Shown: positions 1 through 64,000 of the stretch, piece after piece
How the letters are laid out: each line of letters starts with the position of its first letter
Position numbering within the stretch: position 1 is the first letter of the stretch
Sequence record: NC_070936.1
Reading direction: 5' to 3' (one strand)
Length of the DNA stretch: 64,000 nucleotides
Program-made: the position numbers and the translations under genes
Notes under the pieces: model-generated
Told to the model about the DNA's origin: nothing
Seen by the model: only the letters and a program-made list of their open reading frames with translations
The model's database searches: none

Positions 1-563
1 TCATCAGCTAAGCGCTGAGCAACTTGTTTATAGTTCTTATCAGCAAGGAAATCGATATCGTCGATCGGGATAGGGTGAATAACATAGATTTCACGATATG
101 GGAATTCGACACGGAAATATTCGTTAGCGAACCAGATCTTGAATTCTGATGTTACCTTACCTACAGTTAAAGTGAAGGAAATACTAGACGGCAACCAAAT
201 TGCGTTGTTGGTGACCATCACACTAACATCTTTCCATTCCCACCCTTTAGTGTAGGTTGCTTTAAGTAATTGGAGACAACCCTGAGAAGATTCGGTTGTT
301 TTGTTTTGAGTAGCTTGGTCGTATAACCACTTACACATGTTGAGAACTGGTGTTGCAAATTCCTGAGGAACTTTCTCATACATGGAAGTTTCAGAGACAC
401 CACGGAACACATGGAGATCTACTGGGTTATCGGGACCGAAATAAATATCAGGTTCTTTGGAGTAGGTCATCGTACTGTTGGTTAATTCACCAATGGGGGA
501 AGTTGACCCATTGATCACCAAGTCATGAACCACAGCAAAGCAACTATACAGAGTTGTTGACAT
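1..563 (-). CDS. Conserved phiKZ-family protein, probably virion-associated (5' part; runs off the window edge)
   Basis: Not in the ORF track. Manual translation from ATG at 563 gives an open frame to base 1 (MSTTLYSCFAVVHDLVINGSTSPIGELTNSTMTYSKEPD...KIWFANEYFRVEFPYREIYVIHP...). The SPIGEL and WF..EYF..E motifs resemble phiKZ-family structural proteins (from memory). Confidence 0.7.
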   Translation of the reverse strand, partial: MSTTLYSCFAVVHDLVINGSTSPIGELTNSTMTYSKEPDIYFGPDNPVDLHVFRGVSETSMYEKVPQEFATPVLNMCKWLYDQATQNKTTESSQGCLQLLKATYTKGWEWKDVSVMVTNNAIWLPSSISFTLTVGKVTSEFKIWFANEYFRVEFPYREIYVIHPIPIDDIDFLADKNYKQVAQRLAD

Positions 564-596
564 ATTGCAACCTTTTAGCTATAATGAAACATATTT

Positions 597-1022
597 TTGA
601 AAAGTGGTGGACACAGCATGAACTTCTTTCTGAGGGAACTAATCAATAGGATAATTAGTTACTTTATCCGAGTATCCAAAGGTGACTCATATGAAGACAA
701 GATAGAACACTTGTTACGTAAGTCACTCTTATTCACATTTATGGCTTTGATTTTTGCTCTCACCATGACCTCTAAATATTTGGTAGCCAACTGGTACCTA
801 GAAGATTTAGAGAAGAGTCTAAATAAAGTTGACACCTTCATGGTTGAGCAGCAAGATAACATGAACAGTCTTTTCCGTATTAACGGTGATCAGTTGAAAC
901 AGATCGATAAACTCACTCATGAGAATAACGACTTGGAGACTGATATCCGTACGTTACTCCACAACCAAGCTATCTTGGAAAAGGAGAACAAGGATCTACG
1001 GAAAAAGCTGGGTAAGAAATAG
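597..1022 (+). CDS. Membrane-anchored coiled-coil protein (spanin-like architecture; start possibly 618)
   Basis: One hydrophobic segment (SLLFTFMALIFALTMTS) followed by a long heptad-rich helix. Confidence 0.6.
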   Translation: MKSGGHSMNFFLRELINRIISYFIRVSKGDSYEDKIEHLLRKSLLFTFMALIFALTMTSKYLVANWYLEDLEKSLNKVDTFMVEQQDNMNSLFRINGDQLKQIDKLTHENNDLETDIRTLLHNQAILEKENKDLRKKLGKK

Positions 1023-1082
1023 TAAATTAAGACAAGGATGTCCATTAGTTGTTACATCACAAATTGGCAGGTATAACTAACA

Positions 1083-2504
1083 ATGAACATTGTCTACTAT
1101 ATCGTAAGTTCTTTTATCAAAGATAAAAATGTCGGACTATCTGGCGGTCATGGCTATTCTTACGATCCCGGTAATGAGAGCAAGCGTAAGTTACAGAAAG
1201 ACGTACCAACAGTTTATGGATACTACGTTAATGGTAACTATCAAAATATCGCAGTGGATCAGATCGATATTTATAATGGTCGTATCCTAAACCAACCAAA
1301 TGAAGTTGACGCTTATCTCACTCATCTGGAACTGATCATTAATAAATGGTTAGAAGAGAAGAAAGATGGCAACAAACTTTTGGTAATTAGTAACTGTGTC
1401 AAAGCGCACAAGATGCTTGAGAAAAACAAGTGTCCTGATCAGTACAATGCAGAACTGTTCAAACGTGTTTATGCTTTGATTCAGGAACATAAGAAAGATA
1501 TCATCCACGATATCGAGTATTATGCAAAAGGTGGTGAAGGTCCTAAGACAGCTCATAAACAATTGGAACTCGCAATTGCGTTGGCAGATTTACCCAATCC
1601 AGATGCTGTCACTCTTGACAAAATGGATGTTAAAGAGTATAAGAACCCAGAGATCGATTTCAATAAGTTGGTTACCGCAACTCGCTGGTATTTCAATACT
1701 GGTGATAAATCAACTTTCCATGATGTCGATGAACAAGGGTATCGTCACTATACCTTTGGTCGGGTTGACCCGGATAAGAACTATTATGGTAAGGCAACAC
1801 CAGATGTGTACTATTCTGCATTGTACACTAAAACACCTATTAAGGTTTTGGATAAACTGTTCGCTTTCTGTCAGAAGAACAAGCCAAACCCTTACAACAT
1901 CATGGCAGCCGGTAACTTGAACCACATCAAATCAAAAGAGATCGCTCGCGTTATCGATACGATCCCTGGAACATTTGGTAAGAAAGAGTTAGTTGCCCCA
2001 ATGACGTTAGGTAATAATGAAGGTGCTAATCTGGTTGAATTCATTGACCCACCTGGATTATCTTACCGCATTCGTGATTTCCATGCCAAGCTGGATGCTA
2101 TCTTCCGTTTCTGGAGAAAGCGTGATGAGAACGGGTGTTATCAGAAACATAAGTTTATTGATATCACTGAGTTGTTCTTTGTCAAGGATCCTAAAGGCAA
2201 ATGGAAAATCCATCCGGACTTCACTAACAACACTTTGAAAATGCCGGTGTCTATTGAAGCTCCTGGTTGTATTAAACCAGTTACGATCAATTTGAGTATG
2301 AAGTTCGATACTCCTGAACGTAATGCTTTAAACAGTTTGATTGTGAATAAAGTAGAAGATATTAAAGTCTTCCTTGCTTTAGATTTCAGTGACGACTCTG
2401 GTGTTAGTTATTGCACCATTGTACATACTCCTGAATTTGATTACATTCATTCTAATAGCATCGCTAACCTTCGGGTTTACAGTTTGAAAGAGCTGGGCAA
2501 ATAA
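1083..2504 (+). CDS. RNase H-family protein (phiKZ gp155-like), catalytic residues apparently degenerate
   Basis: N-terminal SGGHGYSY, and the C-terminal RWYF and YYGKATPD segments, match my recollection of phiKZ-like RNase H proteins. The canonical DG/E/D/D acids are not recognisable. Confidence 0.5.
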   Translation: MNIVYYIVSSFIKDKNVGLSGGHGYSYDPGNESKRKLQKDVPTVYGYYVNGNYQNIAVDQIDIYNGRILNQPNEVDAYLTHLELIINKWLEEKKDGNKLLVISNCVKAHKMLEKNKCPDQYNAELFKRVYALIQEHKKDIIHDIEYYAKGGEGPKTAHKQLELAIALADLPNPDAVTLDKMDVKEYKNPEIDFNKLVTATRWYFNTGDKSTFHDVDEQGYRHYTFGRVDPDKNYYGKATPDVYYSALYTKTPIKVLDKLFAFCQKNKPNPYNIMAAGNLNHIKSKEIARVIDTIPGTFGKKELVAPMTLGNNEGANLVEFIDPPGLSYRIRDFHAKLDAIFRFWRKRDENGCYQKHKFIDITELFFVKDPKGKWKIHPDFTNNTLKMPVSIEAPGCIKPVTINLSMKFDTPERNALNSLIVNKVEDIKVFLALDFSDDSGVSYCTIVHTPEFDYIHSNSIANLRVYSLKELGK

Positions 2505-2506
2505 AG

Positions 2507-2548
2507 CATACTCCCTTACCCTCCGCAAGGAAGGGTAAGGGTTATATG
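2507..2548. terminator. Bidirectional hairpin terminator, repeat family copy 1
   Basis: CCCTTACCC-TCC-GCAA-GGA-A-GGGTAAGGG between convergent genes; 42 bp identical to 6878-6919. Confidence 0.85.
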
Positions 2549-2560
2549 TTTGTTTCTTTT

Positions 2561-3649
2561 TTAGTTCATGAATTCATCTGCTAATTGAGCAAGATACTTA
2601 CCTGCTTCTTCAGAGACTTCTTCTTTCGCTAATTTGATTGCGTCTTTCACAATCGCTTTGCTGGTTTTCTTCTCACCTATCTGCAATTGAGAATCAAGAG
2701 TAATAACTGCATCACGATATCTTGCAGCGATAGCTCCCAGTTCTTTATCTACAGCAACAGCACGAGAAAGACTACGACGTTTACCTTCGTCTACAGTATC
2801 TTTGTTAGCTTCGTTCAGCTTATCCAAAGCAACGGTAGCTGAAGCAAGAATAGATTGCATGTCGCCAGCTGCATCGATTAGATCACGTGTAGCCATAGTC
2901 AGATTACTAACTTTGGTGCCAGTGAAGTCAGCTTCCAGTCTATCCACCTTGGCTGCCTTTTCGATAGCTTCAATGCTGGTGTTCAGAGAGGTCAGTGTTT
3001 CACCATTAGGATCGATACGTTTGATCTCTTTAATATGACCCGCTACGCCAGCTAATTGACGTTTAACGGTTCCAGAGATACGTTCTATCGTTTCACTCTG
3101 AATCTCTTCATGACGGGCTTCTGCTTCGTCAGTAAGAGCCACTTCCTTGATCTTCTGATTGATAATCATCTTGTCAGAACTAGACAGGCGTCTGATAATA
3201 CGAATTATCTCGTGGTTACTACCATCGGTAGCTAAACCATCAATGCCTTTGGTCGCTAGTTGTTTAACTTGTCTGTTAACGACATCCCCTTCAAGAGATT
3301 TTTTAGCTTTAGTGAATTGTCTAGCTGTATCACCATTAATCCAATCTCTGATGGCACGCAGTAAGTTCTTGATCCACTCATAAACTTTCTGACCACCTTT
3401 CTTAACGTTATCAAGGAAACTTTCCTGACCTTCTACTTCGACCAAGTCAATACCATGAAGTTTAAGTACGGTATCTGCATAGACAGCGTCGCCGCTCAAT
3501 TCATTATCACCAACACTTTCTTTAGCCAATTCAGCCAGGCCATTGGTGATGGCGCAAGTGTGTTCAAACTCTGATTCCAGAGATTCAAAACCAGTAATGT
3601 GTTTCAGTTCCATTTTCATTTTACCATTGGAAAGGGGCCGTAGCCCCAT
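2561..3649 (-). CDS. Internal head (inner-body/ejection) paralog-family protein; start probably 3613 or 3619
   Basis: GQES-FLDNVKK...WIKNLLRAIRDW motif typical of phiKZ-like head paralogs; GxE|S protease-type sites. Confidence 0.65.
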   Translation of the reverse strand: MGLRPLSNGKMKMELKHITGFESLESEFEHTCAITNGLAELAKESVGDNELSGDAVYADTVLKLHGIDLVEVEGQESFLDNVKKGGQKVYEWIKNLLRAIRDWINGDTARQFTKAKKSLEGDVVNRQVKQLATKGIDGLATDGSNHEIIRIIRRLSSSDKMIINQKIKEVALTDEAEARHEEIQSETIERISGTVKRQLAGVAGHIKEIKRIDPNGETLTSLNTSIEAIEKAAKVDRLEADFTGTKVSNLTMATRDLIDAAGDMQSILASATVALDKLNEANKDTVDEGKRRSLSRAVAVDKELGAIAARYRDAVITLDSQLQIGEKKTSKAIVKDAIKLAKEEVSEEAGKYLAQLADEFMN

Positions 3650-3652
3650 TAA

Positions 3653-5752
3653 TTAAAAGATATCACTCAGAGAATAATTCTTGAATGAGACATGATGATC
3701 AAAGTGTTCAGAATCTAAGTTATAACCTTCCATCCCGACCATATTCATCAAGTTCATTTTACCAGCAACAGCTTTGGTGTTAGCTCCACCCGCCATCGTT
3801 AGCTTACCACCACCAAGGAGAATTTCAACTTGTTCCTTAGACCATTCCATAATGTCAATAGAACGAGAGGTGATGTTTTCTTCAGATCCAGTATCAAGAT
3901 CAATAAGGTAAACGAAACATTCGGCATCCTGACCTTTACGATAAATACGAGCAATGGTCTGTTTCAACTCATAAGAGCGGAATGGGGAGTTCATCAGAAT
4001 CAACTGGTTACACATCAATAAAGGGTAACCTTCACGGAGTGTGTTGAAAGTAGTAATTAGCGGGTTGACATTTGGATCATTCTCAACCTGTTTAATTACC
4101 TTCTCAATATCACCAGAGTTCTCGCCATGTACAGAAATGGAATCGATACCTTCAGATTCGAAGTAAGTCTCAAGTTCTTTGATAACTTCTATATAGGAAG
4201 TATAAATCGCAGTTTTCTTTTGAACAGACTGAATCATCTCTGGAAGTTTGGCATGTCGTATAATGTCCCTGACAGCCTCCATACGGGCTCTTGATAAAAC
4301 ACGCCCTAATGCCTCACCACGAATCTTAAGTCCCACATACTTGACTGCAGACTTAATATGACGGAAGTATTTGAGGTCATCTCCCTTGAGTTCTTTTTCG
4401 ATATCCTTTTCAACTGAATGAGCAAATTTAGATTTGTCAGAATCAGTAAAGTTGTTGTACCCATGTTTCTGGAAGTAGTTCACAATCTCAATGTACTTAT
4501 CAAGACGGGCTTCTTCTTTAGCATCACCTTCTATCCAAGTGCGATACTGTTCAACAAACTTTTCCCAGTCGGAAATATATCGAGGCATGTGTTCATTATA
4601 GAACATAACACGATCTTCGATAAAGTCCATCATCACTGCTCTGATATTATTCAGAGTGTATTTCTCAGCTCCTGGGAATTTAACAGGTACAACTTCAGGT
4701 TCAGGTGGTTCGTCCATCCCCTCGACTTTAGTAATCGTAAATTTAATTCTACCCAAACGGTGAGCCAGCATCTGACTCAAGAATTCATTATCACGACCAT
4801 ACATCTTCAAGAAGTCAGTCTGAACATCCTTATCAAAGAACTTATCGATAACAGTGAAGAGAGCAAAGGTTTCACGGCCTTGAGCTTTGATAGGTGTACC
4901 TGACATGAACAATACGTCTGAAACAAACTTATTAGAGCAGAGATCAATTAACCCCTGAGTTTGTTGTGACTTATATTCATTATAGTTGTGTGATTCGTCG
5001 ACGATGACTTTGATGGGCTCTTTACCTTGCTTAGAGATAACGGAGATTAAACCATCGAATTCTCTACTACGGAGATTTTCTTTATAGATAATAAAGTAAT
5101 CGGCGTCTGCATGGTTAAGCGGATCGGTCCCATCTAAAGAAGTCCAGATCTTTGGAGTTTCTTTAAAATACTTAGTTGTCATCTCATTAACCCAAGGGGT
5201 CTGAACTAAGTGTTTTGGAACTACAATAATAGTTTTATAGGGAGAGATCATCTTGGACCAAACTAGGCTAGTGTATGTTTTACCACTACCTGGTTCAGCA
5301 TCAAGTAAACAACCCCGTAACTGATACCCATATTTTATACGAGAGTATCCTTCGAGAAACTCTTGTTGATCTGGGAAAGGTTTGAGTTTAAAACTTTTGA
5401 GTGCTTTATTAACATCGTAAGGCGGATAATCCTGGAATGTAGTTTCAATCCAGGTCTTGGCTTTGATCTCGTTATAGAGTTGATTGTATTTAAACATCCC
5501 AACCCGATAACGGTCTACCTGACGCTTGTTACGATTAGTTGTAAAGTGGTCAAGAATCCATGCCAACTCCACCATAAAGAACTGGTGTATTTTGAAACGT
5601 CGGTTATTCAGTTTAGTGATCATTCGGCTAGCAATTACAGATGTACCGAAGTTAGACTTAAGGTCCAACTCAAATGCATTTATATTAATACCGTTGATAA
5701 CATAGTAGGAACCGACCTTTTCCACAGATGGCGAAAAGTTAAAGAATTCCAT
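3653..5752 (-). CDS. SNF2-like superfamily 2 helicase/ATPase
   Basis: Motif I LLDAEPGSGKT, motif II IVDESH, motif III SGTP, motif VI QTIARIYRKGQ. Confidence 0.92.
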   Translation of the reverse strand: MEFFNFSPSVEKVGSYYVINGININAFELDLKSNFGTSVIASRMITKLNNRRFKIHQFFMVELAWILDHFTTNRNKRQVDRYRVGMFKYNQLYNEIKAKTWIETTFQDYPPYDVNKALKSFKLKPFPDQQEFLEGYSRIKYGYQLRGCLLDAEPGSGKTYTSLVWSKMISPYKTIIVVPKHLVQTPWVNEMTTKYFKETPKIWTSLDGTDPLNHADADYFIIYKENLRSREFDGLISVISKQGKEPIKVIVDESHNYNEYKSQQTQGLIDLCSNKFVSDVLFMSGTPIKAQGRETFALFTVIDKFFDKDVQTDFLKMYGRDNEFLSQMLAHRLGRIKFTITKVEGMDEPPEPEVVPVKFPGAEKYTLNNIRAVMMDFIEDRVMFYNEHMPRYISDWEKFVEQYRTWIEGDAKEEARLDKYIEIVNYFQKHGYNNFTDSDKSKFAHSVEKDIEKELKGDDLKYFRHIKSAVKYVGLKIRGEALGRVLSRARMEAVRDIIRHAKLPEMIQSVQKKTAIYTSYIEVIKELETYFESEGIDSISVHGENSGDIEKVIKQVENDPNVNPLITTFNTLREGYPLLMCNQLILMNSPFRSYELKQTIARIYRKGQDAECFVYLIDLDTGSEENITSRSIDIMEWSKEQVEILLGGGKLTMAGGANTKAVAGKMNLMNMVGMEGYNLDSEHFDHHVSFKNYSLSDIF

Positions 5753-5769
5753 AGTAAGGACCTATTGAA

Positions 5770-6873
5770 ATGAACGAAAAAGAATTTGAATTCGAAAGTG
5801 ATAACCACTATAACCTGTATGCTTTTGCGGAGCTGACTCAAAAGAAAGTATTTGAGGATTCAGCTTTTAAAGTTGAAAACCAGGATTACCACGATCGTTA
5901 CAAAGTATCCTTGGGTGGGTACATTTGGTATGTCGCTGCTAAGTTCATTGGTAAATTCTGGCTGATGCTGGAACAATGTGAATACCAACAACTTGAAGCA
6001 ATTATTGCTGAAGAAAAAGATGTTAAGGAAGGTCCATACATCCCTTATGAGAAGATCACTGGTGATGTTGATATGTCGGGTCCTTTCTATGAACTCGTTG
6101 GTGAGGATTTCATCAGCGTTGAAAATCGCATGAGCGGTTTGGTTAAAGCAGTAGCACAGAACATTCGTGAAACTGCAACAATCATCAATGAAGAAATGGA
6201 ACTGGTCGCTAAAGACGGTGATATCGTTAAGGACTTTGATGGTTATGTTACTTTTGACACCAAGCTGGGCCTCGACTTTAATGTAGGTCTGTGCTTTGAC
6301 AAGATCAAACCAATTGCTGAAGATAATGCATCGGCTTGGATTGAACGCACTCCTATCACTCAAGAATATCTGGATACTTATTTCCCTAATGCGGGTAAAC
6401 GTATTCTGGGTAAACTTGATCAAGTCAACTCTCTGGTTAAAGCACTGTTTGAATCTAAGACAGTTACTCGTAACCCTGAACTTGTTGAATATGCGGGCTG
6501 GTTGGTCACGGGTACGCTTGTGAACGCCTATCTTAATCAGAACGTAACTTACATCAGTTTCGGCGGTAAGGACAACTGGAGTGTTCTGGGTAAGGAAACT
6601 AAGAACAACCTGGCTTGCTTTAAATACCTGGATCAGGAAGTCGAATACATTATCAAAATGTTGGATGGTATTGAGAAGACCGATGGTGTTGATATTTACT
6701 CTATGGATATTGATACCTTTGCTGTCTTCGGTCGTAACTTCGATAATAAAGTCGTTACGGAAGCATTGCAAGGTTATGTTCAGCCTCTGTTGGATAAATA
6801 CTCCAAAGGTTTCGAGCAATGTTTAGCTACCCGTATGGCAATGATCGATAACCAACACTTCTTTAAAGCATAA
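5770..6873 (+). CDS. Hypothetical protein (367 aa)
   Basis: Long ORF with RBS (AAGGA) and high-expression-type codons (CTG, GGT, AAC); no motif recognised. Confidence 0.85.
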   Translation: MNEKEFEFESDNHYNLYAFAELTQKKVFEDSAFKVENQDYHDRYKVSLGGYIWYVAAKFIGKFWLMLEQCEYQQLEAIIAEEKDVKEGPYIPYEKITGDVDMSGPFYELVGEDFISVENRMSGLVKAVAQNIRETATIINEEMELVAKDGDIVKDFDGYVTFDTKLGLDFNVGLCFDKIKPIAEDNASAWIERTPITQEYLDTYFPNAGKRILGKLDQVNSLVKALFESKTVTRNPELVEYAGWLVTGTLVNAYLNQNVTYISFGGKDNWSVLGKETKNNLACFKYLDQEVEYIIKMLDGIEKTDGVDIYSMDIDTFAVFGRNFDNKVVTEALQGYVQPLLDKYSKGFEQCLATRMAMIDNQHFFKA

Positions 6874-6877
6874 CAAA

Positions 6878-6919
6878 CATACTCCCTTACCCTCCGCAAG
6901 GAAGGGTAAGGGTTATATG
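6878..6919. terminator. Bidirectional hairpin terminator, repeat family copy 2
   Basis: Identical to 2507-2548; lies between convergent genes. Confidence 0.85.
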
Positions 6920-6921
6920 CT

Positions 6922-7701
6922 TTATGCTAATTTTTTAGCTTCAGTTATTTGCAGTTGAAGCACGCGAGTCAGTTCACTTAACTGGGCGAGCATTATCCCT
7001 GCGAAGTTAGCATTATCTACTAACTCACCAATCGCCATATTAAGGGATTCGGTTTCTTTAGGATTCAGAATAACTTCCGATTCTTCTATCTTAGCTTTCA
7101 GAAGGTTGGTAACGTAAATGACATTATCCATACGCTTACTAACAACTTCAACATCACGCGCATTCAAAGTCTGCACGACCGTATTAAAGTTATTAAGGAT
7201 ATCTGTTGCCGAACCAAAGTTAGGATACAGTTCATTCAGGCTACGAGTATAAGCCCCGGTATCTTTCATGAAGTTCTGGAAAGTCTCACGAGATTTAGAA
7301 ATGAGAACCAGATCGTTCACATTGCGAATGCTAAAAGGAACTTGTCCAGTAGCTGCCGCTTTTTTAATACCGCGGTATACATTATCAGCTTGAGAATCAA
7401 CCATTTTGATAATAGGAACTGCGTGGAGAACAAACTCTACGAAATCCTTAAAGGACCAAACTGATGGGTTAAAGAATACTGGAGATGGGATATGTTTGAT
7501 AGCAGCAGAAAAGTACACATTCTGATTAGCTAAATCTTTCCATACTTCCCCACCTTTAACGGTGTGAATTGACTTATTAAAGTTCTTAGCGTTAAAGGCA
7601 TCAAACCCAACACTGAGTTCTTTAAAGAAAGAAGTAAAGCGCTCGCCGACTGAAAGGGCTTCGTTGCCACTTACATCGGTATTTAATAATTCGGTAGACA
7701 T
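6922..7701 (-). CDS. Probable virion head protein
   Basis: Short N-terminal propeptide-like segment ending SGNE|A; helical protein in a structural context. Confidence 0.55.
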   Translation of the reverse strand: MSTELLNTDVSGNEALSVGERFTSFFKELSVGFDAFNAKNFNKSIHTVKGGEVWKDLANQNVYFSAAIKHIPSPVFFNPSVWSFKDFVEFVLHAVPIIKMVDSQADNVYRGIKKAAATGQVPFSIRNVNDLVLISKSRETFQNFMKDTGAYTRSLNELYPNFGSATDILNNFNTVVQTLNARDVEVVSKRMDNVIYVTNLLKAKIEESEVILNPKETESLNMAIGELVDNANFAGIMLAQLSELTRVLQLQITEAKKLA

Positions 7702-7768
7702 GCTATGGCAAACTCCACTAGTGTGTGTTATTGAAACGTTTCATAACATTTAAATAAAAGGTATTACA

Positions 7769-9238
7769 ATGCTGACTGCATTTAACTTCTTGAAAGACTA
7801 CGGCGCTGAATCCAACCTTCAAATTGGTTTGAACGTCTCTCCTATCTTTGACCTTCTGACCACCACTATGATCAAAGGTAAAGATGGGGTTTGGTACATG
7901 AACGGCGGTCTGATGCCGATCAACGGTTTGGCAGGTGGTAACAACACCCAGAAAACCGGTAAGACTGTAAAGGACGTTGCTAAGTTACTCCATCGTTTCC
8001 AACACTCCATTATTCTGTATGGTGATACTGAATCTACACTTGACGTTTCTCGTCTGGCTGAAGAAGTCGATCGCCTGTTTGGTATTCCTGGGTACTTCGA
8101 AGAAAATATCGAAGATGTCCGTTTCCACTACATGCCTAACTCTGCTGGTATTGATGGGACCGAACTGCACAATAAAGTAATTGAAATCTATAAGACTATT
8201 ACTGCATTGTCAGAATCCAAAGATAAAGAAGAACAGGCCGCGTATAAGTCTCTGTTCCTGGATACTCCATTCTGGTCACAGAAAGCTAATAAGCACGTTC
8301 AGGTTATGCAACCTATCCTGTTCATTTGTGACTCTATCTCTGAAGTTCTGTTTGATAACTTGATGTTCAAACAGTTCGATGAAGGTGAGATGGATGAAGG
8401 TGGTAAAAAGCGTACTCGTGATATGGAGATCGGTAACCTGCGTCGTATCCTGATGACAGATACCTGTATCCTTGGTCCGCGTGTTGGTCTGCGTTCTTAC
8501 TGGATCGCTCAGTCTGCTGATGTTATCAACATGGATGGTAAGCCAAAAGAGAAAGACTCTACCTTCCTGCGTCATAACAAAAAGCTGGCTGCTCCTAAAG
8601 CAATGCTTAAGTTACCGCACATCGGTATTGAGATCATCAAAGGTCAGGTTCTTAAACAACCAGATCACTCTGTGACTTATCCTCGTGGTAAAGATTCTAC
8701 TATCTCTTCCAATGCTAAGTCTAACCCAGAACTGGTTCAGTATTACACCACGGTCTTCCGTAACAAATCTGGTAGCTCCGGTGGTGATATTAGCTTCGTT
8801 GCTGGTCAGGCAGAAGGTATCCTTGAATACCTGTCAATGTATGATGCATTGAAAGATAACAAATACTTTGGTTTGGAAGGTTCGGCTATTCGTCATAGCT
8901 GTGCTCTTATGCCAGAAGTAAGCATTATGCGTACGACAGTTCGTGAACTCCTGGAAGGCCCAGAAGCTAATCACAAACTGCAACGTGCAATTGAGCTGTG
9001 CTATCACATCTGGCACATGCAGACTTTCTGGGATAACTTCCCTGAAGAATGGCGTCTTACTCCATCTGAGATCTATGCTAAAGGCAAAGAACAAGGATTG
9101 GATTGGGATGATGTTCTTGAAAATACCATCTACTACTGGCACGATAACCCAGAGATCAAGAAACATACATTAACCGTTTACGAACTGATGGAAATCATCG
9201 TGAATGGTAAGAAACCATATTGGAAGGAAAAGAAATAA
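7769..9238 (+). CDS. uvsX: RecA/UvsX-like recombinase (phiKZ gp152 family)
   Basis: NGG...GLAGGNNTQKTG variant P-loop, YGDTESTL, Walker B ILFICDSIS, characteristic of phiKZ-like RecA homologs. Confidence 0.85.
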   Translation: MLTAFNFLKDYGAESNLQIGLNVSPIFDLLTTTMIKGKDGVWYMNGGLMPINGLAGGNNTQKTGKTVKDVAKLLHRFQHSIILYGDTESTLDVSRLAEEVDRLFGIPGYFEENIEDVRFHYMPNSAGIDGTELHNKVIEIYKTITALSESKDKEEQAAYKSLFLDTPFWSQKANKHVQVMQPILFICDSISEVLFDNLMFKQFDEGEMDEGGKKRTRDMEIGNLRRILMTDTCILGPRVGLRSYWIAQSADVINMDGKPKEKDSTFLRHNKKLAAPKAMLKLPHIGIEIIKGQVLKQPDHSVTYPRGKDSTISSNAKSNPELVQYYTTVFRNKSGSSGGDISFVAGQAEGILEYLSMYDALKDNKYFGLEGSAIRHSCALMPEVSIMRTTVRELLEGPEANHKLQRAIELCYHIWHMQTFWDNFPEEWRLTPSEIYAKGKEQGLDWDDVLENTIYYWHDNPEIKKHTLTVYELMEIIVNGKKPYWKEKK

Positions 9239-9239
9239 A

Positions 9240-9602
9240 ATGAATGACTTTAGCTACGACTATTCGGTACTTGTAATCGCAGAACCTGACTTCCTCAACA
9301 AAGGCAAGGATTGCGAAGCATATCGAGAGAAGTTAATGAACTTCTTAGAGAAGCGAGCTGGGGAGAGTACGCTGCGCGCAATCAGTATCACTGGTAGCTA
9401 CGGTCTCCCCATGGAAACTCAGATTGAAGTCGATAGTCGGAACAAGACTTCTTTCGTTAAATCGCTTGATGATCAACTGCTTCAATTTAATGAGATCGTG
9501 ATAATCACGAACTTTGAGAATGATAGCTACATTGATGCATTGAGTATCCGTGCTGCTGAACTCTCAAAAACCTTAACTATCTATGGTTACGAGACTAAGT
9601 GA
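9240..9602 (+). CDS. Hypothetical protein (~120 aa; start reassigned from 9204)
   Basis: ATG at 9240 directly after the uvsX stop; ATGA overlap with the next gene. Confidence 0.7.
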   Translation: MNDFSYDYSVLVIAEPDFLNKGKDCEAYREKLMNFLEKRAGESTLRAISITGSYGLPMETQIEVDSRNKTSFVKSLDDQLLQFNEIVIITNFENDSYIDALSIRAAELSKTLTIYGYETK

Positions 9603-10279
9603 TGAAAAACCGGAAAGAGATAGAAAGTGATATTCTTGCATTAGCTAAGAAGTTCACTCTTGGTGGTGGAAACCACCAACTCTATTCCGAACTGTTTGGG
9701 CGTCTTGATGACGCCCAGTTTGCTAAGTTCTGGAATAGCATTTGCGATAACAAGTTTATTCCGATGTTTGTTGACAACTACAATGTGAAAGAAGGCATTA
9801 ACTACGATCACATGGTTAAGGTTGCTGCGGAATACAACATCCCGTTGGAACAACAGTTGGTTATCACTGACCCAGATACTGGTTTGACTTTCACCACACC
9901 AGAAACTGCGTTGGTTGGTTTTGCTGAAGCACGTAAGCAACGTCAGTTACAAGCTAAGAAGTTTGGCGCATCTAAGCACGACTATGAAACTGAAGACTTG
10001 ACTGGTCAACCTACTGGCGATTCAAAAGCTGGCGGTATCTCTAACCCAGAGATTCAGGTTCTTCTTTCTTTAGGTCTTCCTACTTTAGCTAAAGAGTTGG
10101 CAGACGTTCGTGGTGGTGATGCTGGCGCTTATCGTGCATATAAGAATGACATCCTGACCTCTGGCCAGGCAACTACTGAATCTGCGTTGACACGTGGTAC
10201 CGGTGTTAAGTCACTTCAAACAGCACACTACCTTCTGTTAGGCCAGCACATTGATAACAACCTGAATTCGAGAGACTAA
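9599..10279 (+). CDS. rpoB: Virion RNA polymerase beta subunit, C-terminal fragment (phiKZ gp149-like)
   Basis: TGQPTGDSKAGGISNPEIQVLLSLG...RGGD corresponds to the beta C-terminal TQQP...GG..GEME.AL region. Confidence 0.8.
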   Translation: MMKNRKEIESDILALAKKFTLGGGNHQLYSELFGRLDDAQFAKFWNSICDNKFIPMFVDNYNVKEGINYDHMVKVAAEYNIPLEQQLVITDPDTGLTFTTPETALVGFAEARKQRQLQAKKFGASKHDYETEDLTGQPTGDSKAGGISNPEIQVLLSLGLPTLAKELADVRGGDAGAYRAYKNDILTSGQATTESALTRGTGVKSLQTAHYLLLGQHIDNNLNSRD

Positions 10280-10755
10280 TGGAACAGCAAATTAGTTACG
10301 ATCCGATTGTTCAGTTGATCAGTTATGTAGCTGAAGAGTTACATCAGGAAATCGTTATTAACCAGGATAGTTCTGAGTTCTGGAAAAAGGCTCAGGATTA
10401 TATCTTTGACAATAGCGTAGCTTCTGTACGTGAAGGCATAAACAACTTATCTGAAGGTATCGGTGAATCACCAGACCTTTATAGTTATCTTAGTAGTTTG
10501 GTCTTCAGGACTTTCTCCCAACCTTTCACAGCTCCTGCCCTTGAAAGTTTCTCAAAAGGGTTTGATATGGTAGCTGGCGATGCTTTCTTCCGTGATGGCT
10601 TTGGTTTCAAAGCTAGTGAGATGACCAAGGTAGAACAACTACTATTGTTCATTACCGTTCATCGTAATCACATTCAGCTTGCCTTTATGGAAGCAGAAGA
10701 GGAAGCAGAGAAACAGCGTATTGAAGAAGCTCTACGGCAAAGAAAAAGGCAATAA
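10279..10755 (+). CDS. Hypothetical protein
   Basis: Translationally coupled (TAATG) 158-aa ORF. Confidence 0.8.
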   Translation: MEQQISYDPIVQLISYVAEELHQEIVINQDSSEFWKKAQDYIFDNSVASVREGINNLSEGIGESPDLYSYLSSLVFRTFSQPFTAPALESFSKGFDMVAGDAFFRDGFGFKASEMTKVEQLLLFITVHRNHIQLAFMEAEEEAEKQRIEEALRQRKRQ

Positions 10756-10761
10756 CCGACG

Positions 10762-11490
10762 ATGAACATTGAAGTCTATACCGAAATGGATTCGTTGTTT
10801 GACGCTCGCCGTGGCATCATTATTAAATGTGCTTTGGAATCTGGCAATAAACGTTTCGACTGGAACAGGAACTTTAAAGAGATCTATGCTCGACGTCGAT
10901 TCGATTACTTTCATCAACCTGAATTAGGTATTACTGATGAAGGGTTTAAAGCCCGGTATGCTCAGCGGTCCATAGCTGACTTTGCTGATGAAACACAAGC
11001 ATACATCATTCCAAGTAATCTCATATACAACATCTTTAAGATAGTACGTGAGATTGAGTTCGGTGTAGGTCAGATCATCTCAGTGTCTAAGTTTAACTTA
11101 ACGGTTAATCTGTATCCTTATGTATTGACTCAAGATCTGACTGACGAACTAGCATCTGTAATCCGTGGAGCGGTTCCGTTTAACATTGGTCTATCCTTTG
11201 TAAACATACCGTATGAAAATTTAACTCCTGCGGTTTTACACGCTTATCAGTATTGCTTCATTTATGACTTCCTGACTGGTGAACATCGTAAAGCATATTG
11301 GGAAAATTATGTCCCAGCTGCAAATACGAATACCAAGTTCATAGTTCCAGATGTAATACTGAATAAGGAACTTCCAGAAGAAATGAGAAGCGAAAAGCCT
11401 ATCGATCTAATTGGAAAAATGAATGCTACTCAAGGTGGTAAAATAACCTGGGTCCCATACTCAAAAACCATATTCGATTATAAAGAATAA
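10762..11490 (+). CDS. Conserved phiKZ-family hypothetical protein
   Basis: N-terminal YTEMDSLFDARRG motif recalled from phiKZ-like core genes; operon position. Confidence 0.75.
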   Translation: MNIEVYTEMDSLFDARRGIIIKCALESGNKRFDWNRNFKEIYARRRFDYFHQPELGITDEGFKARYAQRSIADFADETQAYIIPSNLIYNIFKIVREIEFGVGQIISVSKFNLTVNLYPYVLTQDLTDELASVIRGAVPFNIGLSFVNIPYENLTPAVLHAYQYCFIYDFLTGEHRKAYWENYVPAANTNTKFIVPDVILNKELPEEMRSEKPIDLIGKMNATQGGKITWVPYSKTIFDYKE

Positions 11491-11496
11491 GGTCAC

Positions 11497-11523
11497 CCTA
11501 GGAGCCCCGCAAGGGCTCCTAGG
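11497..11523. terminator. Hairpin terminator between convergent genes
   Basis: CCTAGGAGCCC-CGCAA-GGGCTCCTAGG, 11-bp stem. Confidence 0.85.
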
Positions 11524-11538
11524 AGTGTTTGTTGTCTA

Positions 11539-12141
11539 TTAAGATTCTGGATCGAATTCTTCATCGTCATCTTCAGGAGCTTCGGTTGTATTTACCGTTA
11601 CTTCCATATCGTCGTCGTCAAAGGTAGATTCAATCTCCTTAGCGTTAACGATCTGACGACCTTGGTACAGTTCGTCTTCTTTGATCTCGTCATCTGGATC
11701 TTCTATACGGATAATAGGAGCCAATGGATCAAGTACGAATGCCTGATTACCATAAGTTGGAATCACAAGCTTGCCTGCAGCTACTTCATTAAGAGCGTTA
11801 ACGAAGGTTGCAAAGTTAGCTCGGTTGTCTTCCAATTCTCTGTCCTTGAGTCTCTCTTTGCGATCGTCACGAACGGTCTTCTCAAGTTGAGCAAGAATGG
11901 TATTGATGGAATCCAACAGTTTAGGGTTGTTAGGTTTATTAATAAAAGTCTGAGTAGCGATATCTAACAACAGGGTACGTTGCTTCTGAATAATACCAAC
12001 TAACTCATTCTCAGCTTCTTTGCTCTGAGGACCTTTAAGAACCTTATTGATTTCAGCAATCAAAGCGTCCTTATCGGTTACGGTTTTCAATTTCTCATCA
12101 GACGGCGGGGCCGGATGAATTTCATCATCATGGTCAAACAT
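11539..12141 (-). CDS. Hypothetical protein with acidic C-terminal tail
   Basis: 200-aa ORF with RBS GGAG. Confidence 0.8.
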   Translation of the reverse strand: MFDHDDEIHPAPPSDEKLKTVTDKDALIAEINKVLKGPQSKEAENELVGIIQKQRTLLLDIATQTFINKPNNPKLLDSINTILAQLEKTVRDDRKERLKDRELEDNRANFATFVNALNEVAAGKLVIPTYGNQAFVLDPLAPIIRIEDPDDEIKEDELYQGRQIVNAKEIESTFDDDDMEVTVNTTEAPEDDDEEFDPES

Positions 12142-12173
12142 AATTACTCCATATTCTTTAGCGACTATTATAT

Positions 12174-12196
12174 TTCAAACAAATATTATCAAAGTA
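12174..12196 (+). promoter_or_regulatory. Early-type phage promoter motif
   Basis: TTCA-AACAA-ATATTATC-AAAG-TA, matching the shared TTCA-N5-ATATTATY-N4-TG motif. Confidence 0.55.
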
Positions 12197-12250
12197 GATA
12201 CGGTGGAAATCTAATTTAATAATATACGTTATAGTCTTGAGGTAAATAAG

Positions 12251-12802
12251 ATGTTCTTTGAAAAGCTATTAAACAAGATTCCTTTCTTCCGTAATCGTCG
12301 CATCAAGAAGATTAAGGAGGATCTCGCTGAGATTAAACATGACTTCACTGAGGGTCATTTTAATGAGCAATTTATCAGTGGTCTTCACAATATCCTAAAT
12401 AGTTCCTTAATCGACTTCTCAGACGATTTAGTGGCGACTTCATTAAATGATATTACGACGTATTCAAAAACGTCTATATCGGCTCTGAAGCTCGCAGAAA
12501 AACCGATTATATCGAAAGCAACTCTTGGACTTTCCCCGTTGTTAAGCATGTCAAGAACAACCGGGTATTTCTCAGAGTGGTATTCTAACGAAGACTCTTT
12601 GTTAGAATTTATTAGCGTGATGAAACTGTATTTGCAAGCCCACACTTGGCAAATTGCAAACCCTGACTACCAGAATCAGGAGAAGGTTTCTGAACTTATT
12701 AATAGCATGAATCCTGAGTTTTTGGACTCACTATTATATAGACTATTATTAGAAGATCTGGTCAGTATAATAACATTCTACGTAGAGAGCAAATATGATT
12801 GA
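12251..12802 (+). CDS. Hypothetical protein
   Basis: 183-aa ORF with RBS GAGG. Confidence 0.8.
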   Translation: MFFEKLLNKIPFFRNRRIKKIKEDLAEIKHDFTEGHFNEQFISGLHNILNSSLIDFSDDLVATSLNDITTYSKTSISALKLAEKPIISKATLGLSPLLSMSRTTGYFSEWYSNEDSLLEFISVMKLYLQAHTWQIANPDYQNQEKVSELINSMNPEFLDSLLYRLLLEDLVSIITFYVESKYD

Positions 12803-13205
12803 GAAGAATAAGGGCCTGTCGTTCAGCAAGAATAAGAACTTTGTTCCTGCTGAACAGTTAACGGATGTACCAAGCCGTCTTTTCAGAAAGATCGTGGATG
12901 TACTGAACATTAACAATGCAAAGTGGAAAACGTATTTAGATGATTACTTACGTTGGCAGCACCCTGACGATTCCGGTCCGGCAGCTGAAGTTAAACGTCA
13001 GCGCTCGACCGCCTTGGGGAATTTGCAAAGTACCTTGTTTTACTCCAAGAACTTAACTTGGAACAAATTGTTGGTAGCTCTAAAGATCTGTCGAGTTACG
13101 AAGATCCGTGTGATCTTTGAAATAGAAACAGAATCTGGTGAGCAACACACCATCACTGAAACTACAGTTCTTCGTAAATCACCAAAGGGCACTGTAGACG
13201 AATAA
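12795..13205 (+). CDS. Conserved phiKZ-family hypothetical protein (helical, possibly DNA-binding)
   Basis: 136-aa ORF; LTWNKLLVALKIC..I...I motif recalled from phiKZ-like genomes. Confidence 0.7.
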   Translation: MIEKNKGLSFSKNKNFVPAEQLTDVPSRLFRKIVDVLNINNAKWKTYLDDYLRWQHPDDSGPAAEVKRQRSTALGNLQSTLFYSKNLTWNKLLVALKICRVTKIRVIFEIETESGEQHTITETTVLRKSPKGTVDE

Positions 13206-13212
13206 CGGATGT

Positions 13213-13238
13213 GTTACCTTACCTTCGGGTAAGGTAAC
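13213..13238 (+). terminator. Intrinsic terminator
   Basis: GTTACCTTACC-TTCG-GGTAAGGTAAC perfect stem followed by a T-rich tract. Confidence 0.85.
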
Positions 13239-13274
13239 CTCTTTTAAATAATTTATTTTTTTTTAGGATTAATT

Positions 13275-14390
13275 ATGTCAACTTTAGTTCAAAGAGCAAG
13301 TTTGTTTGAAGGGGTAGACCTAAATAACAAACTACAAGAAGCTAGCCGTTCAATGACAGAAACGGTATCTGGTTTAACTAACCAATTAGTCAATCCATTT
13401 AAAGTAGTCACTGAAGCTACTGAATCCGGTGTTGCGTTAATTAGTGAGAAACAGTCGCAGATTGCTTCTAATATTAGTGCTTATAAATCTCAGGCTCTAA
13501 CCGGCATCAACAATGCTATCAAAGGTCTTACCGGTGGATTGTTAAATATCGGTGACATCGGTAGTATCGTTACCTATCAAGATGGGTTTAAAGTTAATAC
13601 TGATGAGTTACTACGTTTAGGTAGTAAAGGTCTTGGCTTTAACATCAACTCCATGCGTGATTTGAAACAGCAAATCGGTAATGGGTTTATTGATGAACTT
13701 GATAAAATGACCGGTGGGTTGGCTTCTGGTTTATTTTACGCTGATGGAACCAAGTTACACATTGCTGATGGTTGGGAAATGAATATGGGGATGTCTCTCA
13801 TTGACTTCCTCGGAAAAGACGACCCTGATGGATTTGGGACCATTGTTAACGTAGCAGCCATGAATAGCATCCTTAATACGATGCTTGATAAAACCATTGG
13901 GTATGGAATGTGGCAAGGTTATGGTAATTACGGAAACATGTATCTGTTCCAATCCGATTACCATGACCAACTTATCGATTCATTAGGTTTGGCAATCGGG
14001 CGTGGTGATTGTAAATCTATTCAAGTCATCTTTGATATCATCAAACAAGAAGGTATCAATAAAGTTAAAGCTAAGTATCCTGAATTGATTGAACAGATGC
14101 TTTCTAACTTTACATTTAGCTCTGACGAAGATGCTAGTAATTATCAAGAGATCAAAGTCCTGTTACTTCAAGTTATCGAAACTGTAGGCGGTAAAGACTG
14201 GTACCAGTATCCGACTTCATTTGGTCCAGCAACCAACTTAGCTTTAGTTAACTTTATTTCTGATGACGCCAAACTTCTATTAGGTGAAGAAACTAATTTG
14301 GTTCCTTTATTATGTTCATCCGGAATCTTCATTGATCAATCAGCTCCTGATGTCTTCATGCAAGATTTCCCTAAAGCAGTTAAATTCTAA
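13275..14390 (+). CDS. Probable virion structural protein
   Basis: 371-aa ORF beside the tail-tip/tape-measure genes; no motif recognised. Confidence 0.6.
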   Translation: MSTLVQRASLFEGVDLNNKLQEASRSMTETVSGLTNQLVNPFKVVTEATESGVALISEKQSQIASNISAYKSQALTGINNAIKGLTGGLLNIGDIGSIVTYQDGFKVNTDELLRLGSKGLGFNINSMRDLKQQIGNGFIDELDKMTGGLASGLFYADGTKLHIADGWEMNMGMSLIDFLGKDDPDGFGTIVNVAAMNSILNTMLDKTIGYGMWQGYGNYGNMYLFQSDYHDQLIDSLGLAIGRGDCKSIQVIFDIIKQEGINKVKAKYPELIEQMLSNFTFSSDEDASNYQEIKVLLLQVIETVGGKDWYQYPTSFGPATNLALVNFISDDAKLLLGEETNLVPLLCSSGIFIDQSAPDVFMQDFPKAVKF

Positions 14391-14395
14391 ACAAG

Positions 14396-14437
14396 CATAA
14401 CCCTTACCCCTCCTCACGGAGTGGGTAAGGGAATATG
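14396..14437. terminator. Bidirectional hairpin terminator, repeat family copy 3
   Basis: CATAA-CCCTTACCC-CTCC-TCAC-GGAG-T-GGGTAAGGG-AATATG between convergent genes. Confidence 0.85.
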
Positions 14438-14448
14438 TATTATTTTTT

Positions 14449-16653
14449 TTATCTGTTCAGAGGTCTACCGGTAAAGATACGTGCAATATCACCAACAATA
14501 CTATCGTTAACAACGCCAGCGATAGTTGCAGGTTTGAACATGTTCTCAGCATCTGTAGCAAGACGAGTCATACGACGGTTTAAGTCATTATAACGAAGAA
14601 CAGTGTCCAAGTAATCAACACCAGCAACACGGTTAACCCAGTCATTGTATTTACCAATGTCTCCCAGATAACGGGCAGAGACACCAGCAACGTTTAACAA
14701 CGCCAGAGGATTTGTAACACGTGCAATAGGAACACTCATGACTTTATCCAAGTCAGCGATAGTGAGATCAACACGGACGTTACGTGGCTTCATATCGGTA
14801 GTCCAACCTAATGGACCATTACCAAATGTGAAGGAAGCGTTCTGAACAATTCCTGTACGAATAATAGATCTACCACGACTGAAACACTTAACCAAGAAAG
14901 GAGAAGTATAAGTCGAACCACCTGTTGAGAAAGGAACAACGAATGGCATGATCAGAGCTAATGGTAAAAACACATTAGTCGCAATGGAGTATGGGTGTGC
15001 GTATGGCGCTTCAAAGTAGAAACTGAATTGTTCACTATGAAGATTGGTATCAGAATCAGACCAGTGCTCAGGGATATCTACTTTTGCGTTACCCAACAGA
15101 GCAAGAGGTACGTTACCAATGACAGACCCAGCGGCCAGGCCAGCGGCAGCATCCTTGATCCCACCAACAAAGCTATCGATAATGTCGACACCTGTATTAC
15201 CTCCAGCAATGTTAAACTTAAAGTCCTGAACTGCTTGGACAGTGTTGTTGAAAGTGGAAGCTATGGCAGATTGCGTTGTTTGGTTACTGAAAGTATCACT
15301 AACTGTCCCGATTCCTTCAGTACGGAATGTAACCCCATCCATACCGCCGTAGAACCCATCCATAAGCAGTTGACCGATCTGACCAAGCCAACTGGACTCA
15401 TCCAAGTCAGGTGCATCAGAAATCGATTGTGGGACGGTTCCTTGCATATCAGGTCCAGTGGTTCCACTTTCGCCATTAGTGACACCAAATGAACTCATCC
15501 CTTCTGTTTGGACTTGTGCTCTTAACTTATCGATATAAGAACCTTCAGTCCCAACACCTGCAGCAGCAGTTGCTGTAGCATCGGTAGGTTTGATGTTCAC
15601 GCCTGCCTGAACACTGGTATATGCAGAAGCTACTTCAGGATAGGATATCTCATCAACACCACGGTCCTTAGCAACAGTCTTGAGTTCTTCCATTAGGTAT
15701 TGACTTGTTGTCATCCCACTTGTGTATCCACCATTGGCGTTTACAAATGAGGAGTCCTTCATCAAGTCATTAAGGATATCTTCAATAGCCGAGTCTTTCT
15801 GTTCAACACTACGAATAGCAATGTTGTTATCCAGGTCCTTCACCTTCTTCATAAAGTAACGGAACTTACGAACACCACGAGTTGAAACTTTAAGGATATC
15901 GATTGTTCCATCTTTATTGATAGCGTCAGGGAAGAGACTATTCAGATAAGATGCGTTGTTTCTAGCAGCTGTTGAATCCTTGATATACCCTTTCTCTCCA
16001 CCACCATTAAAGTCACGGTCACCTTTCTTAGTGTTACCTTGATCTTGGCGATCGTTAGGAAGAACAGTTAAAGCATAACCTGCTGCAATCATCAAGTCAT
16101 TAAAGATACCTTGAGCTGCAGTGAAGTACATGCCCTGAGCTGGCTTACAATAATACCATTTGTTCTTTGGTGTGTTCGTTAAGAACTCAAAGAAGTTAAA
16201 TGATGTTGCGATGATCTGAGCTGGCCAGAATGCAATAGCGCCCGCAGCTTGTCCAATATAGAAAGCCCAGGTTGGAGCACGACCTTTGTTAGCCATGATT
16301 GCTGCTGAATAATCAAACATGTTCAGAATGAAAGTAATCATACCTGTAAATTCAGCGACACCTGCAGTGAGTGTTACTGATAAGGCATTGTCATTATGAA
16401 TACGTTTGTAATAACGCCCTTGGTTACCTAAACGGTTTTCCATTAGAGGTTTAGGATGAGGATCGGTATTTAAACCGAACCCAGGCAATGGGTTAATAAA
16501 TTTATTATCACCAATTGCTGTAGAAAAGAAGCTAGTGTAGAGATCATAGTCAGACCTGATTAATACCTTCTCAGGATCTTTGATCCCGTCGCTCATAATA
16601 CGAAATGAACGACTAACTATGTTTGCGTCCTTATAAGGAACTGATACGCTCAT
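14449..16653 (-). CDS. Tail tip/baseplate-hub protein (phiKZ gp182-like)
   Basis: Directly downstream of the tape-measure gene; AIGDNKFINPLPGF and FTSPFLVKCFSRGR..I..GI-type segments. Confidence 0.65.
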   Translation of the reverse strand: MSVSVPYKDANIVSRSFRIMSDGIKDPEKVLIRSDYDLYTSFFSTAIGDNKFINPLPGFGLNTDPHPKPLMENRLGNQGRYYKRIHNDNALSVTLTAGVAEFTGMITFILNMFDYSAAIMANKGRAPTWAFYIGQAAGAIAFWPAQIIATSFNFFEFLTNTPKNKWYYCKPAQGMYFTAAQGIFNDLMIAAGYALTVLPNDRQDQGNTKKGDRDFNGGGEKGYIKDSTAARNNASYLNSLFPDAINKDGTIDILKVSTRGVRKFRYFMKKVKDLDNNIAIRSVEQKDSAIEDILNDLMKDSSFVNANGGYTSGMTTSQYLMEELKTVAKDRGVDEISYPEVASAYTSVQAGVNIKPTDATATAAAGVGTEGSYIDKLRAQVQTEGMSSFGVTNGESGTTGPDMQGTVPQSISDAPDLDESSWLGQIGQLLMDGFYGGMDGVTFRTEGIGTVSDTFSNQTTQSAIASTFNNTVQAVQDFKFNIAGGNTGVDIIDSFVGGIKDAAAGLAAGSVIGNVPLALLGNAKVDIPEHWSDSDTNLHSEQFSFYFEAPYAHPYSIATNVFLPLALIMPFVVPFSTGGSTYTSPFLVKCFSRGRSIIRTGIVQNASFTFGNGPLGWTTDMKPRNVRVDLTIADLDKVMSVPIARVTNPLALLNVAGVSARYLGDIGKYNDWVNRVAGVDYLDTVLRYNDLNRRMTRLATDAENMFKPATIAGVVNDSIVGDIARIFTGRPLNR

Positions 16654-16692
16654 GTTTACCTCTAAAAGTAAGGGGACCGAAGTCCCCTCATC

Positions 16693-19600
16693 TTAATTCA
16701 TTCTCACCATTGGGGAATTACTAGAGCTGCGTTCCAACAACTGAGCAATCTTGTTAAGCGTTTGGTTAGCTATAGCAAGTTGACCTGCTGCGGTAGCATC
16801 TGTAGTATTGATATGATCAGGCATTGCAGGAGCTTGAACAACTTGAGGCATGGCCTGCTTATCAACTGGTTTAGCCGCTTCTTTAACTGGTGCTGGTTGA
16901 GCACTATTAGAAGAAGGACTAGAAGATGAAGTAGGAGCCCTAGGTTGATCGATAGATGGAGCACTAGAGTTAACTGTATTCACCGGACCATCATTAGTAT
17001 CACCTGCAGCCACACCAGGATCGAGCGTTGAAGCTGTCTTCATTGGCGGTGGAGTACCTGCATTAGATGGTGCGGTATTGCGTGCATCTGATTTCAACAA
17101 GTCGCTAACGGTATTCTGACCAGGAGGTGTTGCGATTGGAGTATCTGTAGCTACGGCTCCTTGAGGAACACCTTTATCTGCTGCCGCAGGTGGTTCATTA
17201 GTTGGTGCTGGAGGAGTTGCAGCTGCTTGTTCGGCTTCTGCCCCATCTAGCGCTAAATCACCATTGCGGAGTTTATTCAGATATTCCTGATAGTATCTAC
17301 GACGTTCATCTGTAGCTGGTACAGCATTACCGCCATTGATACCACGAACCGCTGTATCGAAATCACCCGTCTTAGCAATAGACAACATTGCCTTGTTGTT
17401 CTTAAGGAATCTAACAGCTGATTCAGCCATTACATTAGGATCCTCAGAAACCAACTGCGGATTACTAACAACATCGATACCCGTTTCTTTCTTGAACCGT
17501 TCGTAGTTTGCTTTACCAGTTAACTGGAAGAAACCACGCCCACGATATTTCCAACCATCCTCAGGTGTAGTGTTTCCTAATTGTGGACCTTTAGGTGCAC
17601 GACCATATACCCACATCGCTCGTTCAGCAGGAGACATTGCTGCAACCTTCTGAGCTGTAGCGGCATCAGGAATGTTCTTAAAGTATTTCAGCAAGGTAGG
17701 TGCGGACCAGTTGGTGTTTTCCACCGTGTTCTGGTAGTTACCTGTTTCTTTCTTAACCATTGCCAAAGCAAGTGCGATAGTTTTAATATCAGTTATCCCA
17801 GCTTTAAGTAGGTGGTTAAGCATGAGCTTCTCACCTTGCTCTGGGGACATCTTAATACCTTTATCTTCACCGGCCTTCTTCAAGAACTCTGGGTTAAAGT
17901 TAGCATCAGCTTTACCCATGAACTGACCTGCTGACCCAGCACCGCCACCATCAACACTCATGGTAGGGTTAGGATAGACACTAGTGGGTCCGCCAGTTCT
18001 TACACCGTTCATAGATGGGGTGAATGAAGACCCACCAATACCTTTGTTATTACCGAAAACTTCTTGGATAGCAGATTGAGCAGCTTGTCTACTTCTAGCA
18101 GCTTGTGCCATCTGAACTGGATCATCACCGCTAGTACCGCGAGATTTCTCTTCTTCCAACTCAGGATCTTTCAGTCTAGCTTCCTGTGCTTTCATATCCA
18201 AGATTTTCAGATATCTATCAGCACGGTCAGACCATTTACCTGAAGTAGAGTTAGGGAATGGAGAAGCCTGAACTTCCCAAACAGTTTTAAGTTGTTCATC
18301 AACTGTCACCATTTGTTCGGTTAGTTTTCTAGCGACTTTGGCACGATTAGTAGCCGATAATTGTTTCCAACCTCTTTCCGGAACCACACCAGTTAATTTC
18401 TTAACCTCAATAGTGTATGTCATTAACGTAGGGAGGAATCGATCACGGAACCAAGTCATCCAATTCATCTCAGCCAGTTTAGTAGAGATTCTGAATGCTG
18501 GTTTAAACAGTTCTAACAGTTGAGAAGACTTACCAGTGAATCTGGCTTGATCCCCAATTACCATGATGTAGGATTCGACATAACGTTCCAGACGCAATAC
18601 CGCTTCCACACGCCAAGGCATGTTATCAATGTTACCATAAACCGCAAGACGAGTCATGACGAATGGATCCATTTCCTTATCGCCACCAGGCATCAAGTCA
18701 GAGATATCAATCGTCTTAACTTGCTCTGGTTGAGAGAAACGTTTCTCAATGTCATCCATAGAAGCACGAGCTGCTATTTTAGACATCGCGTCTTGAGCAG
18801 TTATTTCAGCACTTGGACCAGTTTCTTTAGGAACGCCTGGTGCTTGAGCTTTAGCATTAGCCTCTACCGTCGGTGCAATTTTCTCAACCGTAGTTGAAGG
18901 CTTAGGATAAGATTTTTCCATATCCTTAAGCACTGCATCGATTTTGTGTCTCGTTGATTCCGGACCCATTGTGCCGTATTTAGAATCGACACGGACATCG
19001 ATGGTAAATGGATTCGGCGAGAACGTATTCAGTGTTTGCTGAACTCTTTCCAATACCTGTACAACTTCATATCCCTTGGCATTATCGAATGACTCGATAT
19101 CACCCATTCTTGCCACAGAGACTGCCGCGTTAGTGACAAGGAACACTGGTTTGAAACGAGCTACGAACCAAGTCTGAATAGCGCCTGCGTCGTGGTTAGT
19201 TCCTGAGTCGGTGTTCATGAAGTCAGTTAAGATCTTCTCAATAGGTGCATCTTTCTTCAGAGAAGCACGATTATCTCGGATGGTGACGTAAGGATAAAGA
19301 ACTTGTTCTAACCAACCCAGACGACGTCCAAATGAAGATTGTTGATCAGCACAACCATACATAGCAAAACGAACGGCACGTGGTTGTGTAGCATACTGGG
19401 TTTTCAGTTCCCCGTATCCATCAGGAGTTTTAGAAACACCCTTGATCTTATCTTCATAAGCTTCCATCTCGTCTCGTTTAAAGAAGAACTTCTTATCACT
19501 TGACCAGAATAATCCATAGTTGTCCAGACCTTCTCTGGTTTCCTTATCCATAGGTAAGGAATCGGTAGCAGCTTTGGCCAACATACCAGATGGTAACCAT

Positions 19601-22600
19601 TGGGTCAGTACATCAACTACGGCATCGCCTTGAGTACGATAGTGACCTGTTACTGAATCACGCTCGCCCATACTGACATCAGCCGCTGAGGTTGGTGTCG
19701 CATCTTGAGTATCATCTCCAAACATATCCGCTAAGAGATAACTACCAACTGCCGCAGTAGGGGAACCAAATGCGAATCTTCCCATGCGACCAAGTCGACC
19801 GCCACGACCAGCTCTCGCACCACCTCTTCTACGTCTAGTAGATTGACCACGTTGTTCAACGTCTAAGTCATCAGCAGGAGATCCCCCGAACAACCCTCTT
19901 CTCATTCCACCTGCGGCCTTGCCCATAACAAATGCTTGTGCAAGTTTAGTGAAACCTAATTTGAGAAGTTTGTAGATTGGCGAGGCTACTCCTAACACAC
20001 CACTAAACATGGCGCTACCAATTTTACCTAAACGCTTGATTGAAGCTGCGGTAGTTCCCAATGCAAACTTACCTACACCACCAAGAATATCACCAATAGC
20101 ACCAAGCGGGTTCTTGAAGAGTTTGACGGCAAAGCCACCGGCACCCATTACCAAACCTTTCAGTTTATCAAATAGACCACCACCTTCTTTCTTGCCAGCA
20201 CCTTCTTCTTTACTACCACCGAGTGTCTCAGAGATATTAATGATTGCTTCATTAACACGGTGCTTCTCTTGTTTCTCTTTCTGCTTTTCTTTCCAAGCCA
20301 AAGAGTTTAGACGCAAACTGTTATCTGAACTTTCACCCGTTACACCTAAAGGTTCATCGGGGTCTACTTCTGCAGGGATATCAAACTGTTTACAGAGTAA
20401 ACGATAAATTTTGTCCAGACGACGCTCTACACCATTCGGCCCAGATTTTCTTCCAGCAGCACCATTGCCTTCTCGATTAGGACCTTGAGAATAACCGAAC
20501 CTTCCGAGGAGGTTATTGATCCCAGCTCTAGCCAACCCTGCCGCACCGCCAACCATATTAGCAGCCATACCGCCCACGTTACGTACAGCAGCACCTGAGG
20601 CAGTGACCAGACCGGACTGATATTCCTCTTCACTAACCAGTTGATTACCTTGGTTATCATAAACAGCTCCATCAATCTCATTCCAACCAGTAATTGGTTT
20701 GAAACTACCATTGGCATCGCGAACGAAGTAATCACCGGTTTTAAATTTACTAGCTCTTAATACAGGGTTCTTTAAATCAGATTTAAGGAACACATCCTGT
20801 TGATAGAGAAACTCTTTACCCAACTGAATGGTCGATCTAATACGCTCCATTGGGTTAAGCATGTTGTAAGCACCCACAGCCGCGTCTCTAACGCTACGCA
20901 AGCCTTTTAGTGCCACTGCTCTACCATCAGACCCAAAGATCTTCCCTGCTAACTCTCTGGCTCCCACAACGGACTTATTAATAGCATCCATTACTGGACC
21001 GCGGATATCTTCCCAAGTTTTAATAACTTTCTTGGTAGCCATGTCCACGTATTCACCAGCGCGCAGTTTGGCTGCCTTCAGAATAGGCTCACCGCGTTCG
21101 TCAAGGATATCTTCTTCATCCGAAGGAGCATCCCCTTCTGGAGCGGCACCTGATCTTTGACGATGTTGTAACCACGCACCACCCAACAATCCCAATCCAG
21201 CAACTGACGCCGCCATAATTGGGTTCTGCATGAATGAAGACGCAACACCACCCAATAACCCACCAAGGATAAGAGGGTTGTTCTTGAAGAGGAATTCTGC
21301 AGATCTACCCAATACGTCATTTGGTACCAGTTTCTTAATACGATCAAGAACTGAACGTTTGGCTACTTCTTCTTGTTGCTCTACACGAGGGCTAGGGGCA
21401 CCAGAGAACAACTTACCTGCTTTAGCTAAATCAAGCATGGTTGTGAGAAGCATCGACATTTCTGTCGTTTTATCGAGAATCCCTTGGTTACTGGTTTTGA
21501 TGTCACTAAAGACACCAGTCTCAGAATCCCAATTAACCGTAGTGGAGTTTTTGAGTTGGTCGAGGTTACTTAAGCGTTCATTCAAAGTTCCTAATGTATT
21601 ATTAAGATCTTCATATGGATTAGCTGTAGGGCCAGCGCCAGCTCGTATTCCTCCCAGTGTTGGAGAAGGACCATTACCACTAGGGGTAGCACCTTTCAAT
21701 ACCGGGTTGTCTGGATTATCCATATACATTCCGATACGATCATGGAATGCTTGGATGTTAATCTTATCGATACCATTATCGGTATAGATAACTCCTAAGT
21801 CACGGAGCATTTGTTCGTTACCAGTGGCACGTAACAAATTAATACGTTCAGTGATATTAGGAATGTTTTCTTTTAAGTCCTGTGCTTTAGAACTAGCTGC
21901 GTTTAAACGTTCACGACCTTCTGCGGTATTAAGACGCCCCAGCATTTTGGTTCTGGTTAAACCATCCCCACTTTGGAACTGTCTAACTTCATCATCGGTA
22001 ATCCCGAAGTGACGTTTCATTACCGCATGGATTTCTTTCAGGTTCTCTGGAGAAACCCCTGGGATATCACCTAAGTAATAAAGAGGTTGGAAACCATACT
22101 CTTTGTCAACGTCGACAACGATCTGTTTAGCCAGCGCTTTACGAGCACCTGGTGATAACAGTTTGTCTGGATCCAAAGAGTCAACCATATTCAATGCAGC
22201 TGAAGTAAAGCTACGGAACTCAGAGTGAGGCATTAAGTCAGAAGCGACTGAAATTCTTCTGTCGGAGTCTTTTTGGAATTGGCCTCGAGTATAGTTGTAT
22301 CCAACTGACTCTACATCGTCACGACCGGTTCTCATCTTTTCCAAGATAAGGTTAGTCTGAGAAATCAACCCTGGCAATACTTCATTCAGGGTGATGTTGT
22401 TCATCTCTTTCCAAATACCTGGTTTATCCAGATCTTTAGGATTTCTTCTATTGATGGTATACTGAGTCCCGCGAGAGCGAGTGGTCTCTGACATCAATCG
22501 GTTAAGAGATTGTTTTGCTTTGTTCTCTGCAGCGTTCTTAGCCACCCAAACTGCTTTAGGTATTGGCTTGCGACCAGGAGGTAAACTATCTACATATTCC

Positions 22601-23880
22601 TCGTAATCGTAGAACCGCATCTCATCAAGAGGTTGCCAGTTATCCGCCATGTAGTTGGCAATACCACCACCAGACATAGCGATATGAGAAACTGTGTTAC
22701 CCATATCTGTTACTTTGGCAATCTGTTCCCTAATAAAGGTGCCTTGTTCAGGGTATTTCTTTATTAGGTTATCGATGGCTCTTTTACCTGGACCACGTGT
22801 AAAGAAGTATGGTAATTGGTCTACTGCCACACCAGCTATCATCTTACCAATGATATTGCCGAGCAAGCCGCGACTAAACCCTACATCACTACCCATCTCC
22901 AAACCGTCTGCAAGGTTCCCTAAGAGATCACTAATCCCATTATAGGCATCTTTACGGTTACCGGCATTAAACCGATCACGGAGCATTCCAGAGATACCGC
23001 CAACACGTTTACCAACCGCATTGAACACACTGTTTCGCATGTACTCTTTGGATGCAGTAAATGTATTGGTCTTTTCAAAATCTGAAAGTTTACTGTACTG
23101 AACAATACGTTTCAGTTCAGCAACTTCGGCATGAATACCAGCTTCCATGAACTTGTAGAATTTCGCATCTTGAACATAAGAGCGTGCCATCAAGTTCAGT
23201 TTGGCTTGATCCAATTTAGCTTGTACATTTCTTTGGTAGCTAAGAAGGTCACGTATCCCACCTTCTATATTTACAAGCTGTCTATTACCTGCACCAATAG
23301 TTGCAGATATCTGACCGCCTACGGTGGCAGCCATATTGTTTAAAGATTCACCGAGTGAAGCAAACATAGCTGATTGAGCCATTACTGAAGCATCAATAGC
23401 TTGGTCTACATCATCTTCGTCAACATTACCTAGTTTGGCATTGAAATTAGGATTTTCAGGATCGAGACGTTCCCAACTGGAGAAGTCTTTTTCACTGAAA
23501 TTACCTAATGCATTCTGAGCAAAACCAGGAAGCTTTGAACCCATTCTCTGATTGAGGTGGGAAGCAATGCTTTGTAAGGATTTGGCGGATTCGGCATTTT
23601 CCTCTTTAAACTCTCTAACCAGATCGTCAACACGACTACTGACAAAAGAAAGTTTATCAAGGGCATTGCTGTAAGAACTTGGTAAGATAGTTCTCAGTGT
23701 TCTCATGCGAGCTTCACCGGAACCTAAGGTTTCATCAAAAGCACCTTGCAGAAAACCTGTTGCAAGACTTCTGACAAACCCCTTACCTTTAAAGGGATCC
23801 ATATCGAAATCCATATCGAAATCTATATCCCCGGCAAATGGATCATCTCCCCAATCCATATCGAAATTATCGCTTGCCAT
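16693..23880 (-). CDS. Tape-measure/cell-puncturing protein with C-terminal GH19-like muramidase (phiKZ gp181-like)
   Basis: 2395 aa, long helical Gly/Ala-rich body; C-terminal KETG..ENxNWS and GWKYRGRGFFQLTGKANY (GH19 signature); divergent from the vRNAP genes. Confidence 0.85.
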   Translation of the reverse strand: MASDNFDMDWGDDPFAGDIDFDMDFDMDPFKGKGFVRSLATGFLQGAFDETLGSGEARMRTLRTILPSSYSNALDKLSFVSSRVDDLVREFKEENAESAKSLQSIASHLNQRMGSKLPGFAQNALGNFSEKDFSSWERLDPENPNFNAKLGNVDEDDVDQAIDASVMAQSAMFASLGESLNNMAATVGGQISATIGAGNRQLVNIEGGIRDLLSYQRNVQAKLDQAKLNLMARSYVQDAKFYKFMEAGIHAEVAELKRIVQYSKLSDFEKTNTFTASKEYMRNSVFNAVGKRVGGISGMLRDRFNAGNRKDAYNGISDLLGNLADGLEMGSDVGFSRGLLGNIIGKMIAGVAVDQLPYFFTRGPGKRAIDNLIKKYPEQGTFIREQIAKVTDMGNTVSHIAMSGGGIANYMADNWQPLDEMRFYDYEEYVDSLPPGRKPIPKAVWVAKNAAENKAKQSLNRLMSETTRSRGTQYTINRRNPKDLDKPGIWKEMNNITLNEVLPGLISQTNLILEKMRTGRDDVESVGYNYTRGQFQKDSDRRISVASDLMPHSEFRSFTSAALNMVDSLDPDKLLSPGARKALAKQIVVDVDKEYGFQPLYYLGDIPGVSPENLKEIHAVMKRHFGITDDEVRQFQSGDGLTRTKMLGRLNTAEGRERLNAASSKAQDLKENIPNITERINLLRATGNEQMLRDLGVIYTDNGIDKINIQAFHDRIGMYMDNPDNPVLKGATPSGNGPSPTLGGIRAGAGPTANPYEDLNNTLGTLNERLSNLDQLKNSTTVNWDSETGVFSDIKTSNQGILDKTTEMSMLLTTMLDLAKAGKLFSGAPSPRVEQQEEVAKRSVLDRIKKLVPNDVLGRSAEFLFKNNPLILGGLLGGVASSFMQNPIMAASVAGLGLLGGAWLQHRQRSGAAPEGDAPSDEEDILDERGEPILKAAKLRAGEYVDMATKKVIKTWEDIRGPVMDAINKSVVGARELAGKIFGSDGRAVALKGLRSVRDAAVGAYNMLNPMERIRSTIQLGKEFLYQQDVFLKSDLKNPVLRASKFKTGDYFVRDANGSFKPITGWNEIDGAVYDNQGNQLVSEEEYQSGLVTASGAAVRNVGGMAANMVGGAAGLARAGINNLLGRFGYSQGPNREGNGAAGRKSGPNGVERRLDKIYRLLCKQFDIPAEVDPDEPLGVTGESSDNSLRLNSLAWKEKQKEKQEKHRVNEAIINISETLGGSKEEGAGKKEGGGLFDKLKGLVMGAGGFAVKLFKNPLGAIGDILGGVGKFALGTTAASIKRLGKIGSAMFSGVLGVASPIYKLLKLGFTKLAQAFVMGKAAGGMRRGLFGGSPADDLDVEQRGQSTRRRRGGARAGRGGRLGRMGRFAFGSPTAAVGSYLLADMFGDDTQDATPTSAADVSMGERDSVTGHYRTQGDAVVDVLTQWLPSGMLAKAATDSLPMDKETREGLDNYGLFWSSDKKFFFKRDEMEAYEDKIKGVSKTPDGYGELKTQYATQPRAVRFAMYGCADQQSSFGRRLGWLEQVLYPYVTIRDNRASLKKDAPIEKILTDFMNTDSGTNHDAGAIQTWFVARFKPVFLVTNAAVSVARMGDIESFDNAKGYEVVQVLERVQQTLNTFSPNPFTIDVRVDSKYGTMGPESTRHKIDAVLKDMEKSYPKPSTTVEKIAPTVEANAKAQAPGVPKETGPSAEITAQDAMSKIAARASMDDIEKRFSQPEQVKTIDISDLMPGGDKEMDPFVMTRLAVYGNIDNMPWRVEAVLRLERYVESYIMVIGDQARFTGKSSQLLELFKPAFRISTKLAEMNWMTWFRDRFLPTLMTYTIEVKKLTGVVPERGWKQLSATNRAKVARKLTEQMVTVDEQLKTVWEVQASPFPNSTSGKWSDRADRYLKILDMKAQEARLKDPELEEEKSRGTSGDDPVQMAQAARSRQAAQSAIQEVFGNNKGIGGSSFTPSMNGVRTGGPTSVYPNPTMSVDGGGAGSAGQFMGKADANFNPEFLKKAGEDKGIKMSPEQGEKLMLNHLLKAGITDIKTIALALAMVKKETGNYQNTVENTNWSAPTLLKYFKNIPDAATAQKVAAMSPAERAMWVYGRAPKGPQLGNTTPEDGWKYRGRGFFQLTGKANYERFKKETGIDVVSNPQLVSEDPNVMAESAVRFLKNNKAMLSIAKTGDFDTAVRGINGGNAVPATDERRRYYQEYLNKLRNGDLALDGAEAEQAAATPPAPTNEPPAAADKGVPQGAVATDTPIATPPGQNTVSDLLKSDARNTAPSNAGTPPPMKTASTLDPGVAAGDTNDGPVNTVNSSAPSIDQPRAPTSSSSPSSNSAQPAPVKEAAKPVDKQAMPQVVQAPAMPDHINTTDATAAGQLAIANQTLNKIAQLLERSSSNSPMVRMN

Positions 23881-23910
23881 TAATTTACCCTCGTTTAGGA
23901 TATCTCAGTA

Positions 23911-25527
23911 ATGAGCAGAAAACCTACTAACTTTACCTTGCTTGATACAAACAAGGTGCCCTGGGGAACTATGACACCAGTTACGGTGGCAGACTCGTTC
24001 GAAGGGCAAACTAGTAACCTTAATGATGATGGTTTATATTCCACATCCATCTTTGGCCGTGTAGGTACGGATGAACGTGATAAAACTATCTCATATATCG
24101 ATGTTACTCTCCCAATATTCAACCCCACGTATTTTAAAGCACTAATTCAACTGAAAGCTTTATACGGCGAAATCATCCGGGGTAGAGCATATGCAGTTTG
24201 GGATGCTGCTGAAAAGGATTTCATAAAATCCAACATCTTAGAAGGCGATACTGGATATGCTTTCTTCATGTCACATTTCCACGAACTCGATCCTGTACAG
24301 AATGAATCTTTCAAACGTAAACAGAAGATCGACCTGGTAGAACAATTCAGAGACAGAGCGCTCTCTAATAAGGTTATCGTTATACCTGCCGGTATTCGCG
24401 ATATTGAAATGAACAACGGCGTTGTTTCAGAAAACGAGATCAACGACCTTTATCGTAAACTTATCTTCCGTTCCAAATCTCTTAACGTAAGAAATGTGGA
24501 CATCGACGATCCAGTCTATGATAATATCCGTTGGGGTTTACAAGAGTCTTTCAACAATATCGCTGACTTCCTATTTAAGATGCAGGAAGGTAAACGTGGC
24601 TTCATGCAACGTCGCATGTCACGCCGTAGTATTTTCGGGGCGACTCGTAACGTTATTACCTCCCGTAAAGTATCAGTAGAAAACTGCGACGATAACGTCA
24701 CAGGCGATCCTAACTCCACCATCATCGGTTTGTATCAAGCACTGCTTGGATTCAACCTGGTGGCCATACATGAACTCTCAAGTGGGTTCTTGAGTGAAGT
24801 GTTTACTTCTGGTATGGGTGTTGCTCGTCTCGTTGACCCTAAAACGCTCAAGGGAACTTATGTTGATGTAAGTCCGGTAGTCGTAGATAAATTTACTTCT
24901 TCAGATGGCTTGACTTCTCTCTTTAATGGTTATGGTTCTCCTAACTTGAGAAACCGTGATATCAGAGTAGCTGGCCACTATCTCGGATTGGTTTATGACG
25001 ACGGTAAGAATGTCATGCTGTTACACGACATTGACGATCTTCCTGAATCATTCGATAAGAAGAAAGTTAGACCGGTAACTTATACTCAGTTCTTTTATAT
25101 GCAATGTGTAAAAGCAATTGAGAAGAAGATGTTGCAGGTTACACGTTACCCAATCACAGGTATCGGTTCTATCTATCCGAGCCGTGTCTTTGTAATGCCA
25201 ACTAACTCAACTTCCAGCAAACGTACATTATTAGATATTGATGGTTCCCCAATCGATACTTATAACTACTTCCCGGAATGGACTAAGAATCCAAGTTACT
25301 TTGACGGTATGTCTATTGCGAATATTCGCTTGGGACTTGCCGGTGGTGACTTCGATGGCGACGCCTTGTCTGCTAACTCCATTATGGCTGAAGACTCCAT
25401 TGCTGAGATTGAGAGTTTGTTTGGTAAACGTGACTTCTACATTTCTGGTTCTGGTGATTTCCTTTATGACCCAGTTCAGGAACCACATGAATTCCTTTTA
25501 CGCTCATTAACAAATGGATTAGCATAA
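23911..25527 (+). CDS. rpoC: Virion RNA polymerase beta' subunit, N-terminal/catalytic fragment (phiKZ gp180-like)
   Basis: DGLYSTSIFG, IVIPAGIRD, QEGKRGF and catalytic GGDFDGD. Confidence 0.92.
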   Translation: MSRKPTNFTLLDTNKVPWGTMTPVTVADSFEGQTSNLNDDGLYSTSIFGRVGTDERDKTISYIDVTLPIFNPTYFKALIQLKALYGEIIRGRAYAVWDAAEKDFIKSNILEGDTGYAFFMSHFHELDPVQNESFKRKQKIDLVEQFRDRALSNKVIVIPAGIRDIEMNNGVVSENEINDLYRKLIFRSKSLNVRNVDIDDPVYDNIRWGLQESFNNIADFLFKMQEGKRGFMQRRMSRRSIFGATRNVITSRKVSVENCDDNVTGDPNSTIIGLYQALLGFNLVAIHELSSGFLSEVFTSGMGVARLVDPKTLKGTYVDVSPVVVDKFTSSDGLTSLFNGYGSPNLRNRDIRVAGHYLGLVYDDGKNVMLLHDIDDLPESFDKKKVRPVTYTQFFYMQCVKAIEKKMLQVTRYPITGIGSIYPSRVFVMPTNSTSSKRTLLDIDGSPIDTYNYFPEWTKNPSYFDGMSIANIRLGLAGGDFDGDALSANSIMAEDSIAEIESLFGKRDFYISGSGDFLYDPVQEPHEFLLRSLTNGLA

Positions 25528-28500
25528 TGTTCAAAGAACCTATCATTATTGATGGGAGTGAGGCCATGCAGTATAACATGTTTGTTAAGCTGTATGGTAC
25601 TCGCGAGAAGACTAACGATATCACCAATCCCCGCTATACTCCTGTCGGGGATATCATGCTTCCGCGTAATTCACTCATTCACTATCAACAGCAACATCCT
25701 GGTGAAATAGGTCCGAGTAACACCGCACCTTTTATTAGTAACTTTGATAAACGTATCAACATTTACTTTAACGTTAATTATGAAACTGTTCTTGGTGTAA
25801 CTAAAATTGAGAACATTCAGTTAAGTAAAATTATCAAAGGCTACGAAGGTTCACACTTCATCTATAGTCGTGCTCGTCAATATCAGACGGTCATTGGTAA
25901 AGAAGGTGAGCTGTTAGTAAACGACTTGGCTGTAGGTCAGATTCCTGTTGTCTATAAACGCAGAACTGTATTCACGCCATATCAAAAATCCTACAACGAA
26001 ATGTACACGTTGATGGATTCCGTAAATGAATTTGCTAAGTTTGGTCGTCACCAGTTTATCCAAATTGAAATGCCTCGCGTCTTCCCTACCTTTAAAAATC
26101 TTCAGCTGAACTTTGAGAAGTATAAGAAGTTCTTTAATGAAGATTATGAAGTTGTTCGGTATGACAAGATTCCTCTTCAACCATTCCAAGCAGAGCAATC
26201 ATTCTGGTTGTTGGATCTGTATGGGATTCTGATGGGTTATGAAGATGCTAAGTACAGCCTGTTTAACCGTTTGAGTGATCAAGCACGTCAACAGCTGGAA
26301 ATCATTTTCACCTATAACGGTATGTGCTGGATTGTTAACTTACAGAACCTAATTAACGTTCTGAGTTATTCAGACAAACCTAATGATGAAAAAGCTAGCT
26401 CTTTAAAGATCAACTATTTCAAACGCTTCTATCTATCTTTAATTAGCCTAGTTACTCCTATCTCGGAAGGTATTGGGAAAGTTAAGGATGAAGAAGAAGA
26501 TAACGGGGACGATGACCAAGACGGGCAGTCAACTAGAAGAGAAACTGCTGATGACAAATCGTCCGAAGAAGGGGTTCCTGGGAAGGGTACCGCTGTGGGT
26601 GATAATTCTGGGGGTAGTTCTTTGGCTGATCTTTACGCCAGCACTCCGAGAAGCGATACTCTACAAAACGACGCCGTACGAAGTGAGGGAACGCAAGCTG
26701 ATACTGAAGCACATGACCCAGTCGCCGATGCATCAGACGAGGAAGACGACGTAGACCAAGACAGTTGGGGACAAGATGTCCCAGATGAACTGTTTGAACG
26801 TGCTACTGTTGAAAACGTCTCTCTGACTGTCGCTCAAGCTGCAAGTCCTACTTCAACTATCTCTCGTCAATTAACGGAACTTTCTCGTAACGGTCAATTA
26901 ACTTCCAAAGAGAAAGACTTTTATGAAAGAGCTGCTAACAGTTATCATGACATTGAGTTTGGCGGACACACGCTGGCTGAGATCGTAGATATCAAACCTG
27001 AGGACATGGTTCTCAAAGATACTTCGATTGCTCCAGACTCAATCGTAATTACTGATAAGTCGGCCCTTAAATCACGTACTGAACTTCTCAGCGATGAGTA
27101 CATCAAGAACATTCACCAGAGAAACATTCTGGAAATGATTCTGCATGTTCAGAACGGCGGTACCGCATTAACCGATCTGGAAGTAGAAAGAACAATTACG
27201 GCTGACTCTAAGTATGATGTTTATACCATGAAGTTCCAGCGTGTTAAAGGTGGACAATCTACTCGTCGTATGCGTTTACCTGTGGTTGAAGAAGATGGTA
27301 CCTTTACCATTAACGGTGTTAAGTCTTATATGCAGTTAATGCGTATGGAACTTCCTATCCGCAAAATCTCTCCAACTAAGGTTGCCCTCACTTCTTATTA
27401 CGATAAGAAGGTAATGGTTGAACGCTCAACTAAGAAAGTAGATGACTATGCTCGTTGGTTGAAATCGAGTATCATCGAAAGGTCTTATGTTGATAAGACT
27501 CTCCAGGTAGGTCTTGGTGGATTCAAACCACCTAAAGAAGAAGTCTGTTACTATTATTCTGTTCTGGCTTCCCGTTTCAAAACCGTCATTACTCCCGAAT
27601 ACCATTTCGACTTCGATACTGTTTCCTTAGTAGATGGTAAACGTGAGTTGGCTAAGTTGTGTAATACCAACAGCTGGTTAATTGGCTTTAAAGGCGAACA
27701 CCCTATCCTTATCGATAGCACTGGTCTGATTACAGTGGATGGGGCAGAGCAAGGTTATATTGAAGAGATCTTGGGGTTAAACATTTCCAAGGCTCCTATC
27801 CCTACTGCTACTGTTAACATCAATGGGTATCATTTCCCAGCGATTGTTGTTCTGTCTTATTGGATTGGTTTCAGTAATGTCCTGAAGGCTCTCAAAGCTC
27901 AGTACCGAACTGTAGACCCTGATCAACGTCCTAACTTAGGCGCTGATGAGTATATGGTCCAGTTAGCCGATGAACGCTTGATCTTCAACCGTCGTGATGA
28001 ACTTACCACACTGGTGATGTCCGGTCTTCGTAAGTTAAACAACTTGAGTAACTTCTCTCGTTCTAACTTAGATGATCCTAATATCTGGTTTGGTCTTGTC
28101 GGTGACCAACGTGTTAAACCAAGTCACTTCAAAGAAATGACTATGTTGTATGACATGTTTATCGATCCGATTACGATGCGTTTGTTAGAGAAATTCAAAT
28201 ATCCAGTTGTTATGGATAAGTTGATCATCGAAGCTGTTAAGCTGATGCTCTCTAATGAATCCAAACACGAAATCGAAATCACCGAACAACGTTTCGTCGG
28301 TTATGAACGTTTTGCTGGTCATGTTTATCGTGAGATGGTTAAAGCAACTCGTCAAGCACGTAACAAACCAAATAACGGTAAGGTTACTTTCGACCTCAAC
28401 CCTGAAGCCGTGATGATGAACATTATCACTGACTCCTCAGCCCAAGCTTGTGAAGAGGTTAACCCAGTTCACCAAGTTAAGCAACAAGAGGAAGTTACTT

Positions 28501-29867
28501 TCGGTGGTTCATTGGGTCGTAGTGATCGTGCAATGGTTCGTCGTACTCGTGGTCAATTACCTAACTATGAAGGGATTATCTCTGAGGCAGGTAAAGACTC
28601 CGGTAAAGTTGGTTTCATTAGTTACCTAACTTCTGATGCCAAGATCGTTGACCTTTATGGTAACATTAACGTTAAAGAGAAAACAACCAACACTGGTCGT
28701 GGCTCTGTCGTTATGAACTTACTGTACGGTACAACGAAGGACGATACCAAACGTACTCTGTTCTCTGGTGTTCAGCAGTCTCAGGTTATGGCTGCGGATA
28801 ACTACGTGATGAACCCGCTGCGTACTTCTTATGATACCGTTCTTGCTTATCGTACTTCTGAACTTTATTCTTCTGTTGCAAAACAAAATGGTAAAGTGAC
28901 TGAAGTTACTGCTTATGGCATGAAAGTTGAATATGAAGATGGTTCCGAAGATAAGTTCCCATTAGGTTATGAGATTGGTAAAGGTGCTGGTGAATATCAT
29001 AAGCACATGAAAATTACCGACTTCAAAGTTGGGGATAAGTTTGAGAAGGGAACTATTGTAGCGTGGGATGAGATGTTCTTTGCACGAGACAACATTGATC
29101 CGACTCGCGTTGTGTGGAAAGCTGGTGCGATTGCTCGTATTGCATTGATTGAAGACCAGTTCACCTTTGAGGACTCCATCGGTATCGTTAAAGGTTTTGC
29201 TGAAGCTTCGACTTCTCCATTCCTTAAACCGAATGATTTCAAAGTAGAAGCTGTTCAATCTATCAAGATGCATGTGAAGGTTGGTGATACTGTTGAGTAC
29301 GATCAGATCCTATGTGACATCGAGAACCCGGTCTCGGCTGTATTCGAAGCTGATGATAGTGGTGATTTTGATGGTCTTGATCGTGCGGGTATTAAACAGA
29401 TCAAAGCTAAACAGTCTGGGGTGATCTCTAAAATTGAAGTTGTTTATAACGGCGACATCGATGGTTGGAGTGAATCTCTTCGTTCCTTTATTAACAAGCA
29501 AAATGGGATTCGTTCTAAAGTAGCTAGTTATAAAGTGAATGCCGCTACAACTGGTAACGTTGGTGGTAACACTTCGGTTGGTAAATCTAAAGTGTATCCT
29601 GATACTGCTGTTGTTTATATTTATATCGACAACAAGATCAAAACCACTACTGCAGATAAGTTCGTAGTTGGTAACCAGATGAAAGGCACTGTTGGGTTTA
29701 TCTATGAACACCCAATCTACACTACCGACGGTCGTCCTGTAGATATTACGTTCTCTCTTAAATCACTACTGAACCGAATGGTACTTAGTCTTCGTGACAA
29801 GTTGGTAGCGAATGAAGTGAACAACGTTTATACAGAACGCATGGTTTCGAAATACGGAAAATATTAA
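25527..29867 (+). CDS. rpoB: Virion RNA polymerase beta subunit, large fragment (phiKZ gp178-like)
   Basis: GTFTINGVKSY, VTFGGSLGRS, FEDS, ADKFVVGNQMKG, DGRPVDITFS beta motifs. Confidence 0.92.
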   Translation: MFKEPIIIDGSEAMQYNMFVKLYGTREKTNDITNPRYTPVGDIMLPRNSLIHYQQQHPGEIGPSNTAPFISNFDKRINIYFNVNYETVLGVTKIENIQLSKIIKGYEGSHFIYSRARQYQTVIGKEGELLVNDLAVGQIPVVYKRRTVFTPYQKSYNEMYTLMDSVNEFAKFGRHQFIQIEMPRVFPTFKNLQLNFEKYKKFFNEDYEVVRYDKIPLQPFQAEQSFWLLDLYGILMGYEDAKYSLFNRLSDQARQQLEIIFTYNGMCWIVNLQNLINVLSYSDKPNDEKASSLKINYFKRFYLSLISLVTPISEGIGKVKDEEEDNGDDDQDGQSTRRETADDKSSEEGVPGKGTAVGDNSGGSSLADLYASTPRSDTLQNDAVRSEGTQADTEAHDPVADASDEEDDVDQDSWGQDVPDELFERATVENVSLTVAQAASPTSTISRQLTELSRNGQLTSKEKDFYERAANSYHDIEFGGHTLAEIVDIKPEDMVLKDTSIAPDSIVITDKSALKSRTELLSDEYIKNIHQRNILEMILHVQNGGTALTDLEVERTITADSKYDVYTMKFQRVKGGQSTRRMRLPVVEEDGTFTINGVKSYMQLMRMELPIRKISPTKVALTSYYDKKVMVERSTKKVDDYARWLKSSIIERSYVDKTLQVGLGGFKPPKEEVCYYYSVLASRFKTVITPEYHFDFDTVSLVDGKRELAKLCNTNSWLIGFKGEHPILIDSTGLITVDGAEQGYIEEILGLNISKAPIPTATVNINGYHFPAIVVLSYWIGFSNVLKALKAQYRTVDPDQRPNLGADEYMVQLADERLIFNRRDELTTLVMSGLRKLNNLSNFSRSNLDDPNIWFGLVGDQRVKPSHFKEMTMLYDMFIDPITMRLLEKFKYPVVMDKLIIEAVKLMLSNESKHEIEITEQRFVGYERFAGHVYREMVKATRQARNKPNNGKVTFDLNPEAVMMNIITDSSAQACEEVNPVHQVKQQEEVTFGGSLGRSDRAMVRRTRGQLPNYEGIISEAGKDSGKVGFISYLTSDAKIVDLYGNINVKEKTTNTGRGSVVMNLLYGTTKDDTKRTLFSGVQQSQVMAADNYVMNPLRTSYDTVLAYRTSELYSSVAKQNGKVTEVTAYGMKVEYEDGSEDKFPLGYEIGKGAGEYHKHMKITDFKVGDKFEKGTIVAWDEMFFARDNIDPTRVVWKAGAIARIALIEDQFTFEDSIGIVKGFAEASTSPFLKPNDFKVEAVQSIKMHVKVGDTVEYDQILCDIENPVSAVFEADDSGDFDGLDRAGIKQIKAKQSGVISKIEVVYNGDIDGWSESLRSFINKQNGIRSKVASYKVNAATTGNVGGNTSVGKSKVYPDTAVVYIYIDNKIKTTTADKFVVGNQMKGTVGFIYEHPIYTTDGRPVDITFSLKSLLNRMVLSLRDKLVANEVNNVYTERMVSKYGKY

Positions 29868-29869
29868 AA

Positions 29870-30736
29870 ATGGCTAATAGTAACACTGATGTATTCGCAA
29901 TTAAAACATTGCAATCATTGTTACGAGAGCTTTCCCTATATAAAGGCCGCATTGACGGCCTTTTTGGGCAAGGTTGTCGTGATGCATTTAAATTGATGTT
30001 GCAAACTCATACTCCTAGTTTCAACACCACTCTCTATCAAGGTAGCTATGATGCAAGTCAAGTCTTTACTCTGGTTCAGACTGGTTTGGCTGCTGTTGGT
30101 CTATATACCCGTCGTATTGATGGTATCTGGGGTAGCGGCACTATGGATGGTTTCAATGAGCTTGTTGAATTCTATCGCAAAGCCAAAGGTCTCCCAACGT
30201 ACTGGTTTGCGTGGTCTGGGCATCCGAATGTCCCGGCGGCAGGTGTCGAGAATTATAAAGAATGGGTGATGCATTGGGGCAAACCTGCCGATCACACTTC
30301 CTTTATTCTCAGCTGTAATGCATTAGAAACTGGTCGTACTTTTAATCCTGCTATCCGTAACCCTAAATCTGGAGCAGTTGGCTTGATTCAATTCATGCCT
30401 AAAACTACTGCACCTGATCTGGGGACTACAGCAGATGCTCTTGCTAAAATGACTTTTGTTGAGCAACAAGAGTATGTCTTCAAATATTTTGAAAAGTACG
30501 GTTATATTAAGAAGTGCCAGCACCTTGAAGATTACTATCTTTCTATCTTCATGCCGAAACTGGTTGGTAAGAGCCCAGATGAAGTCGTTGCTTCTCGTGG
30601 TTCTCTGACTTATTCCCAGAACGCTGGTTTCGATGCCAATAAGAAAGGTTATTATACTGTAGGTGATATCGCATCTGCTATTAACCAGTTCTATTGGGAT
30701 GGTCTGGATCCTAAGAACCGTAAAGTTATTAATTAA
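29870..30736 (+). CDS. Modular endolysin: two peptidoglycan-binding repeats plus lysozyme-like (transglycosylase-type) domain
   Basis: Two YxGRIDGxxGxGT/C repeats; ETGRTFNP...GAVGLIQFMP catalytic segment. Confidence 0.85.
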   Translation: MANSNTDVFAIKTLQSLLRELSLYKGRIDGLFGQGCRDAFKLMLQTHTPSFNTTLYQGSYDASQVFTLVQTGLAAVGLYTRRIDGIWGSGTMDGFNELVEFYRKAKGLPTYWFAWSGHPNVPAAGVENYKEWVMHWGKPADHTSFILSCNALETGRTFNPAIRNPKSGAVGLIQFMPKTTAPDLGTTADALAKMTFVEQQEYVFKYFEKYGYIKKCQHLEDYYLSIFMPKLVGKSPDEVVASRGSLTYSQNAGFDANKKGYYTVGDIASAINQFYWDGLDPKNRKVIN

Positions 30737-30763
30737 CCGTCTCAAGAGCATAAGGAAAATTAC

Positions 30764-30931
30764 ATGTCTGCTGTAGACAATATCATTACAGTTAGCAACT
30801 TGTTTGAAGTTGTTAGCAAAGTAAAAGAAAAAGTAGGTTACGAGTTCCAGGCTCCTTTGGAAGCTGATGAACAGAACGAAGTTACCTCTCGTGCTATTAA
30901 ACAGAAAATCATGGAGAGCGTCTCAGAATGA
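30764..30931 (+). CDS. Small hypothetical protein (55 aa)
   Basis: Not in the ORF track. MSAVDNIITVSNLFEVVSKVKEKVGYEFQAPLEADEQNEVTSRAIKQKIMESVSE; RBS AAGGA; ATGA overlap with the next gene. Confidence 0.8.
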   Translation: MSAVDNIITVSNLFEVVSKVKEKVGYEFQAPLEADEQNEVTSRAIKQKIMESVSE

Positions 30932-32445
30932 TTACCCAACAAACTGTCCTGATGGCTACTCCGATCGCATTACTTGCAACTGAGAAAGGCATCGATCTTC
31001 ATGATAATGTTAGTGACGTTATCAAAGGTCTGAATGAATGTACCGCCAATATCCGTGGGTTTACTGAGGACAACATCGCTGTTGAACTTCCTGAGTTTAC
31101 CGAAGCTGTAAACGAACACACCATGGTTCTGGAAGAAGCGACTACCATTATTGCAGAACGCATTCGTTCAGCTCTGAACCTGATCTCTAAAACTGTTAAG
31201 CCTATTCTGAAAGATGTTGAAAACAGACTTCGTTCAGAAATCGATCCAGGTAACGTTGCAGATACTATCTTTAGTTATCTCGATGTCGAAATGGTTAACA
31301 TTGAACCAAGCTTCCTGAATAGCCCGTATTACCCTAATGCGATGCCTCAGAACTTTATCGATGTTCCGACCATTCGTCTTAACCAACTTCTGCTGGGTAC
31401 GTATCCATCTCTGTCTTCAGAAGAACTGGTTGACCTGATCGCGGTAAACGTAGACGACCTGACTGGTTTCTGGTCTAACCCAGAAGAAGTAAAACGTATT
31501 TATGAAACCTTCTTTGTTGAAAAGAACTGGTGGGAACTGTTTGATGGTTCTGCTATCTCCAACGGTTCTGCTGATCTGGGTAACTACGAAAACTACGCAT
31601 TTAAAGCTTTCCGTCCTCTGGTTATCGGTAGCCTGCTGCTGAACAGACTGGTTGCAATGGAAGATCCGCTTGATGGCGTTACTGGTGTTAGCCTGGAAGA
31701 TTATCGTACTTCCCTGCTTGTTACCCGTGATCTGTTCAACGCCATGCTTTATAAGTTTAAGCAGGTTTGGGAAACTCGTGCAGCTGCTGGCGTAGTAATC
31801 ATTAACGATGGTGTTCGCGTTGAAACTGCTGACTGGGGTAACCTAGTAGGTAATCAAGTACTGACCGGTAAACTGCTTGTTGGTTATAACAATGCCGTAC
31901 TGGAAATGTTTGCAGATAAAGAAGAGATGTCTCTTACTGAATTTGCTGCTGGTTATGCTTACGCTAAGACTCGTGACTACGCAGTTAAAGATATCATTAC
32001 TGATAAAGAAACTGTAACTGCCGCTTGGCAGGAATATTGCGGTGATATGCGTACTGCTCTGGTAGTTCGTAAAGGTAGTATCGCTAAGCGTATTTTCTGT
32101 CAGGTTCTGGAAGGTCTGTACGCTAAAGAAGAATATAAACCATTCATCGATATTATTGATGAACATATTCATCCGACTCAGCGTATCCTGTCTCGTGTTC
32201 AACAGCATGTTGACCTGGATCTGTTCTTTGCCAATATCCCAATGCTGGATGCCGTTATTCGTGAAGAGAACTCTCTGATGAATACCGTATTGGCAGCTAA
32301 CCTGTCTGATGCTTTCGATTCTCCTATTGCTAGCGAAATCTTGACCATCAACGCATCTATGCCTGCTCACTCTCTGGTACAGCAGCGTAAACACCTGTCT
32401 CGTTCCATTGACCTGGTTATCCTTAACAGACTGATCAAACTGTAA
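30928..32445 (+). CDS. Probable virion head protein
   Basis: 505 aa, strong codon bias, position between vRNAP beta and the protease as in SPN3US-like phages. Confidence 0.6.
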   Translation: MITQQTVLMATPIALLATEKGIDLHDNVSDVIKGLNECTANIRGFTEDNIAVELPEFTEAVNEHTMVLEEATTIIAERIRSALNLISKTVKPILKDVENRLRSEIDPGNVADTIFSYLDVEMVNIEPSFLNSPYYPNAMPQNFIDVPTIRLNQLLLGTYPSLSSEELVDLIAVNVDDLTGFWSNPEEVKRIYETFFVEKNWWELFDGSAISNGSADLGNYENYAFKAFRPLVIGSLLLNRLVAMEDPLDGVTGVSLEDYRTSLLVTRDLFNAMLYKFKQVWETRAAAGVVIINDGVRVETADWGNLVGNQVLTGKLLVGYNNAVLEMFADKEEMSLTEFAAGYAYAKTRDYAVKDIITDKETVTAAWQEYCGDMRTALVVRKGSIAKRIFCQVLEGLYAKEEYKPFIDIIDEHIHPTQRILSRVQQHVDLDLFFANIPMLDAVIREENSLMNTVLAANLSDAFDSPIASEILTINASMPAHSLVQQRKHLSRSIDLVILNRLIKL

Positions 32446-33182
32446 TGGAAATAGAAAAGCTGAAGAAAGATCGTGGGCGGATTGATTCCGCCCTTAAAGT
32501 CATGCCAGATGGAAGCGTGGTTGCTTTAAAGAAACTTACAGTTTGTTTTCCTAAGCGTTTCGAACAAAGCAACTTAGCAGAAATTTCAGATACCGTCACT
32601 TGCATTTTAATGTTGGGTGTTATCGTTGGTGACGCATACGGTTTCCTGGGTGGGATGGTTAAAGTTAATCTCCTCCCAGGAGATATCTATGAAGAAACAA
32701 TTGGAAACGATCGTTACTTCATGCTTGAGTTTGAACCTGGTGATATTGTTATTGAATCGTTGACTGTTCCTATGGACTCCAACATCGGTTACTATTATTA
32801 CCTTGAGTTCACCAAGTATGCTCGTATCCCATGGTATTTTGATGCTGCTGATTTACTTAGTGTTTATGATGAAGCTAAGTTCTATACTGGCAAGTCAATG
32901 GGGACAAGTAACCAAGCCATTCGCGTATTCTACGCTTTGACTCAACGTGATCCTAAAGACTTAGGTATTCCGTTCCGTTACTCGTCAAGTCTCAAAGACC
33001 CAGCAGTGAAACCTCGCATTATCGGTATTAACAACCCAGGGCAGTTGCTCAACTCTACCTTCAGCCGTTTGGCTTCTGGTTATATGTCTGACAACATCAT
33101 CTCTGGTATTCTTAATCCTGATACTAAGGTTACACATCTGGAAGAAGTTATTCGTGGCCTTCCGGCTGCAGGTGGTAATTAA
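32445..33182 (+). CDS. Probable virion RNA polymerase beta' C-terminal fragment (SPN3US gp244-like)
   Basis: Position just upstream of the protease; STFSRLASGY corresponds to the beta' C-terminal S.LS..SF motif. Confidence 0.6.
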   Translation: MEIEKLKKDRGRIDSALKVMPDGSVVALKKLTVCFPKRFEQSNLAEISDTVTCILMLGVIVGDAYGFLGGMVKVNLLPGDIYEETIGNDRYFMLEFEPGDIVIESLTVPMDSNIGYYYYLEFTKYARIPWYFDAADLLSVYDEAKFYTGKSMGTSNQAIRVFYALTQRDPKDLGIPFRYSSSLKDPAVKPRIIGINNPGQLLNSTFSRLASGYMSDNIISGILNPDTKVTHLEEVIRGLPAAGGN

Positions 33183-33183
33183 G

Positions 33184-34032
33184 ATGGATGAAATTAGTTT
33201 AGGTAATATCGTTCTTGCTCATTCAGGTAAGAAAGGTATTCTTCGTCCTGACGCTGATGGTCTGTATGAATTAAACGCTGGGGGTTTTAATATCCCCAAC
33301 CATGCTGGTATTACCTATCCAGCTAATGAATACATCATCTCTCAGATCGAAGAGAACAGTGACCTTAACCGTCGTGTTAAAATGGGTTACTGCAAGATGG
33401 AAGTTGAGCACCCTGAACCATTTATTTATGTCATTGAAAATGGTGTGAAGTATCGTGCACCTATGACTGACGTTATTCAGTGGATCAACCGTTTGCGTTC
33501 TTTCGACCCAGATCGTATCTGTGGTTTGATCAGTCAAGTTATTTGGCGTCCTGAAGACAACCGTAACTTATCCAAACCTATTTGGAACCTGATCAAATGT
33601 AAACCATTCGGTCCGCGTGGTCCTGAGTTCCAAGAATCTCTGGAAACTCCTCAGCATAACACGGCTGTTAGTATCCGTACTCAGATCTCCCCATTCCGTC
33701 CTGGTGAACTCCAGAAGAACGTTGAATACTGGACTGGTTATGATTGGGTATCTGAGCCTGGTATGGTTCATGCTAACAAACACATGACTGCTGGTTGTGA
33801 ATCCTTCTTGAATGATTTTGGTATGGTTGACAACATGAAGAAATTCAAAGTTGCCGACGTTATCGAAAAACTTGATCATGCTCTTGCTACAGCAACATCT
33901 GGTGAAGAACTGGATCGTGTTGGTGGTATGGAAGCACTTGGTCAATATCGTGACATGCTGTCAGCGATCAAGAAGAACTACCGTGCTGGTGAAACCACCA
34001 CTATGGGCGTTAGCTTTACTGATATCTTCTAA
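33184..34032 (+). CDS. Prohead maturation protease (phiKZ gp175-like); start reassigned from 33154
   Basis: Catalytic-type segments EVEHPE (His), AVSIRT (Ser), YDWVSEPG (Asp); C-terminal AGCE|S and GGME|A autocleavage-type sites. Confidence 0.85.
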   Translation: MDEISLGNIVLAHSGKKGILRPDADGLYELNAGGFNIPNHAGITYPANEYIISQIEENSDLNRRVKMGYCKMEVEHPEPFIYVIENGVKYRAPMTDVIQWINRLRSFDPDRICGLISQVIWRPEDNRNLSKPIWNLIKCKPFGPRGPEFQESLETPQHNTAVSIRTQISPFRPGELQKNVEYWTGYDWVSEPGMVHANKHMTAGCESFLNDFGMVDNMKKFKVADVIEKLDHALATATSGEELDRVGGMEALGQYRDMLSAIKKNYRAGETTTMGVSFTDIF

Positions 34033-34037
34033 TTAGA

Positions 34038-34068
34038 TAAGTAGGGGTCCTTCGGGATCTCTACTTAT
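34038..34068 (+). terminator. Intrinsic terminator
   Basis: ATAAGTAGGGGTCC-TTCG-GGATCTCTACTTAT followed by TTT. Confidence 0.8.
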
Positions 34069-34135
34069 TTTGTTATGCGTGTTTGTATTATACGTTACGT
34101 ACTGAAAATAATTTAATCTGAAAAGGAAATAATAA

Positions 34136-34735
34136 ATGTCAGAAGCTAAACCATTTAACCTGAATACCCTTCGTGTTGCTACTCAGGTTCGTGAACTCGT
34201 CCTCCAGGGCGTTACCCTGAAGAACACTCTGAAAGATATGCATGAAGTTTGGATGAGTTTGTACAGTGAAGATAAGAAATGTCTTATCGTTGAAATGCAA
34301 GCAACTAAAGTACGTGCTCAGCTGATTAACCTGTATGCCATCAAACTGATCAAATATGTTAACAGTATTGTTGGTCTGGATTTGGTTCCGCTGTCTCAAC
34401 AAGTTAATCCAGCTTCTGCTGATATGCAGAATCGTGACCCAGCTACTTTCTCATGGAAGATGGATAGCATCCTGCTGAACATCTGTTCTAACAAAATCGA
34501 CAACCACGAACATCTGTTCAAACTGTTGATGATCAATCTGTTTGGTGTATCTGAACAGGTAATCGAATTCTCCCTGAATCCTACTTGGGATTCACTGCGC
34601 GATATCGTTATCAAAACCTACGATATTGATCTGGGTGATACTGAAGGAGTAGCCGGTGTTCCAGAACTGGAACTGGTTGAAGGTGCGTTGCATAACTACC
34701 TGAGTAACCCAGAACAAGGTTACAAAGCTTACTAA
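34136..34735 (+). CDS. Hypothetical protein (199 aa)
   Basis: RBS AAGGA, strongly biased codons, followed by a hairpin at 34743-34768. Confidence 0.85.
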   Translation: MSEAKPFNLNTLRVATQVRELVLQGVTLKNTLKDMHEVWMSLYSEDKKCLIVEMQATKVRAQLINLYAIKLIKYVNSIVGLDLVPLSQQVNPASADMQNRDPATFSWKMDSILLNICSNKIDNHEHLFKLLMINLFGVSEQVIEFSLNPTWDSLRDIVIKTYDIDLGDTEGVAGVPELELVEGALHNYLSNPEQGYKAY

Positions 34736-34776
34736 TAAATACGCTGAGGAGGGTAAAACCTCTTCAGCTATTTAAT

Positions 34777-34799
34777 TTCAAGCAGATATTATTAACGTG
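34777..34799 (+). promoter_or_regulatory. Early-type phage promoter motif
   Basis: TTCA-AGCAG-ATATTATT-AACG-TG. Confidence 0.7.
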
Positions 34800-34842
34800 T
34801 TGCAGTATGTGTAATTTATCTTAACCTATCTGGAGAACTACC

Positions 34843-35229
34843 ATGTCTGAAGTTAAAGAAATCAAAACCCTGGAAGAACTGATCGATATCGTTACCCCTC
34901 GCTCTATCTTTGTCGCTATCGAAATGGAAAAGCATCCAATCGGTGATGAAGAGAATGCAGAAGGTAAAGCAGATCACGCTGCACGCGCTATGTCAATCGT
35001 TGAACGTATTCGTAGTGCAATCGATAAGGGTGACATTATCAATGGCGCTGTGATCCGTTTAGAAGCCGATGAGGGCAATGCTGAAATTGTTCCTCGTTAT
35101 GCTTTCACCGATCCTAAACAAAGCTGGACCAAAGCTATCACTTCTGATATTGCTTTCATCTATCGTCTTGATGGCAAGATTGAATTGGTACGCGGTGGTG
35201 ATGTTAAACCTTACACCTTACTGGACTAA
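34843..35229 (+). CDS. Accessory protein, paralog family A
   Basis: Shares LEELIDIVTP..I and YAFTDP...DIAFIYRLDGKIELV motifs with 36020-36436. Confidence 0.85.
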   Translation: MSEVKEIKTLEELIDIVTPRSIFVAIEMEKHPIGDEENAEGKADHAARAMSIVERIRSAIDKGDIINGAVIRLEADEGNAEIVPRYAFTDPKQSWTKAITSDIAFIYRLDGKIELVRGGDVKPYTLLD

Positions 35230-35232
35230 TTA

Positions 35233-35769
35233 GTGATGATCGGTAACTTGATTAAAGGCATCGCCAAAACTAAACAGGGTCTCTCTGAAGAGGTTAAAAT
35301 GCAAATCCAAGAATTGCTTAATGGTAAAAAGCAAGTTTACATTGAAGATCTGTGTAAACTGGTTAAACCTAAAACTATCTTCATCATGATGGCTGACTAT
35401 CGTAAAGCGACTATCAGTGAAGAAGTTAAAGCAGAACTGCGAGCACGCATTGATAAGTTCATCAAACACTATCATGAAACTGTTGATAGTGAAACTGTAT
35501 TTGAACATTCATATGCGGTCAGAAGTTCTGAGCCGGCTGCCGCATTCTGCGGTGACGTCAAATTAATTCCTGAAGATGGAGTTGATGCTAAGTCGGTAGG
35601 TCGTCGCATGTTCCTGTGCGATATGTCTCTGGCTTTTTATCTGGATGAAACTATCTCATTAATTCGTTCTCGTGATCTTCCAACTGGCTATCGTGTCCAA
35701 TGGCATCATGGCCTGACTGAAGAACAGTTAGCGGCACAACAACAAACTGAAGAAAAGGAAGTAGAGTGA
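35233..35769 (+). CDS. Accessory protein, paralog family A
   Basis: IEDLCKLVKPKTIF, YAV, DMSLAFYLDETISLI align with family A motifs. Confidence 0.8.
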   Translation: MMIGNLIKGIAKTKQGLSEEVKMQIQELLNGKKQVYIEDLCKLVKPKTIFIMMADYRKATISEEVKAELRARIDKFIKHYHETVDSETVFEHSYAVRSSEPAAAFCGDVKLIPEDGVDAKSVGRRMFLCDMSLAFYLDETISLIRSRDLPTGYRVQWHHGLTEEQLAAQQQTEEKEVE

Positions 35770-36023
35770 AAAAGTTATTGATTGGATTATTGGCTGTGGT
35801 TAGTTTAAATGCGGTTGCTGGCGATAATCTCATGAAGCCAAGCAATAAAAGTGATTACGTCACCGAAGGCCGCTTTGTAAAGACTCTGATGTCCAACCCT
35901 GCTGACTTTGTTATTACTGATACCAAAACTGGTTGTCAGTACTTACTCTCTTACGGGAGTGGGATAGCACAAACTCTACTAGGTTGTTTTGAAGAATACA
36001 AAGAGGATACCAAAAAGAAATGA
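35766..36023 (+). CDS. Small exported protein (DUF6440-like)
   Basis: Signal peptide MKKLLIGLLAVVSLNAVA; VITDTKTGCQYL motif. Confidence 0.7.
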   Translation: MKKLLIGLLAVVSLNAVAGDNLMKPSNKSDYVTEGRFVKTLMSNPADFVITDTKTGCQYLLSYGSGIAQTLLGCFEEYKEDTKKK

Positions 36024-36436
36024 CCAATACCAATCCCATTACAAGATTAGAAAAACTGATTGAAGTTGTTAAGCCTGAAACAGTTTCTGTTATGTTGGAA
36101 GTTAAAGAAGGTCATACTTTTGACGATTCCCTCGCTAATGGCTTAAACACTGATAAGTTGGATAAACTTCTTTGGGAGATTGAATCCCATCAGGATATGG
36201 TATCCAATATTCCTGAAATGGAGACTTACTTAGTTTATAAGTTAGGGGTTCCTTCTGAGGGTAAAGTTCCTTCTCCAGCATATGCGTTTTTGGATCCTAA
36301 ATTTAATTGGGATAAAATAAGAAAAACTGACCTCGCCATCATCTTCCGTTTGGATTGGAAAATTGAAGTGGTCCACACTAAAGAAGGTTGCGGAGTCACA
36401 GTACCAAGTACTCTGGATTGGGTACATTCGGTTTAA
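36020..36436 (+). CDS. Accessory protein, paralog family A
   Basis: LEKLIEVVKPETV and YAFLDP...DLAIIFRLDWKIEVV. Confidence 0.85.
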   Translation: MTNTNPITRLEKLIEVVKPETVSVMLEVKEGHTFDDSLANGLNTDKLDKLLWEIESHQDMVSNIPEMETYLVYKLGVPSEGKVPSPAYAFLDPKFNWDKIRKTDLAIIFRLDWKIEVVHTKEGCGVTVPSTLDWVHSV

Positions 36437-36462
36437 TTATAATTTTAGTGTAGCCAAAATGC

Positions 36463-36485
36463 TTCAGGTATATATTATTACCGTG
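36463..36485 (+). promoter_or_regulatory. Early-type phage promoter motif
   Basis: TTCA-GGTAT-ATATTATT-ACCG-TG. Confidence 0.7.
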
Positions 36486-36545
36486 AAGCAGAAATGCTGG
36501 GAAGACGAACACGTACTTCTCTCTTATACATTTTAGGAGTTTAGA

Positions 36546-36998
36546 ATGGATCAAGTTAAATTAAGTGAACTGTCGTTATCTCGTTTTGGATTTCTTCTGG
36601 TTGATCCTGAGACTGGGGAAACTGTTAGTGATGAAGAACAGTTGAAGTTTATTGAAAGTTTCCGTAAGGCTCCATCAACTCCAACTACTCTGAATGTTAC
36701 TAAGTTATCTGATATCTTAAAGTTAGCAGATTGCAAGAAAGTTTTAATCCAGGTATCTCAGGGTCCTCGGTACAAAGAAGAAATTGCTGATCGCACCGTT
36801 CATTTAATTTCTCAACTTTTTAAACTTTCTCCTGACTCCGATATTTCTATAGTTAAGTTTGATGCCACTGGAAATGGCAATATGGCTGATTACTTAACTC
36901 ACACATTAGTGTTCACCGTATTTCCTGGAAATGTGAACGTTGATAAAACTCGTGGAATGCATGGCACTGAAGGTTCCACTCTGTTAGTAACTGAATAA
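36546..36998 (+). CDS. Accessory hypothetical protein (possibly distant family A)
   Basis: 150 aa, RBS AGGAG. Confidence 0.8.
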   Translation: MDQVKLSELSLSRFGFLLVDPETGETVSDEEQLKFIESFRKAPSTPTTLNVTKLSDILKLADCKKVLIQVSQGPRYKEEIADRTVHLISQLFKLSPDSDISIVKFDATGNGNMADYLTHTLVFTVFPGNVNVDKTRGMHGTEGSTLLVTE

Positions 36999-37037
36999 AC
37001 TTAAACCACTCACCAAAGTAAATAGGAATTTAATATC

Positions 37038-37475
37038 ATGGCTAAGAACAAACCTTTCGGTAAAGTAATTGAAGCACAAGTAGCTGACCTGGTTAAAGGT
37101 GCAGAAATTCATAAAGAAACTCACCACATCAAGTTCGGTGAAACTGCTCTGCCTGAAGGTGTGACCACTGAGAGTCTGCAGACTCACGTTGACTTCATCA
37201 ACCGCACTGGTCTGGCTGTTGAAGCAGCTACTTTCCAGATCGCTCAAGAACAGTTCCCTGAAACTAAGCAGGAAGCTTGGGATGGTCGTCTGGAAATGTT
37301 CCCAGGTCTGACTTTCAACTCTGATGTCCGCCTGCGCGAAGTTGTCGGTGAAGAAACTCTGTATGGTACAACTCAGACCTTTATCGATCATCCGCATTCT
37401 CAGGAAATGGTTGATTGGTATTCCAGCTTCCGGGATCGTAACGTAGAACTGGCAACTAATCTGTTTAAAGATTAA
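37038..37475 (+). CDS. Highly expressed hypothetical protein
   Basis: 145 aa with strong optimal-codon bias; followed by an 11-bp terminator stem. Confidence 0.85.
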   Translation: MAKNKPFGKVIEAQVADLVKGAEIHKETHHIKFGETALPEGVTTESLQTHVDFINRTGLAVEAATFQIAQEQFPETKQEAWDGRLEMFPGLTFNSDVRLREVVGEETLYGTTQTFIDHPHSQEMVDWYSSFRDRNVELATNLFKD

Positions 37476-37487
37476 TAAGCCCTTGTT

Positions 37488-37515
37488 CCTCTCCTGGGTT
37501 AATTCCCAGGAGAGG
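37488..37515 (+). terminator. Intrinsic terminator
   Basis: CCTCTCCTGGG-TTAATT-CCCAGGAGAGG. Confidence 0.75.
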
Positions 37516-37539
37516 TTCACTATATAAGGTTTTATTTTT

Positions 37540-37941
37540 ATGTTGGCGATTACTGTTCCTATGGAGTTCTATTCTCAATTGTCATTAATGCAAATAACTG
37601 CAATGGACAAAATGAGAAATAAAGAAAGTCCCAGTATGCACTTTAAACGTAGTCGAGCTGAACTTAAAGGTTTGGGAATGTACATTAATCGTAACCCAAA
37701 CGCAATACCAATAGAGTTCGCTTACTTTAAGGTAAATGTGCTAAGTAATAATAAAAACGGCTTAGCGTTCGTCCTATCAACTAAATGGGGTGGTAATGAA
37801 CTACTTATTAACCAGGATAATAAACATCTGGTAACTAAGTGGTTTACTGCCGCATATAAACCAACTAACATGACTGAGTGGAGAAGGTATTATGGTAACA
37901 ATTGGCGACAGCCCATTCGACCTGTACATCGAGTTCTCTAA
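37540..37941 (+). CDS. Accessory protein, paralog family B
   Basis: LLINQDNKHLVTKWF resembles the C-terminal motif of the next two ORFs. Confidence 0.7.
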   Translation: MLAITVPMEFYSQLSLMQITAMDKMRNKESPSMHFKRSRAELKGLGMYINRNPNAIPIEFAYFKVNVLSNNKNGLAFVLSTKWGGNELLINQDNKHLVTKWFTAAYKPTNMTEWRRYYGNNWRQPIRPVHRVL

Positions 37942-38302
37942 GTTCAGGGTCAACACCTTTAACTCGATAAAATCAAAACGTAAAGCTGAATTGGTATTTA
38001 AAGATATCGATAAGACATTAACTCGAATTGCTAATTCGATTCATAAGGGTTATACCTTAGCAAACCGTTTTAGTCCTTTCGATCATCAAGAGTATCGTCC
38101 TTACCCTTACTTTGAAATTACATGGTCTGAGATCGACAATCCTCGTAATATGACTGTAACAATTACTCGTGGCGTATTCAGCATTACAATCACTCAAGAC
38201 TCTTGGAGCAAGTTCCATGTTTGGGCAACCAAATGGAAAGCTATTAAACCAGTGACTCTTGAAGAGTGTGATGACATTAACTTCTATACTCGATGGTGGT
38301 AA
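37892..38302 (+). CDS. Accessory protein, paralog family B
   Basis: DKTLTRIANSIHK and ITITQDSWSKFHVWA. Confidence 0.75.
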   Translation: MVTIGDSPFDLYIEFSKFRVNTFNSIKSKRKAELVFKDIDKTLTRIANSIHKGYTLANRFSPFDHQEYRPYPYFEITWSEIDNPRNMTVTITRGVFSITITQDSWSKFHVWATKWKAIKPVTLEECDDINFYTRWW

Positions 38303-38751
38303 GTGTGGATCATAAAGAACAGTTGTTCGAAAACTGGAGTGCTTTGAGGAATCGTATTCTTCAAGCTCATCCATGTAGAAGAAGTAAAGTAGATGTATTG
38401 GTCTCTTTAGATAAAGAGTTCATACGTTTAGCTCGCGGGTTACTCAAATTGCAAGTATCCAAAGGTAGTTACAAAATCATCCAGGTTGATACAACGTTTA
38501 TCACCAAGGATCATGTAACGCTTAAGTCTCGTGATGGGTTTACCATTAACATTTATGAACGAGATTATGAGCTGTTCCAGGAATGGGCTCATCTACCTGA
38601 CGATCAAAGGACTATAACAATCCACGTGTTCAAGCATGGGTATCGTCTCAAAGAGAAAGCACCTGATGTCAAGAAACCACCAAAACAAGCTCACGAGATA
38701 GCTGAAGAAGTAGATAAACTATTGAATGGGGATAATGCCGGAGATATGTAA
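38293..38751 (+). CDS. Accessory protein, paralog family B
   Basis: DKEFIRLARGLLK and INIYERDYELFQEWA. Confidence 0.75.
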   Translation: MVVSVDHKEQLFENWSALRNRILQAHPCRRSKVDVLVSLDKEFIRLARGLLKLQVSKGSYKIIQVDTTFITKDHVTLKSRDGFTINIYERDYELFQEWAHLPDDQRTITIHVFKHGYRLKEKAPDVKKPPKQAHEIAEEVDKLLNGDNAGDM

Positions 38752-39353
38752 TGGCATGGTTAAAACGTAGTTATAAAAGAGATTGGCTTCAACGTTCTCC
38801 AATGTTGAATACAATTAGTTATCGTCATGAACTTAGTAATATAACTACATGGGAAGTTAAGCCTGAATCCATCGAGAAGGATCCGAATAAAAGAACTTGG
38901 GCTGATGATTATTATCCAAGGGAAGTTATTCATACTACCTTTGAACTTATATTCTCTATAGGTTCTGAGATCGTTAAGATTCACGCCTCTGACTTTATAG
39001 GAGCCAGTGACTCATTAAAGGACTATACAAGAAAGTTAGAGTTATTAAGAAACATCGTACAACGCTTTATGAATGAATACAGGCCATTCCACGATATGGA
39101 TAAGGCATTCATCATCAAAGAGTTTTTAAACCCAGGAGAAGGCCCTACAGCGATCTATACGAGCACTGTTGCTATCAGTACATCAACCACACATGGTTTC
39201 TTCTTTGAAATAGCTTCTTGCGATGATAAAGCCAGACTCTATGTCGAAAAAGAAAAAGACTTCTTAGAGTTGTTAATCAAGCTCACTAAGTTTTTAACTG
39301 CCGCGATTACTGATGCCAAGACTACTATGGATACCTATAAGGGTCGTCTCTGA
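38751..39353 (+). CDS. Accessory hypothetical protein
   Basis: 200 aa, TAATG coupling. Confidence 0.8.
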   Translation: MAWLKRSYKRDWLQRSPMLNTISYRHELSNITTWEVKPESIEKDPNKRTWADDYYPREVIHTTFELIFSIGSEIVKIHASDFIGASDSLKDYTRKLELLRNIVQRFMNEYRPFHDMDKAFIIKEFLNPGEGPTAIYTSTVAISTSTTHGFFFEIASCDDKARLYVEKEKDFLELLIKLTKFLTAAITDAKTTMDTYKGRL

Positions 39354-39369
39354 TTTAGTTACATTCATA

Positions 39370-39392
39370 GTCAGGTCTATATTATCTAAGTG
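39370..39392 (+). promoter_or_regulatory. Early-type phage promoter motif
   Basis: GTCA-GGTCT-ATATTATC-TAAG-TG. Confidence 0.7.
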
Positions 39393-39427
39393 TATAGACC
39401 TACAACAATTTAATTAGGAGTTTAGAA

Positions 39428-39967
39428 ATGAAAGTTCTTAAAGTTATTCTGACCGTTGTTATCGCTCTAACTATTATTCTCTACACTACTGTTGCAGATG
39501 CAGCAGGGTGGGAAGTAGACAAGCAAGAAGGTACCCATTTACTCTCTATCCGAAATGTTGGGGATCAAGGCGGGTTTCTTAAACTAAGCTGTAATGTAGA
39601 AACCAAGAAGCTGTCATTACAGTACATGTTTGATCGTAAAGTTTATGACTTCTTTATTATTCGTAAATTCGGCGACATTGATGGCAATAGTGTTAATGGT
39701 AAAATTGCAGTAGGTATGGGTACAACTACCCAAGCTCAAGTATTCCACGATCTAGTAATCAACCGTGGAGCTATTGCAGTGATCCGTATGCCTGTCGGTA
39801 CCAAAGCTATTTGGGATAAAGCCATTGCTGATAATAACCCCATCCCTCCTGCTATCGAGCAAGAAGGTGAAGAGTTCTTCCTGATGGGTAATGACATTTC
39901 CAAATTGATGAACAAACTGGGTTCATCTTGCCCATTCAATGCTGAAGATAAAGAACCTATCTTTTAA
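39428..39967 (+). CDS. Exported/periplasmic protein, two-Cys family C
   Basis: Signal peptide ending ADA; LKLSC and SSCP cysteines. Confidence 0.8.
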   Translation: MKVLKVILTVVIALTIILYTTVADAAGWEVDKQEGTHLLSIRNVGDQGGFLKLSCNVETKKLSLQYMFDRKVYDFFIIRKFGDIDGNSVNGKIAVGMGTTTQAQVFHDLVINRGAIAVIRMPVGTKAIWDKAIADNNPIPPAIEQEGEEFFLMGNDISKLMNKLGSSCPFNAEDKEPIF

Positions 39968-39979
39968 GTTGAATACAAA

Positions 39980-40002
39980 TTCAGAAATATATAATCTAAT
40001 TG
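39980..40002 (+). promoter_or_regulatory. Early-type phage promoter motif
   Basis: TTCA-GAAAT-ATATAATC-TAAT-TG. Confidence 0.65.
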
Positions 40003-40063
40003 ATTTTAAGCCTTGCGGCCTTTGGGTTTCTGAAGGCCCTTAATAACATATAGAGAGAGCACT

Positions 40064-40705
40064 ATGAAAAAGATTAACATGCTGGTTGCACTGATTCTGA
40101 TTGTCCTGTTCGCTGGCTTTGTTTACAGCGGTAAGTCAGCAGCAGCTGCTTATGATATCAAAGAAGATATCGAGGTTAAATCAATAGTAGCTCAGTCTGC
40201 TGTTGTTAAAGCCGAGAAAGTAATGAATGGAGTCGTGGATGGTATCTTCACAATGAAGTTCGGTAAGACCACTCAGAAGTTCATCATGCAATGCGATAAG
40301 AATCAGGAAACGGTCACCATGTATTATTACATGAAAGACATTACTGGTTATAAAGCTAAAGGCGCAACTGGTTTCAAAATCACTGCTTATAACAATGCCG
40401 AAGGTGGTTACACTCCAGGTGACGAATCCGTTGTTTATGACAGCGCCGATTCCAATGATAACCTGCAAGCAGCAATCACCAAACTGAACATCCTGGTTGA
40501 ACACAATGTAGGTATTATTGCATTTGAGTTCTACGAAGATGTTTCTGGTATTGGTAAATCACCAGTAGCTTACAGCATGATGTTCTCTCCTAAGGTGGCA
40601 GTAACGATCTTAGGTAAAATGAACGCTATCGAAAATGGTATTTGTAATATCGATGCTGGATTCAGTACTGTAACTCCGCTGGCTCGTTTAACAGATTCCC
40701 TGTAA
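40064..40705 (+). CDS. Exported/periplasmic protein, two-Cys family C
   Basis: Signal peptide ending AAA; FIMQC and GICN cysteines. Confidence 0.8.
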   Translation: MKKINMLVALILIVLFAGFVYSGKSAAAAYDIKEDIEVKSIVAQSAVVKAEKVMNGVVDGIFTMKFGKTTQKFIMQCDKNQETVTMYYYMKDITGYKAKGATGFKITAYNNAEGGYTPGDESVVYDSADSNDNLQAAITKLNILVEHNVGIIAFEFYEDVSGIGKSPVAYSMMFSPKVAVTILGKMNAIENGICNIDAGFSTVTPLARLTDSL

Positions 40706-40738
40706 ATTAAATTAATTCAATCAAACTTTTAGAGAGAA

Positions 40739-41419
40739 ATGAAAATGAAAAACGTATTTAAAATTATTGCTTCTGTAGTTCTTGCTTTCGGTCTGGTTGG
40801 TTGTGACAATAACGATGGGTTCGATAAAGACCTGTCTTCCGATCCGAAAGCTGGCGCAGTCGTTCGTGGCGAAGTTCTCCATAAAGTAGACTACGCTCAG
40901 AAATTGACTGTCAAGTCTGTTAAGATAACTGAGGGCGTCTACACCTTTGGTATTGCCATGAAGTCCCCAACTCGTCAACCTCAGGCAATTGTTTTTACCT
41001 GTGCTGTTGATGCTAATGCTGCCGGGATCGCCCACACTATTTTGGACGAAAACAATTTACCTATCTCTGAAGTTTCAACTCTGAGCATCATGAAATATCG
41101 CAAAGGGATCAAAGAAATTACTGAGTTAGATGAAAGCACAACTCCGTTCTTCTCAACTGCTAATGGGGACTCTGACTTTATCGGTGCGATGAACAAACTG
41201 AAGAATCTTGATAAAGATACTCCAATTGCGTTCACCATCGAAACCCCTGACTACGAAGGCTATGCTCAGACTAAAGGCTGGTCTATCATGGCGACTGCAG
41301 GTGAACTTTATAGTGCTTGGAAAGATGCACCTACTAAAGCTTGCCAGGGAACCAACCTGACACTGGAACGTGATGACGTTATCACTGGTGTCACCAATCG
41401 TCAGTTAACTGGTAAATAA
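40739..41419 (+). CDS. Lipoprotein, two-Cys family C
   Basis: Lipobox LVGC; IVFTC and KACQ cysteines. Confidence 0.8.
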   Translation: MKMKNVFKIIASVVLAFGLVGCDNNDGFDKDLSSDPKAGAVVRGEVLHKVDYAQKLTVKSVKITEGVYTFGIAMKSPTRQPQAIVFTCAVDANAAGIAHTILDENNLPISEVSTLSIMKYRKGIKEITELDESTTPFFSTANGDSDFIGAMNKLKNLDKDTPIAFTIETPDYEGYAQTKGWSIMATAGELYSAWKDAPTKACQGTNLTLERDDVITGVTNRQLTGK

Positions 41420-41436
41420 AATAATTATGTGATAAG

Positions 41437-41460
41437 GTTAGAGGGCTTCGGTCCTCTAAC
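41437..41460 (+). terminator. Intrinsic terminator
   Basis: GTTAGAGGGC-TTCG-GTCCTCTAAC. Confidence 0.75.
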
Positions 41461-41503
41461 CAAGTCATAAGAACCATTTTCTTTTTGCCTGCATTTAAAA
41501 TTA

Positions 41504-41526
41504 TTCAGACGTATATTATTAGCATG
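41504..41526 (+). promoter_or_regulatory. Early-type phage promoter motif
   Basis: TTCA-GACGT-ATATTATT-AGCA-TG. Confidence 0.7.
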
Positions 41527-41563
41527 TATATGAATAGTTTTAATTAATTATAGAGAGAACAAT

Positions 41564-42268
41564 ATGGAAAATGTTATCTTGACTGAGGAAGAAGCCAAAG
41601 TCCAAGCCGATAAAGACTGGGCTCAGTTGTTTGAATACAAGATGCAGAAAGAACTTCTGCGTTACTGTGTCTGGTCCATTTCTCTTAATGATATCGCCCA
41701 TAACCTGGGTCATGTTTGGGATGTCTGTAAACTGGGGATATGGATATCTGAGGAACTAGGGTTAGATGAACGTTCTGCTCAATTGGTGAATGTAGGTTGT
41801 TTACTTCACGACATTGGTTGCCGCTATGAACGTAAGCATCATCATTTGATAGGTTATGGGCTTGTATATGAACTTGTTGGTCGTTACTGTCCAGGTGAGT
41901 TCACAGATGAAGAACTATTAACCATCGCAACTGCAGTACTGGAGCATCGCAGTTCCAATCCAAATAAACCATCTAATCTAATCAGCAGTATTGTTAGTGT
42001 CGCTGATTCTGGCGCACCTGACTTTAATAAATACATTCGTAGAGCTGTGCAGTTTAGAAATAAGAAGATGCCAAGAGAACTTCTGATTGAAGAAGTTTAT
42101 AAACATCTATTAGAGAAGTTTGGGGTCGAAGGTTATCACTGGAGAAGTTATCCTGATATTGGATTAACTTTATTCAAGAATGAATGGGATGACTTCACTA
42201 AGAAACTTTACGATGATAAATATACCATGTCGGTTATAGAGACGACCTATGACGCCATAGGAGGCTAA
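41564..42268 (+). CDS. HD-domain metal-dependent phosphohydrolase
   Basis: HNLGH...LLHDIG...HH...EH...VADS motif order. Confidence 0.88.
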   Translation: MENVILTEEEAKVQADKDWAQLFEYKMQKELLRYCVWSISLNDIAHNLGHVWDVCKLGIWISEELGLDERSAQLVNVGCLLHDIGCRYERKHHHLIGYGLVYELVGRYCPGEFTDEELLTIATAVLEHRSSNPNKPSNLISSIVSVADSGAPDFNKYIRRAVQFRNKKMPRELLIEEVYKHLLEKFGVEGYHWRSYPDIGLTLFKNEWDDFTKKLYDDKYTMSVIETTYDAIGG

Positions 42269-42270
42269 AT

Positions 42271-42729
42271 GTGCACAGTAACTCAGCTGAATACATGCTG
42301 AATGGAATAGTTGTACTGATCATGTTAGGATGTATTATAGGAGCTATTTGGATCTTTGTCTATGATCGCTCAGCAGACCAAAGGTTCAGTTGGCACCAAC
42401 TCGTGAAGAACAGTTTCCACGTTGTGGTTATTTGTTTGAATGGGAAAGAATACACTCTTGATATTCATTACAACTGCAAAGCACAATCTCCGGTATACAA
42501 GTTGAAAGGACAACGTAGTTTAGTACTATATTTACCCACTGGCTTTACACGTCAGCAATTTCTAGACTACGTAAATGGATTAACGGGTATCGATGATCAA
42601 TTGCTTAAGGTCATCAGAAGTATTAGAAATGAAAGCATTCTTAAAGAATGTGATTTCACACATGAGGATATTTCAACATACCGAGACTTTAAACGACATT
42701 TGCTATTAAAGGCTTTAAGAAATAAATGA
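42271..42729 (+). CDS. Membrane-anchored protein
   Basis: GTG start; N-terminal TM helix (IVVLIMLGCIIGAIWIFVY). Confidence 0.75.
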   Translation: MHSNSAEYMLNGIVVLIMLGCIIGAIWIFVYDRSADQRFSWHQLVKNSFHVVVICLNGKEYTLDIHYNCKAQSPVYKLKGQRSLVLYLPTGFTRQQFLDYVNGLTGIDDQLLKVIRSIRNESILKECDFTHEDISTYRDFKRHLLLKALRNK

Positions 42730-43136
42730 ACGTAATACTCTTTGCAGTGCTGTTCATCTTTGCCGTCCTTATTGGTAAACTAGTTATGGGTAATCCCAAA
42801 TCTAAAGTTACTTCAACCATAAAAGGTCGAGTAATGGTGATAAGATATCAAGACAGGATTCTTAATGTGACTGGAGACCGGAGTGTAAGGTTAGTTCTTT
42901 ATACCCGATTTAAGAATGTTGAGCATATCGTCATTCCAATTGGGAGGGGTAAGGAAACAGCAGATCAGGTGGAGAAGTTCTTTATCACATCGAGAAGAAC
43001 CTCTATCTTAGCAAAGGGACTATTCTCGTTCAGTTCTGCTATTAACCCGATAGAACTAATGCAGTTCGATCCAACCTGTGCAGCCGAATTAGTAGAAGCT
43101 CAGTTAAAGTTACAATCCTTCTGTAAAATGAAATAA
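42726..43136 (+). CDS. Membrane-anchored protein
   Basis: N-terminal TM helix (VILFAVLFIFAVLIGKLVM); ATGA overlap. Confidence 0.75.
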   Translation: MNVILFAVLFIFAVLIGKLVMGNPKSKVTSTIKGRVMVIRYQDRILNVTGDRSVRLVLYTRFKNVEHIVIPIGRGKETADQVEKFFITSRRTSILAKGLFSFSSAINPIELMQFDPTCAAELVEAQLKLQSFCKMK

Positions 43137-43140
43137 ACAA

Positions 43141-43191
43141 CATAAAACCCCTACCCCTCCTTTCGGAGTGGGTAGGGGATAATAACTTATG
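43141..43191. terminator. Bidirectional hairpin terminator, repeat family copy 4
   Basis: CCCCTACCC-CTCC-TTTC-GGAG-T-GGGTAGGGG between convergent genes. Confidence 0.85.
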
Positions 43192-43200
43192 TTATTTTTT

Positions 43201-44103
43201 TTAGCCCATGTATTTAGGCTGGGTCACGCTACGAGCATCTTTGTTCATGATGTCGATCAGACCGTTGTTCTGAATACCCTGCAGAGTTGCAGTAGGCTGT
43301 TTGAAGCCAGCCGGAGCTGCACGACCACCTGGGTTGTACAGAGGCATACGCTGCATTACAGCACGTGCAATCTCTTTAGCAGCCAGAGTATCAAACTCCA
43401 TCAGGCCAGTGAACTCAGTGTTGATTTCACGTACAGCACCGGAAGAGTTATCAACGTCAAAGCTGAACTCATAGTTCGCACCTTCTTTAGGCATCTGAGC
43501 CAGAACCAGGCAAGCGTGACGCACATCGCGCCAGTTACGGCTTGGTTCGAAGTAGATGGAACTCATGGAGATTTCATCCAGAAGCATTTCGCCCTGATAG
43601 TTCAGAGTGATGATCTTAGGATGACGAATCACTGGGTCATTCAGCAGGTAGCTGATCCAGGTATCCATCAGTTTGGAGAAGGATTCACCTTCTGGGTCCA
43701 GAGCCATGTGGCTGATCGCACCGAAGGTACGAGTAGAACCCACTGGGAAGCTCAGAGTAGAACCGCCAGCCCAAGTGATGTCATGGTAATCAACCGCAGT
43801 ACGAACACTCAGACCAGACCAGTTACGGCTACGGGTTTCCATGTATGCACGAAGCAGACCATGAAGCTCCTGACCGCCAGGCAGTGCCGAGAACGCAGCT
43901 GGGGTTGACAGGTTGACGCAGTAAGGACGCTGGGATACATATGGTTGTTCCTGAACAAAACGGAAGTTGTTCGGAGCAAAGCCATACTGACCGCCGAATG
44001 CAGCGTTGATTACCGGGGTATTCCGGATATCGAATGCACGGACGAAATCAGAGTTCCCCGGCATCAGCGTCATATTGTCGCGATATGGGTAGTTAGTTGC
44101 CAT
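43201..44103 (-). CDS. Tail tube protein (phiKZ gp30-like)
   Basis: GGQYGFAP..QPYV and EPSRNWRDV...PK motifs; downstream of the sheath; extreme codon bias. Confidence 0.8.
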   Translation of the reverse strand: MATNYPYRDNMTLMPGNSDFVRAFDIRNTPVINAAFGGQYGFAPNNFRFVQEQPYVSQRPYCVNLSTPAAFSALPGGQELHGLLRAYMETRSRNWSGLSVRTAVDYHDITWAGGSTLSFPVGSTRTFGAISHMALDPEGESFSKLMDTWISYLLNDPVIRHPKIITLNYQGEMLLDEISMSSIYFEPSRNWRDVRHACLVLAQMPKEGANYEFSFDVDNSSGAVREINTEFTGLMEFDTLAAKEIARAVMQRMPLYNPGGRAAPAGFKQPTATLQGIQNNGLIDIMNKDARSVTQPKYMG

Positions 44104-44114
44104 CTTTTAATTCC

Positions 44115-46310
44115 TTATTCTGCTGCGAGGCTGTCTTCGTTGTAAGCTTCCAGCACGGAATCCATCATGTAAACACCTTTACCGAACCAGAGGCGGGTAA
44201 CTGCGTACATTACAGATTTAGAAGTTGGGGAATCTTCACGGAATGAAGTTTCAACTTCCCAGTTGGAAATTACAGAACCGAACAGATCACGGATGCGTGC
44301 TTCTGCACCGTCTTTAACGCGAGCCAGATAACCTTCACGACCCAGCTGTGGATCGCCAGAAACCTGAATCCACTGATCTTGCAGAATCTTCTCAACGCAG
44401 ACACATTTCCAAACGTTGGTCAGATCTTTCAGCACACTGTTGATGTTGTCATAAACAGTTGGAAGTGCCGGACGGCAGAACTGAGACTCGGTGATTGGAG
44501 TAACAGTGATCGAACCGTTGATCAGGTTGTTAGCAGCAGGATCGTCAGCTTCGAACTGAACCTGTGGATCGTGAGCGATACGCAGGATACGGTTAGCATC
44601 ATGATCAGGCATTTGAGAAGCAAACATCTTACCGTCTGCACCACCACCTGCTACAGCAAATGCGTACATCAGGTCGATGTTCAGAGAGAAGCGTTCCCAG
44701 GTAGGTTCGTTAATGTAACGAGCATCCCACAGGTTGATAGAAGCACGGCAAGCCGCAGCTTTATACACTTCAGATTCTGGAATCATGGTGATACGAGTGT
44801 TCAGCATGGTAGCGGTAGAGTAGATCTCATCTTGGCTCTTATTGCGCAGCCATTCGGTAGCACAAGGAACAACAATGATATCTTTACGCTTAGACATGAA
44901 CTGAATCAGGATATCTTTAATACGCTGGTTAAAACCAACGTCCCACATGAATGAAGCACGGTTACGAATAACGTCTTTAACATCCAGGGAGTTCTGATAT
45001 TCCAGCAGGTAAGCTTCCAACAGAACCTGGTTCATTTCCCAGCACTGTTTAGTAGTGATCACTGCATCTGGATCAGATACATCAACTACCCACTCACCAT
45101 CGACTGCATCTACCCAGCTAGCTGGTTTAGCAGGGAATTTACCATCAGCATCTGCGTATGGGTTAATACCGCCGCTAGCTTGCAGGTAATGGTTAGGACT
45201 CATGCGAGTACCAGTCAGAGAACCTTCAACGTTCAGGTTACCACCGAACACGATGCGATGATAAGGTTTACCGAAATGGTTCACCAGATCCAGCATGTTC
45301 ATGATAGCGAACTTAGGCAGACGTTTAGACTGAACAGCCGGAGGCAGAATAGTACCATCGCCATATTCAGCATCATACAGTTCTTTAGCTACCGTACTGA
45401 TGTTTTGTGTATAAGAGAATACAGTATCAAACGGAGCATCACGGAGTTCGACTGGACGGTTTACGTTGTTACCGGTGTATTGATCAACTGCAGTTTTCAG
45501 GCTGTAGCGAACATTCAAATCGGAAACAGTATCGAACATGGTGAAGGTGGTATCAGGAACACCATTAATAGTATTCGCTGGAACACGCAGACCATTATCC
45601 AACAGAGTACCCAGGTTCAGGATGAACGGGTAAGAACCATTGGTCATAACGAAACGAGCTACTTCGTTCCAATCGGTGTTTGCACCGTGGCCGATAGTTG
45701 CATAGTTAGCATTATAAACATCACCGATACCGGAGATGATTTCGCTCAATGGATAGAAGGTACCTTTGGTGCTAACCGGAATATCTGGAGTACCTTCATT
45801 AGCGGTTACTTCCATTGGTTTAGCTGAGCCAACATCACCTTTGGTTGCCATTACTGCAGGACAAACCCAAACACCTTTGACGGTTGGTGCATCTTTGTTG
45901 ACCACAGGGTTGCCCGTCGCATCTTGTTGGTAATCGTCATTAACATCACGATCATAATTCGGCACATCACCTTTAAAGATAGCTACACCGAAGATAGTAC
46001 GTGCTTTAACGTCGTTATTAACCAAACGTTTGAAACGGAAAGAAGCTTGACCCGCGCGGCCTAATTGCTGGATAGCATAGGTAACTGGGTTGTAGTACAT
46101 ACCGAACGCATCAGTAGTGTCGCCGAACTTTTCAGTGAAAGTCCCAACAGCTACCGTACCGCCTTTGGTTGGCCCCTTAGGGGTTACCGAAGCGAAGTCC
46201 GGAAAGTGAGCAGGAGAAGAGATAACCGGTACACCGGCCGGGAATTGTTCCCGACTAACAATACCATTATTTACCACTTTACCTGGAATCACTTTGTTAA
46301 AAGTATCCAT
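44115..46310 (-). CDS. Tail sheath protein (phiKZ gp29-like)
   Basis: 731 aa; PAHFP...TPKGP, WDVGF...K, C-terminal PTVYDNINSVL; extreme codon bias. Confidence 0.85.
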   Translation of the reverse strand: MDTFNKVIPGKVVNNGIVSREQFPAGVPVISSPAHFPDFASVTPKGPTKGGTVAVGTFTEKFGDTTDAFGMYYNPVTYAIQQLGRAGQASFRFKRLVNNDVKARTIFGVAIFKGDVPNYDRDVNDDYQQDATGNPVVNKDAPTVKGVWVCPAVMATKGDVGSAKPMEVTANEGTPDIPVSTKGTFYPLSEIISGIGDVYNANYATIGHGANTDWNEVARFVMTNGSYPFILNLGTLLDNGLRVPANTINGVPDTTFTMFDTVSDLNVRYSLKTAVDQYTGNNVNRPVELRDAPFDTVFSYTQNISTVAKELYDAEYGDGTILPPAVQSKRLPKFAIMNMLDLVNHFGKPYHRIVFGGNLNVEGSLTGTRMSPNHYLQASGGINPYADADGKFPAKPASWVDAVDGEWVVDVSDPDAVITTKQCWEMNQVLLEAYLLEYQNSLDVKDVIRNRASFMWDVGFNQRIKDILIQFMSKRKDIIVVPCATEWLRNKSQDEIYSTATMLNTRITMIPESEVYKAAACRASINLWDARYINEPTWERFSLNIDLMYAFAVAGGGADGKMFASQMPDHDANRILRIAHDPQVQFEADDPAANNLINGSITVTPITESQFCRPALPTVYDNINSVLKDLTNVWKCVCVEKILQDQWIQVSGDPQLGREGYLARVKDGAEARIRDLFGSVISNWEVETSFREDSPTSKSVMYAVTRLWFGKGVYMMDSVLEAYNEDSLAAE

Positions 46311-46417
46311 AGTAAAACCTCATTAATTTTTTTGATCAAAAAAATCAATCGTATGACCCTAAAATCGGGCATGACAGTTAACGTTAACACGCATAACATT
46401 ATTTCAGGACTAGAGTT

Positions 46418-47293
46418 ATGATATTAAATGGTTACGATACTACCGTGGGTAGTAGATTCAAAGTTAAAGACAAGGTAACTGAAACGATTAACGCTTTGCA
46501 AAGCACTGATCGTTTAGAGTTAGTTGATAATCGCGGTGTGTTCGCTGTTGATCACAAAAACGATTTCGGACTTCCTCCTTTTATCTTCCCAATCTCTCTC
46601 ATTAACTATGCAAGAGAGCCAGTTACTGTTTTTGACCAACGCACTTACTTTAATAAAGCAGGACGCAATATCAACGTTCCTGAATATAACGTAATGTTGC
46701 TGGCAAGTATTCTTCAACAGGATGCTCAAAAAGGTAACCTTACCTTAATTAAATCAGTTCGTCCATTCACTATCAAAGCATTCGCTAATGCTGTTGGTAA
46801 TGCCATCGGTCGCACAACTACACTTGATATTGTTCAGAAGATAACGCTGCGCATTATCCTGGGTTATTATTTCGTTTGTCTGTCTGAAAGTCCTAACGTG
46901 GATTATTCATTCATTGCACAAAACGCAGTATCTCGTGCACTTCGCATTCCTCAAGCTCAGGTACAAGAAGTTATCGAAGATCTGGGTTACTTAGCGAAAG
47001 TTGAAGACCTGCTGAAAGCTATCAAAGAACAACCTTCTCTGTTCTCTCTGAGTCGTTTGGATATTGGTGGTCTTGTAGCTGCTGGTTCCAGTGTGTTCTT
47101 CTCAACATCTGGTTTCCGTATGTTGATGGGTGCTGCTCTAGAAATGCCTACTTTATTTACGGCTATCTGCTGGGGCGCTGCAACTCAGAAGATCTATCAG
47201 AATACCGCTGTTGGTCAAGAGCTGAATGTGAAAGAAGATAAAACAGTTTCTAGCTTCATTGCTACAACTGAATACTACTTCACTGGTCGTTAA
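46418..47293 (+). CDS. Conserved virion protein (phiKZ gp28-like position)
   Basis: MILNGYDTTVG start; divergent from the sheath as in phiKZ-like phages. Confidence 0.65.
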   Translation: MILNGYDTTVGSRFKVKDKVTETINALQSTDRLELVDNRGVFAVDHKNDFGLPPFIFPISLINYAREPVTVFDQRTYFNKAGRNINVPEYNVMLLASILQQDAQKGNLTLIKSVRPFTIKAFANAVGNAIGRTTTLDIVQKITLRIILGYYFVCLSESPNVDYSFIAQNAVSRALRIPQAQVQEVIEDLGYLAKVEDLLKAIKEQPSLFSLSRLDIGGLVAAGSSVFFSTSGFRMLMGAALEMPTLFTAICWGAATQKIYQNTAVGQELNVKEDKTVSSFIATTEYYFTGR

Positions 47294-47311
47294 TCTTTTT
47301 ATTATCTTGGG

Positions 47312-50134
47312 GTGATATCAATGCCTGCATATCAACTCTGCTACTCCCAAGAAGATAATCCATTGGTTGATTACTCTATAAAGAACATGTGGGGTAATCC
47401 AGAGCTGGACTCTCAATACCAGATTAAACTGGCTAGAGTGTCCGGCCTCCAAGGTTTTGTTAATGACTTTGCTTACACCGGCAAGCGTCGGTATCTCCCC
47501 ACAACTTTAGAATTCTATCATGTATTCACTTTAGGTGGACTTGATACTGGATTCTGGAACCTGGGGAGTCGTAATCAAAGTTGGTATCCGATGGATGCCT
47601 GGGTACGAGCATCTGAGTATTCCACGAAACGTGGTGTGACTTTAGATTTCTATAAAGCCGACGGGACAATGTTCCCACGCAACTTGGTGTACATCATGCC
47701 TTGCTTTGATGGCACTACTTTGGTTTGCTTCCCTAGAAACGATAACTTCCCGTTACCTCTAGATAAGAACATGTATATGCACTGTTATACCACAGACATT
47801 AATACATCTCTTATCAGTAATGAAAATCTACCTAAGTTCTCCTTTGGATACTCAGGCGGTATTTACATTCAACATGAGGATATGGAAACAGTACGTCTGA
47901 ATTATAACACTTGGAAAGGTTATAACATGGGGATGGTTTCTTTCTACCACAATGGTACTTTGAAGCCTATCGACTCAGTTACACTTAGACCAGGTGATTT
48001 AATTGAAGCGTGTTACGATCCTTCAATTGAAATGATTCTGAAATACAAGTATAAAGGTATGCCTGACTATTTCTCTACGCTTGATAATAAGCGTAAGGTT
48101 ATATTGTTCCCAGGCTTCAAAGACGTACCTCGCTTGTATCGTTATTATGACGACTGTCGTTTCTATGTTGTAAATAAACGTAATAACAATGGTTATTACT
48201 ATAATCGTAATAGCGAAGATGCAGTAAGGCAGTTGACTCATCAAGACTATGGTTTAGCTGCGGCTTATGTAGAGTTTCTTGCTAACCGTTTAATTGCTGA
48301 GGATTCAACTAAAAAGACCACGATGAATGACATCGAGATCATGGTCGCCTATCATGCCACTCGCTGGGAATTTAAATTAGGTCCAACGTCTAGCAGAATT
48401 AATGATCTTTATCTACTTGAAGATCCTGCTAAGATTCTGGATGCGATGACTGGCTCTAACTCAAACGTTAAGGAATGGCAAGCAGCTACTCTGGAAGGTT
48501 CACCTACCAACAGAGTGTTGAACTCCATTGCTCCTAAACTGACTTCTGAGTTAGTACGTGAAGGTTTGGGTTATCATGGTTGTTCTGTAGCCATGTCTAA
48601 CTCTCCTTTATATATGCCTGCCATTACTCCTGGTCAACCTGGGTTTAACGACATTTATCCGACCCCTCCATATACCTCTGGTCTGGGTTATGAAATCCCA
48701 CCAACATTTGTACAGTCTTCCACGGCTTATGAATATGATATTGATGGACTGCTGTTAAGAAAGCAATACGTCAAGAATCAAGAGTGGTACGCTCCTAATA
48801 AAGATACTGCTTATGTGGAATGGGTGTTGGGTAAAGCAACTACTTGGTTGGATTGGGAAGTAAGTCACGATGATATTAAAATTCGTTGTGGTTATGGTTT
48901 CAGGGTTTATAAAGCTCCATGGGCTATTGATCCAGATTGGGAACCTAAAGATCCAGTTCCAAATGAAATCAAGATCAGTAAAGATGGTACCAACCCGTAT
49001 CCTCCAAACGGTGCTGAATTAAAAATTCTGAAGTATGGTGAGACCCCTACCGATCCAGACCCTTCACTTCCTGAAGGTGGTAAAGTTGCTGGGCCTTGGG
49101 TAGATATCACAGATACCGATGAATACCGTATTGAGAATGGTTATATCGTCTGGAACTTTGACACAGTTAACTATGTCGGGATGGTTGTGTTCGATACCGC
49201 TCATTTATACAATGAGTTTGAACTTACCCATATCGATAATAGTTTAAGTTTCGGTATTACACATCAGTGGCCTATTGGTGGTCCTTTGGTAACTATCGAA
49301 CCAGGTCAATTAGATATTTGGATGAACCGTCACCCACTTATTGAGAACGTGGATTACATTGTGGATTTCCCAATGGTTCACATCATCAGTAAGATGTGGT
49401 TGGTAGATGGTCCTCAATTTATCCAGTATCGTGGAACAGGTCTCTCTAAAAACGGTTTAGTTCATACAAGTGAACTTGGGTTTGTTGCTGATGGTGTGAT
49501 TGGTTATAATGGTCGTTACAATCTTCGTATTGACCGTCCAACTAAAACCATTATCGGTGGTAGACTTTATCTAACTCCTACCGTTGACTGGGCTGAAGAT
49601 ATTCATCACGGTCACAACCTGAATAATCTCAATGGTTGGCCTTATGAGGTTAAACATATTTATTCAGCGAACAAGTATGTGGATTGGTATAACACATACT
49701 GGGGTTATGATGCAGCGATTGAAGTAGATAAACGTGTTTCTGATTATCTTACTGAATACGCAACCTACAAGTCTCCTTGGTCTCCTATCCTTCCTTATCT
49801 CGAAGAAGATAAGTATACCTTGTTTAGTCCATTCCTGAGTAAGATCGTGAATGAGCTAGCGTTAGGATTTATGGATGCACCTAAACCTTCCGGGCTTGAG
49901 ATTCCATATCCAGACCAAACTGTGCTAGAGTTGATTAAACCTTATGAGTGGATGTTGAAATATGATCCAATCATTCTGGGGTACGATCTTAGATACTTCA
50001 CAGTTCATCCTTATAGTAACTTGAAGAAAGTCACTATAACTCCCGATCAAATGACTTTTATAAGTGTCGTCAATAATTTGTTCCTGGAAGGGAAAGTAAA
50101 AATTGAAGGTCACTTTGAGGTGAAACATGTTTGA
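47312..50134 (+). CDS. Baseplate/virion structural protein (phiKZ gp27-like)
   Basis: 940 aa; LVDYSIKNMWGNPELDSQY start, NRHPLIENVDY and C-terminal YTLFSPFLSKI conserved-type segments. Confidence 0.7.
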   Translation: MISMPAYQLCYSQEDNPLVDYSIKNMWGNPELDSQYQIKLARVSGLQGFVNDFAYTGKRRYLPTTLEFYHVFTLGGLDTGFWNLGSRNQSWYPMDAWVRASEYSTKRGVTLDFYKADGTMFPRNLVYIMPCFDGTTLVCFPRNDNFPLPLDKNMYMHCYTTDINTSLISNENLPKFSFGYSGGIYIQHEDMETVRLNYNTWKGYNMGMVSFYHNGTLKPIDSVTLRPGDLIEACYDPSIEMILKYKYKGMPDYFSTLDNKRKVILFPGFKDVPRLYRYYDDCRFYVVNKRNNNGYYYNRNSEDAVRQLTHQDYGLAAAYVEFLANRLIAEDSTKKTTMNDIEIMVAYHATRWEFKLGPTSSRINDLYLLEDPAKILDAMTGSNSNVKEWQAATLEGSPTNRVLNSIAPKLTSELVREGLGYHGCSVAMSNSPLYMPAITPGQPGFNDIYPTPPYTSGLGYEIPPTFVQSSTAYEYDIDGLLLRKQYVKNQEWYAPNKDTAYVEWVLGKATTWLDWEVSHDDIKIRCGYGFRVYKAPWAIDPDWEPKDPVPNEIKISKDGTNPYPPNGAELKILKYGETPTDPDPSLPEGGKVAGPWVDITDTDEYRIENGYIVWNFDTVNYVGMVVFDTAHLYNEFELTHIDNSLSFGITHQWPIGGPLVTIEPGQLDIWMNRHPLIENVDYIVDFPMVHIISKMWLVDGPQFIQYRGTGLSKNGLVHTSELGFVADGVIGYNGRYNLRIDRPTKTIIGGRLYLTPTVDWAEDIHHGHNLNNLNGWPYEVKHIYSANKYVDWYNTYWGYDAAIEVDKRVSDYLTEYATYKSPWSPILPYLEEDKYTLFSPFLSKIVNELALGFMDAPKPSGLEIPYPDQTVLELIKPYEWMLKYDPIILGYDLRYFTVHPYSNLKKVTITPDQMTFISVVNNLFLEGKVKIEGHFEVKHV

Positions 50135-51869
50135 TAACAAGCCGCTACCACCCGGCCAAGGTCCCATCGCTCCTGGTAATGATCCTCAGATCAGGAACGA
50201 AGGTGATCTGAAAAGGGTTTGGTATTTGGATCAGATTTATAACCCTGATATCCACCCTGTTAAAGACATGATGAAATACGTAGTTCCTCTTGAAGGGGAA
50301 CTTGTCCATGATACTGAAAACCATCGTATCTTGGAAGTTTCACATGTCGATCGTTATGCGACCTGGAAGACTACCTTTGTAAACTATTTCCTGCTCCCTG
50401 AGAAAGATGAATCCGATTATGATCTCTTCCCTCATCACGAGTATGGATTCTTGCAAGGTGAGTTGGCGTTGGCTATTGATTATTCTGTACGTCCTCCTGT
50501 AGCACGTGTAGATAGTAATGCAGTAGCTCCTAATGCAGCTTATGGACTTCTGTATCTGGGTAGCATCATTGGTGAGAAAGGTAAAATCATTTCTTCCACC
50601 TATTCTGGACAAGATTTCATCAGTAACAAAATCCCTGTCTCTCCTGTTGTTTATGACAACTTGGAAAATAAGGTAGTTGTTGGTGCCGATAGTTTCTCTG
50701 TTCAGTTGAATGAAGCAGCTCTCCCTAATGGTACTCGTTGTACTCTGGTTTACTATGATACTGCCGGTCGTCCGATTCCACCAACCTACCCGGTAGTGGT
50801 TCAACACTGCGCGTATCTGAGAGATCACCAGTTGGATAAACGTTACGTTAAATCCATCGAACTGATTTCCCCATGGTTTACCAACAGCACCAAACCTAAC
50901 ACCATGTTCGTACCTGTTAACTTACCGCTTTCTGCAGTTGAGTTCAGAGCACGTGTACTTTATAGTAATGGTGATTCGGTAGAGATGCCGGTTAACTCCT
51001 TTAATGGCGATAATGGGTTTACTCTTATTGGTACTGATCAGTATAAACCAACTACTCCGGGTCAAGTTTCTGATGCACTGGTTCTTACCTATGCATTTAA
51101 GGAACATGAACAAGCATTGATCGCTCAGCCGGGTTCTCCTAATCACATGTCAGTAAGTTATGAGATTGTAGCGACACCTAGTCAGGGTGCTTATAGTCCT
51201 CGTATCTATACTTACCCGTATTGGGATCCAGCTGTTGGTTATAAACTCCGTCACTTCCTGACTGACTTAGATCGCAAGTATTGCCGTGATGTTACTGATA
51301 AAGTAACTCTGAATGAAGGCTCTCCTGTATTCGAAGGTCAGAAGTATGGTGAAGAACAACCGATGATCTTTAACTTGAATATGCGGGATGTATCTCCGGC
51401 TTACGAGCCATGGGCTTTCATCCAGTATACAACGATCACATTGTTCAACGCTTCAACAGCACCTGGTCGTAAATGGGATGTTCGCCATTCTTACAACAGA
51501 CCTGCTTTCCACAACATGAATCTGGAATTCGTTCCTCAGACTGGTGGGAATAGTCTTGGTAAGTTTGCTGATATCACTACTGATGCTGATTTCTTGGATA
51601 AGGGTTATTGGGCATTTGAACCAATCTATGATCCGCGTCAAGAAGTTAAAGCACCAACACCAACTCACTTTGATTTGGTTAAGGTTGATGGAACTGCTAT
51701 TACAGCTATCCCGATTGCTAGTTGGAAAAATCCTCCATTAGCAAGTCTTCCTATCAATGATGGTGAAACTCTTTATATACGTTGGGTGCGTCGTGACGCT
51801 ACCGGTGCTGAACTCCAACTTGGTGTTTCTGCAACCATGTGTAAGAAAGTAGCAGCATTGAGTAAATAA
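50127..51869 (+). CDS. Baseplate/virion structural protein (phiKZ gp26-like)
   Basis: 580 aa; YSPRIYTYPYW..GYKL..FL.DLDR motif; syntenic next to the terminase. Confidence 0.7.
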   Translation: MFDNKPLPPGQGPIAPGNDPQIRNEGDLKRVWYLDQIYNPDIHPVKDMMKYVVPLEGELVHDTENHRILEVSHVDRYATWKTTFVNYFLLPEKDESDYDLFPHHEYGFLQGELALAIDYSVRPPVARVDSNAVAPNAAYGLLYLGSIIGEKGKIISSTYSGQDFISNKIPVSPVVYDNLENKVVVGADSFSVQLNEAALPNGTRCTLVYYDTAGRPIPPTYPVVVQHCAYLRDHQLDKRYVKSIELISPWFTNSTKPNTMFVPVNLPLSAVEFRARVLYSNGDSVEMPVNSFNGDNGFTLIGTDQYKPTTPGQVSDALVLTYAFKEHEQALIAQPGSPNHMSVSYEIVATPSQGAYSPRIYTYPYWDPAVGYKLRHFLTDLDRKYCRDVTDKVTLNEGSPVFEGQKYGEEQPMIFNLNMRDVSPAYEPWAFIQYTTITLFNASTAPGRKWDVRHSYNRPAFHNMNLEFVPQTGGNSLGKFADITTDADFLDKGYWAFEPIYDPRQEVKAPTPTHFDLVKVDGTAITAIPIASWKNPPLASLPINDGETLYIRWVRRDATGAELQLGVSATMCKKVAALSK

Positions 51870-51876
51870 CATAAAC

Positions 51877-51908
51877 TAGCTATTCCACCCAACCGGGTGG
51901 AATAGCTA
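51877..51908. terminator. Bidirectional terminator
   Basis: TAGCTATTCCACCC-AACC-GGGTGGAATAGCTA, 14-bp perfect stem between convergent genes. Confidence 0.9.
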
Positions 51909-51917
51909 TTATGCTGT

Positions 51918-54900
51918 TTAGTAATAACGACTACGGTTACCAAAACGACTTGCTTTAGAACGTTGTTCGATTAAACGTTTACTACGTTCTTGTTTAGCAT
52001 TCTCAATGATTTCGTCGATAGTAATTGTCTTACGGAGTTCTTTAGGTATCAACTCAGACAACTTACGGATTTCCATCTCGATACGGATAGCTAACGTATT
52101 GTTATCTGAACCTAACAGTTCTTTAGTTAGCAAGTTAATTCTTTCTCGTATCTTGGTGAACAGATCCAGTTGTGCTTTGTTATACTGAGGAGCAGAACCT
52201 TGATCTCTTAAAGAAGTGATCTCGATCATTGTTGCACCTTGTGGAATGCCATAAAGGGTTTTGTTATAACCCAGTTTGATAAACCAGTATGTCAACAACC
52301 ATGCAATTACCAAGTCATCATGACCTGAGGATTTGTGGTCAATACGACCATCCTTATCAACTTCAAGTCCAATCAGTTCATCGATCAAAAGTTTATATCT
52401 GATTACCGCACCTGTTAATGAGATTGCCTCATGAATGAACCCATACATTTGTCTACGAGTTTCTGGACCGGTGTGGAAACCAAATTTACCTTTGAATCTA
52501 AGATAGAATTCCTTAGTACGATGTTTGAAGTTCATCTCCATTACATCTCGGTATTCATTCTTATACTTAACTGGATCTTGGAAGATATCATTAAAGATTC
52601 TAGTGAATGGATCGATACCATAAGCCGGCAGTGTGATCAATAAACGTTCGATCATCATCGCAGCACGGTTTCGCTCAATAACTAACATACTGTTAGGTAT
52701 TCTTATCAGTAGTTCTTTAACAACGTCAGTAACATCATCAAGAAATGCCAGAGCATAACGACCAGTACCCACAACCTCACCTGACTTCATACGCCTGATA
52801 ACTAATGTACAAGCATCTCGGTCGTTGGCATCTGAGGTATCCATTCCGTAGAGTAGGAATTCTGATTCATCATGTTTATAAGCTTCTACTATTTCTTCAG
52901 GAATAAACCAGTCTACAAATAAACCAGTATCCCCAATCTCTTCATTTCGACAATGTTCAACTTTACTTTCTGCTAACTTCTCACGAGTAAAGTCATCGAA
53001 GAGTTTGTTCATCCCTTCTTCAGTCCACATCATCAACAAGTCGATCTTAGCTTTAGACCAAGAAAGACCAAGCTTATCCATTGTCTCCTTAACCCACGCA
53101 TGACCAAAGCCAAGTTGCAGGTGAGTAAACATCATACCCACTTTAGGATAAGTTGTTTTAACAGGAGAAGCTTTCATAATGCGTTTAACTAAATGAGTTT
53201 CAGAGAAGCTATCGAAGAAACTTTCACGCCACTCTGTAGAAGACATAAAGTCATCATGCATATAACGACCTTCCTCTTTAAGAACAGAGTTAGGTGTTGT
53301 GGCCTTTGCAGTAAAGTAAGGAATACCTTTTTCACGTGCTTCTTTTTGTGCAGTCAGGGTCGCAGGACCCGAACCGTTGATAATGTTCTCGATGTATTTC
53401 GTCCATGCAGGTTCGTCATACAACAGAACTTCAAAGGTTGAACCACGAGATACGTTCTCTGCACCATCTGCACCACCTGAAGGCACACGTACTTCAAAGG
53501 TGTTCTTTTTATCTTCACCAAAGGCTTGATAAGTTAATGCGTTACCAGCATCCTTATCTTTATAAGTCATGTTGGTTAGATATTCAGGTAAGCCAGCACG
53601 TATCTTCTTAAGCGCTTCAACAAACTGCATACGGTTAGCTGCAGCCAGAGTGATAAGACCAGTGCGGAAACCACGACCTAACAGGTACTGCATAATAAAT
53701 GCAAGTACCTGCATCCCGACTGTGTTGTGAGTAACAACAAAGTTATCAGTCACGTACAGGTGGTCTTTGTGAGCAACCTCGATACACTGACATTCAACAT
53801 CACGAACATGTTTAACATCATAGATTGCGAGTTTACTATTAAAGACTGCACCACGCAGGGCTTCCTCAGCACGCTTCAGTTTGCGATCAGTATGGAAGAG
53901 CAACCAAGGTTCACGATGACGGATGTTAACGCGGTAGGAAGCCCTACATTTCTTCTTAACACCATCTTTGATATATCCAGTGTCACGTTCTGTTATGGAG
54001 GCCAATCCACCCACTGAACGGATAAGGTATACCATATCCTCAGCTAACTGCTTGGAACTGGTATCGAAGGTAACGTGTTTCTTCTCACTGATAGTTCCGT
54101 CGGTATCCATCAAACCTTTGATGAGTAACAAACGTTGGGCGTGAGAACCTTCGAGGTATTCCTTAGGAATGAACTTCTCGTGAGAGAGTTTACCAAGGAG
54201 ACCCATCTCTTCGAGCATCTTACCGATGTAGCGTTTAGACTGGTCGCCCTTGTCACGATACTCGTATTTATCCAGAGGGTTGGTGCGTATTACGTTATAT
54301 TCCTTCCCACCCATACAGTCACTTAACTTGTGACCTTTAGGGAGACGACGATTAACGTAGTCAACAATATCCTGATCGATATTGGTAAATCCAATCAGGT
54401 CTTTGGTGAAACAACCATCACCAATTAAAGCACCAAGAACGTAAGGATCAATAACAAAGTCTTTGTGTTTAGTTTGCTCTGCATCTACCAGCGGAATGGA
54501 TAAACGGTTCTTAGCTTTGGAGAGTTCTTTCTGACGTTCGATAATCTCCAACGTAGTAAGAATACGCCATTTACCGGCATGGCCTTTACCAGCGTCCCAA
54601 ACCTTCCACAGATGTTCATCACTTGCTTCACAAGTACGACCATCAGCAAAGGTAAATTTATATACTGGTTTAATGCCCTGAGGATAAACACCAACAACGT
54701 TGGTAACCGACCCGTCGTGAGCAAATACCTTAGAACCAACTTCCATCTCACCCATTAACTTCCAACCATCAGGAGTTCTGATCTTGGAATCTAATGGCTG
54801 GGCCTTCCCAGATTGTCGAGGCATCAGGATGGTTGTAGGGATATGGTTAACGCAAGACCAGATGAAAGATATTACCGCACGGTTACCACGGAATCTACGC

Positions 54901-55328
54901 CCACCGATTTTAATAACCTCGCGAAGAATGTACCAGATGTTTTCGTTACATTCGTTCAAGATCATCATACGCTGTTCATCAGTCAGGTCTTCTGACCAAG
55001 GGTCGAGATCTTTAATGAGTGGGTTGTTAATTTGCAGAAGGAAGTAATAGTTCTTAATTCCCATCTGTCTGAATAGTTCTGCTGTACGTAAGAAACTCTT
55101 GTTAGTTGTTTCTGTATGAACACCAGCACCATAACGAGAAAAGTCTTTTAGGAATCTAACAGTTTTAAGAGTCCAAAGAGAATCTTCATGATAGTGAGCC
55201 ATGATACGTTCATCATGATCTTCTAATTTGTTACGTTCGTTTTTGTCATCCATCAGGTATTCTGGTAAAGCACCAGCTTTTATTCCCTGATGAGCTAAGA
55301 GCTTCTTAGCAAGTTCTAAATGTTCCAT
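51918..55328 (-). CDS. terL: Terminase large subunit, intein-containing (spliced protein ~776 aa)
   Basis: Walker A MPRQSGK|T split by an intein; Walker B LLYDEP; nuclease motifs GMDTS and HDDLVIAWL. Confidence 0.93.
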   Translation of the reverse strand: MEHLELAKKLLAHQGIKAGALPEYLMDDKNERNKLEDHDERIMAHYHEDSLWTLKTVRFLKDFSRYGAGVHTETTNKSFLRTAELFRQMGIKNYYFLLQINNPLIKDLDPWSEDLTDEQRMMILNECNENIWYILREVIKIGGRRFRGNRAVISFIWSCVNHIPTTILMPRQSGKAQPLDSKIRTPDGWKLMGEMEVGSKVFAHDGSVTNVVGVYPQGIKPVYKFTFADGRTCEASDEHLWKVWDAGKGHAGKWRILTTLEIIERQKELSKAKNRLSIPLVDAEQTKHKDFVIDPYVLGALIGDGCFTKDLIGFTNIDQDIVDYVNRRLPKGHKLSDCMGGKEYNVIRTNPLDKYEYRDKGDQSKRYIGKMLEEMGLLGKLSHEKFIPKEYLEGSHAQRLLLIKGLMDTDGTISEKKHVTFDTSSKQLAEDMVYLIRSVGGLASITERDTGYIKDGVKKKCRASYRVNIRHREPWLLFHTDRKLKRAEEALRGAVFNSKLAIYDVKHVRDVECQCIEVAHKDHLYVTDNFVVTHNTVGMQVLAFIMQYLLGRGFRTGLITLAAANRMQFVEALKKIRAGLPEYLTNMTYKDKDAGNALTYQAFGEDKKNTFEVRVPSGGADGAENVSRGSTFEVLLYDEPAWTKYIENIINGSGPATLTAQKEAREKGIPYFTAKATTPNSVLKEEGRYMHDDFMSSTEWRESFFDSFSETHLVKRIMKASPVKTTYPKVGMMFTHLQLGFGHAWVKETMDKLGLSWSKAKIDLLMMWTEEGMNKLFDDFTREKLAESKVEHCRNEEIGDTGLFVDWFIPEEIVEAYKHDESEFLLYGMDTSDANDRDACTLVIRRMKSGEVVGTGRYALAFLDDVTDVVKELLIRIPNSMLVIERNRAAMMIERLLITLPAYGIDPFTRIFNDIFQDPVKYKNEYRDVMEMNFKHRTKEFYLRFKGKFGFHTGPETRRQMYGFIHEAISLTGAVIRYKLLIDELIGLEVDKDGRIDHKSSGHDDLVIAWLLTYWFIKLGYNKTLYGIPQGATMIEITSLRDQGSAPQYNKAQLDLFTKIRERINLLTKELLGSDNNTLAIRIEMEIRKLSELIPKELRKTITIDEIIENAKQERSKRLIEQRSKASRFGNRSRYY
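53724..54803 (-). mobile_element. Class-3 intein (360 aa) with LAGLIDADG homing endonuclease
   Basis: Begins AQPLDSKI (Ala1); block B ASDEHLW (Trp); block F ECQCIEV (Cys); ends VVTHN with Thr+1; EN motifs LGALIGDG and IKGLMDTDG. Confidence 0.9.
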
Positions 55329-55411
55329 TTGATAAACTACCCCTTTAAATTGTAGAGGCCCGCATAGGCCCTTGCAGGCGCTTTAATTTACAAATGATAG
55401 TAAACAACAAA

Positions 55412-55452
55412 GACCCCTACCCACTCCGAATAGGAGCAGGTAGGAATCTTTA
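55412..55452 (-). terminator. Degenerate member of the hairpin terminator family
   Basis: CCCCTACCC-ACTCC-GAATA-GGAG-CA-GGTAGG downstream of tmk. Confidence 0.6.
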
Positions 55453-55457
55453 TAAGG

Positions 55458-56084
55458 TTATGCCAATTTAGCTTGTGCTTCTTTGATTAACCCAATAACT
55501 TCTTCAACAGGTGTAGCGGGTTTAATGGTAACGACAACAATGCGTCGATCCCCACCAGAGATAAGCTCAATTGCATCGAGATATTTCTGACGTTGGGTTG
55601 CAAAGTTAGTCGGATTCTGAAGCCAGATTTCTTTATTGTCTAGAACACGTGAACCATTGTTACAACGTTCCATGTAGGTTTCATAGTCAAGATCAATAAA
55701 GACCAGGATATCTGGAATAGCAGAATAGCCATAACTGTTGAGGATGGTTTCGTTCATTTTCAGAACGGTTGCTTGATCAGCTTCTTCCGAAGATTGGTAT
55801 ACCATTGAACTGACCACACAGCGATCAGAGATGATATCCCGACCTCTCGAAAGATAAGGGTGCTTGACTTTCTGGTTTGCTTCAACACGCTGAGCAATCA
55901 AAGCCATGATCTCATAAACCTTAGGTGCGTGGTTCTGAGTGATCATTTCTTTAACTTGTTTGGAGTGAAGTGTTTCTGTGAACGGTTCTCCAACATGACG
56001 TGCTTTAAATGCATATGCGAGTTGTTTAGCGAGTGTAGATTTACCAGAGAGATCGAGGCCCTCTAAAGCTATATCAAAAGACAT
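55458..56084 (-). CDS. tmk: Thymidylate (dTMP) kinase
   Basis: IALEGLDLSGKST P-loop, EPF, SDRCVVSSMVYQ, PDILVFID. Confidence 0.92.
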   Translation of the reverse strand: MSFDIALEGLDLSGKSTLAKQLAYAFKARHVGEPFTETLHSKQVKEMITQNHAPKVYEIMALIAQRVEANQKVKHPYLSRGRDIISDRCVVSSMVYQSSEEADQATVLKMNETILNSYGYSAIPDILVFIDLDYETYMERCNNGSRVLDNKEIWLQNPTNFATQRQKYLDAIELISGGDRRIVVVTIKPATPVEEVIGLIKEAQAKLA

Positions 56085-57550
56085 TACCGGTATTGCTCCA
56101 TAGTTAAAGTTCTTAGTACGATATACAACATCAAAGAGGTTCTGAGTGAAGTGATCTTGATATCAGTTTTGATACCTGTCATGGCTTTCACCAACTCATC
56201 ACCATTTTTTCTCAGTTTAAATAACAGGGCATTCGTAGACTTACTTGAAGTATACGCACCACGAATCTTAAAGAACACATTCTTAAGATCATTATGGCGA
56301 ATAGAGTTAGTCGCTAAATACTCAAATAAGTGAGTGGTGACATCGTCAACAAACTCACGATATTGTTCCCCTTTAGGATGAGAGTATTGAGATGGGAAAT
56401 CACGAATGATCATTTCCAACTTATCTTCATCGGTGCGTGGGATTGCTTTAGCTGCATAAGTTGCAAGTTCCTGTTTAAAGAAACTGTTCTTATCCACCAA
56501 CACAGTTCCGATATAGTTCTTATACCGGTTAACTTGTTTCTGAACATCTTTAATGTTCAGTTCGCCATCTAGTACAGCAAGACCTGAGTCTGTTTCTACT
56601 AGATCAACTGAGTCTTTGATTTCGTACAGAACCTTAGTGTAGTCATTGATAACACCTTTAAGGCGTGATTCCATATCGTTGACCATATACACTATTTTCT
56701 TATCATTATCCATCTTAGCAAAGGCATCAAAGTGAATACCTGTACGAGGATCGATAACGAACTCACCACGAGCACGGAAGAGATCAGTCCATGAACCATA
56801 GCGCTTAATATCAAACTTCAAGGAGAGCTTGTTATAGGCTGTTACAGCAACACTCGGTTTCACCAGATAACCGAAGTAGTGGTTCATGATCGATGTCATA
56901 ATGCGGTAGTGGAACAACATTACTAAATTGATCAAAGTGTCTTCTTTCAGATTACGAGGTAAACTTGAATTATAGACACGGTTCATCAGATAAACAATAG
57001 ACAGGTTAAAAGGTTCAGAAGAAACTTTAAAGTCTTTGTTAATCCATTTGGTTTTAATTAGTTCGTCACGTAACCTTACTTCATCAACATCGATGATATC
57101 ACGGAAGAAGGTAACACGGTCTGACGTTTTGAACAAGATACGGTGAGTGCCTAAATAAGGTGACCCAAAGAACTCTGTATGATCATTGTCTTTGGTAGCA
57201 AAACCATAAACAAATCTTTTCAGTGTTCTTGCCCAACGTTCATTAATAACCAGATCATCTACCAAGCCATCAAAGATATCTTTAACAGCATCATCACGAT
57301 TATAGTTAAAGTTAGGTTGTAGTGCTTCAAATCCAGCCATGTATTCTGGATTATTCAGATAGGACTCAAGCCCACCAAACTGATTTAGAGCTACTTCAGG
57401 ACCAAACAAGGTGAATGGTTGGTCTCGTTGTTCTAAACCCGCTAGTAGCTCTCTCAGCTCGTTATCTGATAGTGAATGTTCCATCATGTCTTCTTCTGAC
57501 TGAGGAACGTAACTTTGCCTTACCGCATAGGCTGTATTAGAGAGATTCAT
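56084..57550 (-). CDS. Conserved phiKZ-family protein, probably head-associated
   Basis: 488 aa; N-terminal AGLE, GGLE and AGFE protease-type sites; FFGSPYLG and LSLKFDIKRYGSW segments. Confidence 0.65.
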   Translation of the reverse strand: MNLSNTAYAVRQSYVPQSEEDMMEHSLSDNELRELLAGLEQRDQPFTLFGPEVALNQFGGLESYLNNPEYMAGFEALQPNFNYNRDDAVKDIFDGLVDDLVINERWARTLKRFVYGFATKDNDHTEFFGSPYLGTHRILFKTSDRVTFFRDIIDVDEVRLRDELIKTKWINKDFKVSSEPFNLSIVYLMNRVYNSSLPRNLKEDTLINLVMLFHYRIMTSIMNHYFGYLVKPSVAVTAYNKLSLKFDIKRYGSWTDLFRARGEFVIDPRTGIHFDAFAKMDNDKKIVYMVNDMESRLKGVINDYTKVLYEIKDSVDLVETDSGLAVLDGELNIKDVQKQVNRYKNYIGTVLVDKNSFFKQELATYAAKAIPRTDEDKLEMIIRDFPSQYSHPKGEQYREFVDDVTTHLFEYLATNSIRHNDLKNVFFKIRGAYTSSKSTNALLFKLRKNGDELVKAMTGIKTDIKITSLRTSLMLYIVLRTLTMEQYR

Positions 57551-58395
57551 TAACGTTTCCTTGGAACTGTCATCTTAATAGCATCAGACTTACCTTTCGG
57601 ATCAGCGTATGCGAGATATTTCTTAATCTCATTATTATAGAGATCTTTGAACTCTCTGTGTGCGTCTGCATAACCCTGGATGTCATCTTGAACATCCTCA
57701 ACAGTAACACCGAAACGAGATACTGCTTCTTGCATACCACGACGACAAGTTTTGTAGATATAAGCCTTTACACCTAACTCAACGAGTTCAGCAAACTTAT
57801 CATACATTCTTGGTGGGATTACAGAGAAGTGTTCATCATAGGACAAGATGACTTTAGCAATCATGTTAAACATAGCCGAACCAGCATCACGGATAATAAA
57901 TGAGTTATTACCTGTCATAGTGAAACTGGTGAAAGAACGTTGCACCTGTCCATCATCTAAACCATTAATTAAACGGTTAAGGCTGTTGTTCATCATACCA
58001 GAACCGCAAGCAGCATAGTTATTAAAGTTATAACCATTATTGATAGCTCTGTTGATGTTACCTGGATAAACTTCGAGTACAGATAGGATACGACGACCCC
58101 CTGTCATAAAGTCAGGTACGTTTACAGCTATGATACCGCCTGAAAGGTTTTCAATATGAGCCGCACTAAGATCAATGATCTCTGTTGTCCCACCTGCTAC
58201 GTTTAACAGGGGACCGACCATCTTCATGATAACCTTTTCACGGATACCTTGCTCAACAGTAAACTCGTCATTCACTGGAGACCAAATGCTACCATAACCG
58301 TTGTTTGGGTTATGAAACGCTAGTTTCAATAAATATTCAGATATGTCAGTAGGTCCATTAATAACGTACTCTACTGAAAAGTCAACTGGATTCAC
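57550..58395 (-). CDS. Conserved phiKZ-family protein
   Basis: 281 aa, GTG start with RBS GAGG; TAATG coupling to the next gene. Confidence 0.75.
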   Translation of the reverse strand: MNPVDFSVEYVINGPTDISEYLLKLAFHNPNNGYGSIWSPVNDEFTVEQGIREKVIMKMVGPLLNVAGGTTEIIDLSAAHIENLSGGIIAVNVPDFMTGGRRILSVLEVYPGNINRAINNGYNFNNYAACGSGMMNNSLNRLINGLDDGQVQRSFTSFTMTGNNSFIIRDAGSAMFNMIAKVILSYDEHFSVIPPRMYDKFAELVELGVKAYIYKTCRRGMQEAVSRFGVTVEDVQDDIQGYADAHREFKDLYNNEIKKYLAYADPKGKSDAIKMTVPRKR

Positions 58396-58515
58396 GTTTG
58401 AACCCTCCTAATCACTATTTCGAAATAGACCTTTATAAAAGGCATTGATCTCACTATTCAACCATCCTAGGTTCATAATAGAGAGAAGACGTCATATGAT
58501 TTAAAACTAAACAAA

Positions 58516-58560
58516 CATAAACCCCTACCCCTTCCTTTCGGAGGGAGTAGGGATTAAATG
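58516..58560 (-). terminator. Hairpin terminator family copy 5, closing the minus-strand RNA locus
   Basis: CCCTACCCCTTCC-TTTC-GGAGGGAGTAGGG. Confidence 0.75.
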
Positions 58561-59500
58561 CTTGGCTACATGGACACTCGAAAGGATAATCAATAATGTC
58601 AGGGTTGCAAATCCCGTCTCATTACAATTACCCAGACGGCTGTCTACGGTTGATGTCAACAACTTCCCCTTGGCATAGGGGCGGACCGTTTGCACTTGGC
58701 TTGGTACGCTATAATGCCATATAGTTACCTTCCAATTTCAGCGCTGTTGTCTCACCCTTGAACATCGGGTGGTCGCTCACGGTTAGGGCACGACTGTTCT
58801 ATGACGGTTCCACCAGTGCTGGAGACACTTAAATGGATACCCGTTTCGTCTAATTATTTATTGTCGCCAGACTCGTCAGATAGTACGACATACCCTCACC
58901 AAAGGGATTAGGTTGGTCCTCTGATATCGCATGAGTAACTATGTTACTCTCATAGGCTCTTTGAACATCAATGTTCAACCTTAAGTTATGCTTTCGTTCA
59001 GAAGGACCGATGGGATGTGTTCCCGCATCATCAACTCTCAAGCTCATCACAGTTTCTGCATATATAGCTAGGGTTTGTTCGACGCCAGAACACAAAGGGG
59101 TACAGCGTTCCCAACTTTTGATAGATATTGTTTTTTATGACCGCCCAGGATGGAGTTCGGGTTCTACCATCATCGATAACCCAATAGTCACGTATCGGGA
59201 GTGCATTCAGCTTATGCTACTGGACATTCTATCAAACGCGCTGCTATGTCGCCGAGGTTTACCAGGGCAACACCCACCAGAGGCTACTTACTATAGCGGA
59301 CTACCGCCGCCGTTCACACTCTGGGTTTTTAACTCGGCCTACATTGCCGAGTACTGCCTCCGTAATTTGTCTGCCCAGTGGGGCCGAACTCTACGGAGGT
59401 CTTACATCCCAATACCGTTGACTGGCAAACCCCTTCCAACCCCGGATCAACCGGCTCATTGGACCAGACTTACACTTCCCAACTTAACTGGGTTACTACA
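58561..59500 (-). ncRNA. Large structured ncRNA block 1 (~940 nt), class unassigned
   Basis: No credible ORF. Nested helices such as 58915-24/58998-59008, 59277-82/59319-24 and 59357-64/59392-99. Bounded by a tRNA CCA and a terminator; contains a hammerhead. Confidence 0.75.
58796..58890 (-). ncRNA. Type I hammerhead ribozyme, predicted GUC cleavage between 58803 and 58802
   Basis: CTAT-CTGACGA-GTCT[17 nt]AGAC-GAA-ACGG[33 nt]CCGT-C-ATAG: full catalytic core plus stems I, II and III; loop-II GCGACA is complementary to the 5' flank TGTCGT. Confidence 0.88.
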
Positions 59501-59577
59501 TGGTGGCCCTGACAGGACTTGAACCTGTGACCAGGCGATTATGAGTCACTTGCTCTAACCAGCTGAGCTACAGGACC
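59501..59577 (-). tRNA. tRNA with CAU anticodon (Ile2-like, or elongator Met)
   Basis: GGTCCTGTAGCTCAGCTGGTTAGAGCAAGTGACTCATAATCGCCTGGTCACAGGTTCAAGTCCTGTCAGGGCCACCA; encoded CCA. Confidence 0.95.
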
Positions 59578-59585
59578 ATTGCTTG

Positions 59586-59825
59586 TTATGCTTCTACTGC
59601 TTTCAGATGACGGTCAAGATCTTCGTAACCACCAACATACTGATCGTCAACTACGATCTGCGGAACAGTACGAACTGGACGACCGACGATTTCACCCAAT
59701 TTGGCGCCATCAATACCAGCTTCTACGATATTGATATATTCAACTTCAGCACCTTTGGAATCAGCCAGTGCTTTGGCGCGATCACACCAAGGGCAATTCG
59801 GTTTGCCGTAGATTACAACTTTCAT
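59586..59825 (-). CDS. grx: Glutaredoxin
   Basis: CPWC active site, RTVPQI, VGGYEDL. Confidence 0.95.
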   Translation of the reverse strand: MKVVIYGKPNCPWCDRAKALADSKGAEVEYINIVEAGIDGAKLGEIVGRPVRTVPQIVVDDQYVGGYEDLDRHLKAVEA

Positions 59826-59977
59826 TTATTTTCCTAACTGATTGTAATATGAATAAAACTGAATATCCAAATGAGGAATTCAATAACTCCCCATCCGATA
59901 ACCCCACAGATGAGACCAGCTACTATCAAGGCCCCTGTCCAGGGCCCACTAGAATAAAACATGTGTATCCCTTAAAG

Positions 59978-60054
59978 TGGTCCGCTCTGCTGGGCTCGAA
60001 CCAGCGACCGATTGCTTAGAAGGCAATTGCTCTATCCTACTGAGCTAAGAGCGG
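59978..60054 (-). tRNA. tRNA-Arg(UCU)
   Basis: Canonical cloverleaf, anticodon loop CT-TCT-AA, encoded CCA. Confidence 0.96.
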
Positions 60055-60060
60055 TGAATA

Positions 60061-60148
60061 GCTATCGGGAGTAAGATTCGAACCTACATAGTCTTACGGA
60101 CGTATCCGCCTTCGAATTCCCTCACTAAGTTTAAATAGACTATCCCGA
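60061..60148 (-). ncRNA. tRNA-like RNA A (acceptor and T-arm, no proper anticodon arm)
   Basis: TCGGGA/TCCCGA stem, GTAGG-TTCGAAT-CTTAC T-arm, TAGTCT/AGACTA helix, CGGA-TACG-TCCG hairpin; no CCA. Confidence 0.6.
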
Positions 60149-60166
60149 AAAGTGGCACTTATGATA

Positions 60167-60271
60167 GGTCTCGAGGTCAGGACTCTAACCTGACTACTGC
60201 GATGATGTCCAGTGGTAGAAACTAATCATCCACCATCACATCACTGCGATGTCTTCAACGACATCCTCGAA
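60167..60271 (-). ncRNA. tRNA-like RNA B with elongated central arm
   Basis: TTCGAGG/CCTCGAG acceptor then ACC; TGTC-GTTGAA-GACA D-like arm; ~50-nt central arm; TCAGG-TTAGAGT-CCTGA T-arm. Confidence 0.6.
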
Positions 60272-60374
60272 GTTGGAATTACACACCGAGTAACCGATAG
60301 GTGGGAAGTGGATCCCAGGTATGCGTTTTAGGCCCTGGCCTGTTGTACCCCGGTTGCACTCAGCATGTAATAGT

Positions 60375-60448
60375 TGGCTGGGGTAGTTGGGATTGAACCA
60401 ACGTCCAGGGATTAACAGTCCCCCGCTAAACCACTCAGCTATACCCCA
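60375..60448 (-). tRNA. tRNA-Asn(GUU)
   Basis: TGGGGTATAGCTGAGTGGTTTAGCGGGGGACTGTTAATCCCTGGACGTTGGTTCAATCCCAACTACCCCAGCCA; starts at the base after the HNH stop codon. Confidence 0.93.
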
Positions 60449-60916
60449 TTAAACTTTTGGCTCTATTCCTTGTTTAATACAGTTGTTGCGATATCCATCC
60501 AAATCGAATATCCCATCAACCATATTCTTCATTAGGGTTTTCATCCCCAATCCAGTTCCCTTTGCTGCCTTTCTTGCAGAAGAATAAACTACATTACCCA
60601 CGGTCCAACCATTTGGTCTAGACATCTTAACATGATTGCTCCTATGAACCTTTTCGGAATCTTTCCAATTATCCTTATGGGTTCCTATGGCAATATGTAA
60701 AGGAGAACAACATAATCTATTCCCGCACAAGTGCCTGACAACTGTATTTGGTTTTAGAGTTCCATAAATGTGGGTTGCTACTAATCGATGTGTCGTCCAG
60801 TGTTCACCATCAATAGTTATTTGACCATAACCTTCCCTAGTGCTTTTGGTCCAATTCCAGCAGCCGGTATCGGAATCAAATTTTACATTAGTAAAAACCA
60901 ATTTAACTTTTGACAT
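60449..60916 (-). CDS. Free-standing HNH homing endonuclease (155 aa; start reassigned from 61054)
   Basis: GCWNWT..GYGQI..HRLV...VRHLCGNRLCCSPLHI..GTHKDN (HNH_3 pattern); C-terminal YSSARKAAK helix-turn-helix-like DNA-binding segment. Confidence 0.9.
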   Translation of the reverse strand: MSKVKLVFTNVKFDSDTGCWNWTKSTREGYGQITIDGEHWTTHRLVATHIYGTLKPNTVVRHLCGNRLCCSPLHIAIGTHKDNWKDSEKVHRSNHVKMSRPNGWTVGNVVYSSARKAAKGTGLGMKTLMKNMVDGIFDLDGYRNNCIKQGIEPKV

Positions 60917-60951
60917 ATTAATTCCCGTTCTACCGACTGAACTACATGAGC
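60911..60951 (-). pseudogene. 5' remnant of an enterobacterial-type tRNA-Asn
   Basis: GCTCATGTAGTTCAGTCGGTAGAACGGGAATTAATATGTCA: intact D-arm GTTC-AGTCGGTA-GAAC; collapsed anticodon arm; the ATGTCA variable-loop sequence supplies the HNH start codon. Confidence 0.75.
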
Positions 60952-61615
60952 TTGGGCGGGAGTCACTAGCTCCCAGGTCAGACAATGTCCAACTGTAACT
61001 CGGTTTGATTACCTCACGGCAACCCTGCTCTGGCATCACATGGGTCTCACCCATTATCCCCCAGACTTGGCCTACGATGGCTCCTTTGGCGCACCCAACC
61101 CGAAACGCTCGCTCAAAGACTTATCGTAATAAAGCTTTAAGCAAGAGTTTAACCCACTTGACATCTAAGTCAGCACTGATTCTTACTTGCAATTCAACAA
61201 TCAGTTTCGGTTTACCTGACACCTTGGTCAATGTATCACCCGGTTTGTATCTATCACTTTTGGAAGGGCAGTGGGTTATTTGGTTTTGTCTGCGATAGCT
61301 TGGACCCTGCTCATCTGGATCTCTTCTCCGTGAGGACTGAAAGCACTATTCAAGACTAACGCTTAGTATAACGAAGTATATCTAAGATTCCGAACTTAAT
61401 CGGTAGTTGTTGAGTATCGTAGAGGGACTCGTTTCCAAATTGTGGTCCTACCATTATACAACACTAGTTAGGCTGGAACATGTAATCGCTAGTGAAGTTC
61501 CTATTCGCTGCAACGCGGGCCTAGGAAGGGAATTGGCGAACCGGCTGATCGAGGCGAATGACCATGGCTTAATCATTTCTTTTAGTGTCAACCAGTTCTT
61601 GTTCTTAACAGAGTA
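60952..61615 (-). ncRNA. Large structured ncRNA block 2 (~660 nt), class unassigned
   Basis: No credible ORF. Helices 61151-58/61270-77, 61176-81/61199-204, 61362-61386, 61462-67/61489-94; GNRA-capped hairpin 61008-61023 on the minus strand. Confidence 0.65.
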
Positions 61616-61627
61616 TAGTAAGTTCTG

Positions 61628-61849
61628 TTAATTAAATAATTTTGGTGGTGATATGATATTGGGGCGAGGTCTATAAGTCATCATGCACTTATCTATTCCT
61701 TCCTCTCCCTTTTCATTCCATATCTTAATGATTTCCTTTTCATCCAAGTACTTGCTTAAGAACTTGATCTTCCTTAGAACCCTGTCTGTCCATAGATTGG
61801 ATTTGTTCTTAGCACCCCACCACGATCTGAAGCTAATCTTCACACTCAT
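61628..61849 (-). CDS. Small basic hypothetical protein (73 aa)
   Basis: Start overlaps the end of the Tad2-like gene; phage-like composition. Confidence 0.55.
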   Translation of the reverse strand: MSVKISFRSWWGAKNKSNLWTDRVLRKIKFLSKYLDEKEIIKIWNEKGEEGIDKCMMTYRPRPNIISPPKLFN

Positions 61850-62072
61850 CCCACAGCTTCCAGTCTTCTGCTAAGAGATCAGATACTGAAGGAACCCAGG
61901 TATTGGTGATGAGTCTAACACTATCAACAATAATGAAGAAAGGTTTGATCCCAGGCACATTGTGAATACTCACGTAAAGACCTTTACCGTTCCAACCATT
62001 ACGTTGGTATTTCTTCCCTTCCTTTAGTCCTTCCAGAACTTCTGAGAAAGTAAGTAATTTAACTTTAGTCAT
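61833..62072 (-). CDS. tad2: Tad2/DUF2829-like anti-defence (signal sponge) protein, 79 aa; start reassigned from 62183
   Basis: TFSEVLEGLKEGKKYQRNGWNGKG and WVPSVSDLLAEDW are the DUF2829 signature motifs; RBS AAAGGA 6 nt upstream. Confidence 0.8.
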   Translation of the reverse strand: MTKVKLLTFSEVLEGLKEGKKYQRNGWNGKGLYVSIHNVPGIKPFFIIVDSVRLITNTWVPSVSDLLAEDWKLWDECED

Positions 62073-62085
62073 ATTCATTCCTTTA

Positions 62086-62797
62086 GGAAAAAGGCCCCAC
62101 ACCAAATACAAGGGCATGGGGCAAAGGGAAGTCCAATGGAACACATTAACCATTGGACCAAGCAGTAACCAGCTGGCGGTCACGCTTTTAATGTGGACTT
62201 GTTAGATCACATTAAAAGTGCCAGAGATTCATTTCTCTGGCTGCTCAAAATAAGCTTAAAGCGTTTGATTTTGGAGAAGTTGAGGCGTCAACTTCCATAT
62301 GTGTATTTCAGAAAACAAACATATGGAAGTAGGGTCTTTCGACCCTTCCAACCTCACTGAAGACTTCCTTGCCTTCCCTAGGAATACTATTTCTAATACT
62401 CTTAGGGAAAGCAAATGCATACCAGGAAAAGTAGTATGCACTCACCTTCTTACCTATTGTGAAGATATCAAAGCCGCGGAGCACGATCCCTTCTTTATAT
62501 TCACTCTTTCTAATTGAATGAATTATAAAGAAAGGGGGAAGGGCAGACTTCCCACCTTTGGTACAGGAGTGATGAACAATGGCCACAAAAACCCGGCAAT
62601 GAGCATTAGTGGTAGAAGCACGATGGCAGTTCGTGATTCTTTAAATGGACTTATTCTAATTAAGATCACTTAAAGAATCAGAGATATTAATCGTGACATA
62701 ATATCTCTGGCCTGTGTATTTAATCACAGCAAACGTGTTATGAGCAATGCAACTTGAACAACAAAAAGAGAAGTGGAAGAAGTTCACTTTTTGTTAC
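62086..62797 (-). ncRNA. Large structured ncRNA or leader, block 3 (~710 nt), class unassigned
   Basis: Almost continuous long helices (62131-39/62150-58, 62185-95/62208-18, 62291-302/62319-30, 62635-44/62670-79, 62679-88/62700-09); GAAA tetraloop on the minus strand (62331-46); ends in GCCCCA/TGGGGC-CTTTTT. Confidence 0.7.
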
Positions 62798-62822
62798 ATA
62801 ATATAAATAAGTTCCATTATTA

Positions 62823-62845
62823 AATAAATAGATATTATTAGATTG
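62823..62845 (+). promoter_or_regulatory. Early-type phage promoter motif (partial)
   Basis: AATA-AATAG-ATATTATT-AGAT-TG. Confidence 0.5.
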
Positions 62846-62892
62846 AATATACGTTGATATTAATTCTAACTTTAAGTATAGAGGAACTTATT

Positions 62893-63507
62893 ATGCATAT
62901 CCCAGAAACTGAACTCACTCGTCTGCGTAAAATCATCATCAACACCCTGACTGAGAAGTTTCATGTGAATCAAGTGACCGTAGAACAGGTCGACACTTCT
63001 AAGTTATATGAAGGTCATATTTGGGAGTCTGAAGTTTACGCTTTTGAGTTTATCATTAACGGTACTGATCGTTATATTACTTTTTGTACTCTGCGTTATG
63101 GGCGGACAATGTTTACCAGAGCTAAGCAGGGCATCTGTCCATCACTAGCTAAATTAATTAGACCGCATGACTTTGGGCTAATGGCTACTGGCGATTATTT
63201 AAATCGTAATGATGTGATAGGTAAGTTCATCGAGTGTCAGATAAACTTGAAAGCCCATCAACACCTACAGAGTTATTTTGCAGGTCATGCTGCCATTACC
63301 AATAAAGAATACGATGTCGCCATCGGCTACGACATTACTCGTCGACACAAAACCACAATGACCTTTGACTGTATTTTTGAAATCCTAGTCAAAGAGAAGA
63401 ATACCATTGACTTCACCAAGTATTCTGGAATGATGATCAATGGCTCCCTCACCATGTTGAATGATGTCAATGGTAAGAGTGTTAATATCAGGGACATCTT
63501 CATCTAA
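62893..63507 (+). CDS. Hypothetical protein (204 aa; start reassigned from 62854)
   Basis: ATG at 62893 behind RBS GAGGA. Confidence 0.8.
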   Translation: MHIPETELTRLRKIIINTLTEKFHVNQVTVEQVDTSKLYEGHIWESEVYAFEFIINGTDRYITFCTLRYGRTMFTRAKQGICPSLAKLIRPHDFGLMATGDYLNRNDVIGKFIECQINLKAHQHLQSYFAGHAAITNKEYDVAIGYDITRRHKTTMTFDCIFEILVKEKNTIDFTKYSGMMINGSLTMLNDVNGKSVNIRDIFI

Positions 63508-63521
63508 CAAAAAGGTAAGGT

Positions 63522-63878
63522 ATGAATATATACACTACCATCTTACTTGTCCTATCAATAGGACCGATTAGCGCTCTCCTGATTCGATACCTGTGGGTTC
63601 GATATGAGAGAAAACTAAACAACAACATGAGCAGCGATCATATTGATTGCGATTTCAACAAACAGAAGGAATATCCTATGGCCCGTAAAACGCCTAAACA
63701 AGCTAAGAAAGTTAAAATGAACGAACAGTCTATCAGTCGTCGCGAGATGATTCACTTGGACTATCTTAATGTCTATAACGAAGTGTTGAAGCATGAAGAA
63801 GTGCTCGACCTTGATATTGACATCATCCTGGAAGCTACTAAGACTGTGTTCAGTAATGAGCGTCCTTGTCTAAACTAG
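63522..63878 (+). CDS. Hypothetical membrane-anchored protein, with possible internal start at 63678
   Basis: N-terminal TM helix; RBS AAGG; second in-frame ATG behind AAGGA. Confidence 0.65.
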   Translation: MNIYTTILLVLSIGPISALLIRYLWVRYERKLNNNMSSDHIDCDFNKQKEYPMARKTPKQAKKVKMNEQSISRREMIHLDYLNVYNEVLKHEEVLDLDIDIILEATKTVFSNERPCLN

Positions 63879-64000
63879 CATCATCTCCAACTCCGGAAGA
63901 GCTGGAAGCCCTGGTTGAGAAAGTTCTCGTACACCTGGACGGTTTGAAACTCATTTCCAAAGAAGTCCATAGTTTGCTTCAAAAATAATCAACACCATAA

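Follow-up and report, generated by a model that had tools for sequence, protein, structure and literature searches.

The final 64 kb of the record of Klebsiella phage N1M2 (100 % match; this whole 64-kb stretch is the window referred to below, and adding 189367 to a window position gives the N1M2 record coordinate) contain a ~4.3-kb region in which, judging from sequence comparison, structured RNA genes, most of them unannotated, are grouped in a conserved cluster; one of these encodes a ~1-kb hammerhead RNA. That real structured RNA genes are present here is very likely, and the best explanation of the region, which we favor with moderate confidence, is a conserved RNA-gene island of OBP-like (phiKZ-related) jumbo phages, most likely consisting of several units with small accessory protein genes interleaved. 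N1M2 itself is a 253-kb phage and kin of Pseudomonas phage OBP, and hence of phiKZ. All functional features of the region lie on the minus strand (Table 1), and ~65 % of it is neither protein-coding nor tRNA (~1.28 kb of ORFs and 0.23 kb of tRNAs in 4.29 kb), in agreement with a preliminary description that had put the non-coding share at over half. The inventory given there (tRNAs, Tad2-like and glutaredoxin genes, an HNH gene with a broken tRNA-Asn, three small RNAs, and a terminator) was confirmed by profile matches and conservation.

Table 1. Features of the RNA-gene island and its upstream neighbor, in window positions.
Feature	Position	Strand	Remarks
Early promoter of divergent plus-strand operon (neighbor)	62812–62847	+	consensus match 62830–62847
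Promoter-like AT-rich motif	62794–62806	−	5′ edge of block-3 RNA; putative promoter
Block-3 RNA, ~0.7-kb hairpin array	62086–62796	−	ncRNA or long leader
Double-hairpin module 1	62636–62709	−	
Double-hairpin module 2	62488–62553	−	
Double-hairpin module 3	62371–62443	−	
Double-hairpin module 4	62291–62345	−	
Double-hairpin module 5	62185–62241	−	
Terminator T1	62086–62122	−	covarying hairpin and U-run; ~13 nt upstream of Tad2-like start codon
Tad2-like (DUF2829) gene, 79 aa	61833–62072	−	PF11195, 64 bits
73-aa ORF	61628–61849	−	72 % identity; Yubaba and Sureiya only (two closest relatives)
Block 2a, conserved non-coding flank	61354–61627	−	
Block 2b, conserved non-coding flank	61055–61353	−	covarying hairpins
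Remnant of resident tRNA-Asn gene, 27 nt	60925–60951	−	one truncation; just upstream of HNH ORF
HNH endonuclease gene, 155 aa	60449–60916	−	PF13392
tRNA-Asn(GUU)	60375–60448	−	second allele, carried beside HNH gene
sR-a, small RNA	60285–60372	−	93 % identity in pEt-SU; also L014, Survivor, L011
sR-b, tRNA-like cloverleaf	60178–60282	−	very long arm replaces anticodon arm
sR-c, tRNA-like	60063–60149	−	acceptor stem, T arm, branched arm
tRNA-Arg(UCU)	59978–60054	−	
42-aa hydrophobic ORF	59834–59962	−	kept in Yubaba, Sureiya, pEt-SU, L010
Glutaredoxin gene, 79 aa	59586–59825	−	PF00462
tRNA-Met(CAU)	59501–59577	−	
RNA A, large conserved structured RNA	58803–59500	−	3′ end is predicted hammerhead cut; 5′ end nominal
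Type I hammerhead ribozyme	58799–58890	−	predicted cut between 58803 (C17) and 58802
RNA B, conserved structured tail	58556–58802	−	3′ of predicted hammerhead cut
Terminator T2	58508–58555	−	hairpin (−30 kcal/mol) and U-run; kept in relatives

The gene order is common to the phages Yubaba, Sureiya, SXP01, OBP, Kc263, pEt-SU, and Survivor as well as four IMG/VR jumbo contigs, and at least 12 phages or contigs of the OBP-like jumbo type keep the syntenic locus; across these, the non-coding blocks remain alignable (60–90 % identity). The predicted RNAs and their folds are demonstrated by this conservation and by strand-specific covariation. Covariation among homologs, which the preliminary description had proposed as a check, was found in RNA A, block 3, RNA B, and the hammerhead when compared with column shuffles and slid controls, the comparative set comprising ~13 representatives of which several are closely related; the column shuffles retain phylogenetic signal. 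The sense strand exceeds the antisense strand in folding energy for RNA A, block 3, and RNA B, and in covarying and G–U pairs for RNA A and block 3. Together with synteny, this supports the proposed RNA-dominated, ribozyme-containing module and speaks against chance structure. The earlier characterization of the region as densely base-paired holds for block 3, with a minimum free energy of −216 kcal/mol as compared to −138 kcal/mol for shuffles (z = −18.9), and moderately for block 1 (z = −3.8 for the single sequence), but not for block 2, whose single-sequence fold is no better than shuffles (z = −0.6).

Block 1 is probably a ~1-kb RNA gene (59500–58508) with an internal type I hammerhead that would cut in cis after C17 (58803), giving rise to a ~0.68-kb highly structured 5′ product with a 2′,3′-cyclic phosphate end and a 0.29-kb structured 3′ product with a 5′-hydroxyl that keeps the terminator hairpin. 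For RNA A, the alignment of 11 phages folds with z = −17 and contains 66 covarying pairs (column-shuffle mean 20, maximum 30), with compensatory changes in 22 of the 38 pairs of the 5′ domain. No conserved ORF was found in RNA A on either strand when relatives were compared, and the RefSeq gene gp252, antisense to it, is not conserved. RNA B, present in eight of 11 phages, folds with z = −10 and has 24 covarying pairs (mean 11.4), the antisense strand likewise reaching 24. T2 is also listed as a terminator in the supplement of the N1M2 paper; the late virion genes follow next on the same strand, beyond block 1.

The hammerhead itself occurs as a single copy at the homologous site in each of the 13 related phages or contigs that were identified, and its segment is alignable in 11 of 11 other phages, making it as widespread as the glutaredoxin gene (12 of 12 phages). 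The catalytic core positions and the GUC site are invariant, as is the A–U pair that closes stem III, while the three stems (stem I being short, 3–4 bp) and a pseudoknot between loop and flank covary. In a model-based alignment, 87.6 % of cells are paired versus 28–44 % with slid partners, 19 pairs are changed on both sides versus 4–8 in the slid controls, and none of 500 shuffles matched this pairing level. Each of the 12 sequences, one of them an independent copy from a metagenome, can form the pseudoknot with 4–7 bp, although shuffled loops often equal its length in a single sequence and its support is comparative. None of the six Rfam hammerhead models gave a call at the gathering score or at E≤10, the best result being a mis-registered partial match of 14 bits; despite this silence, conservation and covariation in the relatives establish the identity that had been suggested for this element. 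All sequence and structural criteria applied thus mark the hammerhead as genuine, and it is quite likely cleavage-competent, as judged from sequence and fold.

At the opposite end, block 3 would yield a 0.7-kb RNA running from the promoter-like motif to terminator T1, just before the Tad2-like gene, of which it would become the leader upon read-through of T1. The motif is present in all ten phages of the block-3 set (exact in eight) and unique within the 64-kb window; it has no match to the published consensus of early promoters at ≤3 mismatches and shares only its AT-rich core with it. The neighboring divergent early promoter was published in the N1M2 paper (supplementary table 4). The alignment of the ten phages folds with z = −25 and shows 60 covarying pairs (column-shuffle mean 10), and no conserved ORF was found. 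Structurally, block 3 is an array of five double-hairpin modules, each consisting of a G+C hairpin and, directly 3′ of it, a second hairpin whose 5′ arm is rich in pyrimidines and whose 3′ arm is rich in purines. The N1M2 paper lists the G+C hairpin of module 5 among its terminators. T1 is kept in nine of the ten aligned phages and absent from SXP01.

It is possible, though not probable, that the blocks are cis-acting mRNA parts instead, block 3 being an attenuating leader whose modules and T1 set the transcription reaching the Tad2-like gene and tRNAs, and block 1 a 3′ processing or insulating region whose ribozyme and terminator close off the accessory operon ahead of the late virion genes. 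Indeed, without a terminator between block 3 and the Tad2-like ORF, block 3 is a leader in SXP01, the gap between T1 and the start codon is too small for a promoter, and two G+C hairpins with U-rich tracts in block 3 score as terminator-like in a simple scan. Likewise, the terminator directly follows the ribozyme in SXP01, pEt-SU, and Survivor, which lack RNA B, and the interval from T2 to the virion gene carries a conserved late-type motif containing TATG. However, the purine-rich 3′ arms of block 3 covary with the U-rich arms, and therefore the read-through fold is under selection in its own right. Moreover, neither the conserved, covarying multi-helix RNA of 0.6 kb that precedes the ribozyme nor the conserved 0.25-kb domain downstream would be needed for processing or insulation, and in four relatives (L009, L010, L011, and L014) the promoter-like motif of block 3 also stands at the head of the hammerhead RNA, which there follows a protein gene rather than a tRNA.

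The latter observation also bears on the scenario originally put forward, in which processing at the tRNAs and ribozyme cleavage divide a single 4.3-kb precursor into ncRNAs and tRNA mimics that serve counter-defense together with a Tad2-like sponge, and which we regard as rather unlikely. All parts do share one strand and are bounded by a single promoter-like motif and a single strong terminator at the end, the module is kept as a block, tRNA-like RNAs are present, and the Tad2-like protein is, by its sequence matches, a true family member (Tad2 chains in the PDB at E of about 1e-12, with matches to ModTad2 9eib, E = 2.4e-12, Tad2 8v3e, SPO1 Gp34.65 8sme, and AcrIIA7). Yet the shuffling of the middle part between phages fits independent modules, and because T1 is conserved and a second promoter-like motif heads the hammerhead RNA in the four relatives, several transcription units are at least as likely as one. 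The Tad2-like gene, kept in all other phages compared, is missing from L014, which suggests that the RNAs are not tied to it. Within an RNA-gene island of several units, our best guess from the gene neighborhood is that the large RNAs are stable and act in trans, being produced in the course of infection as scaffolds or sponges that bind proteins, with an accessory role in host takeover or counter-defense; the latter role, to which the linkage to the Tad2-like gene and tRNAs points, is proposed only tentatively. No Rfam model or paper describing the structured RNAs of the island was found in our search. The suggested kinship with GOLLD or ROOL was rejected, as no Rfam hit was obtained at any threshold; the resemblance is one of genomic context only.

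The middle part of the island comprises the Tad2-like gene, a cassette of HNH gene and tRNA-Asn, three tRNAs, three small conserved structured RNAs between tRNA-Asn and tRNA-Arg, the 42-aa ORF, and the glutaredoxin gene. In line with established tRNA biology, host tRNA-processing enzymes would excise the tRNAs and tRNA-like RNAs from the transcript. Two of the three small RNAs, sR-b and sR-c, are tRNA-like in predicted fold, which bears out the proposed mimics in part, while the structure support for sR-a is weak (seven covarying pairs, z = −2.5). For sR-b (z = −8), 12 pairs covary in six phages (mean 2.2); the apex of its long arm is invariant, and the pEt-SU copy lacks this arm. For sR-c, the Rfam tRNA score is 20.7 bits (below 29) and that of the L014 copy 31.5 bits, all four helices covary in an alignment judged by eye, and homologs occur in 48 phage records, including within tRNA arrays of T4-like Klebsiella phages. 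Neither the 42-aa ORF (no known family in Pfam or PHROG) nor the 73-aa ORF (no Pfam or PHROG match) could be assigned.

That the blocks act as DNA (replication origin, packaging site, or inverted-repeat recombination hot spots) is very improbable: in OBP, pEt-SU, and Survivor the terminase gene is close to the locus, which in N1M2 sits near the record end, and inverted repeats abound in block 3, but the helices are kept via G–U pairs that are mismatches on the other strand (174 sense versus 24 antisense cells in block 3, 163 versus 62 in RNA A), features proper to RNA are present (a complete ribozyme core, tRNA-like folds, and terminators), and the G+C content of the blocks (0.48–0.53 in a ~0.40 genome) is as for structured RNAs.

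Block 2, previously taken for one structured RNA, is instead two flanks of an optional-gene slot, which is occupied by a 67–74-aa gene in seven relatives but unoccupied in N1M2 and Yubaba. Structure is found in its 3′ half, 2b (z = −7.3; 26 covarying pairs versus mean 9.7, maximum 17, in seven sequences), whose final ~95 nt share 94 % identity with L011, but not in 2a, which folds no better than its antisense (z = −2.3, four sequences), with a core (61379–61535) that is 72–83 % identical in SXP01 and OBP. This empty slot, the poor fold of block 2, and the tRNA-Asn remnant with its HNH cassette would suit a reading of the blocks as debris (decayed protein genes, dead tRNAs, or scars of mobile endonuclease cassettes), which is highly unlikely overall. 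For blocks 1 and 3 the data already contradict it, as these covary, contain no ORF remnants, and are kept among phages whose proteins are only 40–75 % identical; furthermore, a tblastn search of N1M2 for remains of the optional gene was negative. The remnant matches the 5′-terminal 27 nt of the Yubaba tRNA-Asn without a difference, and its arrangement with the HNH gene recurs in L010, L011, and L014, the gene being absent from the remaining phages; the second tRNA-Asn allele is common to N1M2 and L010. In RefSeq, the HNH start is extended upstream across the tRNA remnant, and the Tad2-like gene is mislabeled as 'methionine--tRNA ligase'.

The locus of Klebsiella phage N1M2 that the preliminary description had singled out as an RNA-dominated, ribozyme-containing operon (58516–62800) is most likely an island of RNA genes among which a few small accessory genes for proteins are interspersed. 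Open reading frames (about 1.28 kb) and tRNAs (0.23 kb) leave about 65 % of its 4.29 kb as neither, in keeping with the earlier estimate that over half is non-coding. ARAGORN and Rfam agree on the three minus-strand tRNAs, Pfam confirms the Tad2-like, glutaredoxin and HNH endonuclease genes, and the label of a phiKZ-like jumbo phage is fair, based on the N1M2 paper, in which the phage was placed beside OBP, a Pseudomonas jumbo phage related to phiKZ, and genes for subunits of virion and non-virion RNA polymerases were reported. The window comprises the final 64 kb of the 253,367-bp record NC_070936 (genus Nimduovirus), to which 4.5 kb surrounding the locus match at 100 % identity, and record coordinates equal window coordinates plus 189367. 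The same paper lists only three tRNAs, one promoter, and two hairpins (as terminators), and no description of these RNAs was found in the literature. The comparison with Rfam that had been proposed at the outset matched tRNAs alone: no further family was detected over the region either at the gathering score or at E ≤ 10, and since searches of the window and 24 related or control loci gave tRNAs only, RNase P RNA, tmRNA, group I/II introns, 6S, GOLLD, ROOL, HEARO, OLE, and drum are excluded within the reach of these models.

BLAST located the non-coding blocks, likewise unannotated, in the Serratia phages Yubaba and Sureiya (about 87–90 % identity) as well as in Shewanella SXP01, Pantoea Survivor, Edwardsiella pEt-SU, Kosakonia Kc263, and Pseudomonas OBP, while an IMG/VR search with the adjacent virion protein yielded four further jumbo contigs (L009, L010, L011, and L014). 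The suggested comparison with related jumbo phages has thus produced homologs in OBP-like phages, beyond which the large RNAs of the locus have no detectable relatives. The order is constant in all: divergent gene, block 3, Tad2-like gene, block 2, (HNH gene), tRNAs and small RNAs, glutaredoxin gene, (tRNAs), block 1, terminator, virion genes. Covariation among the homologs, as judged against shuffle controls, is present in the hammerhead, in RNA A (the 5' part of block 1), and in block 3; its figures derive from about 13 representatives in all, some of them closely related, from column shuffles that preserve column composition and not phylogeny, and, for the long blocks, from MAFFT alignments with places of imperfect alignment. 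These comparisons establish the RNAs, the strand on which they lie, their folds, and the architecture of the ribozyme. Altogether, about 2.8 kb of the locus is conserved, covarying RNA that is annotated in no genome record, some of which draw spurious ORFs there. Like the island itself, the genes for virion structure and for thymidylate kinase are encoded on the minus strand.

Features of the RNA island of phage N1M2 and corresponding sites in other phages and contigs (L numbers denote loci of other phages or contigs)
Feature	Window coordinates	Strand	Remarks and corresponding sites
Published early promoter	62812-62847	+	serves divergent operon
Conserved motif at block 3 start	62794-62806		10/10 phages; unique in window
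Block 3	62086-62796	-	
Terminator T1	62086-62122	-	covarying hairpin and U-run
Tad2-like gene	61833-62072	-	RefSeq label 'methionine--tRNA ligase'
Block 2a	61354-61627		
Site of optional 67-74-aa gene (PHROG 5444)	between 61294 and 61435	-	OBP (L005) 6243-6467; Sureiya (L003) 4533-4736
Block 2b	61055-61353		
RefSeq HNH CDS	60449-61036	-	drawn upstream over tRNA remnant
tRNA-Asn remnant, HNH gene and second tRNA-Asn allele	60375-60951	-	27-nt remnant
sR-a (small RNA)	60285-60372	-	
sR-b (small RNA)	60178-60282	-	
sR-c (small RNA)	60063-60149	-	L047 2501-2582; L050 401-482; L048 3501-3785; L051 1501-1587
RefSeq gp252	58971-59522	+	non-conserved ORF antisense to RNA A
Block 1	58508-59500	-	
RNA A	58803-59500	-	
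Best-conserved part of RNA A	59094-59244	-	wholly missing from OBP, L009, L010
Six-base palindrome	58921-58926	-	junction directly 5' of hammerhead
Hammerhead	58799-58890	-	
Predicted cut	between 58803 and 58802	-	
RNA B	58556-58802	-	
Terminator T2	58508-58555	-	
TATG-containing motif	58440-58500	-	short, conserved; between T2 and virion gene

By its core, its single copy, and its covariation, the hammerhead that had been noticed in block 1 is real: a predicted ribozyme that belongs to the type I family as a previously unreported variant. The complete core lies within 58800–58910 exactly once per phage and at a homologous site, in a stretch that aligns in all 11 other phages and equals the glutaredoxin gene in breadth of coverage. 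The 11-sequence alignment shows no variation at the catalytic positions, in the A-U pair closing stem III, or in the GUC cleavage triplet, and core positions 3–9 and 12–14, A-U at 15.1–16.1, and a non-G at 17 are found invariantly in the 11 distinct sequences, position 7 (free in the family) being the sole variable one. With loops closing stems II and III and stem I left open, the ribozyme is assigned to type I. A covariance model built on this structure, which served for both searches and alignment, recovers one copy per phage at 78–103 bits and no second match across the 64-kb window. In the alignment based on this model, standard pairs occupy 87.6 % of cells, as compared to 28–44 % when partners are slid by 1–3 columns, and changes on both sides occur in 19 pairs versus 4–8 in the slid controls, with none of 500 shuffles reaching the observed values. 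Such changes are seen in 4/4 pairs of stem I, 1/4 of stem II (the other three being invariant), and 10/14 of stem III. Furthermore, loop II can form a pseudoknot of 4–7 bp with the 5' flank of stem I in 12/12 sequences; its support is comparative, because single sequences do no better than shuffled loops, which often equal them, and consists in both-sided changes at four of six pairs, including one position with four Watson–Crick pair types.

Type I hammerheads (RF00163, clan CL00010), which are common in phages and prophages, likewise have the full core with three helices, an open stem I, and GUC, and their tertiary contact involving loop II has a putative counterpart in the pseudoknot. Unlike these, the N1M2 ribozyme has a conserved stem III hairpin of about 40 nt with an invariant apical loop, a loop II of 16–21 nt, and a stem I of 3–4 bp with the putative pseudoknot to its 5' flank, and it is located inside a conserved RNA of about 1 kb and not between protein genes. 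Insertions of this length in loop II and stem III, beside the short stem I, account for the failure of the Rfam hammerhead models, which gave no match over the region at the gathering score or at E ≤ 10; a search with 131 nt returned as its sole match a mis-registered RF00008 (14.1 bits, threshold 48.5), whereas a shorter viral hammerhead used as control scored 31 bits on RF00163. Current models are, in other words, blind to variants with long insertions. Scans of IMG/VR and metagenomes added just two members with a long stem III, one of which probably represents the phage of L011, and the family is accordingly rare. Shorter type I-like hammerheads with identical core letters were noted in 18 other viral contigs (L015–L038), some of which (L019, L026, and L036 among them) hold two to four in a cluster; none of the 13 loci tested reached the Rfam gathering score. 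Theta (HDV-like) ribozymes adjoin tRNAs in gut phages and are comparable as self-cleaving ribozymes that set RNA ends close to phage tRNAs. They differ in ribozyme class, and the hammerhead, with the nearest tRNA about 620 nt away, is predicted to cut a large ncRNA, not a tRNA trailer. By established biology, cleavage by the hammerhead would take place in cis, and the ends produced would be a cyclic phosphate and a 5'-hydroxyl. Formation of a circular RNA by means of a second self-cleaving ribozyme was rejected, since the model finds a single hammerhead per phage and the core pattern occurs once per operon.

Since RNA A and RNA B (the part 3' of the cut) are conserved and structured and no reading frame is conserved, block 1 is read as an RNA gene of about 1 kb, which the ribozyme would split into RNAs of 0.68 and 0.29 kb. 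About 600 nt 5' of the ribozyme are kept in all phages, and the alignment fold of RNA A scores z = −17 against column shuffles, with 66 covarying pairs (shuffles: mean 20, maximum 30). The sense strand folds better than the antisense strand (energy −119 versus −100) and has more G-U cells (163 versus 62), and in the 5' 250 nt alone RNAalifold places 38 pairs, of which 22 show compensatory changes. Conservation in seven relatives is highest over a stretch of about 150 nt in the middle of RNA A, with 77–85 % in Kc263, pEt-SU, and Survivor versus about 62–70 % in its surroundings; as OBP, L009, and L010 do without this stretch, it is an optional inserted domain. RNA B is conserved and structured in 8/11 phages (z = −10), and in SXP01, pEt-SU, and Survivor the terminator directly follows the ribozyme. 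G+C over block 1 rises to 0.48–0.53, as compared to about 0.40 for the genome. Protein-coding readings of the blocks were rejected, as no stop-free frame is conserved: block 1 has no conserved reading frame on either strand, and RefSeq gp252 breaks into several frames in the closest relatives, even in Yubaba. That block 1 stems from a host or mimics one was likewise rejected, as 5,426 complete genomes of E. coli contain no match to it. At the junction before the hammerhead, the palindrome is kept in 10/11 phages, the OBP copy differing by one base; speculatively, it could mediate RNA–RNA dimerisation if exposed. Downstream of T2, the motif containing TATG, described as the late-promoter signature of phiKZ, suggests that the late structural operon begins directly after the RNA island.

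The statement that block 3 is structured holds, as its single-sequence fold reaches −216 kcal/mol versus −138 for shuffles (z = −18.9). It consists of a chain of about eleven near-perfect hairpins grouped as five double modules, each composed of a G+C hairpin, a gap of 0–2 nt, and a longer hairpin with a pyrimidine-rich 5' arm and a purine-rich 3' arm. Ten phages provide 60 covarying pairs versus a mean of 10 (z = −25). No hairpin of this pyrimidine-rich/purine-rich type occurs elsewhere in the window, and a general intergenic signal was consequently rejected as an explanation. The start of block 3 is marked by a motif of 12–13 AT-rich nucleotides that also heads RNA A in L009, L010, L011, and L014, while RNA A of N1M2 has at its head a different conserved motif directly 3' of tRNA(CAU). 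The end of block 3, terminator T1, lies 13 nt 5' of the Tad2-like start codon and is found in 9/10 phages, SXP01 being without it. Block 3 could function as an RNA of 0.7 kb in its own right, as a leader that attenuates transcription, or in both ways. A purely cis-regulatory role of the blocks, to which such a leader would belong, is a serious rival to the reading as RNA genes, if a less likely one. Readings at the level of DNA are far less probable, the G-U cells of block 3 (174 sense, 24 antisense) arguing that selection acts on the RNA and not on the DNA, and a reading as mere debris is just as improbable. With regard to timing, the published N1M2 early-promoter consensus has seven matches in the window (6645–62847; 1.2 expected by chance), all on the plus strand, the published promoter next to block 3 among them; it was therefore rejected as the driver of the minus strand of the locus, and early timing of the RNA island cannot be claimed.

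The 320 nt between tRNA-Asn and tRNA-Arg, where three small structured RNAs had been proposed, contain three modules that are reordered among relatives, with up to 93 % identity. For sR-b and sR-c the proposal stood up, their structures being supported by covariation, and for sR-a the case is weak. sR-b takes a cloverleaf shape resembling that of a tRNA, in which a very long arm occupies the place of the anticodon arm (z = −8, with 12 covarying pairs); in sR-c, an acceptor stem is combined with a T arm of canonical appearance, and each of its four helices covaries. Both display the acceptor stem and a T arm with T-loop-like sequence, and neither is called as a tRNA by ARAGORN; on the Rfam tRNA model RF00005, sR-c scores 20.7 bits (below 29) and its L014 copy 31.5 bits. 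Unannotated homologs of the small-RNA region exist in 48 phage records, including Moabite-like jumbo phages. In T4-like Klebsiella phages (Potts1, VAC36), sR-c occupies a space of tRNA size that separates tRNA-Leu from tRNA-Thr, and in Moabite-like jumbo phages it adjoins tRNA-Tyr. The sR-c family is shared by unrelated large phages. By established biology, host enzymes would release the tRNAs and the tRNA-like RNAs.

By analogy, the tRNA-like RNAs can be set beside Y-RNA-like tRNA mimics and beside the small stable RNAs encoded in the tRNA cluster of phage T4. The T4 cluster comprises two small stable RNAs of unexplained function and the homing endonuclease SegB, and the N1M2 locus resembles it as a tRNA array with tRNA-sized RNAs, tRNA-like ends, and a putative homing endonuclease gene, with the difference that the endonuclease here is HNH and not GIY-YIG. 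No Escherichia phage is found by sequence match among the 48 records. The sR-c family may be related to the unexplained small stable RNAs of phage tRNA clusters. As for YrlA (RF02553), the likeness consists in a tRNA-like module (acceptor and T arm) plus a long helix, the match itself being at chance level (18 bits, E = 3.7); the ends of sR-b and sR-c form the acceptor stem, unlike those of YrlA, which form a protein-binding stem.

Block 2, which had also been described as structured, does not bear this out, its single-sequence fold being at shuffle level. Owing to this chance-level fold and an optional gene in its middle, block 2 was rejected as one large RNA. The gene (67–74 aa) lies between 2a and 2b in seven relatives, for which reason block 2 is regarded as two conserved flanks, and it is cleanly absent, with no trace, from N1M2 and Yubaba. 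The 3' flank contains covarying hairpins (z = −7.3), while the 5' flank is conserved at the sequence level only. Sureiya, where the gene is annotated as a helicase-family protein, carries it, and the otherwise near-identical Yubaba does not.

The broken tRNA-Asn of the preliminary description proved to be a resident tRNA-Asn into which the HNH gene has been inserted. The HNH gene (PF13392) occurs in 4/12 phages, in each directly after the remnant of the resident tRNA-Asn (with one truncation); remnant and gene are also present in the uncultivated relatives L010, L011, and L014, and in N1M2 and L010 a different tRNA-Asn allele follows 3' of the gene. The arrangement looks like that of a homing cassette bringing along a substitute for the gene it targets, and domain, presence or absence at one site, and disruption of the target gene all point to an HNH homing endonuclease. 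The Tad2-like ORF (79 aa) matches the PF11195 profile over its whole length (64 bits, cut-off 25) and solved Tad2 chains at E = 2.4e-12 (9eib) and 3.3e-12 (8v3e), as well as 8sme; it thus fits the Tad2 anti-Thoeris sponges by profile and by solved chains and is a putative member, bearing in mind that the Tad2 fold also includes AcrIIA7, an anti-CRISPR. Glutaredoxin matches PF00462 (57 bits), with CPWC (the CxxC active-site motif) in the translation. ORFs of 73 and 42 aa belong to no known family and are conserved in some relatives only.

The RNAs co-occur with the putative Tad2-like sponge, tRNAs, and the putative homing endonuclease in a genome region of variable content among relatives. In such regions phages carry their accessory genes for takeover and counter-defence. 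A role of the RNAs in counter-defence or in the sponging of host factors is a tentative guess, drawn only from this neighbourhood. GOLLD and ROOL, large ornate RNAs of phages and prophages that are often found beside tRNA genes, are similar in size class (0.6–0.7 kb), many conserved helices, phage setting, and tRNA adjacency; they differ in that the N1M2 locus RNA carries a ribozyme and its hosts are jumbo phages of Gammaproteobacteria, and their Rfam models have no match in the window and 11 related loci, even at E ≤ 10. For GOLLD and ROOL, cryo-EM is reported to show RNA-only multimers (bioRxiv 10.1101/2024.12.08.627333). It is conceivable, albeit doubtful, that OBP-like jumbo phages possess at least two undescribed large-RNA families, a self-cutting hammerhead RNA of about 1 kb and a 0.7-kb array of five double hairpins, both acting as RNA-only devices during infection; they might build higher-order assemblies as GOLLD and ROOL do, or serve as sponges titrating a host RNA-binding or defence protein. 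If true, the large RNAs and the tRNA-like RNAs would constitute the first known RNA-based takeover module in phiKZ-related jumbo phages, which have been studied almost wholly via their proteins (nucleus shell, own RNA polymerases), with a link to the old question of what purpose large ornate RNAs beside phage tRNA genes serve. N1M2 and its relatives have ordinary laboratory Enterobacteria as hosts, and the ribozyme built into the large RNA would give precise, predictable ends that can be searched for in transcriptomes of infected cultures. The records of Kc263, Moabite, and OBP also place small 'hypothetical proteins' inside the block-1 region or on top of the ribozyme or the small RNAs.

Follow-up and report, generated by a model that had tools for sequence, protein, structure and literature searches.

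A conserved candidate type-I hammerhead ribozyme within a large structured non-coding RNA of phiKZ-like jumbo phages

Introduction

Thousands of hammerhead ribozymes are known, many of them in phages, where their biological roles are mostly guesswork. Type-I hammerheads of phages and prophages in which stems I and II are joined by a pseudoknot were described in 2011 by Perreault et al. (PMC3088659). A preliminary description of a 64,000-nucleotide stretch of phage DNA (hereafter, the window) proposed that a complete ribozyme of this type lies inside a large non-coding RNA encoded on the minus strand. The locus raises the question of whether this motif is a genuine hammerhead and, if so, what self-cleavage would accomplish within such an RNA.

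Results

Source phage and organization of the locus

The window corresponds to the last 64 kb of Klebsiella phage N1M2 (MN642089, 253,367 bp), with 100% identity over positions 58300–59600. N1M2 encodes fragments of multi-subunit RNA polymerases, both virion-associated and non-virion, and its own authors regard it as a relative of Pseudomonas phage OBP; these features place N1M2 among the phiKZ-like jumbo phages. The RNA that contains the candidate hammerhead shares its strand (minus) with a tRNA-Asn/Arg/Met cluster and with downstream virion genes, among them the gene at 58395–57550, which lies downstream of the hammerhead and encodes a 281-amino acid product matching Pfam DUF7484. The interval of ~1.1 kb that separates tRNA-Met or a glutaredoxin gene from the gene for the 281-amino acid virion protein is syntenic among jumbo phages. 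Apart from the ribozyme itself, the elements of the locus in N1M2 are the following, in the order of transcription:

59501–59577, minus strand: tRNA-Met (CAU), identified by ARAGORN and by the Rfam tRNA model (62.6 bits), directly upstream of the non-coding RNA
58907–59495, minus strand: 5' domain of the non-coding RNA, ~590 nt, starting a few bases after tRNA-Met and conserved in 12 aligned relatives
58893–58906, minus strand: hairpin P0 (CCCU-UUGGUGA-GGG), just 5' of the ribozyme, with GGUG in its loop
58554–58798, minus strand: optional 3' domain, ~245 nt, present in 9 of 12 aligned phages and begun in contig L038
58509–58553, minus strand: intrinsic terminator, UCCCUACUCCCUCC-GAAA-GGAAGGGGUAGGGG followed by UUUAUGUUUGUUU, with covariation in 12 aligned relatives

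Sequence and predicted fold of the ribozyme

The minus strand between 58890 and 58799 carries the full hammerhead consensus in type-I order, with all 11 fixed core nucleotides present. It reads UGUCGU-A-CUAU-CUGACGA-GUCUG-(G CGACA AUAAAUAAU)-UAGAC-GAA-ACGG-(33 nt)-CCGU-C/AUAG, where the slash marks the predicted cleavage site, and is made up of these elements:

58885–58890, minus strand: 5' strand of the pseudoknot, UGUCGU, pairing with 58862–58867 in loop II
58880–58883, minus strand: 5' strand of stem I, CUAU, pairing with 58799–58802
58873–58879, minus strand: core nucleotides C3 to A9, CUGACGA, invariant in 13/13 sequences except at N7 (C, U or A)
58848–58872, minus strand: stem II (GUCUG/UAGAC) with loop II; G10.1-C11.1 present in 13/13, outer pairs covarying
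58845–58847, minus strand: core nucleotides G12, A13 and A14, invariant in 13/13
58804–58844, minus strand: long stem III, composed of ACGG/CCGU, UCCA/UGGA and AGUG/CACU, with covariation in the inner and distal helices
58803, minus strand: C17 (H17), invariant in 13/13, 5' of the predicted scissile bond C58803/A58802
58799–58802, minus strand: 3' strand of stem I, AUAG, pairing with 58880–58883

The topology is that of type I, in which the 5' strand of stem I is followed by CUGANGA, the stem II hairpin, GAA, the stem III hairpin, C17 and the 3' strand of stem I, such that stem I is open and stems II and III are closed by loops. The complete type-I hammerhead of the preliminary description is thereby recovered in full, including the core, G10.1-C11.1, A15.1-U16.1, H17, all three helices and the TCCA/TGGA pairing that prolongs stem III. 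Its account of stem II and loop II requires adjustment, as both elements are present but the loop comprises 13–15 nt rather than 17 and the stem 5–6 pairs rather than 4. Loop II holds the 3' strand of the pseudoknot (GCGACA, 58862–58867) followed by an A-rich tail. Stem III is closed on the core side by the A15.1-U16.1 pair, corresponding to A58844-U58804 and invariant in 13/13 sequences. Cleavage is predicted between C58803 and A58802 because the hammerhead consensus sets C17 there; this is the site originally suggested, and the invariance of C17 in all 13 sequences argues for it.

Two further loops are conserved. The terminal loop of stem III has the sequence UCUCCAG (58819–58825), and UCCA occurs in this loop in all relatives except one. 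Hairpin P0 is found in the aligned homologues, with GGUG within or beside its loop. No consistently placed complement or covarying partner was found for the stem III loop. The loops UCUCCAG (58819–58825) and UUGGUGA (P0, 58893–58906) of the minus strand could pair through CCA/UGG, an arrangement beyond the reach of covariation because neither sequence varies.

Conservation and covariation among 13 phages and contigs

A descriptor scan of the window returned exactly one match, at 58890–58799. From 300 dinucleotide shuffles of the window, 0.01 chance matches are expected for the strict descriptor (at least 4 bp per stem) and 0.19 for the loose one. As a single-sequence match the site is suggestive, being only moderately improbable by chance. 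Folding of the single sequence with RNAfold was no better than that of shuffles (z = -0.62); of the expected helices, the minimum-energy fold includes stem III and the pseudoknot, whereas stems I and II are absent from it.

The decisive support for the predicted hammerhead comes from sequence comparison, namely conservation with covariation across 13 homologues. The motif occurs at the equivalent site in 13 distinct OBP/pEt-SU/AH04-like jumbo phages and contigs, N1M2 included. The named relatives are Serratia phage Yubaba, Shewanella phage SXP01, Pantoea phage Survivor, Pseudomonas phage OBP, Edwardsiella phage pEt-SU, Kosakonia phage Kc263 and Erwinia phage AH04; an exact-pattern scan of IMG/VR added four jumbo contigs of 260–271 kb, and a metagenome scan added one more (L038). 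All catalytic nucleotides are invariant in the 13-sequence alignment, and the sole varying core position, N7, is the one that hammerheads leave unconstrained. Core loss in close homologues, which the preliminary description had named as an observation that would tell against a hammerhead, is thus not seen.

On the proposed structure, including the pseudoknot, 88.7% of cells are paired, versus 30–48% when the 3' partners are slid by 1–3 columns. Changes on both sides are found in 17 of the 29 pairs, versus 2–8 in the slid controls, and none of 500 shuffles reached the observed covariation. Compensatory changes are present in all three stems and in the pseudoknot, and the helix covariation also holds on a model-based alignment of 37 hammerheads. 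The contact that had been noticed between loop II and the 5' flank (TGTCGT/GCGACA) proves to be a covarying 6-bp pseudoknot (58890–58885 with 58867–58862), for which 97.4% of cells are paired and four of the six pairs change on both sides, with single positions exchanging U-A, G-C, C-G and A-U. In many hammerheads, across all three types, experiments have shown that a pseudoknot linking stems I and II is needed (PMC3088659). Stem I itself takes forms such as CUAU/AUAG, CACC/GGUG and ACAU/AUGU among the relatives, and the pair adjoining the core is always formed (UA in 10 sequences, CG in 2 and GC in 1). The AH04 clade has only 3 contiguous pairs in this stem, and the fourth pair is unpaired in 7/13 sequences.

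The most strongly conserved part of the locus is the hammerhead, whose mean pairwise identity of 63.5% compares with 45.7% in the 5' domain and 51.9% over the beginning of the downstream gene. In all features that define the class at the sequence level, the predicted N1M2 ribozyme conforms to a type-I hammerhead whose stems I and II are joined by a pseudoknot, and the comparative evidence makes it very probable that 58890–58799 (minus strand) is functional.

Copy number and comparison with Rfam

A covariance model built from the 13-sequence alignment assigns 96 bits to the site in the window, and no second match turned up in the rest of the window or across the other 189 kb of N1M2. Descriptors for type-II and type-III hammerheads, applied to the whole genome, returned only two loose matches with 3-bp stems, both inside coding genes. 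By descriptors and covariance model, the 253-kb genome has a single hammerhead.

The preliminary description had also suggested a check against the Rfam Hammerhead_1 and HH models, which gave no match. No hammerhead was reported at the gathering threshold in the 64 kb, nor at E<=10 in segments of 3.1 kb and 1 kb, and the Rfam hammerhead models gave no match in 8 homologous loci. The relevant families, which we take to be Hammerhead_1 (RF00163), Hammerhead_3 (RF00008), HH9, HH10 and Hammerhead_II, are of the same class as the N1M2 ribozyme by core and helices, yet none of the models reaches E<=10. As a control, five unrelated phage contigs with textbook compact type-I hammerheads were scanned, and these were missed as well. 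The silence of Rfam is uninformative here because the same scan misses canonical compact phage hammerheads; the result looks like a gap in model coverage and is no argument against the hammerhead class. The Rfam hammerhead models thus miss both the N1M2-type subfamily and the compact type-I hammerheads of phages.

Compact type-I hammerheads were seen in several copies on unrelated, smaller IMG/VR phage contigs (four on L015, three on L009 and two on L022). They often lie just upstream of a ribosome-binding site, and none is reported by Rfam at gathering.

A large structured RNA surrounds the ribozyme

Of the 46 pairs that RNAalifold predicts for the 5' domain, 26 show compensatory changes. The domain matches no Rfam family at E<=10, and no open reading frame within the non-coding RNA region is conserved across the relatives. 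When a profile of the 5' domain was compared with 154 loci, it matched solely at loci that also carry the hammerhead; conversely, the hammerhead is linked in 13/13 cases to the non-coding 5' domain and not to any coding gene. To date the host RNA has been seen only in OBP/pEt-SU/N1M2/AH04-like jumbo phages. A host RNA devoid of the ribozyme was sought in IMG/VR with a 16-base pattern, TGTAAGACC...AAATCCA, which proved non-specific (at least 117 matches); among the pattern matches listed, no fetched one fits the 5'-domain profile, and eight listed matches scanned with the ribozyme covariance model gave no match.

A likeness of AGUCCGC and AGAACCCGAA to conserved regions of RNase P was considered and rejected: covariation places AGUCCGC in a local hairpin, and none of the RNase P models gives a match.

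The region 3' of the ribozyme is more variable in extent. The 3' domain is counted in 10/13 members, including L038, whose contig ends inside it. Phages SXP01, Survivor and pEt-SU lack the entire domain; their terminator starts ~25 nt past the cut site, so that the 3' product would be only a terminator piece of ~60 nt. Where the domain is present it opens with a hairpin 8 nt past the cut (58772–58794, minus strand), found in every phage having the domain, with a nearly invariant 13-nt loop, GCCYUAACYGUGA. In the 3' domain and terminator together, compensatory changes occur in 28 of the 57 predicted pairs.

A terminator of the type CCCCUAC...GGUAGGGGUUUAUG closes the locus in all aligned relatives. 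The proposal that the hammerhead is embedded in a large non-coding RNA ending at a terminator is upheld by this comparison. A simple terminator scan did not detect the terminator at 58509–58553. Terminators of the CCCCUAC...GGUAGGGGUUUAUG type recur elsewhere in N1M2, at L044:15812-15909, L043:10437-10515 and L045:37911-37955.

Predicted cleavage and its products

In hammerhead chemistry, attack by the 2'-OH of C17 leaves 2',3'-cyclic phosphate and 5'-OH ends. The N1M2 hammerhead would be transcribed in the direction of the tRNA-Asn/Arg/Met cluster and its stems I–III would fold, with the 5' end of the large RNA presumably arising from tRNA processing. As the covariation suggests, the 6-bp pseudoknot would hold stems I and II side by side; judging from the covariation and from other hammerheads (PMC3088659), this pre-alignment should allow fast cleavage at cellular Mg2+. 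Following the established chemistry, the 2'-OH of C58803 would attack its 3' phosphate to yield an upstream RNA with a 2',3'-cyclic phosphate at C58803 and a downstream RNA with a 5'-OH at A58802. The original estimates of fragment size, ~700 and ~250 nt, come close: the distance from the tRNA-Met 3' end to C58803 is 698 nt, and the downstream fragment, from A58802 to the terminator U-tract at ~58510, would be about 290 nt.

Stem I, with 3–4 pairs beside the core, would be too short to hold the product, and the downstream piece would be released. From its anatomy, the ribozyme should remain attached to the upstream RNA. The cut would thus remove the terminator hairpin and, where present, an accessory domain of ~250 nt, and the ~700-nt RNA would gain a defined end blocked by the cyclic phosphate, however efficiently the phage or host polymerase terminates.

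What the cleavage may be for

The best explanation of the locus is probably an active type-I hammerhead that forms the 3' end of a structured non-coding RNA of ~700 nt. The upstream domain is the constant partner of the ribozyme, because in three phages the terminator alone follows it. This constancy, the expected attachment of the ribozyme to the upstream RNA and the short stem I together make 3'-end formation the most likely outcome. As to purpose, we lean towards 3'-end maturation of the upstream RNA. Why a terminator hairpin should be removed is a matter of conjecture.

The conserved 3' domain, present in 10/13 members, suggests that the downstream product may matter too. It is conceivable that the ribozyme serves to release the ~290-nt 3' RNA as the functional product, or as one of them, its 5'-OH and terminator hairpin shielding it from 5'-end-dependent and from 3'-exonucleolytic decay. 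The structured and conserved character of this domain (28 compensatory changes among its 57 pairs with the terminator) and the nearly invariant 13-nt loop 8 nt past the cut would accord with such a role. However, SXP01, Survivor and pEt-SU keep an intact catalytic core without any 3' domain, and we consider this use unlikely.

Processing of operon transcripts has been proposed for prophage hammerheads. In phages such ribozymes are often found beside genes and are considered to divide long transcripts into units of gene length (PMC3088659), and the unrelated phage contigs with 2–4 hammerheads each, upstream of ribosome-binding sites, would fit that pattern. In N1M2 the virion gene at 58395–57550 shares the strand of the ribozyme, and cleavage might uncouple the precursor of the tRNAs and non-coding RNA from virion mRNA generated by read-through, thereby setting the 5' end and stability of that mRNA. 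A strong conserved terminator, however, always lies between the ribozyme and the gene. The hammerhead is moreover the sole one in 253 kb, and in 13/13 cases it is the non-coding domain, not a coding gene, that accompanies it. Operon processing of this kind therefore appears improbable.

A regulated or reversible ribozyme would account for the conservation of UCCA in loop III and of GGUG in the P0 loop, neither of which has an obvious catalytic role: either element could sense a factor controlling cleavage, or the ends could be rejoined, by RtcB or by the ribozyme, to give circular or spliced RNA. The preliminary description had pointed out that both ends are substrates for RtcB-type ligation, which is correct as chemistry, but there is no sign of ligation or circularisation in use. 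No second ribozyme is available to make a matching 5'-OH or cyclic-phosphate end, loop III has no covarying partner, and circular or spliced hammerhead products were sought in the phage context by Perreault et al. and none were found (PMC3088659). Nor is an RNA-repair enzyme named in the genome, with RtcB, Rnl and Pnkp all absent from the names of the 261 N1M2 features, most genes being 'hypothetical'. The one gene annotated as 'RNA ligase', N1M2_40 (MN642089 26400–26864, L042), matches Pfam Acb1 (E = 1.5e-14); it is an anti-CBASS 2H phosphodiesterase, a counter-defence gene, and not an RNA-repair ligase. Nothing supports circularisation of the large RNA, and regulated or reversible cleavage is very unlikely.

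That the motif is a chance match or a decayed, non-cleaving remnant conserved merely within the architecture of the larger RNA is scarcely credible, for while 0.19 loose-descriptor matches are expected per shuffled window, thermodynamic folding disfavours the hammerhead fold and Rfam gives no match, the catalytic nucleotides are all invariant (only N7 varies) though the flanks are only ~46% identical, compensatory changes occur in three stems and the pseudoknot, and a structural role alone needs no fixed unpaired catalytic core.

The tie to one RNA in 13/13 cases and the three variants with a terminator alone therefore narrow the likely job of the hammerhead to 3'-end formation, an idea that is directly testable. 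If it is used, the ribozyme-made end gives the exact mature boundary of the large RNA for structural and functional work.

Relation to known ribozymes and phage RNAs

The N1M2 ribozyme resembles the phage hammerheads described previously (PMC3088659) in its identical core, type-I topology and Watson-Crick stem I/II pseudoknot, and in its occurrence in phages in sense orientation within transcripts. It differs from them in several respects. Loop II of the N1M2 type is unusually large (13–19 nt) with an A-rich tail, and stem III forms an extended hairpin of ~40 nt in three parts, capped by a conserved loop. The N1M2 type is present in one copy per genome, in contrast to the gene-flanking arrays, and is located inside a structured non-coding RNA of ~1 kb rather than between coding genes. 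What is new is thus the enlargement of loop II, the length of stem III together with the conservation of its loop, the single copy and, most of all, the strict linkage to a large structured RNA without a match in Rfam.

Theta ribozymes (Kienbeck et al. 2024, PMC10879173) are likewise small, self-cleaving and located in the tRNA region of phages, and for them too it has been suggested that no protein nuclease is needed to set the 3' end of an RNA. They have an HDV-like fold and cut at the tRNA 3' end, whereas the N1M2 ribozyme is a predicted hammerhead whose cut would fall 698 nt away; theta ribozymes mature tRNA, and the N1M2 hammerhead would mature a large non-coding RNA.

GOLLD and ROOL (Kretsch et al. 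2025, PMC12286853) resemble the host RNA in being large, ornate, phage-encoded and tRNA-adjacent, and one example of GOLLD was originally discovered 3' of tRNA-Met. The host RNA gives no match to the Rfam models of GOLLD and ROOL at E<=10, and the likeness is confined to genomic context. The passages of that study dealing with tRNA and phage mention no embedded self-cleaving ribozyme in GOLLD or ROOL, in contrast to the predicted hammerhead of the N1M2 host RNA.

The ~1 kb structured RNA of these phiKZ-like jumbo phages is recorded in no database or genome annotation, and a literature search brought up no paper reporting a hammerhead, or a non-coding RNA of any kind, from these phages. The host RNA may represent a new class. 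More tentatively, and with slightly more doubt than belief, the hammerhead can be regarded as an obligatory module of an undescribed structured phage RNA of 0.7–1.0 kb whose function needs cleavage. If so, the requirement would be for either the cyclic-phosphate terminus or liberation of the accessory 3' domain, and this would be the first known case, among the large 'ornate' RNAs of phages, of a 3' end generated by the RNA's own ribozyme. The phages concerned encode their own multi-subunit RNA polymerases, and the RNA is placed after tRNA-Met much like GOLLD.

Neighbouring features of the genome

Several minor observations concern the surroundings of the locus. The annotated hypothetical protein N1M2_252 (58971–59522, plus strand) lies antisense within the 5' domain and overlaps tRNA-Met. 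It is probably a spurious gene call, because the frame is broken in Yubaba, which is 90% identical.

Within the tRNA cluster, a weak tRNA-like match (20.7 bits, E = 0.57) is located at 60063–60149 (minus strand), between tRNA-Asn and tRNA-Arg. The same spot is occupied by tRNA-Ser in Yubaba, OBP and Survivor. The N1M2 sequence is probably a decayed tRNA gene, because its resemblance to the Yubaba tRNA-Ser remains in the 3' half only. An open reading frame of 201 amino acids (60449–61054, minus strand) abuts tRNA-Asn and contains an HNH endonuclease domain (PF13392, E = 1.9e-9); it may encode a homing endonuclease at the edge of the cluster.

Further away, a stretch of 930 nt without an annotated gene (42269–43200) has counterparts of 78% identity in Serratia phages Yubaba and Sureiya, and these carry annotated small hypothetical proteins. 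It has no Rfam match, and its last ~100 nt recur elsewhere in related genomes. The preliminary description called the hammerhead-bearing RNA 'distal', and 42269–43200 may be the other non-coding region that this word implies.

Follow-up and report, generated by a model that had tools for sequence, protein, structure and literature searches.

An HNH_3 gene abutting a divergent tRNA-Asn at a disrupted tRNA-Asn site in the giant Klebsiella phage N1M2

The tRNA-Asn locus of phage N1M2

We examined a locus in the RNA gene cluster of the giant Klebsiella phage N1M2, within a 64,000-nt stretch of NC_070936.1. This whole stretch is called the window here, and all coordinates are positions in it (Table 1). 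An HNH gene ends directly at the 5′ end of a complete tRNA-Asn(GUU): the spacer between its TAA stop codon and nt 1 of the tRNA (a U) is 0 nt. The frame closes with ...CCA AAA GTT TAA and is the sole long ORF that terminates at the tRNA 5′ end. A preliminary description of this DNA had reported the zero spacer, and the sequence itself, ARAGORN, the Rfam model and independent contigs all agree with it. Those contigs, which come from a wastewater metagenome and another sample, cover the full 1.8-kb locus with 4-6 substitutions and 0 indels, so that the arrangement in N1M2 cannot be put down to misassembly. Two other phage contigs, L013 (with TAA) and L032 (with TGA), have the same zero spacer, and their HNH proteins are only 60-71% identical to that of N1M2. 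Therefore, it is an inherited feature of the unit and not a chance event in a single genome.

Table 1. Features of the tRNA-Asn locus, given as positions in the window
Feature	Position	Strand	Basis
tRNA-Arg(UCU), next gene in the RNA cluster (context)	59978..60054	-	ARAGORN, Rfam
Right flank: conserved tRNA-like/structured RNA modules	60055..60374	-	homology to pEt-SU
Replacement ("new-type") tRNA-Asn(GUU)	60375..60448	-	ARAGORN; Rfam tRNA model
TAA stop codon of the HNH gene, abutting tRNA nt 1	60449..60451	-	sequence
HNH_3 homing-endonuclease gene, 155 aa (P0001)	60449..60916	-	Pfam HNH_3, homologue alignment
8-nt insert leader GAATTAAT	60917..60924	-	sequence
Remnant of the resident host-like tRNA-Asn, nt 1-27	60925..60951	-	identity to Yubaba tRNA-Asn
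Conserved non-coding leader 5′ of the tRNA-Asn site	60952..61615	-	homology to Yubaba

Upstream of the HNH gene stands what is left of a second tRNA-Asn, here termed the resident gene: the acceptor 5′ strand, the D arm and nt 26-27, identical to nt 1-27 of the Yubaba tRNA-Asn. The insert takes the place of nt 28-76, and the 3′ half of the resident gene was found nowhere in the 64,000-nt window. The leader to the left is a homology arm that lies outside the cassette; its 150 nt adjoining the junction are 98% identical to Yubaba, and the same leader also precedes the HNH gene of L014. The modules to the right are likewise outside the cassette. Homology to pEt-SU, which carries a tRNA-Tyr at this place instead, begins directly 3′ of the CCA of the new tRNA, and the modules recur in SXP01, Survivor and L014. 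In N1M2, a weak Shine-Dalgarno-like GGGA straddles the boundary of remnant and insert leader, and L013 and L014 have GAGG in the same place, 6 nt 5′ of the ATG. A promoter/terminator consensus scan gave no signal above shuffled expectation near the cassette, and base composition gave no foreign signature for it.

The new-type tRNA is 74 nt long with an encoded CCA, a U1-A72 pair and discriminator G73, ending in ...CCCCA-G-CCA. ARAGORN calls it as tRNA-Asn(GTT) with the CCA included, and the Rfam tRNA model scores 64.3 bits on 60448-60378 (model positions 1-71) with 0 non-canonical pairs; we relied on covariance-model scores because minimum free energy folds of single tRNA sequences (z -0.8 to -1.4) are uninformative for tRNAs. 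The preliminary description of a full but divergent tRNA is borne out, as 45 of 76 aligned positions (59%) agree with the tRNA-Asn present at this site in the closest relatives. The resident and new alleles do not differ in the anticodon loop, nor over most of the anticodon stem. The new tRNA differs at 6 positions between N1M2 and L013: four changes compensate each other in two base pairs, one turns G-C into G-U, and the last lies in the T-loop. All of these differences preserve the structure, which shows functional constraint and purifying selection on the new tRNA.

The HNH protein matches Pfam HNH_3 (PF13392) at residues 42-83 with 38.1 bits (cut-off 24.8). Residues H43, H62, C64, N66, C70, H74 and N83, comprising the catalytic His/Asn and the zinc-binding Cys/His, are invariant in 12 homologues. 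Pfam matches are limited to HNH_3 and zf-His_Me_endon, with no GIY-YIG catalytic domain, and the enzyme is therefore not a homologue of SegB of phage T4. A PDB sequence search with the protein returned 0 matches. With a predicted structure of modest quality (pLDDT 68), the top Foldseek match was I-HmuI (1u3e; probability 0.97, 18% identity), although a weak one (E 2.7e-3, TM 0.32), and I-PpoI ranked next. The gene starts at ATG 60916-60914, as homologues align from residue 1-4, and the RefSeq start is placed too far upstream. Because the ORF begins differently in L032 (GTG TCA AAG) and in L013 and L014 (ATG GAT TTA), its start codon is most likely its own. There is an 11/13 match to the tRNA variable loop, a level reached by 14 of 2000 shuffles, but recycling of the start codon from this loop was rejected on account of these differing starts.

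Related loci with and without the insert

Five relatives that lack the HNH gene (Yubaba, Sureiya, SXP01, Survivor and OBP) carry an intact resident tRNA-Asn at the homologous site, and the HNH gene is present in N1M2, L032, L013 and the L014-type phages, so that the insert is polymorphic for presence and absence at a fixed site. That the resident gene had been destroyed in N1M2, as previously suggested, is plain from nt 1-27, which match the intact genes of both Yubaba and Sureiya, and from the near-identity of the adjoining left flank noted above. In Survivor and OBP the order is tRNA-Asn, 4 nt, tRNA-Ser; in L013 it is remnant, HNH, new tRNA-Asn, 4 nt, tRNA-Ser. The remnants begin differently, with GCTCATG (N1M2), GCTTGTG (L032), TCTCCCA (L013) and GCTTCCA (L014), and all end at nt 24-27. 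A single ancestral insertion with variable co-conversion tracts, rather than independent insertions, could account for these differing acceptor stems. L013, a jumbo phage contig from IMG/VR, carries the complete unit with an HNH 60% identical to that of N1M2 and with both flanks different. Across related phages, a unit composed of the remnant (nt 1-24/27), a short leader with the HNH gene, and the new tRNA-Asn is found in some genomes and missing from others, occurs in different flanks, and has recombined with resident alleles. The proposal that the HNH gene and the new tRNA form a cassette thus held, on the evidence of L013 and of a recombinant in L032.

The recombinant lies on a Logan contig that encodes an HNH 71% identical to that of N1M2. 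The tRNA that follows joins a new-type 5′ half to a resident 3′ half: its new-type diagnostic bases extend no further than nt 28 and its resident-type bases start no earlier than nt 42, with the crossover inside the 13-nt anticodon-loop block common to both alleles (GGACTGTTAATCC). This chimera is a direct recombination scar between the new and resident alleles. Its 3′ acceptor strand pairs at 7/7 positions with the upstream remnant and at 3/7 with its own 5′ end; the Rfam tRNA model scores 41 bits over model positions 5-66 only, and ARAGORN makes no tRNA call.

The L014-type phages (24 contigs) retain the HNH gene and have no tRNA-Asn; relatives of the ORF 5′ of this HNH were sought in IMG/VR, and only L014's own contig was returned. 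The replacement tRNA is therefore not obligatory, and these phages together with the mismatched chimera of L032 indicate that tRNA-Asn is dispensable. The replacement tRNA may be a hitchhiking flank instead of a selected repair. It had been proposed that the new tRNA restores the function of the destroyed gene. N1M2 and L013 have an intact and constrained tRNA, and a working replacement is lacking in two of the four close HNH lineages. Restoration of function is thus frequent, not required.

We also asked where the new allele occurs elsewhere. The chromosomal tRNA-Asn of E. coli is 91-97% identical to the resident allele in 5425 of 5426 genomes, and the best match of the new allele in the same 5426 genomes is 77%. 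No GenBank phage carries the new allele above 80% identity. Further scans used patterns that demand exact matches and that diverged new-type copies can escape: two patterns gave 0 matches in 185,579 GTDB species genomes, a 39-mer gave 0 in IMG/VR, a 32-mer found only the L013 contig in IMG/VR, and an anticodon-arm pattern gave 0 in metagenome contigs. A looser 5′ pattern found only L039 and L040, unrelated tRNA-rich contigs. In all, new-type sequence adjoins an HNH in 3 contigs only. The preliminary description had named the presence of the same divergent tRNA in relatives without the HNH as the finding that would count against it; none turned up among GenBank phages above 80%, in IMG/VR beyond L013, or in the GTDB genomes. 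The sole HNH-free relative of the new allele is 89-93% identical and has a longer variable arm; the tRNA-rich phage in which it resides is unrelated, and no HNH lies within 13 kb of it. This fits the foreign origin that had been anticipated for the replacement tRNA.

The wider clade shows related arrangements at other tRNA genes, and all 12 HNH homologues examined sit in tRNA clusters. Phage PS1 has nt 1-30 of a resident tRNA-Met, then the HNH, then a divergent full tRNA-Met, and the resident gene is unbroken in the sister phage AVP1. In Centimanus a divergent full tRNA-Met precedes the HNH and a 3′ fragment of the resident tRNA-Met; the intact form of this resident gene is found in KpLz-2_45. 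Truncated or split tRNA-Arg or tRNA-Asn genes occur in KpLz-2_45, L036 and L037. Because the insertions lie within tRNA genes at nt 24-32 in six loci, we infer that the enzyme recognizes tRNA gene sequence. Pairing with a tRNA of the same isoacceptor occurs three times, for Asn (N1M2/L013), Met (PS1) and Met (Centimanus), with HNHs only 39-48% identical.

Movement of the unit and alternative explanations

We consider it probable that this is a free-standing HNH_3 homing gene in the tRNA/ncRNA cluster of OBP-like jumbo phages, fused to a foreign, functional tRNA-Asn that replaces the resident gene it destroyed. During mixed infection the HNH would nick or cut the intact resident tRNA-Asn gene of a phage lacking it, at the insertion point or close to it (nt ~24-29, where the D stem meets the anticodon stem), and repair would copy the HNH gene from the HNH-bearing genome. 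The recognition site should span nt 24-29, because no resident sequence other than the contiguous junction around these positions is absent from all HNH-bearing genomes, and the new allele should be immune, because left of the shared block roughly half its positions differ. The left crossover would fall in the remnant or the leader. A right crossover beyond the new tRNA would co-convert the whole replacement, as in N1M2 and L013; one inside the 13-nt shared block would give the L032 chimera. The new tRNA would then supply tRNA-Asn, and with no spacer between them the nuclease and tRNA genes would not become separated. Provided that the cluster is transcribed as a single precursor, RNase P processing at the junction, which we propose by analogy, would end the HNH message exactly at the UAA and probably limit HNH expression, as has been proposed for T4 segB.

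It is also conceivable, if unlikely, that the tRNA was never selected: an ordinary free-standing HNH that once stood just upstream of a new-type tRNA-Asn in a tRNA-rich phage could have carried it along as a co-converted flank, and the tight junction would be merely historical. The HNH-free relative described above agrees with such a source, the L014-type phages and L032 live without a working tRNA-Asn, and ORFs of this clade generally reach the edge of the insert, as in Centimanus and L036, where HNH stop codons abut tRNA 3′ fragments. However, repeated pairing with the same isoacceptor by such distant HNHs, and purifying selection on the new tRNA, argue for a selected replacement. The two accounts differ only in selection on the tRNA and not in the mechanism of movement.

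Still less probable is that the divergent tRNA is itself the selected payload, spread or amplified by the HNH, and evades a host nuclease that targets tRNA or tops up depleted tRNA-Asn. The anticodon loop and stem are the usual targets of anticodon nucleases, yet it is the loop and most of the stem that the two alleles share; there is no tandem amplification at the N1M2 locus, some HNH lineages lack any tRNA-Asn, and we know of no defence system specific to tRNA-Asn. For this alternative speak the exchange of a host-like tRNA body for one that is 59% identical and the documented anti-defence role of SegB-driven tRNA gene amplification (PMC13096335). Finally, an intron, group I or other, in the tRNA-Asn gene, with the remnant as a 5′ exon spliced to a 3′ exon, seems very improbable. 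The insertion does lie close to the anticodon arm, the usual place of group I introns in bacterial tRNA genes, and L036 and L032 keep 3′ tRNA sequence after the ORF. However, no group I or II Rfam match was obtained (gathering threshold or E<=5) in the window and five related loci, the N1M2 window contains no 3′ half that could pair with the remnant, the joined parts of L032 would still miss nt 25-28, and there is no room for a ribozyme core because the insert consists of 8 nt plus the ORF.

Homing endonuclease genes normally spare their host by residing in self-splicing introns, inteins or intergenic sites. The N1M2 element, as we read it, breaks an RNA gene yet brings a working substitute that its nuclease should not recognize. 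A nuclease and a spare tRNA travelling together, as in these phages, is a new twist on a known type of mobile element, and the natural chimera of L032 records the recombination event itself, its crossover confined to 13 nt. The comparison also predicts a recognition site, the D stem/anticodon stem junction of the enterobacterial-type tRNA-Asn gene. HNH insertion also accounts for truncated "pseudo-tRNAs" in phage tRNA clusters, and tRNA fragments beside HNH genes should be annotated as insertion scars. The comparison further shows how tRNA alleles from unrelated phages can displace host-like tRNAs, a point of relevance to present studies of phage tRNAs as counter-defence cargo that SegB mobilizes.

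More tentatively, and at slightly less than an even chance, we propose that an HNH_3 clade in large phages is specialized on tRNA genes (nt 24-32 or the variable loop) and spreads as a nuclease with a divergent, presumably uncuttable tRNA of the same isoacceptor. If so, two-gene units would add to self-splicing and intergenic insertion a third means by which a homing element escapes the cost of target destruction. The clade would then be a main driver of tRNA allele turnover in jumbo-phage tRNA clusters, and possibly also of the spread of host-unlike tRNA bodies.

Comparison with known homing systems

HNH-type ORFs embedded in a phage tRNA cluster are also found in phage T5. We know of no report of truncated target tRNAs with same-isoacceptor replacements for the T5 enzymes F-TflI, F-TflII and F-TflIV. 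These are HNH endonucleases in the T5 tRNA region (cited in PMC2330249), with expression thought to be limited by precursor processing. Over its whole length the N1M2 protein has I-HmuI of the Bacillus phage SPO1 (PDB 1U3E) as its best, though weak, structural match, with an N-terminal HNH and a C-terminal DNA-binding part. I-HmuI is a nicking HNH homing endonuclease encoded in a group I intron of a DNA polymerase gene, whereas the N1M2 HNH is free-standing.

The preliminary description had drawn an analogy to T4 SegB, which proved apt and closer than claimed. SegB is a free-standing GIY-YIG homing endonuclease in the T4 tRNA gene cluster; its 27-bp recognition site contains the T-psi-C motif, the best such site being in the tRNA-Asn gene of T2L, its homing carries neighbouring tRNA genes, and segB is transcribed within the tRNA precursor (PMC2330249). 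For segB, too, the stop codon coincides with the 5′ processing site (RNase P) of the tRNA that follows, an arrangement for which negative control of expression has been proposed, and the RNase P cut in T4 is described between the last sense codon and the stop codon (PMC2330249). SegB also amplifies tRNA-Tyr against Septu (PMC13096335). As with segB, the N1M2 gene lies in a tRNA cluster and its ORF ends at a tRNA 5′ end. However, its fold is HNH_3 and not GIY-YIG, its stop codon would stay intact after RNase P, and its predicted target is the D arm/anticodon stem junction instead of the T arm. It also interrupts a tRNA gene, of which a remnant is left, and its partner gene encodes a divergent tRNA of the same isoacceptor.

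Intronless homing has been described for the free-standing T4 endonucleases SegF, SegG and MobE (MobE, PMC2790892; review, PMC2988022). In these systems an endonuclease gene sits beside an uncut variant of its target gene, and when the sensitive allele of a co-infecting phage is cut, the endonuclease gene and flanking markers are co-converted. The N1M2 HNH gene is similarly placed next to a putatively uncut target variant. A few polymorphisms set the resistant allele apart in the T4 systems, where nothing of the sensitive allele is retained; in N1M2, by contrast, the putatively resistant copy is a foreign tRNA of 59% identity, and 27 nt of the presumed sensitive gene persist as a stump.

The HNH gene and tRNA-Asn of phage N1M2

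Over 58300-62200 the sequence shows 100% identity to Klebsiella phage N1M2 (MN642089 / NC_070936), an OBP-like jumbo phage of 253 kb in the genus Nimduovirus, whose published description gives three tRNA genes and mentions neither an HNH gene nor homing (PMC7058600). The HNH reading frame ends in ...CCA AAA GTT TAA, with its stop codon at 60451-60449, and nucleotide 1 of a divergent tRNA-Asn(GUU), here called new-type, follows directly with zero spacer. This junction, noticed in the preliminary description, was confirmed by the ORF end, by ARAGORN, by the Rfam tRNA model (end-to-end alignment with 60448-60378, 64.3 bits, zero non-canonical pairs) and by independent contigs from a wastewater metagenome and another sample. 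The contigs span 59900-61700 fully with 4-6 substitutions and no indels; therefore, the arrangement is not an assembly artefact. The ORF encodes an HNH_3 protein, P0001 (Pfam, 38.1 bits; cut-off 24.8). Since alignments with its homologues begin at residues 1-4, the real start codon must be ATG 60916-60914 and the protein is 155 aa long. RefSeq CDS PQB72_gp256 (60449-61036, minus strand; 195 aa) places the start 120 nt too far upstream, its extra 5' part being a tRNA-Asn remnant and a conserved non-coding leader that is also present in HNH-less relatives.

The remnant, GCTCATGTAGTTCAGTCGGTAGAACGG at 60951-60925, lies 8 nt (GAATTAAT) upstream of the HNH ATG. The closest sequenced relatives of N1M2, Serratia phages Yubaba and Sureiya, both lack the HNH gene and carry a complete 76-nt tRNA-Asn at the exact position of the remnant, with flanks of 82-93% nucleotide identity to N1M2 (98% in the 150 nt adjoining the remnant junction). 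The remnant matches the first 27 nt of this resident gene at 27/27 positions in Yubaba; Sureiya differs once, in the D loop. The resident gene is likewise intact, and HNH absent, in Shewanella phage SXP01, Pantoea phage Survivor and Pseudomonas phage OBP. Resident-type tRNA-Asn shows 91-97% identity to chromosomal tRNA-Asn in 5425/5426 complete E. coli genomes; the best match of the new type there is 77%, to a plasmid-borne tRNA-Asn, and the N1M2 new-type and resident genes have 45/76 positions in common. No resident 3' half was found anywhere in the 64-kb window. With nucleotides 1-27 left in N1M2 and the gene whole in Yubaba and Sureiya, the proposed destruction of the resident tRNA-Asn by the HNH gene is borne out.

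Directly 3' of the new tRNA CCA, N1M2 is 88% alike to sequence behind tRNA-Tyr in Edwardsiella phage pEt-SU, and the module behind the new tRNA-Asn also occurs in Survivor, SXP01 and the L014-type contigs described below. Because homology resumes right after the CCA, the inserted unit ends there.

Features of the N1M2 tRNA cluster
Feature	Coordinates	Strand	Basis or content
tRNA-Met	59501-59577	-	ARAGORN
tRNA-Arg(UCU)	59978-60054	-	ARAGORN
tRNA-Asn(GUU), new-type	60375-60448	-	ARAGORN
Inserted unit	60375-60924	-	8-nt leader + ORF + tRNA, 550 bp

Several further observations concern the surroundings. Identity to Yubaba falls to 57-75% over 59600-60084 (glutaredoxin gene to tRNA-Arg), compared with 82-93% elsewhere and 98% immediately left of the cassette, and the exchanged tract may reach about 1.3 kb rightward from the insertion point. 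The HNH start region (60906-60918, minus strand), TATGTCAAAAGTT, agrees with the resident variable loop/T stem TATGTCACAGGTT at 11/13 positions, a match attained by 14/2000 shuffles; since HNH relatives have other starts, this is probably coincidence. An 87-nt tRNA-like element (60063-60149, minus strand) combines an acceptor stem with a T arm, lacks normal D and anticodon arms, and scores just 20.7 bits with the Rfam tRNA model. Unannotated copies at 79-86% conservation occur in Serratia phages Moabite and 2050HW, SXP01, and T4-like phages of Klebsiella and Salmonella. Two more conserved non-coding modules occupy 60150-60374 (minus strand), one ending in a T-arm-like hairpin and acceptor-like stem. 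The modules of this interval occur in varied combinations in pEt-SU, SXP01, Survivor and L014, which makes the tRNA cluster a patchwork of small RNA units. The "methionine--tRNA ligase" of the public record (61833-62072, minus strand) is a 79-aa Tad2-like protein (Thoeris anti-defence 2; PF11195, 64 bits).

Related units in other phages

Protein searches identified three further HNH lineages in OBP-like jumbo phage contigs (L013, L032 and the L014 type), which with N1M2 make up the four lineages of the close HNH clade. All three are syntenic with N1M2, the site being flanked by a Tad2-like gene, glutaredoxin and a DUF7484 virion protein. The left junction falls at nt 24-27 of resident-type tRNA-Asn in every lineage; the acceptor-stem part of the remnant varies by lineage, in agreement with the variation found naturally among resident alleles, and sequences farther left and right of the unit vary as well.

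In L013 (IMG/VR 3300045943_000001, 271 kb), the remnant TCTCCCATAGTTCAGTCGGTAGAACG is followed by a leader with a GAGG Shine-Dalgarno, an HNH gene whose product is 60% identical to P0001, a new-type tRNA-Asn directly 3' of the TAA, and then 4 nt and tRNA-Ser; the matching empty site in Survivor and OBP reads resident tRNA-Asn, 4 nt, tRNA-Ser. The L013 and N1M2 new-type tRNAs differ at six positions, four of which form two double compensatory pairs (acceptor 7/66 and one T-stem pair), the others being one G-C to G-U change and one in the T loop. This compensatory pattern argues that the new-type tRNA is under selection.

L032 (Logan SRR31860690 contig, 121 kb; HNH 71% identical to P0001) has the remnant GCTTGTGTAGTTCAGTCGGTAGAA, then HNH, then a chimeric tRNA (3469-3543) directly 3' of the stop codon TGA. 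The chimera carries every new-type diagnostic base in nt 1-28 and every resident-type base from nt 42 onward, the intervening 13 nt, GGACTGTTAATCC, being shared by the two alleles. The 3' acceptor strand of the chimera, CACAAGC, forms 7/7 pairs with GCTTGTG in the remnant upstream, compared with just 3/7 with the chimera's 5' end. No tRNA is called there by ARAGORN, and the Rfam score is 41 bits, confined to model positions 5-66; the chimeric tRNA is presumably non-functional. It is a recombination scar: the HNH gene entered the resident tRNA-Asn, with the right crossover in the shared anticodon loop.

The L014 type (24 contigs, among them IMG/VR 3300031419_000002; HNH 60% identical to P0001 and 92% to that of L013) has the remnant at the same position (GCTTCCATAG...GAACG), behind a conserved leader also seen in N1M2. 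After its HNH stop, TAG, come a hairpin and the downstream module, and no tRNA was found within 12.7 kb. HNH and replacement tRNA behave as the proposed cassette, the unit recurring in L013. Two of the four close lineages lack a working tRNA-Asn, and for that reason the tRNA may often travel along without being an obligatory repair.

Across the wider clade, 12/12 homologues examined (38-75% identical mutually or to P0001) lay within tRNA clusters, several of them where a tRNA gene is truncated. Aeromonas phage PS1 has tRNA-Met nt 1-30, HNH, 20 nt and a full tRNA-Met 66% identical to the resident; its sister phage AVP1 has the resident tRNA-Met intact and no HNH at this site, which tRNA-Arg and the spacer TTTTACA precede in both. 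Klebsiella phage Centimanus has a full variant tRNA-Met, 22 nt and an HNH gene whose stop abuts the last 31 nt of resident tRNA-Met. The same resident gene is intact in its sister phage KpLz-2_45, with TATTT and tRNA-Leu next in both; in KpLz-2_45 an HNH gene stands behind nt 1-29 of a tRNA-Arg that is intact in Centimanus, with no replacement. In contig L036 (104-690), HNH interrupts a tRNA-Asn in its anticodon loop, both halves being kept, and the last three HNH codons, AAG CTG TAG, are tRNA nt 37-45, possibly a microhomology where the insertion took place. In contig L037, HNH stands behind nt 1-26 of a gene resembling tRNA-Asn. Remnants paired with a divergent full copy of their own isoacceptor are thus seen in three or more cases, the nucleases being just 39-48% identical. 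In Alishewanella phage Slicko01, a feature annotated as tRNA-Ser (L009:1400-1478; anticodon loop TCT) immediately precedes the HNH homologue; it receives no ARAGORN call and is possibly a further damaged or chimeric tRNA.

Origin of the tRNA and the zero spacer

The new allele was found in no relative that never had the HNH gene among GenBank phages, IMG/VR or GTDB species genomes. GenBank phages held nothing above 80% identity, and scans requiring exact pattern matches gave L013 as sole match in IMG/VR and no match to either of two patterns in 185,579 GTDB species genomes. The nearest HNH-free relative is a tRNA-Asn on two metagenome contigs (L039:2436-2518 and L040:3708-3790), 89-93% identical over aligned positions, with an unusually long variable arm of about 13 nt, 9 nt longer than that of the new type. 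It belongs to a cluster of over 20 tRNAs in an unclassified phage, which has no HNH within 13 kb of it and shares no DNA similarity with N1M2 or the OBP-like group. Such a relative in an unrelated phage fits the expected foreign origin of the replacement and does not refute the cassette interpretation.

Within OBP-like phages, the new-type tRNA was seen solely beside HNH, each time with zero spacer, which is kept at 62-70% protein identity and with differing stop codons (TAA, TAA, TGA). The C-terminal P-K-[VLI] motif is kept across the HNH clade, also where no tRNA adjoins; therefore, the protein sets the ORF end and the tRNA is butted against it. T4 segB is transcribed within a tRNA precursor, and maturation of tRNA-Arg cuts it between last sense codon and stop codon, which its authors proposed keeps expression low; they named the HNH genes of the T5 tRNA region alongside this control (PMC2330249). 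By analogy, RNase P may cut at the N1M2 HNH end, possibly affecting termination or stability; the message would then end in ...GUU UAA.

Predicted recognition site and comparison with known systems

HNH-bearing genomes retain resident nt 1-24/27, and L032 also retains nt 29-76. The contiguous resident junction around nt 24-29 is the one part that none of them contains, so the recognition site is expected to extend across the insertion point, in the manner of classical intron homing sites. This deduction presupposes an active L032 enzyme, which keeps every invariant residue. At the insertion point the new allele reads GGTTTAGCGGGGGACTG and the resident GTCGGTAGAACGGCGGACTG. The top structural match of the P0001 model (moderate quality, pLDDT 68) is I-HmuI, aligned full length, followed by I-PpoI. 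As I-HmuI is a nicking HNH homing endonuclease, this model-based likeness makes nicking rather than double-strand cutting possible. We infer that the resident allele would be cleaved and the new allele immune, and that the RNA would be processed.

No account of an N1M2-type arrangement was found in the searchable literature. Overall, the earlier interpretation of the HNH-tRNA unit is supported, and its SegB analogy is apt: the N1M2 unit is functionally intronless homing in a phage tRNA cluster, of the SegB class, SegB prefers a tRNA-Asn gene (in T2L), and the segB stop also lies at the RNase P site of the next tRNA (PMC2330249). The N1M2 nuclease is HNH_3 and SegB is GIY-YIG, so it is no SegB homologue. 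The genes for SegF, SegG and MobE adjoin a resistant allele of their own target, and N1M2 resembles them in having its nuclease gene beside a presumably resistant copy. It differs from these systems in that the element lies within an RNA gene, leaving a stump; that the presumably resistant copy is a foreign gene just 59% identical and not a polymorphic allele; and that a natural chimera, in L032, records the crossover.

Follow-up and report, generated by a model that had tools for sequence, protein, structure and literature searches.

Few homing endonucleases are, to our knowledge, known from phage tRNA gene clusters, the cases being SegB of phage T4 and the F-Tfl enzymes of phage T5. SegB is a free-standing homing endonuclease encoded in the T4 tRNA cluster, which prefers to cut inside the tRNA-Asn gene of phage T2L, replaces about 1250 bp of the T2L tRNA genes in the course of homing and drives its own homing (PMC2330249). 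The expression of SegB has been proposed by the same authors to be limited by processing of the tRNA transcript (PMC2330249). The T5 F-Tfl enzymes, reported in 2004, provide another precedent of endonucleases encoded in a phage tRNA gene region (cited in PMC2330249). In the intronless homing of T4 SegF, SegG, and MobE, the nuclease gene adjoins a cleavage-resistant allele of its target, and when the sensitive allele is broken, the nuclease gene is co-converted together with its flanking DNA (cited in PMC2330249 and PMC2790892).

A window of 64,000 nucleotides from sequence record NC_070936.1 was analysed, and the region described here is 100% identical to Klebsiella phage N1M2, a jumbo phage of 253 kb. 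The N1M2 locus probably arose when the gene of a free-standing homing endonuclease of the HNH (His-Me finger) type entered a host-type tRNA-Asn gene of the phage (A-type) between positions 26 and 27; a replacement tRNA-Asn (B-type) is linked to it. The insertion point lies between the D arm and the anticodon arm, with the nuclease gene starting 8 nt past the tRNA remnant (Table 1), and the N1M2 paper mentions neither the HNH gene nor the remnant.

SegB is the nearest functional counterpart of the N1M2 enzyme, and the locus resembles that of SegB in its position in a phage tRNA cluster, in the lack of the gene from close relatives, in having tRNA-Asn as its (here predicted) target, and in the replacement of neighbouring tRNA genes. 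Unlike SegB, a GIY-YIG enzyme, the N1M2 enzyme is of the HNH_3 type and would be SegB-like in action without being a member of that family. In addition, SegB is encoded between two intact tRNA genes and recognises the T-psi-C arm, whereas the N1M2 HNH gene lies inside a truncated tRNA gene with its junction at the boundary of the D arm and the anticodon arm; SegB has no linked replacement isoacceptor, whereas the N1M2 HNH gene is accompanied by the B-type tRNA-Asn. The F-Tfl enzymes of T5 belong to the HNH type; we know of no report of a split tRNA gene or a carried replacement tRNA for these enzymes. The targets of SegF, SegG, and MobE are protein-coding, whereas the putative target in N1M2 is a tRNA gene and the resistant allele would be another tRNA-Asn lineage. 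Integrase-borne islands and prophages in tRNA genes are similar to the N1M2 locus in that function is preserved by the incoming DNA, but there an integrase and the att duplication rebuild the 3′ end of one and the same tRNA, whereas N1M2 carries a whole different tRNA and no integrase.

Table 1. Position and basis of the features at the tRNA-Asn locus of N1M2 (window coordinates)
Feature	Position	Strand	Basis
Upstream extension of the frame (starting at 61036 in RefSeq and at 61054 in the longest ORF), considered non-coding	60917..61054	-	Overlaps the remnant
A-type tRNA-Asn 5′ remnant, positions 1-27 (acceptor 5′ strand, D arm, G26, G27)	60925..60951	-	27/27 with Yubaba tRNA-Asn L002:3746-3821
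Junction and putative ribosome-binding region: purine run CGGGAA, then AT-rich spacer TTAAT	60917..60927	-	Function predicted
N1M2-specific segment, 840 nt, in place of 220 nt of Yubaba	60085..60924	-	blastn breakpoints
HNH (His-Me finger, Pfam HNH_3) endonuclease gene, 155 aa + stop	60449..60916	-	Profile match, homologue alignment
Intact divergent B-type tRNA-Asn(GTT), encoded CCA	60375..60448	-	ARAGORN; Rfam tRNA 64.3 bits
Conserved structured RNA-like element 3′ of the B-type tRNA	60278..60371	-	Shared with pEt-SU, L011, Erwinia AH04, Serratia Moabite
Degenerate class-II tRNA-like remnant	60062..60148	-	T arm and 3′ end are where Yubaba tRNA-Ser homology resumes

The interrupted tRNA-Asn gene and its intact counterparts

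On the minus strand, positions 60951-60925 read GCTCATG TA GTTC AGTCGGTA GAAC GG, followed by GAATTAAT and then by ATG TCA, of which the ATG at 60916-60914 opens the HNH gene. The first-pass annotation had quoted the minus-strand string over 60951..60911, which is present exactly as given, and had set it against an E. coli tRNA-Asn; checked against a real copy of that gene, the 22-nt stretch TGTAGTTCAGTCGGTAGAACGG proved identical, and TTAAT and ATGTCA occur there in the same order. The A-type tRNA-Asn is about 91% identical to the E. coli gene copy, with all positions from 6 to 50 identical. The remnant itself is an incomplete cloverleaf without a tRNA call by ARAGORN or Rfam; three intact tRNAs are called nearby by both (Asn at 60375-60448, Arg, and Met), and an Rfam scan of 56000-64000 at E<=1 returned these three tRNAs only and matched neither an intron nor any other family near the HNH gene.

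The syntenic site carries an intact A-type tRNA-Asn gene, with no HNH gene, in Serratia phages Yubaba and Sureiya, Pseudomonas phage OBP (L098), and Kosakonia phage Kc263 (L144), as the first-pass annotation had anticipated in predicting one intact host-type tRNA-Asn in HNH-free relatives, and its placing of the HNH gene within a former host-type tRNA-Asn gene is borne out by the remnant in N1M2 and this intact gene, which together support insertion. The homology between N1M2 and Yubaba is collinear from window position 62260 to 60925, breaks 27 nt into tRNA-Asn, and restarts at window position 60084 within the 3′ part of the Yubaba tRNA-Ser; both breakpoints are sharp in blastn (60925 corresponding to L002 3772 and 60084 to L002 3993). 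The tRNA match is thus no accident, since the 27 nt close more than 1.3 kb of collinear Yubaba homology that stops 27 nt inside an intact tRNA-Asn. Sureiya has the same arrangement as Yubaba, and the flanks of N1M2 are 85-99% identical to those of the two phages. The 220 nt of Yubaba lost from N1M2 span the last 49 nt of tRNA-Asn, a spacer, and the first two-thirds of tRNA-Ser, in place of which the N1M2-specific segment comprises, in order, the 8 nt junction, the 155-codon HNH ORF, the B-type tRNA-Asn, and an end of about 290 nt that is partly common to Edwardsiella phage pEt-SU, where it lies 3′ of tRNA-Tyr.

Orthologous HNH loci were found by protein search, with P0001 (155 aa) 71% identical and P0002 (157 aa; on at least 24 contigs) 60% identical to the N1M2 protein; their loci, L010 and L011 respectively, are syntenic and lie between a Tad2-like gene and a glutaredoxin gene. 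A further relative, L018, comes from IMG/VR, and a protein-guided metagenome scan yielded no HNH orthologue closer than the L011 type. Three of the four HNH-carrying loci (L010, L011, and L018) are metagenomic assemblies, L010 being a single contig. In all four genomes the HNH gene lies 3′ of an A-type remnant ending at tRNA position 25-27. Positions 8-26 of the remnant are identical in N1M2, L011, and L018 and agree at 17/19 in L010, while positions 1-7 vary, and the N1M2 and L010 remnants are identical at 24/27 positions overall. A constant stretch from 8 to 26 beside a variable one from 1 to 7 is the pattern of working tRNAs, and the acceptor stem of the A-type tRNA-Asn has its own compensated version in every phage lineage. 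Judged by these comparisons, the remnant is what is left of a once functional, host-like ancestral tRNA-Asn gene, since the A-type gene is intact in relatives and its acceptor stem is compensated lineage by lineage.

The first base of the B-type tRNA-Asn is the base directly 3′ of the HNH TAA, with zero spacing. This tRNA has a full cloverleaf and a GTT anticodon, with G73 and CCA read from the sequence, and between N1M2 and L018 the acceptor pair 7:66 and pairs of the T stem are changed on both sides, in a compensatory manner. At blastn sensitivity, the B-type tRNA-Asn is absent from HNH-free relatives and occurs only in HNH-carrying genomes; an exact match to its 5′ half was found in no JGI metagenome contig and in none of the genomes searched at one per GTDB species, and in IMG/VR the L018 contig alone matched. 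In L018 the B-type tRNA-Asn adjoins the HNH stop codon, as in N1M2. Past the stop codon of L010 lies a chimera, in which the B-type 5′ half runs to the anticodon loop and is continued by an A-type 3′ half including the variable loop, and for which ARAGORN calls no tRNA-Asn. The acceptor 3′ strand of the chimera is complementary at 7/7 positions to the upstream remnant and not to the B-type 5′ strand, and the upstream remnant and the A-type 3′ half therefore derive from one gene. No tRNA is present at the HNH locus of L011. The replacement tRNA is thus not always kept, since L011 is without a tRNA-Asn and L010 carries a broken chimera. The B-type tRNA-Asn, which the first-pass annotation had overlooked, changes the biology of the interruption, because N1M2 still carries a tRNA-Asn gene.

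An HNH ORF inside a self-splicing intron of tRNA-Asn would also interrupt a tRNA gene, as the endonucleases of bacterial tRNA group I introns do, and could explain why both tRNA halves are present around the HNH ORF of L010. Such an origin is nevertheless extremely improbable, as no intron family is detected by Rfam even at E<=1, the junction at 26/27 falls outside the anticodon loop, the 8 nt 5′ and 0 nt 3′ of the ORF leave no space for a ribozyme, and the ORF is followed by the 5′ half of a different tRNA, with the A-type 3′ half missing in N1M2. Unlike group I introns, the N1M2 locus is without a ribozyme, occupies another tRNA position, and does not have its tRNA restored by splicing.

Two further features lie in the remainder of the N1M2-specific segment and across its end. 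The class-II tRNA-like remnant at 60062..60148 is called by neither ARAGORN nor Rfam. The element at 60278..60371 has a fold z-score of -3.7 and two-sided changes at three pairs among five sequences, with no Rfam match; it probably travels with the HNH region and is unnecessary for the main claim.

The nuclease and the origin of its start codon

The N1M2 protein matches PF13392 (HNH_3) over residues 42-83 with 38.1 bits against a cut-off of 24.8, and several PHROG families named HNH endonuclease (best E = 8e-24). It contains HNH_3 and the zinc loop of the His-Me type only, with no GIY-YIG domain. Residues H62, C64, C69, C70, H74, and N83, which cover the catalytic His and Asn and the Cys/His metal ligands of the motif, are invariant across 10 family members, and in a weak profile alignment H62 and N83 align with the conserved His and Asn of the I-PpoI motif, the catalytic residues of I-PpoI. 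The motif layout (His, Cys-rich zinc loop, Asn) is the same as in the solved structures of I-HmuI and I-PpoI, which are the top but weak sequence and fold matches (E about 0.01-0.1); both of these enzymes are intron-encoded, whereas the N1M2 HNH is not. A structure model built from a four-sequence alignment was mediocre (pLDDT 68), and a Foldseek search against the PDB gave weak matches only, to I-PpoI and I-HmuI, with no solved structure matched by the C-terminal domain. Site-specific DNA cleavage is the predicted activity of the protein.

At 19/25 loci, full-length relatives with the same C-terminal domain (38-48% identical) are found within or next to tRNA clusters, often starting 15-35 nt past a tRNA, whereas HNH_3 proteins matching in the N-terminal nuclease domain alone lie in tRNA clusters at 1/36 loci. 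The tRNAs flanking the distant relatives are intact, and the splitting of a tRNA gene is, on this comparison, peculiar to the N1M2 group.

The ATG at 60916 is proposed as the true start of the HNH gene in preference to 61036 or 61054, and the RefSeq start of N1M2 gp256 at 61036 is probably wrong, because the homologues align from residue 1, the orthologues have stops upstream, and the extension has no Pfam match. In-frame stops occur 48 nt upstream of the start in L011 and 42 nt upstream in L018, with no other start between, and L010 has TTG only before a stop at -102. The start at 60916 in place of 61054 had been put forward by the first-pass annotation and stands on the same alignment and on the L011 and L018 stops. 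A longer product in which the tRNA remnant is translated, of 195 aa from 61036 or 201 aa from 61054, would agree with the RefSeq annotation and with a frame that stays open for 138 nt (46 codons) upstream in N1M2. This longer product is highly improbable, as the extension has no homologue and is missing from all orthologues, where stops come 42-102 nt upstream with no usable start before the HNH gene; it overlaps an ORF-free stretch that is conserved in HNH-free Yubaba also; and the family measures 150-157 aa, barring one member with a C-terminal extension.

The origin of the start codon is a separate matter. The sequence 3′ of the junction reads GGGAATTAAT ATG TCA in N1M2, GGAAATAAA GTG TCA in L010, and AGGTATCT(G/A) ATG GAT in L011/L018, and GG occurs at -9/-8 from the start, right on the junction of tRNA and insert, in all four HNH-carrying loci. 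The first G residues of CGGGAA are tRNA G26/G27. A Shine-Dalgarno sequence and an AT-rich spacer are the best reading of the bases past the junction, and the tRNA may contribute one or two G (G26/G27) to the purine run. An unrelated N1M2 gene start at 13275 reads GGATTAAT-T-ATGTCA, which is nearly the context of the HNH start, and few second codons are commoner than TCA in the window; TTAAT with ATGTCA thus has the appearance of ordinary start-site sequence in N1M2.

In a different origin, built on the proposal of the first-pass annotation, the ORF was fused at the variable loop, the anticodon arm was later lost by two small deletions, and the ATGTCA of the tRNA became Met-Ser of the endonuclease. 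This origin draws on the 20 nt past GAACGG, which align with the rest of the A-type tRNA and outscore 99.4-99.8% of the control 20-mers drawn from the window (a post hoc comparison, p about 0.002-0.006), and on the start of L010, which is likewise RTGTCA. It is very unlikely on comparison with the orthologues. The collapse of the anticodon arm does not agree with three orthologous HNH loci that join at tRNA position 25-27 and then continue differently: L011 and L018 share the junction (position 26) and pass into unrelated sequence with an ATG GAT start, scoring low against the tRNA remainder (4.0 against 9.5), and TTAAT is not kept in L010. A start codon taken from the variable loop is disfavoured by the first Met, which aligns with that of homologues encoded outside any tRNA-Asn gene, one of them likewise starting with Met-Ser, and the exaptation of ATGTCA loses its force with the commonness of TCA and the similar context at 13275. 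In addition, the variable-loop origin requires two deletions and an independent collapse onto one junction in two clades. The survival of the variable loop 3′ of the HNH gene in L010 had been considered decisive against it and was dropped as an argument; L010 alone does not refute a variable-loop origin, because its A-type 3′ half could come from a later crossover. Most likely the HNH gene has its own start codon and did not take one over from the tRNA, and accounts of exapted start codons need comparison with orthologues before they are believed.

Movement of the nuclease gene among phages

In the tree of the flanking DUF7484 protein, phages with and without the HNH gene are intermingled: N1M2 (HNH) groups with Yubaba and Sureiya (HNH-free) at 100/100 and L011 (HNH) with Kc263 (HNH-free) at 96/96; the tree is that of a single 281-aa marker adjoining a recombining region. 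A 507-nt block with 91% identity between L011 and L018 extends exactly from the remnant through the HNH stop codon, while identity falls to 70.6% in the left flank and the DNA immediately next to the block does not align. The HNH genes of L011 and L018 are under purifying selection (dN/dS 0.08). The HNH genes of N1M2 and L010 are 70% identical in nucleotides with saturated synonymous sites (pS 0.85), against 84% for the flanking nucleotides and 87% for the DUF7484 amino acids. Recent transfer is therefore established for the L011/L018 pair only, because the N1M2 and L010 HNH genes are more diverged than their flanks.

One ancient, vertically inherited insertion would fit the roughly parallel divergence of the HNH protein and its neighbours (71/60% for HNH, 87/75% for DUF7484, and 61/54% for glutaredoxin). 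The nuclease would then have become domesticated and immobile, the HNH-free genomes would have regained the tRNA, and the D-arm remnant would have been kept for a role in cis, as an mRNA 5′ hairpin, a processing signal, or a nuclease operator; the identity of remnant positions 8-26 among N1M2, L011, and L018 (17/19 in L010) in spite of saturated HNH synonymous sites between N1M2 and L010 could be expected from such a role. This history and the cis role that goes with it are, taken together, unlikely. At 27/27 positions the N1M2 remnant agrees with the functional tRNA-Asn of the sister phage Yubaba, including the lineage-specific acceptor strand, and the L010 remnant fits its own downstream 3′ strand, both of which look like recent capture from a working tRNA. 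Similarly, the 91% block of L011/L018 amid 70% flanks is a mark of recent movement, and the mixing of HNH-carrying and HNH-free phages on the tree speaks against ancient vertical insertion. The simplest reading is that working A-type genes were invaded repeatedly, the conserved body of the tRNA serving as a homology arm, although the remnant may have a role in cis as well.

Proposed homing mechanism and its significance

In the homing mechanism proposed here from sequence comparison, the enzyme would cut the intact A-type tRNA-Asn of nuclease-free relatives near position 26/27, and the genome carrying the nuclease would serve as template for repair, the conserved tRNA sequence providing homology on the left. 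On the right, the crossover could fall wherever homology recurs; in L010 this would be the anticodon loop, where the two tRNA types share 13 nt of identity, and in N1M2 a point further downstream. The B-type tRNA would escape cutting because its D arm differs. A-type cleavage, the target site, and homing are all predictions of this scheme.

The HNH gene would probably be transcribed with the tRNA cluster, and its expression from a tRNA operon, part of the first-pass proposal, is plausible given the layout, with zero bases between the HNH gene and the next tRNA and no terminator-like site between them. On such a joint transcript, RNase P would cut at the B-type tRNA and leave an mRNA ending with the HNH stop codon, a dampening comparable to that proposed for SegB (PMC2330249). 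A scan for sigma-70 promoters and terminators gave counts no higher than in shuffled sequence. The N1M2 paper relates the phage to OBP and the phiKZ-type phages, whose transcription relies on RNA polymerases of their own, and the scan therefore says little on transcription. A hairpin-loop motif, TTATTACGATA, was considered as a phage promoter and rejected, as its 15 matches in the window (two exact) against 8.2 +/- 2.8 expected are not an enrichment.

A wider role for the pair may be considered, in which the nuclease cuts the asn tRNA genes of rival phages and the several such genes of the host chromosome, while the B-type tRNA escapes and supplies Asn decoding. This 'cut and replace' role is tentative and decidedly unlikely; its target range is drawn from the identity of the A-type to E. 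coli tRNA-Asn over positions 6-50, the Klebsiella host gene being assumed equally close. If it were true, the D-arm remnant would be a homology arm and perhaps a nuclease operator, and the whole HNH clade with this C-terminal domain would be specialised on the tRNA genes of large phages.

In practical terms, the RefSeq gene model of N1M2 gp256 is corrected, with the start probably at 60916. The locus adds to the known systems a different nuclease fold for what is apparently the same job as that of SegB, a nuclease gene that physically splits a tRNA gene, with a divergent replacement tRNA linked to it, and a clade of related enzymes found nearly always in the tRNA clusters of large phages. It also provides a predicted pair of enzyme and target, in which the A-type tRNA-Asn gene would be sensitive and the B-type resistant. 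Homing of this kind would explain mosaic phage tRNA regions with breakpoints inside tRNA genes.

Candidate structured RNAs around the tRNA-Asn genes

The intact, divergent B-type tRNA-Asn gene of Klebsiella phage N1M2 is followed by a conserved RNA-like element of ~94 nt, which is common to N1M2, Edwardsiella phage pEt-SU, a metagenomic relative (L011), Erwinia phage AH04, and Serratia phage Moabite, and lies in the tRNA region in all five carriers (see the table). An almost invariant core is enclosed by a long closing stem, the fold has a z-score of -3.7, and across the five sequences two-sided changes occur at three pairs alongside numerous one-sided compatible changes. No family match to this element was found in Rfam, and it is a candidate stable small RNA that may be comparable to the species I and II RNAs of T4.

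The stretch upstream of the tRNA-Asn remnant left by the HNH insertion is 87% identical to Serratia phages Yubaba and Sureiya, and portions of it are also found in Pseudomonas phage OBP, Kosakonia phage Kc263, and the metagenomic relatives L010 and L011. It contains a recurrent hairpin with the loop UUAUUA(C/U/A)GAUA and covarying stems, and the 199 nt adjoining the remnant fold with a z-score of -2.1. Nothing in this stretch was matched in Rfam, and it is a candidate for a large non-coding RNA or several processed RNAs.

Features of the N1M2 tRNA region and related loci (N1M2 coordinates refer to the window; ORF, open reading frame)
Feature	Location	Strand	Description
RNA-like element, ~94 nt	60278-60371	-	Directly 3' of B-type tRNA-Asn
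Other copies of the element	L004 (pEt-SU):4007-4105; L011:~4510-4612; L145:~1575-1680; L146:~1690-1795
ORF-free stretch	60952-61830	-	No credible ORFs over about 870 nt; lies between Tad2-like gene and tRNA remnant
Loop hairpin copies	N1M2 ~61110-61145; L011 ~3565-3600 and ~3780-3815; also OBP, Kc263, L010
Second ORF-poor stretch	58400-59500		About 1.1 kb, downstream of tRNA-Met
Degenerate tRNA-like sequence	60062-60148	-	Acceptor of 6 bp and a good T arm, with a long variable region
gp255	61833-62072	-	79 aa; annotated 'methionine--tRNA ligase'
tRNA-Arg(TCT)/HNH arrangement	L102:2386-2478 and 2960-3000; also L101, L103, L104, L107, L110		Metagenomic phages

Annotation of the N1M2 tRNA region

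The product name of gp255 looks wrong because its orthologues have the Pfam domain PF11195 (Tad2-like/DUF2829), and the protein may be a homologue of an anti-Thoeris-type sponge. The second ORF-poor stretch is conserved in part (61-81%) in pEt-SU, OBP, L010, and L011, and the RefSeq CDS gp252 (window 59010-59522, + strand), which overlaps the tRNA-Met encoded on the other strand, looks spurious. In Table 1 and the Discussion of the N1M2 genome paper (PMC7058600), the anticodons CAT, TCT, and GTT are read as codons (His, Ser, and Val) and enter the codon-usage argument in this form; the tRNAs concerned are those for Met, Arg, and Asn.

Possible exchange and nuclease insertion at tRNA genes

The degenerate tRNA-like sequence at the right-hand breakpoint of the N1M2-specific segment is called by neither ARAGORN nor Rfam. 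Its 3' portion is homologous to tRNA-Ser in Yubaba, OBP, Kc263, and the metagenomic relative L018, from which it seems that N1M2 has lost a working tRNA-Ser(GCT) at this point. Homology between N1M2 and pEt-SU starts within a T arm (window 60375-60403, - strand, versus L004:3978-4006), where the tRNAs differ, being B-type Asn in N1M2 and Tyr in pEt-SU; this start is a further hint that conserved tRNA arms serve as crossover points in these phages. Within the 91% block shared by L011 (3967-4473) and the L018 contig L099, identity along the HNH gene drops from ~97% over its 5' two-thirds to about 75-85% in the 3' third, which suggests either an intragenic crossover or a C-terminal domain, presumably DNA-binding, that evolves more rapidly.

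A related HNH gene is located after tRNA-Arg(TCT) in a metagenomic phage clade of ~180-kb genomes. This tRNA is 93 nt in total length with an unusually long variable arm, and a short sequence resembling its acceptor 3' end plus CCA is found 3' of the HNH gene. This arrangement may be a mirror-image case in which a nuclease has split or duplicated a tRNA gene.
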